Positions 1 to 10,993 of a stretch of 10,993 bases of DNA are shown here, piece after piece. The first letter of the stretch is position 1; every line of letters begins with the position of its first letter. Both the position numbers and the translations under genes were made by a program. Origin of the DNA: Methanomicrobiales archaeon (GTDB taxonomy: Archaea; Halobacteriota; Methanomicrobia; Methanomicrobiales; Methanospirillaceae); NCBI GenBank assembly GCA_037137755.1, contig JBAXJR010000062.1, positions 1 to 10,993 of the forward strand. Direction: 5' to 3'. A model generated the notes under the pieces. It was given only the letters and a program-made list of their open reading frames with translations. It had not been told where the DNA came from and did no database searches.

Positions 1-142
1 CATCAGCTTCTACAAGACATTCGGATTTGTACCAATCCCCGAGGACCAGCTGCCGCAGATGATAAAGGACCGGATCAATTTCTGCTTCGGTGAAATGGCC
101 GGGTGCAAAGTCTGCCCCATGCGGAGGGAGGCGGGGATTTGA
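1..142 (+). pseudogene. 3' end of a GNAT acetyltransferase repeat copy (D-type), cut by the window start
   Basis: Encodes ISFYKTFGFVPIPEDQLPQMIKDRINFCFGEMAGCKVCPMRREAGI*, identical to 7405..7546. The 5' part is not visible, so pseudogene status is inferred from copy D. Confidence 0.75.
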
Positions 143-224
143 ATGGTATTGGTTGTGCCAGAATAGTGGGCAATAGCGAAAAAAAGTACAATCCGAAAAA
201 CCAACGGGTTCCATATCTCATATC

Positions 225-230
225 TTTATA
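225..230 (+). promoter_or_regulatory. Putative archaeal TATA box for hicB
   Basis: TTTATA about 37 nt upstream of the ATG at 267. Confidence 0.4.
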
Positions 231-266
231 GAAGCCTCATGCATACGGTAAAAATAAGATTAAATT

Positions 267-494
267 ATGAAACTCTCTATTCTCATCGAACGGGATGAAG
301 ATGGTAGGTATGTTGTGGAGTGCACCGATCTGCCAGGATGCTTGAACGAAGGTGAGACTCTCAAGGAGGCAATCGAAAATATCAATGAGGCAATTGTCGG
401 CTGTATCAAGTCTCGGTTGAAGATTGCTTCGGATAAGAAAAATCTAAAACGGTTCTCCAACAATACCTTTGATAGAGGGCCGGTTCAACAGTAA
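267..494 (+). CDS. hicB: HicB-family antitoxin (short type), with no intact hicA neighbour
   Basis: ILIERDEDGRYVVECTDLPGCLNEGETLKEAIENINEAI fits the HicB pattern (DG.y.v..PdLPGc.s.GeT.eEA..n..eAi). Confidence 0.85.
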   Translation: MKLSILIERDEDGRYVVECTDLPGCLNEGETLKEAIENINEAIVGCIKSRLKIASDKKNLKRFSNNTFDRGPVQQ

Positions 495-532
495 TCCTCG
501 TTGGTTGGTAAGGGCATTTTCTGCATAATTCC

Positions 533-580
533 TATATAGTATCGTTCATAATAATGAACATATGTTCAAAAGCATGAACA
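533..580 (+). promoter_or_regulatory. TATA box followed by two tandem palindromic operators GTTCA-N6-TGAAC
   Basis: TATATA at 533-538, GTTCAtaataaTGAAC at 544-559 and GTTCAaaagcaTGAAC at 564-579, overlapping the start of the wHTH-MNT gene. Confidence 0.7.
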
Positions 581-1107
581 TTCTCGGAACTCCCACGTTC
601 GAGACTCTCGTATTCCTCGGTCGACATTACCGGAACAGTTACTACGTCAGGGAGCTGGCAAAGATACTCACGATCAGTACCGGTGCTGCGAGCGGACAAC
701 TCCGGGCACTGGAAGAGTTGGGTCTTGTGACAAACGAGAAGAAAGGGAGGACTCTCTTGTTCAGAGCCAGTATCTCGCACCCGATCGTGAGGGAGGCAAA
801 AATTTTCGCAACCCTGCTTGAACTCTCGCCGCTAATCGTAGCAGGGCAACGTGGGACCGTGCGGATGATTCTCTTTGGAAGTTGTGCAGTGGGAGAAGAT
901 ACTTTTGAAAGCGATATCGATCTCTACATAGAAACAACAGACCGTCCGGCAGCAAAGACTCTGATATCGCAAGTTGAGTCCTTCGTATTACGGAAAATTT
1001 CTCCGATCATTGTCTCACCAGCCGAGGCTATGCAGATCCGGACACGTGACCGTCCGCTGTTCGAGCGAATACAAGGTGGGAAGCTCCTGGTGGGTGAACA
1101 AATATGA
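562..1107 (+). CDS. Winged-HTH plus minimal nucleotidyltransferase (MNT) antitoxin/regulator
   Basis: N-terminal HTH (YVRELAKILTISTGAASGQLRALEELGLV) and MNT motif LFGSCAVGEDTFESDIDL (GS-X10-DXD). An alternative ATG exists at 574. Confidence 0.9.
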   Translation: MFKSMNILGTPTFETLVFLGRHYRNSYYVRELAKILTISTGAASGQLRALEELGLVTNEKKGRTLLFRASISHPIVREAKIFATLLELSPLIVAGQRGTVRMILFGSCAVGEDTFESDIDLYIETTDRPAAKTLISQVESFVLRKISPIIVSPAEAMQIRTRDRPLFERIQGGKLLVGEQI

Positions 1108-1520
1108 GATACAATTTCGAGGAATGTATGGAGCGGGGAAAGATCGTAAAAATTCCCATTGACCAGGGCCTTGTTGCAAAGGAACTGCGCGAAGCGGAAG
1201 CGGATCTTGCCGCAGCAGAGCGATCGCTTCAAGATCATCAGGAGAAATGGGCGATCATACAGGGATACTATTCGCTCTTCCACTCGCTAAGGTCCCAGGT
1301 ATTTGGCAAAGGCTACCGTGAGAAGAGCCATCGCTGCCTGAAGTATGCGGTTGAAGCCCTGTTCGTTGACCAAGGATTACTTGATCCGGTAGTACTTGAA
1401 CACTTTTCTTTTGCCATGGATCTTCGTGAAGGTGCTGATTACAGTTGCATCTATAATGAGGAGTCAGCCCATATCGTGGTCATGTCAGCACGATCGGTGT
1501 ATGAGATGGTCAGGCCTTGA
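1104..1520 (+). CDS. HEPN domain protein, putative toxin partner of the MNT
   Basis: ATGA overlap with the MNT gene. AEADLAAAE...WAIIQGYYSLFH...KSH...LREGADY is typical of MNT-associated HEPN proteins. Confidence 0.88.
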   Translation: MRYNFEECMERGKIVKIPIDQGLVAKELREAEADLAAAERSLQDHQEKWAIIQGYYSLFHSLRSQVFGKGYREKSHRCLKYAVEALFVDQGLLDPVVLEHFSFAMDLREGADYSCIYNEESAHIVVMSARSVYEMVRP

Positions 1521-1972
1521 AGGAGAACCCCCCCCTCACCCGCGACCTCATCCCTGCCGAATTCCCCCTCGTCAAAGAGGTCTGGTACCACTATCACCAG
1601 CAGGAGGCAAACCCCGCCGAAGACCGCATTTTCGGCACCTTTGTTGACGGGACCCTGGCTGTAGTTGTCCGGTGCAGGCAGCACCCGGACGGCCACGAAG
1701 TCGATGGCGTCTTCACCCTTGAAGAATTCCGCGGGCACGACCTTGCCCGGCTCGTCATGCAGGCATTAATCGACGCCTGCGGCTATGAAGAACTATACAT
1801 GCACTCGACCCTGCAACTCATCAGCTTCTACAAGACATTCGGATTTGTACCAATCCCCGAGGACCAGCTGCCGAAGATGATCCGGGAACGGTTCCTCTTC
1901 TGCTTCGGCGAAATGGCCGGGTGCAAACGGTCTGCCCGATGCGGAGGGAGGCCGGTGGTGGGTGAATGGTAA
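1517..1972 (+). CDS. GNAT-family N-acetyltransferase copy A, near-intact but probably degenerate
   Basis: VDGVFTLEEFRGHDLAR (motif A-like) and FYKTFGF (motif B). It has AAC where copy B has ATG, leaving only a TTG start. A +2 nt shift at ~1928 garbles the conserved VCPMRR end, and RGRG is changed to RGHD. Confidence 0.7.
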   Translation: MKENPPLTRDLIPAEFPLVKEVWYHYHQQEANPAEDRIFGTFVDGTLAVVVRCRQHPDGHEVDGVFTLEEFRGHDLARLVMQALIDACGYEELYMHSTLQLISFYKTFGFVPIPEDQLPKMIRERFLFCFGEMAGCKRSARCGGRPVVGEW

Positions 1973-2191
1973 CGGATAGGCTTTGGTTGCGTATTAACCA
2001 ATACAGACAGAAGTTAGAGTGCAACTTGCGGATTGCCATATAACAATGATTGAACCGGGCTCATGCGGATCTCGACATTTAGGGGCTTGGAAAAAATCCA
2101 GGAAACACGTAGGTGGTACAAAAAAATCAGGATCAATAATACCTGTGCTGACTGGAAATGTGTCTCTTGATCACGATCCCGGAAACACAAA

Positions 2192-2197
2192 TTTAAG
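2192..2197 (+). promoter_or_regulatory. Putative archaeal TATA box for the MNT-HepT operon
   Basis: TTTAAG with an A-rich upstream segment, about 30 nt before ATG 2227. Confidence 0.4.
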
Positions 2198-2226
2198 AGT
2201 AATTACGCCAATAATGGAAATAACAT

Positions 2227-2511
2227 ATGAATGTGCTCGCATTGCTCCGCCAGCATGAATCAATACTGGAAGAATGCTTCGGGGTCAAAAGGATAGGAAT
2301 CTTCGGTTCATTCGTTCGCGGAGAAGAGCGCCCGGACAGTGACGTGGATGTTCTTGTCGTATTTCAAAAAGACGAGGAGACTTTCGATCATTATATGGAC
2401 TGCAAGTTTTATCTCGAAGACCTTTTTAACAGGAACGTGGACCTCGTCATCGAGGACACCATCAAACAGAGGCTCAAAGAACCGATCCTCAGTGAAGTGA
2501 TCTATGCATAG
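2227..2511 (+). CDS. MNT (MntA-like) nucleotidyltransferase antitoxin
   Basis: IGIFGSFVRGEERPDSDVDVLV and LEDLFNRNVDLV, 94 aa. Confidence 0.93.
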   Translation: MNVLALLRQHESILEECFGVKRIGIFGSFVRGEERPDSDVDVLVVFQKDEETFDHYMDCKFYLEDLFNRNVDLVIEDTIKQRLKEPILSEVIYA

Positions 2512-2854
2512 GTCCGTCCTTCAGTATCTCGACGATATCATTGAAGCAATTGGCAATATAGATGAGGATACTACTGGAATTTCATTTGATGATTTTGTTG
2601 CAGACAGGAGAAGAAAGGATGCGGTAATCCGTAATTTCGAGGTTATCGGTGAAGCGACAAAGAATCTCCCTGATAATCTCAAAGAACAGTATCCGAATAC
2701 AGACTGGAGAAAAATTTCAGGTTTTCGCGATGTCCTTTCACATGCATATTTTGGTATCAAGACAACTATTCTTTGGGACAACATAAAGAACAAACTGCCA
2801 GTCCTTAAAACAGAAATCCGGCAGATAATCAGGATTGAAGAATCACGAAAGTGA
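2504..2854 (+). CDS. DUF86/HepT-like HEPN RNase toxin
   Basis: DAVIRNFEVIGEA and WRKISGFRDVLSHAY (R-X4-H-X-Y). Overlaps the MNT stop codon. Confidence 0.93.
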   Translation: MHRSVLQYLDDIIEAIGNIDEDTTGISFDDFVADRRRKDAVIRNFEVIGEATKNLPDNLKEQYPNTDWRKISGFRDVLSHAYFGIKTTILWDNIKNKLPVLKTEIRQIIRIEESRK

Positions 2855-2987
2855 AAATTGATGCACTGTTTTATTTCATACTCTTTCTAAAAAGGAATGA
2901 CAATATGATGTTCAATATTTCAGGACCAGGTCATTTTTGCCAGAGAAATCGCGGATGAATGAATCATGATTGATGGTCGGGACAGGA

Positions 2988-3424
2988 ATGTCCCCCCTTA
3001 CCCGCGAACTCACCCCTGCCGAATTCCCCCTCGTCAAAGAGGTCTGGTACCACTACCACCAGCAGGAGGCCAACCCCTAAGAAGACCGCATATTCGGCAC
3101 CTTTTTCGACGGGACACTCGCAGCCGTTGCCCAGGTACCAGGCTACACCCGGACGGCCACGAAGTCGACGGCGTCTTCACCCTGGAAGAATTCCGCGGGC
3201 GTGGCCTAGCCAGGCTCGTCGTGCAGGCATTGGTCGACGCATGCGGGCATGAAGAGCTGAACATGCACTCCACCCTGCAACTCATCAGCTTCTACAAGAC
3301 ATTCGGTTTTGTACCAATCCCCGAGGACCAGCTGCCGAAGATGATCCGGGAACGGTTCCTCTTCTGCTTCGGCGAAATGGCCGGGTGCAATGTCTGTCCC
3401 ATGCGGAGGGTGGCGACACCGTGA
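2988..3424 (+). pseudogene. GNAT acetyltransferase copy B
   Basis: ATG at 2988 reads MSPLTRELTPAEFPLVKEVWYHYHQQEANP, then in-frame TAA at 3078-3080. A +2 frameshift lies at 3131-3142, and the C-terminal half is intact to VCPMRRVATP*. Confidence 0.88.
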
Positions 3425-3534
3425 TACAGGATGTAGTCAGATTATGGTAAAAATGTGGAGAGAAAGACCATGGATAAGTGGACGATTAGAGAAATAATTA
3501 TTGTCAGGTGTGATAGAATAGAACTGGAGAATAA

Positions 3535-3828
3535 ATGACACCCCGCGATGAAATCCTCGATCTCCTCAGATCATTACAAAGCGATCTTACCCTACGGTAT
3601 AAAGTCCGAAGGATCGGAATATTCGGCTCTTTTGCAAGAATTGAGTCCAGGCCTGACAGTGATGTGGACATACTCGTTGATTTCAATCCCGGCGCGGATC
3701 TCTTCGATCTCATCGAACTCTCCCAGTATCTGGAGGAAAAAATCGGCAGGCATGTGGACCTGGCAACACCCCGGGCACTCAGGCCTGAGATACGGGAAAG
3801 CGTCTTCCGGGACGTTGTGTACGCATGA
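3535..3828 (+). CDS. MNT (MntA-like) nucleotidyltransferase antitoxin
   Basis: IGIFGSFARIESRPDSDVDILVDF and LEEKIGRHVDL, with GGAG upstream. Confidence 0.93.
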   Translation: MTPRDEILDLLRSLQSDLTLRYKVRRIGIFGSFARIESRPDSDVDILVDFNPGADLFDLIELSQYLEEKIGRHVDLATPRALRPEIRESVFRDVVYA

Positions 3829-4163
3829 GAGAATACCGCCTTTTCCTGGTTGATATAATGAAGGCCGCGGAAGATATCGAGGTCTTCACCACGGGGATGT
3901 CTTTTGAAGAATTCGTTGATGATGATAAGACAATATCAGCCGTACTCTATAAATTCGCAATAATGGGTGAGGCCACAACAATGCTGACAGATCAGGTCCG
4001 TGCACAACATCCTGACATCCCTTGGCGAAGCATAGCAGGACTGCGTGACAAAGTGATTCATGGGTATATCGGTGTGGATTATGAACTTCTTTGGGAGACA
4101 ATTGAGTTGAAACTTCCCGCGGTCATAAGAGCTCTTCACACCATCCTTGAAAAAGAAAAATGA
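3825..4163 (+). CDS. DUF86/HepT-like HEPN RNase toxin
   Basis: ATGA overlap with the MNT gene. HPDIPWRSIAGLRDKVIHGY (R-X4-H-X-Y). Confidence 0.93.
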   Translation: MREYRLFLVDIMKAAEDIEVFTTGMSFEEFVDDDKTISAVLYKFAIMGEATTMLTDQVRAQHPDIPWRSIAGLRDKVIHGYIGVDYELLWETIELKLPAVIRALHTILEKEK

Positions 4164-4393
4164 TGCAGGATAAATAATTTTGACAAATATCCCCTCTGGT
4201 CAACCGTGATCCAGGTCCAATTACTTCCTGAAACAGAATTTCCAGAGCGGTAAATATTCAATCCAAACCACACTCTTACCAATGACTGTTTAATATCCTC
4301 GTAAGAATGAGAAGATTATGGTGCAAACAGCAGGGAAATGAACCGTTTTGGTCTTCATGCATTCCTGTCATATAATGAATTCCTCGTTCCCGG

Positions 4394-4827
4394 CCGCCCC
4401 TCACCCGCGAACTCACCGTATCCGGATTCCCCCTCCTCAAAGAAGTCTGGTATCACTATCACCAACAGGAGGCGGATCCCGCCGAAGACCGCATATTCGG
4501 CATCTTTATAGACGGGACTCTTGCCGCTGTTGCCCAGGTACCAGGCTTTATCCGGACGGGCACGAAGTCGACGGTGTCTTCACTCTTGAAGAGTTCCGCG
4601 GGCGTGGCCTTGCCCGGCTCGTGGTGCAGACGTTGATCGATGCATGCGGGCATGAAGAGCTGTACATGCACTCGACCCTGCAACTCATCAGCTTCTACAA
4701 GACATTCGGTTTTGTGCCGATCCCCGAGGACCAGCTGCCAAAGATGATCCGGGAACGGTTCCTCTTCTGCTTCGGCGAAATGGCCGGGTGCAATATCTGT
4801 CCCATGCGGAGGGTGGCGGGGATTTGA
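4394..4827 (+). pseudogene. GNAT acetyltransferase copy C
   Basis: PLTRELTVSGFPLLKEVWYHYHQQEADPAEDRIFG with no in-frame start. Same +2 frameshift (4534-4545). Ends ICPMRRVAGI*. Confidence 0.88.
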
Positions 4828-4859
4828 ATGGTACTGGTTGTGCCAGAATATAGTCAAAG

Positions 4860-4881
4860 AACAGAAAAAAAAATTTCTGTT
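4860..4881. terminator. Possible terminator between convergent genes
   Basis: AACAGAAA-aaaaaa-TTTCTGTT inverted repeat. The A run is an oligo-T tract on the minus strand just after the hicB remnant stop. Confidence 0.35.
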
Positions 4882-4898
4882 GTTCCGGCACGACGAGA

Positions 4899-5111
4899 TT
4901 ATACGGTAACAGTTTCGATACTCACACGGCTGATAATGAACTCATCATCAACCGGGACCAATTCGTTATCCTCCATTAAACAGGCGATATGGAGTTCGAT
5001 TGCGTCCTTGGTGTTCGTAATCGTCTCTTCAACAGTCTCCCCCTGCGAGACGCATCCAGAAAGCGCCTGAACTTCAGCCTTGTGGATTAAAATCGTATAT
5101 TCGTGATTTTC
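4899..5111 (-). pseudogene. hicB: HicB-family antitoxin remnant, absent from the ORF track
   Basis: The minus strand reads ENHEYTILIHKAEVQALSGCVSQGETVEETITNTKDAIELHIACLMEDNELVPVDDEFIISRVSIETVTV*. There is no start codon (TGA immediately upstream) and the usual EGGY.. segment is missing. Confidence 0.82.
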
Positions 5112-5129
5112 TCAATTATAGTAGTTTTC

Positions 5130-5609
5130 TCAATCGCCTTCCCAATCATCATACTGACTGCGTGCTTTTTTCACAGATTGTATGCATTCCGGATCCGATT
5201 TTCCGCGTATGGTAGGTTCGATGCACAGCAGTTCGACTCGGAATTTCCAGTTGTTGCCGTAATCGAAGAAGAAGAGCATCATCTTTCCAATTTCAGTGAA
5301 CACGGTGTTCACCGGCGTCTTTTTCACGCCTTTCACGAACGATGGACATTCACTTCGGGTGTTCGGGTCATCAAAGAAGAGCTCATACGCTTCGGTTGCA
5401 TCTATGTAACGTATCAGGTGGTTGTAGAACCCAAAGGAATGATCAAAGTCAAAGTCGACACTATCCGTGATGAATTCTGCAAACTGGTAGAGGGTGAATT
5501 CTTCTGGAATCGCAAGTACCCGATATGGGGAACCTTTTATCCCGGCAACCCATTGATAGACTTTGAAGACTAAAATATGTTCTCCATGTTGTTCTTGTTG
5601 GGTTTTCAT
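5130..5609 (-). CDS. pRiA4b ORF-3-like / IS1096 passenger TnpR-like protein
   Basis: YRVLAIPEEFTLYQFAEFITDSVDFDFDHSFGF and FFFDYGNNWKFRVEL match this family's pattern, recognised from memory. Confidence 0.75.
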   Translation of the reverse strand: MKTQQEQHGEHILVFKVYQWVAGIKGSPYRVLAIPEEFTLYQFAEFITDSVDFDFDHSFGFYNHLIRYIDATEAYELFFDDPNTRSECPSFVKGVKKTPVNTVFTEIGKMMLFFFDYGNNWKFRVELLCIEPTIRGKSDPECIQSVKKARSQYDDWEGD

Positions 5610-6100
5610 CCTTCATATTCCGTGCATTTTTTCGTCTTTCTGATATGAAGTGGTGGGCTGCTATACTATTTGCAGACTGTGCTCGCGGTTATTGTGAATA
5701 GCACCAGTAATCACAAGCGTTCAGAGAATGGAGTACCAGGACATCCCGAACTGGTTCACGTACATGATCCCCTGGTAACGAAGAATGAGTGGAAGGGCAT
5801 AAACAGAACACGCAGTATGAAACGGTCACGGTTGGAATCGGTGTTTAATCGGGATATTCCATGACCCTACATGGAAAACAGATCTTCCCGCCCGTTCTTT
5901 GTACTATCATCGACACATTAATTATCCCCCGATTGGAATCTGCTGCCACCAACGGTGTCGGTCCCGAACCGTATAGGGAAATTTTTATCGTTTTAGGTTT
6001 CCTGCTTTTACATGCTGGAAGCGATGGTTAACAGGAAAGCTGATTATGTACGTGCAATAATGAACTAAGTAACCACGAGTTCAGATGCTGGTGGAAACCT

Positions 6101-6286
6101 ATGGAAGTTGAAGAACAGATTATCAGCGAATTACATCAGGTACCGCGGCAGCATTATCGTGAGATCCTTGACTTTATCAGGTCTCTGCAAATGAAATCCG
6201 CCAATGAAACTGCGTACGCAAGTGAGTCCTCTCTCGCAAAAGACTGGTTGCGCCTTGAGGAGGACGAAGCATGGGCGGATTTGTAA
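6101..6286 (+). CDS. Small antitoxin (DUF2281-like) upstream of MazF
   Basis: REILDFIRSL and an acidic tail ASESSLAKDWLRLEEDEAWADL. Overlaps the mazF start. Confidence 0.8.
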   Translation: MEVEEQIISELHQVPRQHYREILDFIRSLQMKSANETAYASESSLAKDWLRLEEDEAWADL

Positions 6287-6603
6287 AAGGCGACGTTGTT
6301 GTTGTCCTCTTTCCTTTTTCTGATTTGAGCAGTGCCAAAAAACGCCCGGCACTCGTTGTTTCCGTACTTGATGGAGATGATGTTATCCTTTGTCAGATCA
6401 CGAGCCAGCGGATAACTGACCAATACGCAATTCCTCTCATTGATAACCATTTCTCATCAGGATCACTCCAGCGGGAGAGCAACGTCCGGCCGAACCGATT
6501 GTTCACAGCAGATACCCGGATTATTCAATACAGGGTGGGCCACCTCAAAGATCAGGCAATTGAACCAGTTATTAATAGGATAATCGGTATACTCAAAAAG
6601 TGA
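6271..6603 (+). CDS. mazF: PemK/MazF-family endoribonuclease toxin
   Basis: KGDVVVVLFPFSDLSSAKKRPALVVS...ILCQITS signature. Confidence 0.92.
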   Translation: MGGFVKGDVVVVLFPFSDLSSAKKRPALVVSVLDGDDVILCQITSQRITDQYAIPLIDNHFSSGSLQRESNVRPNRLFTADTRIIQYRVGHLKDQAIEPVINRIIGILKK

Positions 6604-6642
6604 GATATCTCTAAAATAATCTCAGCACTACATGGGTGTAAT

Positions 6643-6868
6643 ATGGAATATACCGTTGTCCTCGAACCACAGGAAGAAGGCGGATATTTCGTCCAGTGTG
6701 TGAAGTTACCCGGGGCCATCAGCCGGGGGACTCAAAAGAGGAAGCGCTTACCAATATTAAAGAAGCAATCGAACTCGTTTTAGAGGTCCAGCGTGAAGAA
6801 CTCCAAACAAACAAACAAACATCTTCCATTCGGAAATTGTCAAAGTTGACGTGGCGAATGTCTCGTAA
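6643..6868 (+). pseudogene. hicB: Frameshifted HicB antitoxin
   Basis: ATG 6643 reads MEYTVVLEPQEEGGYFVQCVKLPGAIS, then a frameshift at the G run ~6725 leads to GDSKEEALTNIKEAIELVLEV. A probable second shift leads to EIVKVDVANVS*. Confidence 0.85.
6804..6820 (+). repeat. (CAAA)4 microsatellite inside the hicB pseudogene
   Basis: caaacaaacaaacaaac. Confidence 0.8.
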
Positions 6869-7079
6869 ACTTCCGGTAATCTCTGGTGAGAAGATGGTCA
6901 TTGGTCCTTGCAAAGCAGGGCTTCGAAATCAGGTGGCAAACGTCAAGTCATATTGTTGTGCAGAAAGAATAGCGGGTATTTGCAGTTCCTCTTCATAAGG
7001 AGTTGAAGAAAGGGACACTTATGGCAATTTTGAAACAACGGATATAACGGTTGAGGAATTTAAGCAATTTTTTAATTGA
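6858..7079 (+). pseudogene. hicA: Degenerate HicA mRNA interferase
   Basis: Fragments across frames: MSRKLPVISGEKMV / FEIRWQ / SSHIVVQKE*RVFAVPLHKELKKGTLMAILKQ / DITVEEFKQFFN*. TAG at 6970-6972. Confidence 0.85.
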
Positions 7080-7121
7080 TCTGGTGATACATCCGATTAG
7101 CGGAATATCTGATGTGCGGAA

Positions 7122-7546
7122 ACCCGCGAACTCACCGTATCCGAATTCCCCCTCGTCAAAGAGGTCTGGTACCACTACCACCAGCAGGAGGCCGATCCCA
7201 CCGAAGACCGCATATTCGGCACCTTTATCGATGGGACTCTTGCCGCCGTCGCCCAGGTACCAGGCTTCATCCGGACGGGCACGAAGTCGACGGTGTCTTC
7301 ACTCTTGAAGAGTTCCGCGGGCGTGGCCTTGCCCGGCTCGTGGTGCAGACGTTGATCGATGCATGCGGGCATGAAGAGCTGTACATGCACTCGACCCTGC
7401 AACTCATCAGCTTCTACAAGACATTCGGATTTGTACCAATCCCCGAGGACCAGCTGCCGCAGATGATAAAGGACCGGATCAATTTCTGCTTCGGTGAAAT
7501 GGCCGGGTGCAAAGTCTGCCCCATGCGGAGGGAGGCGGGGATTTGA
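7122..7546 (+). pseudogene. GNAT acetyltransferase copy D
   Basis: Homology starts abruptly at ACCCGCGAACTC (TREL) with no homologous start. Same +2 frameshift (7253-7264). Has a distinctive QMIKDRINF segment. Confidence 0.88.
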
Positions 7547-7670
7547 ATGGTATTGGTTGTGCCAGAATAGTGGGCAATAGCGAAAAAAAGTACAATCCGA
7601 AAAACCAACGGGTTCCATATCTCATATCTTTATAGAAGCCTCATGCATACGGTAAAAATAAGATTAAATT

Positions 7671-7898
7671 ATGAAACTCTCTATTCTCATCGAACGGGAT
7701 GAAGATGGTAGGTATGTTGTGGAGTGCACCGATCTGCCAGGATGCTTGAACGAAGGTGAGACTCTCAAGGAGGCAATCGAAAATATCAATGAGGCAATTG
7801 TCGGCTGTATCAAGTCTCGGTTGAAGATTGCTTCGGATAAGAAAAATCTAAAACGGTTCTCCAACAATACCTTTGATAGAGGGCCGGTTCAACAGTAA
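7671..7898 (+). CDS. hicB: HicB-family antitoxin (duplicate)
   Basis: Identical translation to 267..494. Confidence 0.85.
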   Translation: MKLSILIERDEDGRYVVECTDLPGCLNEGETLKEAIENINEAIVGCIKSRLKIASDKKNLKRFSNNTFDRGPVQQ

Positions 7899-7936
7899 TC
7901 CTCGTTGGTTGGTAAGGGCATTTTCTGCATAATTCC

Positions 7937-7984
7937 TATATAGTATCGTTCATAATAATGAACATATGTTCAAAAGCATGAACA
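7937..7984 (+). promoter_or_regulatory. TATA box plus tandem GTTCA-N6-TGAAC operators (duplicate)
   Basis: Same as 533..580. Confidence 0.7.
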
Positions 7985-8511
7985 TTCTCGGAACTCCCAC
8001 GTTCGAGACTCTCGTATTCCTCGGTCGACATTACCGGAACAGTTACTACGTCAGGGAGCTGGCAAAGATACTCACGATCAGTACCGGTGCTGCGAGCGGA
8101 CAACTCCGGGCACTGGAAGAGTTGGGTCTTGTGACAAACGAGAAGAAAGGGAGGACTCTCTTGTTCAGAGCCAGTATCTCGCACCCGATCGTGAGGGAGG
8201 CAAAAATTTTCGCAACCCTGCTTGAACTCTCGCCGCTAATCGTAGCAGGGCAACGTGGGACCGTGCGGATGATTCTCTTTGGAAGTTGTGCAGTGGGAGA
8301 AGATACTTTTGAAAGCGATATCGATCTCTACATAGAAACAACAGACCGTCCGGCAGCAAAGACTCTGATATCGCAAGTTGAGTCCTTCGTATTACGGAAA
8401 ATTTCTCCGATCATTGTCTCACCAGCCGAGGCTATGCAGATCCGGACACGTGACCGTCCGCTGTTCGAGCGAATACAAGGTGGGAAGCTCCTGGTGGGTG
8501 AACAAATATGA
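7966..8511 (+). CDS. wHTH-MNT antitoxin (duplicate)
   Basis: Identical translation to 562..1107. Confidence 0.9.
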   Translation: MFKSMNILGTPTFETLVFLGRHYRNSYYVRELAKILTISTGAASGQLRALEELGLVTNEKKGRTLLFRASISHPIVREAKIFATLLELSPLIVAGQRGTVRMILFGSCAVGEDTFESDIDLYIETTDRPAAKTLISQVESFVLRKISPIIVSPAEAMQIRTRDRPLFERIQGGKLLVGEQI

Positions 8512-8924
8512 GATACAATTTCGAGGAATGTATGGAGCGGGGAAAGATCGTAAAAATTCCCATTGACCAGGGCCTTGTTGCAAAGGAACTGCGCGAAGCG
8601 GAAGCGGATCTTGCCGCAGCAGAGCGATCGCTTCAAGATCATCAGGAGAAATGGGCGATCATACAGGGATACTATTCGCTCTTCCACTCGCTAAGGTCCC
8701 AGGTATTTGGCAAAGGCTACCGTGAGAAGAGCCATCGCTGCCTGAAGTATGCGGTTGAAGCCCTGTTCGTTGACCAAGGATTACTTGATCCGGTAGTACT
8801 TGAACACTTTTCTTTTGCCATGGATCTTCGTGAAGGTGCTGATTACAGTTGCATCTATAATGAGGAGTCAGCCCATATCGTGGTCATGTCAGCACGATCG
8901 GTGTATGAGATGGTCAGGCCTTGA
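8508..8924 (+). CDS. HEPN domain protein (duplicate)
   Basis: Identical translation to 1104..1520. Confidence 0.88.
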   Translation: MRYNFEECMERGKIVKIPIDQGLVAKELREAEADLAAAERSLQDHQEKWAIIQGYYSLFHSLRSQVFGKGYREKSHRCLKYAVEALFVDQGLLDPVVLEHFSFAMDLREGADYSCIYNEESAHIVVMSARSVYEMVRP

Positions 8925-9376
8925 AGGAGAACCCCCCCCTCACCCGCGACCTCATCCCTGCCGAATTCCCCCTCGTCAAAGAGGTCTGGTACCACTATCA
9001 CCAGCAGGAGGCAAACCCCGCCGAAGACCGCATTTTCGGCACCTTTGTTGACGGGACCCTGGCTGTAGTTGTCCGGTGCAGGCAGCACCCGGACGGCCAC
9101 GAAGTCGATGGCGTCTTCACCCTTGAAGAATTCCGCGGGCACGACCTTGCCCGGCTCGTCATGCAGGCATTAATCGACGCCTGCGGCTATGAAGAACTAT
9201 ACATGCACTCGACCCTGCAACTCATCAGCTTCTACAAGACATTCGGATTTGTACCAATCCCCGAGGACCAGCTGCCGAAGATGATCCGGGAACGGTTCCT
9301 CTTCTGCTTCGGCGAAATGGCCGGGTGCAAACGGTCTGCCCGATGCGGAGGGAGGCCGGTGGTGGGTGAATGGTAA
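8921..9376 (+). CDS. GNAT copy A' (duplicate, probably degenerate)
   Basis: Identical translation to 1517..1972. Confidence 0.7.
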   Translation: MKENPPLTRDLIPAEFPLVKEVWYHYHQQEANPAEDRIFGTFVDGTLAVVVRCRQHPDGHEVDGVFTLEEFRGHDLARLVMQALIDACGYEELYMHSTLQLISFYKTFGFVPIPEDQLPKMIRERFLFCFGEMAGCKRSARCGGRPVVGEW

Positions 9377-9630
9377 CGGATAGGCTTTGGTTGCGTATTA
9401 ACCAATACAGACAGAAGTTAGAGTGCAACTTGCGGATTGCCATATAACAATGATTGAACCGGGCTCATGCGGATCTCGACATTTAGGGGCTTGGAAAAAA
9501 TCCAGGAAACACGTAGGTGGTACAAAAAAATCAGGATCAATAATACCTGTGCTGACTGGAAATGTGTCTCTTGATCACGATCCCGGAAACACAAATTTAA
9601 GAGTAATTACGCCAATAATGGAAATAACAT

Positions 9631-9915
9631 ATGAATGTGCTCGCATTGCTCCGCCAGCATGAATCAATACTGGAAGAATGCTTCGGGGTCAAAAGGATAG
9701 GAATCTTCGGTTCATTCGTTCGCGGAGAAGAGCGCCCGGACAGTGACGTGGATGTTCTTGTCGTATTTCAAAAAGACGAGGAGACTTTCGATCATTATAT
9801 GGACTGCAAGTTTTATCTCGAAGACCTTTTTAACAGGAACGTGGACCTCGTCATCGAGGACACCATCAAACAGAGGCTCAAAGAACCGATCCTCAGTGAA
9901 GTGATCTATGCATAG
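9631..9915 (+). CDS. MNT antitoxin (duplicate)
   Basis: Identical translation to 2227..2511. Confidence 0.93.
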   Translation: MNVLALLRQHESILEECFGVKRIGIFGSFVRGEERPDSDVDVLVVFQKDEETFDHYMDCKFYLEDLFNRNVDLVIEDTIKQRLKEPILSEVIYA

Positions 9916-10258
9916 GTCCGTCCTTCAGTATCTCGACGATATCATTGAAGCAATTGGCAATATAGATGAGGATACTACTGGAATTTCATTTGATGATTTT
10001 GTTGCAGACAGGAGAAGAAAGGATGCGGTAATCCGTAATTTCGAGGTTATCGGTGAAGCGACAAAGAATCTCCCTGATAATCTCAAAGAACAGTATCCGA
10101 ATACAGACTGGAGAAAAATTTCAGGTTTTCGCGATGTCCTTTCACATGCATATTTTGGTATCAAGACAACTATTCTTTGGGACAACATAAAGAACAAACT
10201 GCCAGTCCTTAAAACAGAAATCCGGCAGATAATCAGGATTGAAGAATCACGAAAGTGA
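9908..10258 (+). CDS. DUF86/HepT-like toxin (duplicate)
   Basis: Identical translation to 2504..2854. Confidence 0.93.
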   Translation: MHRSVLQYLDDIIEAIGNIDEDTTGISFDDFVADRRRKDAVIRNFEVIGEATKNLPDNLKEQYPNTDWRKISGFRDVLSHAYFGIKTTILWDNIKNKLPVLKTEIRQIIRIEESRK

Positions 10259-10391
10259 AAATTGATGCACTGTTTTATTTCATACTCTTTCTAAAAAGGA
10301 ATGACAATATGATGTTCAATATTTCAGGACCAGGTCATTTTTGCCAGAGAAATCGCGGATGAATGAATCATGATTGATGGTCGGGACAGGA

Positions 10392-10828
10392 ATGTCCCCC
10401 CTTACCCGCGAACTCACCCCTGCCGAATTCCCCCTCGTCAAAGAGGTCTGGTACCACTACCACCAGCAGGAGGCCAACCCCTAAGAAGACCGCATATTCG
10501 GCACCTTTTTCGACGGGACACTCGCAGCCGTTGCCCAGGTACCAGGCTACACCCGGACGGCCACGAAGTCGACGGCGTCTTCACCCTGGAAGAATTCCGC
10601 GGGCGTGGCCTAGCCAGGCTCGTCGTGCAGGCATTGGTCGACGCATGCGGGCATGAAGAGCTGAACATGCACTCCACCCTGCAACTCATCAGCTTCTACA
10701 AGACATTCGGTTTTGTACCAATCCCCGAGGACCAGCTGCCGAAGATGATCCGGGAACGGTTCCTCTTCTGCTTCGGCGAAATGGCCGGGTGCAATGTCTG
10801 TCCCATGCGGAGGGTGGCGACACCGTGA
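10392..10828 (+). pseudogene. GNAT copy B' (duplicate)
   Basis: Same TAA and frameshift as 2988..3424. Confidence 0.88.
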
Positions 10829-10938
10829 TACAGGATGTAGTCAGATTATGGTAAAAATGTGGAGAGAAAGACCATGGATAAGTGGACGATTAGAGAAATA
10901 ATTATTGTCAGGTGTGATAGAATAGAACTGGAGAATAA

Positions 10939-10993
10939 ATGACACCCCGCGATGAAATCCTCGATCTCCTCAGATCATTACAAAGCGATCTTA
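10939..10993 (+). CDS. 5' end of MNT antitoxin (duplicate of 3535..3828), cut by the window end
   Basis: MTPRDEILDLLRSLQSDL. Confidence 0.85.
   Translation, partial: MTPRDEILDLLRSLQSDL

Follow-up and report, generated by a model that had tools for sequence, protein, structure and literature searches.

Copies of a GNAT acetyltransferase gene alternate with toxin-antitoxin modules in a chromosomal array of an uncultured methanogen genus

Introduction

Why should copies of one small GNAT acetyltransferase gene, most of them broken, alternate along the chromosome of a methanogen with mutually unrelated toxin-antitoxin (TA) pairs, and what moves the pieces? The window, the whole stretch of 10,993 nucleotides analysed here, is the complete contig C62 of a metagenome-assembled genome (MAG; G000) of 106 contigs. 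A preliminary description proposed that its GNAT repeats act as homology arms by which TA cassettes are captured, shuffled and excised, as in an integron without an integrase. The locus is a natural gene-cassette array that operates without a dedicated recombinase, although several parts of that proposal did not survive.

Results

The window and its place on the chromosome

Co-oriented repeats of about 430 bp are present at all seven positions originally counted (1-142, 1517-1972, 2992-3424, 4394-4827, 7122-7546, 8921-9376 and 10396-10828), but only four of them are distinct. Because 7405-10993 is an exact second writing of 1-3589 on the plus strand (no mismatches in 3,589 positions; period 7,404), three of the seven copies are one stretch of DNA written twice. 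This redundancy is best read as a contig-end effect, the assembler having walked a cycle in the assembly graph. The window is most likely an assembly loop that belongs to a chromosomal array on contig C4, the only other contig of the MAG with GNAT DNA, and that loop most likely accounts for the seven-copy count and for any reading of the window as a circle.

The repeat that closes the loop is a tract of 1,279 bp (3535-4813, plus strand), 100% identical to C4:9497-10775, which holds cargo 3 and nearly all of copy 62D; the 7,404-bp period would be the loop between two such identical tracts. The tract is also evidence of a recent duplication or conversion. Contig depths from short-read assemblies (Logan contigs, among which the source sample may be included) allow two classes of DNA to be compared, loop-only and C4-shared, and in all four runs the shared tract had about twice the depth of the loop-only DNA: 45 versus 17.5-26 in run X1, 59-61 versus 26-32 in X2, 9.4-13 versus 2.3-6.9 in X6, and 12.5 versus 3-7 in X8. 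In the same contigs, the loose end at 4817 continues into C4. A 6,357-bp metagenome contig (L088) carries, at 100% identity, the order 62D-cargo 4-62A-cargo 1-62B-cargo 2-62C-cargo 3; it is linear and halts at both edges of the shared tract.

These data bear on whether a 7.4-kb circular element or a tandem duplication really exists, as the exact 3,589-bp redundancy at the contig ends might suggest; recombination between the two 1,279-bp tracts would be expected to yield just such a circle. However, no replication gene or Rep family was found among the window ORFs scanned, loop-only DNA has about half the depth of the C4-shared tract in all four runs, which corresponds to about one copy per chromosome and not to the excess of a small plasmid or episome, and L088 is linear and broken at the shared tract. 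We consider such an element very unlikely, while a 1:1 episome or a second strain may lie behind the loop-only depth. That there is no biological array at all, only an assembly or binning artefact of a MAG in 106 contigs whose repeats break assemblies, is scarcely credible, and we rejected this reading since arrays lie inside long contigs elsewhere (six copies in a 52.7-kb contig of the related genome G010, three in a 193-kb contig of G004) and in many independent metagenome contigs.

C4 carries four further GNAT copies within chromosomal flanks. Most likely, this genome has a single array of about 12 kb, with eight GNAT copies and seven cargos, which would run: upstream flank - 4a (intact) - HicAB - 4b - MNT/HepT - 62D - cargo 4 - 62A - cargo 1 - 62B - cargo 2 - 62C - MNT/HepT - 4c - VapBC-like - 4d - downstream flank.

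The GNAT copies

The four distinct alleles in the window, recognised from the outset, are 84.9-92.3% identical in pairwise comparison. Their homology starts at a poly-C tract at about codons 5-8 and ends at the stop codon or just after, much as first described. An intact master gene had been sought at the array ends, and copy 4a, of 149 aa, lies at the upstream end on C4. The best PDB match of the GNAT is a generic GNAT (3ec4, E 1e-7), and no NCBIfam model scored above its cut-off (best 17.8 bits versus 154). Comparison of the copies indicates that the upstream one is the working gene and that later ones range from intact to fragments.

All alleles had been called damaged. This is true of 62A (7122-7546, plus strand, its 3' end at 1-142 being the same DNA as 7405-7546), 62C (2992-3424, plus) and 62D (4394-4827, plus), which have in common one complex +2 insertion at reference position 160; 62A is in addition truncated at its 5' end and mosaic, and 62C has an in-frame TAA in the native frame. 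It is less true of 62B (1517-1972, plus), which has a TTG start and a full GNAT domain (Pfam E 6.5e-8), and whose +2 change at reference position 416 rewrites only the last ~10 codons, in the C-terminal tail. In the frameshifted copies, open frames of 144-159 aa persist and cover the acetyl-CoA-binding half, and the ORFs across 62C (2966-3424) and 62D (4348-4827) are kept open via an alternative frame. Copy 4b is in frame, as is the second G010 copy, and has no ATG, GTG or TTG start; 4d is decayed.

The differences between copies lie mostly at native-frame synonymous sites (dN/dS 0.05-0.27), and their similarity therefore looks like past constraint on the protein plus conversion. The early observation that the copies remain similar as DNA stands as a statement of identity, but not as conservation of the bare DNA. 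Between copies inside one genome dS is 0.15-1.3, and low dN/dS at such dS fits long-lived functional paralogues or imported copies at least as well as old pseudogenes. The repeats thus bear the marks of a past as protein-coding sequence, not those of selection for use as homology arms, the role originally assigned to them.

Cargo genes

The four cargos of the window are mutually unrelated, and each contains one intact, overlapping TA pair, as had been reported; cargos 1 and 4 also hold extra genes. Cargo 1 (143-1516, plus strand) has an orphan HicB-like gene (267-494) and a TA-like pair spanning 562-1520, in which an HTH-nucleotidyltransferase gene (562-1107) overlaps a HEPN gene (1104-1520); a palindrome (544-579) lies at the start of the pair. 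Cargo 2 (1973-2991, plus) encodes MNT (2227-2511) and HepT (2504-2854), and so does cargo 3 (3425-4393, plus; MNT 3535-3828, HepT 3825-4163). Cargo 4 (4828-7121) is composite, with a minus-strand HicB remnant (4828-5078) homologous to the DNA after copy 4a, a minus-strand PRiA4_ORF3 gene (5130-5609), a pair spanning 6101-6603 formed by a DUF2281-like antitoxin (6101-6286) and a PemK-MazF toxin (6271-6603), and a broken HicB (6643-6998) and HicA (6904-7038), the latter with an in-frame TAG.

The families present are thus MNT/HepT twice, HTH-nucleotidyltransferase/HEPN and DUF2281-like/PemK in the window, and HicA/HicB and PIN/DUF2281 on C4. Two small adjacent or overlapping genes of known families are the layout of type II and type VII TA systems, and by family and gene layout we predict that the cargo pairs are TA modules.

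Searches for dedicated machinery

The tyrosine recombinase family PF00589 has 11 matching places in the whole MAG, none of them on C4 or C62, in agreement with an array free of integrase. Pfam scans of the array flanks in G000 and its relatives found no integron integrase, and neither Pfam scans nor the PF00589 search found an integrase in or beside cargo. An inverted-repeat scan of positions 1-7600 for attC-like sites returned three short palindromes, all within cargo and none at a GNAT-cargo border, and an Rfam search matched no family. The proposed likeness to an integron fails on these sites and on cargo orientation, cargo being present on both strands.

Distribution among relatives

The array-bearing lineage is one uncultured genus of freshwater methanogens within the Methanoregulaceae. 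Counting as an array at least two GNAT copies, or a copy and a fragment, we found arrays at the same syntenic locus in nine of the 13 species genomes of the genus, G000 included; three genomes have one copy only, and GNAT of this type was not found in one (74% complete). A single array site is thus conserved across species, between a constant upstream flank (pilin-like genes, a VWA protein and a small divergent gene) and a constant downstream flank (a 132-aa gene, FmdE and an RNase H-like gene). At this locus up to eight tandem GNAT copies occur, with a different TA pair between most of them, and in several species copies are reduced to fragments of 58-250 bp. As the preliminary description had anticipated, the TA cargo between GNAT copies is variable in relatives, and its order and content differ between species.

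The 63 inter-copy intervals in 51 loci collapse, at 97% identity, to 45 distinct ones. TA genes are present in 38 of these, 36 with a Pfam match to a TA family and two more via tblastn; the other seven are three with non-TA genes and four without any match. Among these seven are two AAA_14/DUF4143 ATPases and one 664-aa HATPase_c_4 protein, so non-addictive cargo is able to persist. The TA partners come from at least seven unrelated families and lie on either strand. In G007 two MNT/HepT pairs are adjacent with no GNAT between them, and TA modules therefore occupy the locus also without repeats. In other genera the gene is single-copy and has no linkage to TA genes; it is single-copy in most Methanoregula loci examined, with UvrB one or two genes downstream in 9 of 30 loci scanned.

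Recombination and descent

Recombination between repeats, predicted at the outset, can be seen directly: alignments and trees show that the copies trade sequence through gene conversion and undergo concerted evolution. Tracts of 100% identity lie within a background of 85-92%. Copy 62A is 100% identical to 62D over reference positions 176-300, 88-92% before them and 87% at the 3' end, where it is closest to copy 4a. A runs test on 109 variable sites gave p <= 0.001 in 5 of 20 pairs (62A-62D, 62A-4c, 62B-62C, 62B-62D and 62B-4c), which are not independent, 4c and 62D being 99.8% identical. All five G010 copies fall in one clade (support 99/92), and each G000 copy has its closest relative among the other G000 copies. 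The AU test, with groups named after the tree was seen, rejects monophyly of the first copies (p 1.8e-5) and disfavours the positional pair 4c/62D with G010_14845 (p 0.043). The 1,279-bp exact duplicate terminates within a GNAT copy, and the arrays show duplication and loss of whole cassettes with breakpoints in or at the repeats.

Because GNAT-cargo-GNAT blocks of G000 and G010 are collinear and have diverged (86-89% identity) as much as the flanking housekeeping genes (85-90%), the arrays are probably old and largely vertically inherited. Capture of cassettes from outside, as first envisaged, was not seen. The MNT protein of cargo 3 is 99% identical between the two genomes, though the DNA flanks are at 85-90%.

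Discussion

Comparison with known systems

In tandem multigene families under concerted evolution, direct tandem paralogues cluster within genomes and conversion tracts are present. The GNAT copies behave likewise, grouping within genomes rather than by position, but here unrelated selfish modules occupy the spacers, and the majority of the downstream copies are broken. Tandemly integrated islands at a gene end carry duplicated target sequence, and the arrays, like Methanoregula contig L056, show a full target gene, cargo, and then a diverged partial or full second copy; unlike such islands, they have no integrase found in or beside cargo, and what is duplicated is an entire gene instead of a short att core.

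Sedentary chromosomal integrons such as the Vibrio superintegron are likewise long chromosomal arrays in which short repeats alternate with small, TA-rich cargo. Richard et al. 2024 (PMC13108822) present TA modules as thought to guard that array against excision or deletion, which sets a precedent for the control of excision by TA cassettes within a repeat array. The GNAT array differs in having no IntI on the array contigs and no attC-like folded sites, and in having 430-bp copies of a host gene as its repeats. Rhs/CDI orphan toxin-immunity arrays, as described by Koskiniemi et al. 2014 (PMC3967940), are rearranged by homologous recombination between repeated parts, and resemble the GNAT array in having an intact head gene followed by displaced partial copies, each beside a different toxin/antidote cargo. 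There, however, the repeat reads in frame into a variable toxin tip, and recombination changes which toxin is expressed, whereas here the shared sequence stops at the GNAT stop codon or shortly past it, and each cargo is a TA operon complete in itself, in ORFs of its own.

A small GNAT close to TA genes also recalls the GNAT-toxin TA systems, with an RHH or Xre antitoxin, treated by Makarova et al. 2009 (PMC2701414), whose paper also describes a HEPN-MNT pair within a GNAT-related gene cluster of Deinococcus radiodurans, a loose parallel only. We rejected this identity for the GNAT: it has no RHH or Xre partner upstream (the gene upstream of 4a is a divergent ORF of 238 aa that matches no Pfam family), no NCBIfam match above cut-off to a toxin-type model of the TacT/AtaT kind, and is single-copy and TA-unlinked in other genera.

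Origin and maintenance of the array

The explanation we favour, with somewhat better than even confidence, is an old array of tandem paralogues that general homologous recombination has remodelled and in which TA cargo, being addictive, outlasts deletion. An ordinary small GNAT gene at one chromosomal locus would have given rise to tandem paralogous copies with TA modules in the spacers, and unequal crossing-over, conversion, and excision or re-entry between the 430-bp direct repeats would drive copy number and order. Neutral DNA between direct repeats would soon be deleted, so that hardly anything but TA modules would remain as cargo. A cell that lost a TA cassette would be killed by the stable toxin thereby set free, and for this reason the modules would hold in place both themselves and the dead GNAT copies next to them. 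This survivorship step, or addiction, we infer.

A dedicated integrase-free capture platform, with GNAT repeats selected as homology arms and circles excised, shuffled and captured from other cells, would account for the mosaic copies, the runs test, the 1,279-bp duplicate, the differences in order and content between species, and repeat borders identical in all copies. Logan contigs also join GNAT ends to DNA absent from the MAG (seven of eight loose-end strings are missing in G000), and one X6 contig links cargo 3 to a different GNAT 5' end. Yet entry of a cassette from beyond the array was not observed, the collinear blocks are as diverged as their housekeeping flanks, dead copies have no conservation beyond the coding-type pattern, and copies decay to fragments in several species. 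Second-order selection for evolvability is, moreover, weak in theory. We consider this platform unlikely.

We also doubt serial import, in which DNA of related cells, reaching from within one GNAT across a cargo into the next, integrates into the resident GNAT by Campbell-type or ends-in homologous recombination and duplicates it. Under such import, many copies would descend from genes that were functional in other lineages. The combination of low dN/dS and high dS between copies inside one genome speaks for it, as does the conserved cargo 3 MNT protein, and L056 has the footprint expected of such integration: a full GNAT, a RhuM-family gene, and then a 146-bp GNAT 3' fragment, 84% identical to the full copy. 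Nevertheless, copies group by genome and not by cargo, each G000 copy is nearest to another G000 copy, and collinear blocks favour vertical descent. That GNAT copies are working partners of the adjoining TA pairs in three-gene modules, as coding-type divergence, the long open frames and the in-frame copies might suggest, is highly improbable given the many unrelated partner families on either strand, the single-copy Methanoregula loci with UvrB downstream, the many fragmentary copies and the missing start codon of 4b.

Beyond the tandem array that we favour, it is conceivable, if not likely, that the GNAT repeats form a recombinase-free cassette system, in which cargo loops out as a GNAT-plus-cargo circle and re-inserts at any copy. 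If so, re-insertion could be into another chromosome copy of a polyploid methanogen or, via DNA uptake, into a related species. TA and defence cassettes would in that case form one pool, exchanged and reordered across the genus, and the array would be kept for that.

Repeat copies and spacers in the window

We examined the window with an ORF list and a repeat finder, which gave GNAT acetyltransferase repeats of about 430 bp, all in one orientation, between unrelated spacers of about 1.4, 1.0, 1.0 and 2.3 kb. The preliminary description counted seven copies. Its repeats and their orientation hold, but the count does not: positions 1-3589 are identical to positions 7405-10993 (0 mismatches in 3,589), and the window is a complete contig, C62, of a MAG of 106 contigs and 2.64 Mb. 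The copies are therefore only four distinct ones, namely 62B (1517-1972), 62C (2992-3424), 62D (4394-4827) and 62A (7122-7546), the 3' end of the last being seen again at 1-142. In a multiple alignment, homology among the copies extends from a poly-C tract at about codons 5-8 to the stop codon or just past it, the same limits as first proposed (from the first codons to the stop codon or shortly beyond).

Every one of the four spacers contains one intact, overlapping two-gene toxin-antitoxin (TA) module, as had been claimed: an HTH-nucleotidyltransferase/HEPN pair, two different MNT/HepT pairs, and a DUF2281-like/PemK pair. An orphan HicB-like gene is also present in cargo 1. Cargo 4 includes a PRiA4_ORF3 gene and, at its end (6643-7038), broken HicB/HicA pieces: the HicB sequence is divided between two frames, and an in-frame TAG interrupts HicA. 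Undamaged counterparts of this HicB/HicA cassette lie between GNAT copies in two other genomes of the genus, G004 and G010, at 93-94% DNA identity. A 19-nt palindrome (544-579) overlaps the start (562) of the HTH-nucleotidyltransferase gene and is likely to be the operator of that TA-like pair.

Reconstruction of the array

Elsewhere in the MAG, GNAT DNA was found on a single further contig, C4, where four additional copies are flanked by ordinary chromosomal genes. One of these, 4a (C4 7563-8012), begins with ATG and encodes 149 aa without damage; it is the master copy that was to be sought at the array ends, here the upstream one. Copy 4b is in frame without an ATG, GTG or TTG start, 4c is the third copy, and 4d is decayed, with two stops. 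The modules between these copies are HicA/HicB, MNT/HepT and PIN/DUF2281.

The two contigs share a tract: window 3535-4813, comprising cargo 3 and nearly all of 62D, matches C4 9497-10775 at 100%, whereas identity between the contigs is only about 80-94% in the upstream GNAT copy and spacer. Contig depth is a further source of evidence. We placed Logan contigs from four lake or freshwater metagenome runs on window 3425-10391; all are short contigs that could not reveal circular forms, deletions or the array as a whole, and in all four runs the shared tract had about twice the depth of sequence found only in the loop, the part of C62 between two such tracts. The depths were 45 versus 17.5-26 in run X1, 59-61 versus 26-32 in X2, 9.4-13 versus 2.3-6.9 in X6, and 12.5 versus 3-7 in X8. 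The loose end at window 4817 is the continuation into C4. A metagenome contig of 6,357 bp (L088) matches the path 62D-cargo 4-62A-cargo 1-62B-cargo 2-62C-cargo 3 at 100% and ends at either edge of the shared tract, although it does not count as independent because it may come from the same source data as the MAG.

The simplest reading is a single array of about 12 kb that comprises eight copies and seven cargos and contains the 1,279-bp tract twice; during assembly, the DNA separating the two tracts would have been circularised and part of it written out a second time. A second strain would have to be equally abundant in four samples, and a free 7.4-kb circle would have to be kept at one copy per chromosome; with no replication gene among the scanned ORFs, we consider both unlikely. 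Two joins that go back along the window (4818 to 3425 and 10391 to 8934) are artefacts of a placed stretch that lacks 62C, not circle junctions, and a join that skips from 4340 to 8934 came from one X6 contig with 52 letters on its short side, too weak to count. At other loose ends in the lake metagenomes (window 4165, 6642, 6753, 6802, 7121, 9374 and 9781), GNAT ends or cargo pieces identical to the window run into DNA missing from the MAG. These communities therefore hold other arrangements of the same parts.

The locus in related genomes

With the intact GNAT protein as query, matches were found in 38 of 41 related genomes, this one included. High-identity multi-copy arrays occur only in the window's own genus, whose genomes are uncultured Methanomicrobiales/Methanoregulaceae MAGs from lakes and sediments. 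Nine of its 13 genomes contain at least two copies, or a copy and a fragment, with six copies within one 52.7-kb contig of G010 and three within one 193-kb contig of G004; three genomes (G007, G008 and G009) have a single copy, and no GNAT of this type was found in G005, which is 74% complete. A family-wide DNA search scored three candidates per genome and is therefore unable to give copy numbers; its matches of at least 80% fell in this genus and in one genome elsewhere (G101), whose contig, from the same lake series as G012, may be misbinned. GNAT pieces of about 83% identity and the ParE/Phd cassette type of G012 also occur on a contig (L068 206-4149) assigned by binning to Methanoregula, a different GTDB genus; since the contig comes from that same lake series, it is either misbinned or transferred.

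Comparison of flanking genes shows that the array locus is the same throughout the genus. Upstream are pilin-like DUF7287/7288 genes, a large VWA/Big_1 protein and a small, fast-evolving divergent gene; downstream are a 132-aa gene, FmdE and an RNase H-like gene. The divergent gene (6875-7591 in L001, the master-GNAT locus, with counterparts in L002, L004 and L019) matches no Pfam family, and its protein is 30% identical between this MAG and G010, as opposed to 85% for FmdE. In every genome where the GNAT copy adjoining the upstream flank could be seen (this MAG, G010, G011, G007 and G003, and G004 over the available 281 bp), that copy is in frame, and fragments of 58-250 bp are the remains of downstream copies in several species. 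In G009 the lone GNAT lies directly against FmdE without TA genes, plausibly the ancestral state, and in G007 one GNAT is followed by two MNT/HepT pairs that no GNAT separates.

Outside the genus, the GNAT gene occurs in single copy. In 9 of the 30 loci scanned, UvrB lies one or two genes downstream, and in three loci GNAT stands beside one MNT gene in an RNase H-HisG context. On a Methanoregula MAG contig (L056 8001-9825), a full GNAT is followed by a 350-aa RhuM-family gene and by a 3' piece of GNAT, 146 bp long and only 84% identical to the full copy, apparently the product of an independent insertion that duplicated its target in this other genus.

Cargo census

What lies between adjacent copies was tabulated for the loci of the genus and the window, together with 29 metagenome contigs and two additional loci, in total 51 loci with 114 copies or fragments. 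The 63 intervals, 45 of them distinct at 97% identity, bear out the expectation of variable TA cargo. At least one Pfam TA family (HicA/HicB, MNT/HepT, HEPN, PIN, PemK, ParE, Phd, RelE/YafQ-like, DUF2281 or DUF2683) was matched in 36 of the 45, and two more match TA proteins of the window by tblastn, for a total of 38. Three intervals encode proteins of other kinds, AAA_14/DUF4143 ATPases in two cases and a 664-aa HATPase_c_4/Fic-like_C protein in the third, and four had no match by Pfam or tblastn, where small genes may hide because ORF picking was heuristic. The same cargo types recur in several species at 88-94% DNA identity, in differing order and number.

The array, about 12 kb of a 2.64-Mb MAG, contains three of its eight distinct above-cut-off HepT places (one contig-end fragment included, and a redundant C62 match taken once) and two of its six HicA places. 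A second TA-rich island, without GNAT repeats, is C63 of the same MAG (27-461, 7592-7672 and 8805-9092), which has a tyrosine recombinase at the contig end together with HicA and HepT matches. The MNT antitoxin of cargo 3 (window 3535-3825) is 99% identical in protein to its counterpart in G010 (L002 13991-14281); its HepT partner is 90% identical, and the flanking housekeeping DNA of the two species 85-90%.

State of the GNAT copies

The copies had been described as dead genes that remain similar as DNA. Both the breaks and the similarity are there: 62A, 62C and 62D have in common a complex +2 insertion at reference position 160 of the copy alignment, 62C has an additional TAA in the native frame, and the four window copies are 84.9-92.3% identical in pairs. 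However, the domain of 62B is complete, its sole +2 change rewriting the final ten or so codons, and the divergence is of coding type. Differences between copies are largely synonymous in the native frame, with dN/dS of 0.05-0.23 over codons 10-53 and 0.06-0.27 over codons 55-138, and dS of 0.15-1.3; 4d, the most decayed copy, departs from this in its N-terminal part, with dN/dS of 0.6-1.4. Since substitutions obey the native frame, alternative-frame N-termini of the +2 copies were ruled out as real proteins. Both frameshift alleles, at position 160 and in the C-tail, are found again in downstream copies of other species, and in none of the first copies examined. On these substitution patterns the copies bear the signature of a coding past, with breaks that probably arose late or were overwritten by conversion.

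A run of 4-8 C bases lies precisely where homology starts, at the 5' border of every copy (for example, window 1530-1545 and 2995-3010; L001 7575-7590 and 8950-8990). The closest ATG of 4b and 62D is offset by +1 from the GNAT reading frame, so the length of the run could act as a phase-variable on/off switch of GNAT translation.

Recombination between repeats

Several copies are mosaic. Copy 62A is 100% identical to 62D and 4c over reference positions 176-300, 88-92% before that, and most similar to 4a in its 3' part. Between 62B and 62C, identity is 99% over positions 326-400 and 79-93% elsewhere. A runs test that covered 109 variable sites gave p <= 0.001 for 5 of the 20 pairs of copies tested (62A-62D, 62A-4c, 62B-62C, 62B-62D and 62B-4c), amounting to three independent comparisons because 4c and 62D are 99.8% identical. 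The exact 1,279-bp tract is a whole-cassette duplicate that ends 14 bases short of the GNAT stop codon.

A maximum-likelihood tree of 35 copies groups all five G010 copies in one clade (99/92) and the copies of G012 and G002 in another (90/95). For groups named post hoc, with the tree in view, AU tests rejected monophyly of first copies (p = 1.8e-5) and disfavoured a positional pair behind MNT/HepT (p = 0.043). Collinear GNAT-cargo-GNAT blocks of this MAG and G010 have identities of 88.8% and 86.3%, both within the 85-90% of flanking housekeeping genes. Together, these sequence comparisons indicate an old array that evolves in concert.

None of the 11 tyrosine recombinase matches in the MAG lies on C4 or C62, which is consistent with the integrase-free part of the original proposal. 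An inverted-repeat scan found no attC-like repeats at cassette borders, and Rfam no family in window 1-7700. NCBIfam and PDB sequence searches classed the GNAT as a generic small GNAT, no finer, with no match to a toxin-type model.

Discussion

The locus is a conserved array of tandem paralogues with a predicted working head copy, gene conversion and no dedicated machinery, in which cassettes are duplicated and lost at the repeats. General homologous recombination would set copy number and order. Spacer DNA between 430-bp direct repeats would be readily deleted save where its loss is lethal, as it would be for TA genes, and this may be why they dominate the spacers. The same logic is established for TA cassettes of chromosomal integrons (Richard et al. 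2024, PMC13108822).

Two other histories would also fit the low dN/dS and high dS between copies. The copies could be long-lived functional paralogues, or they could derive from related lineages through Campbell-type or ends-in integration; the Methanoregula insertion resembles a simple case of the latter.

As a converting paralogue array, the locus has the features of a tandem gene family under concerted evolution. It works similarly to a sedentary integron, without IntI or attC, and to Rhs/CDI orphan arrays, except that the repeat is not fused in frame to its cargo. As the preliminary description suspected, no account of GNAT-repeat/TA arrays was found in the main text of papers open without subscription; Makarova et al. 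2009 (PMC2701414) mention a HEPN-MNT pair within a GNAT-rich cluster of Deinococcus radiodurans. On the present reading the array is also a caution for MAGs, since such arrays give circular-looking contigs that are not episomes.

If this reading is true, homologous recombination and addictive cargo suffice to build and hold an ordered cassette array that closely resembles a chromosomal integron, yet lacks both integrase and attC sites and is found in archaea. With the deletion substrate, 430-bp direct repeats, inherent in it, the array would be a natural test bed for whether chromosomal TA modules persist by blocking deletion of surrounding DNA.
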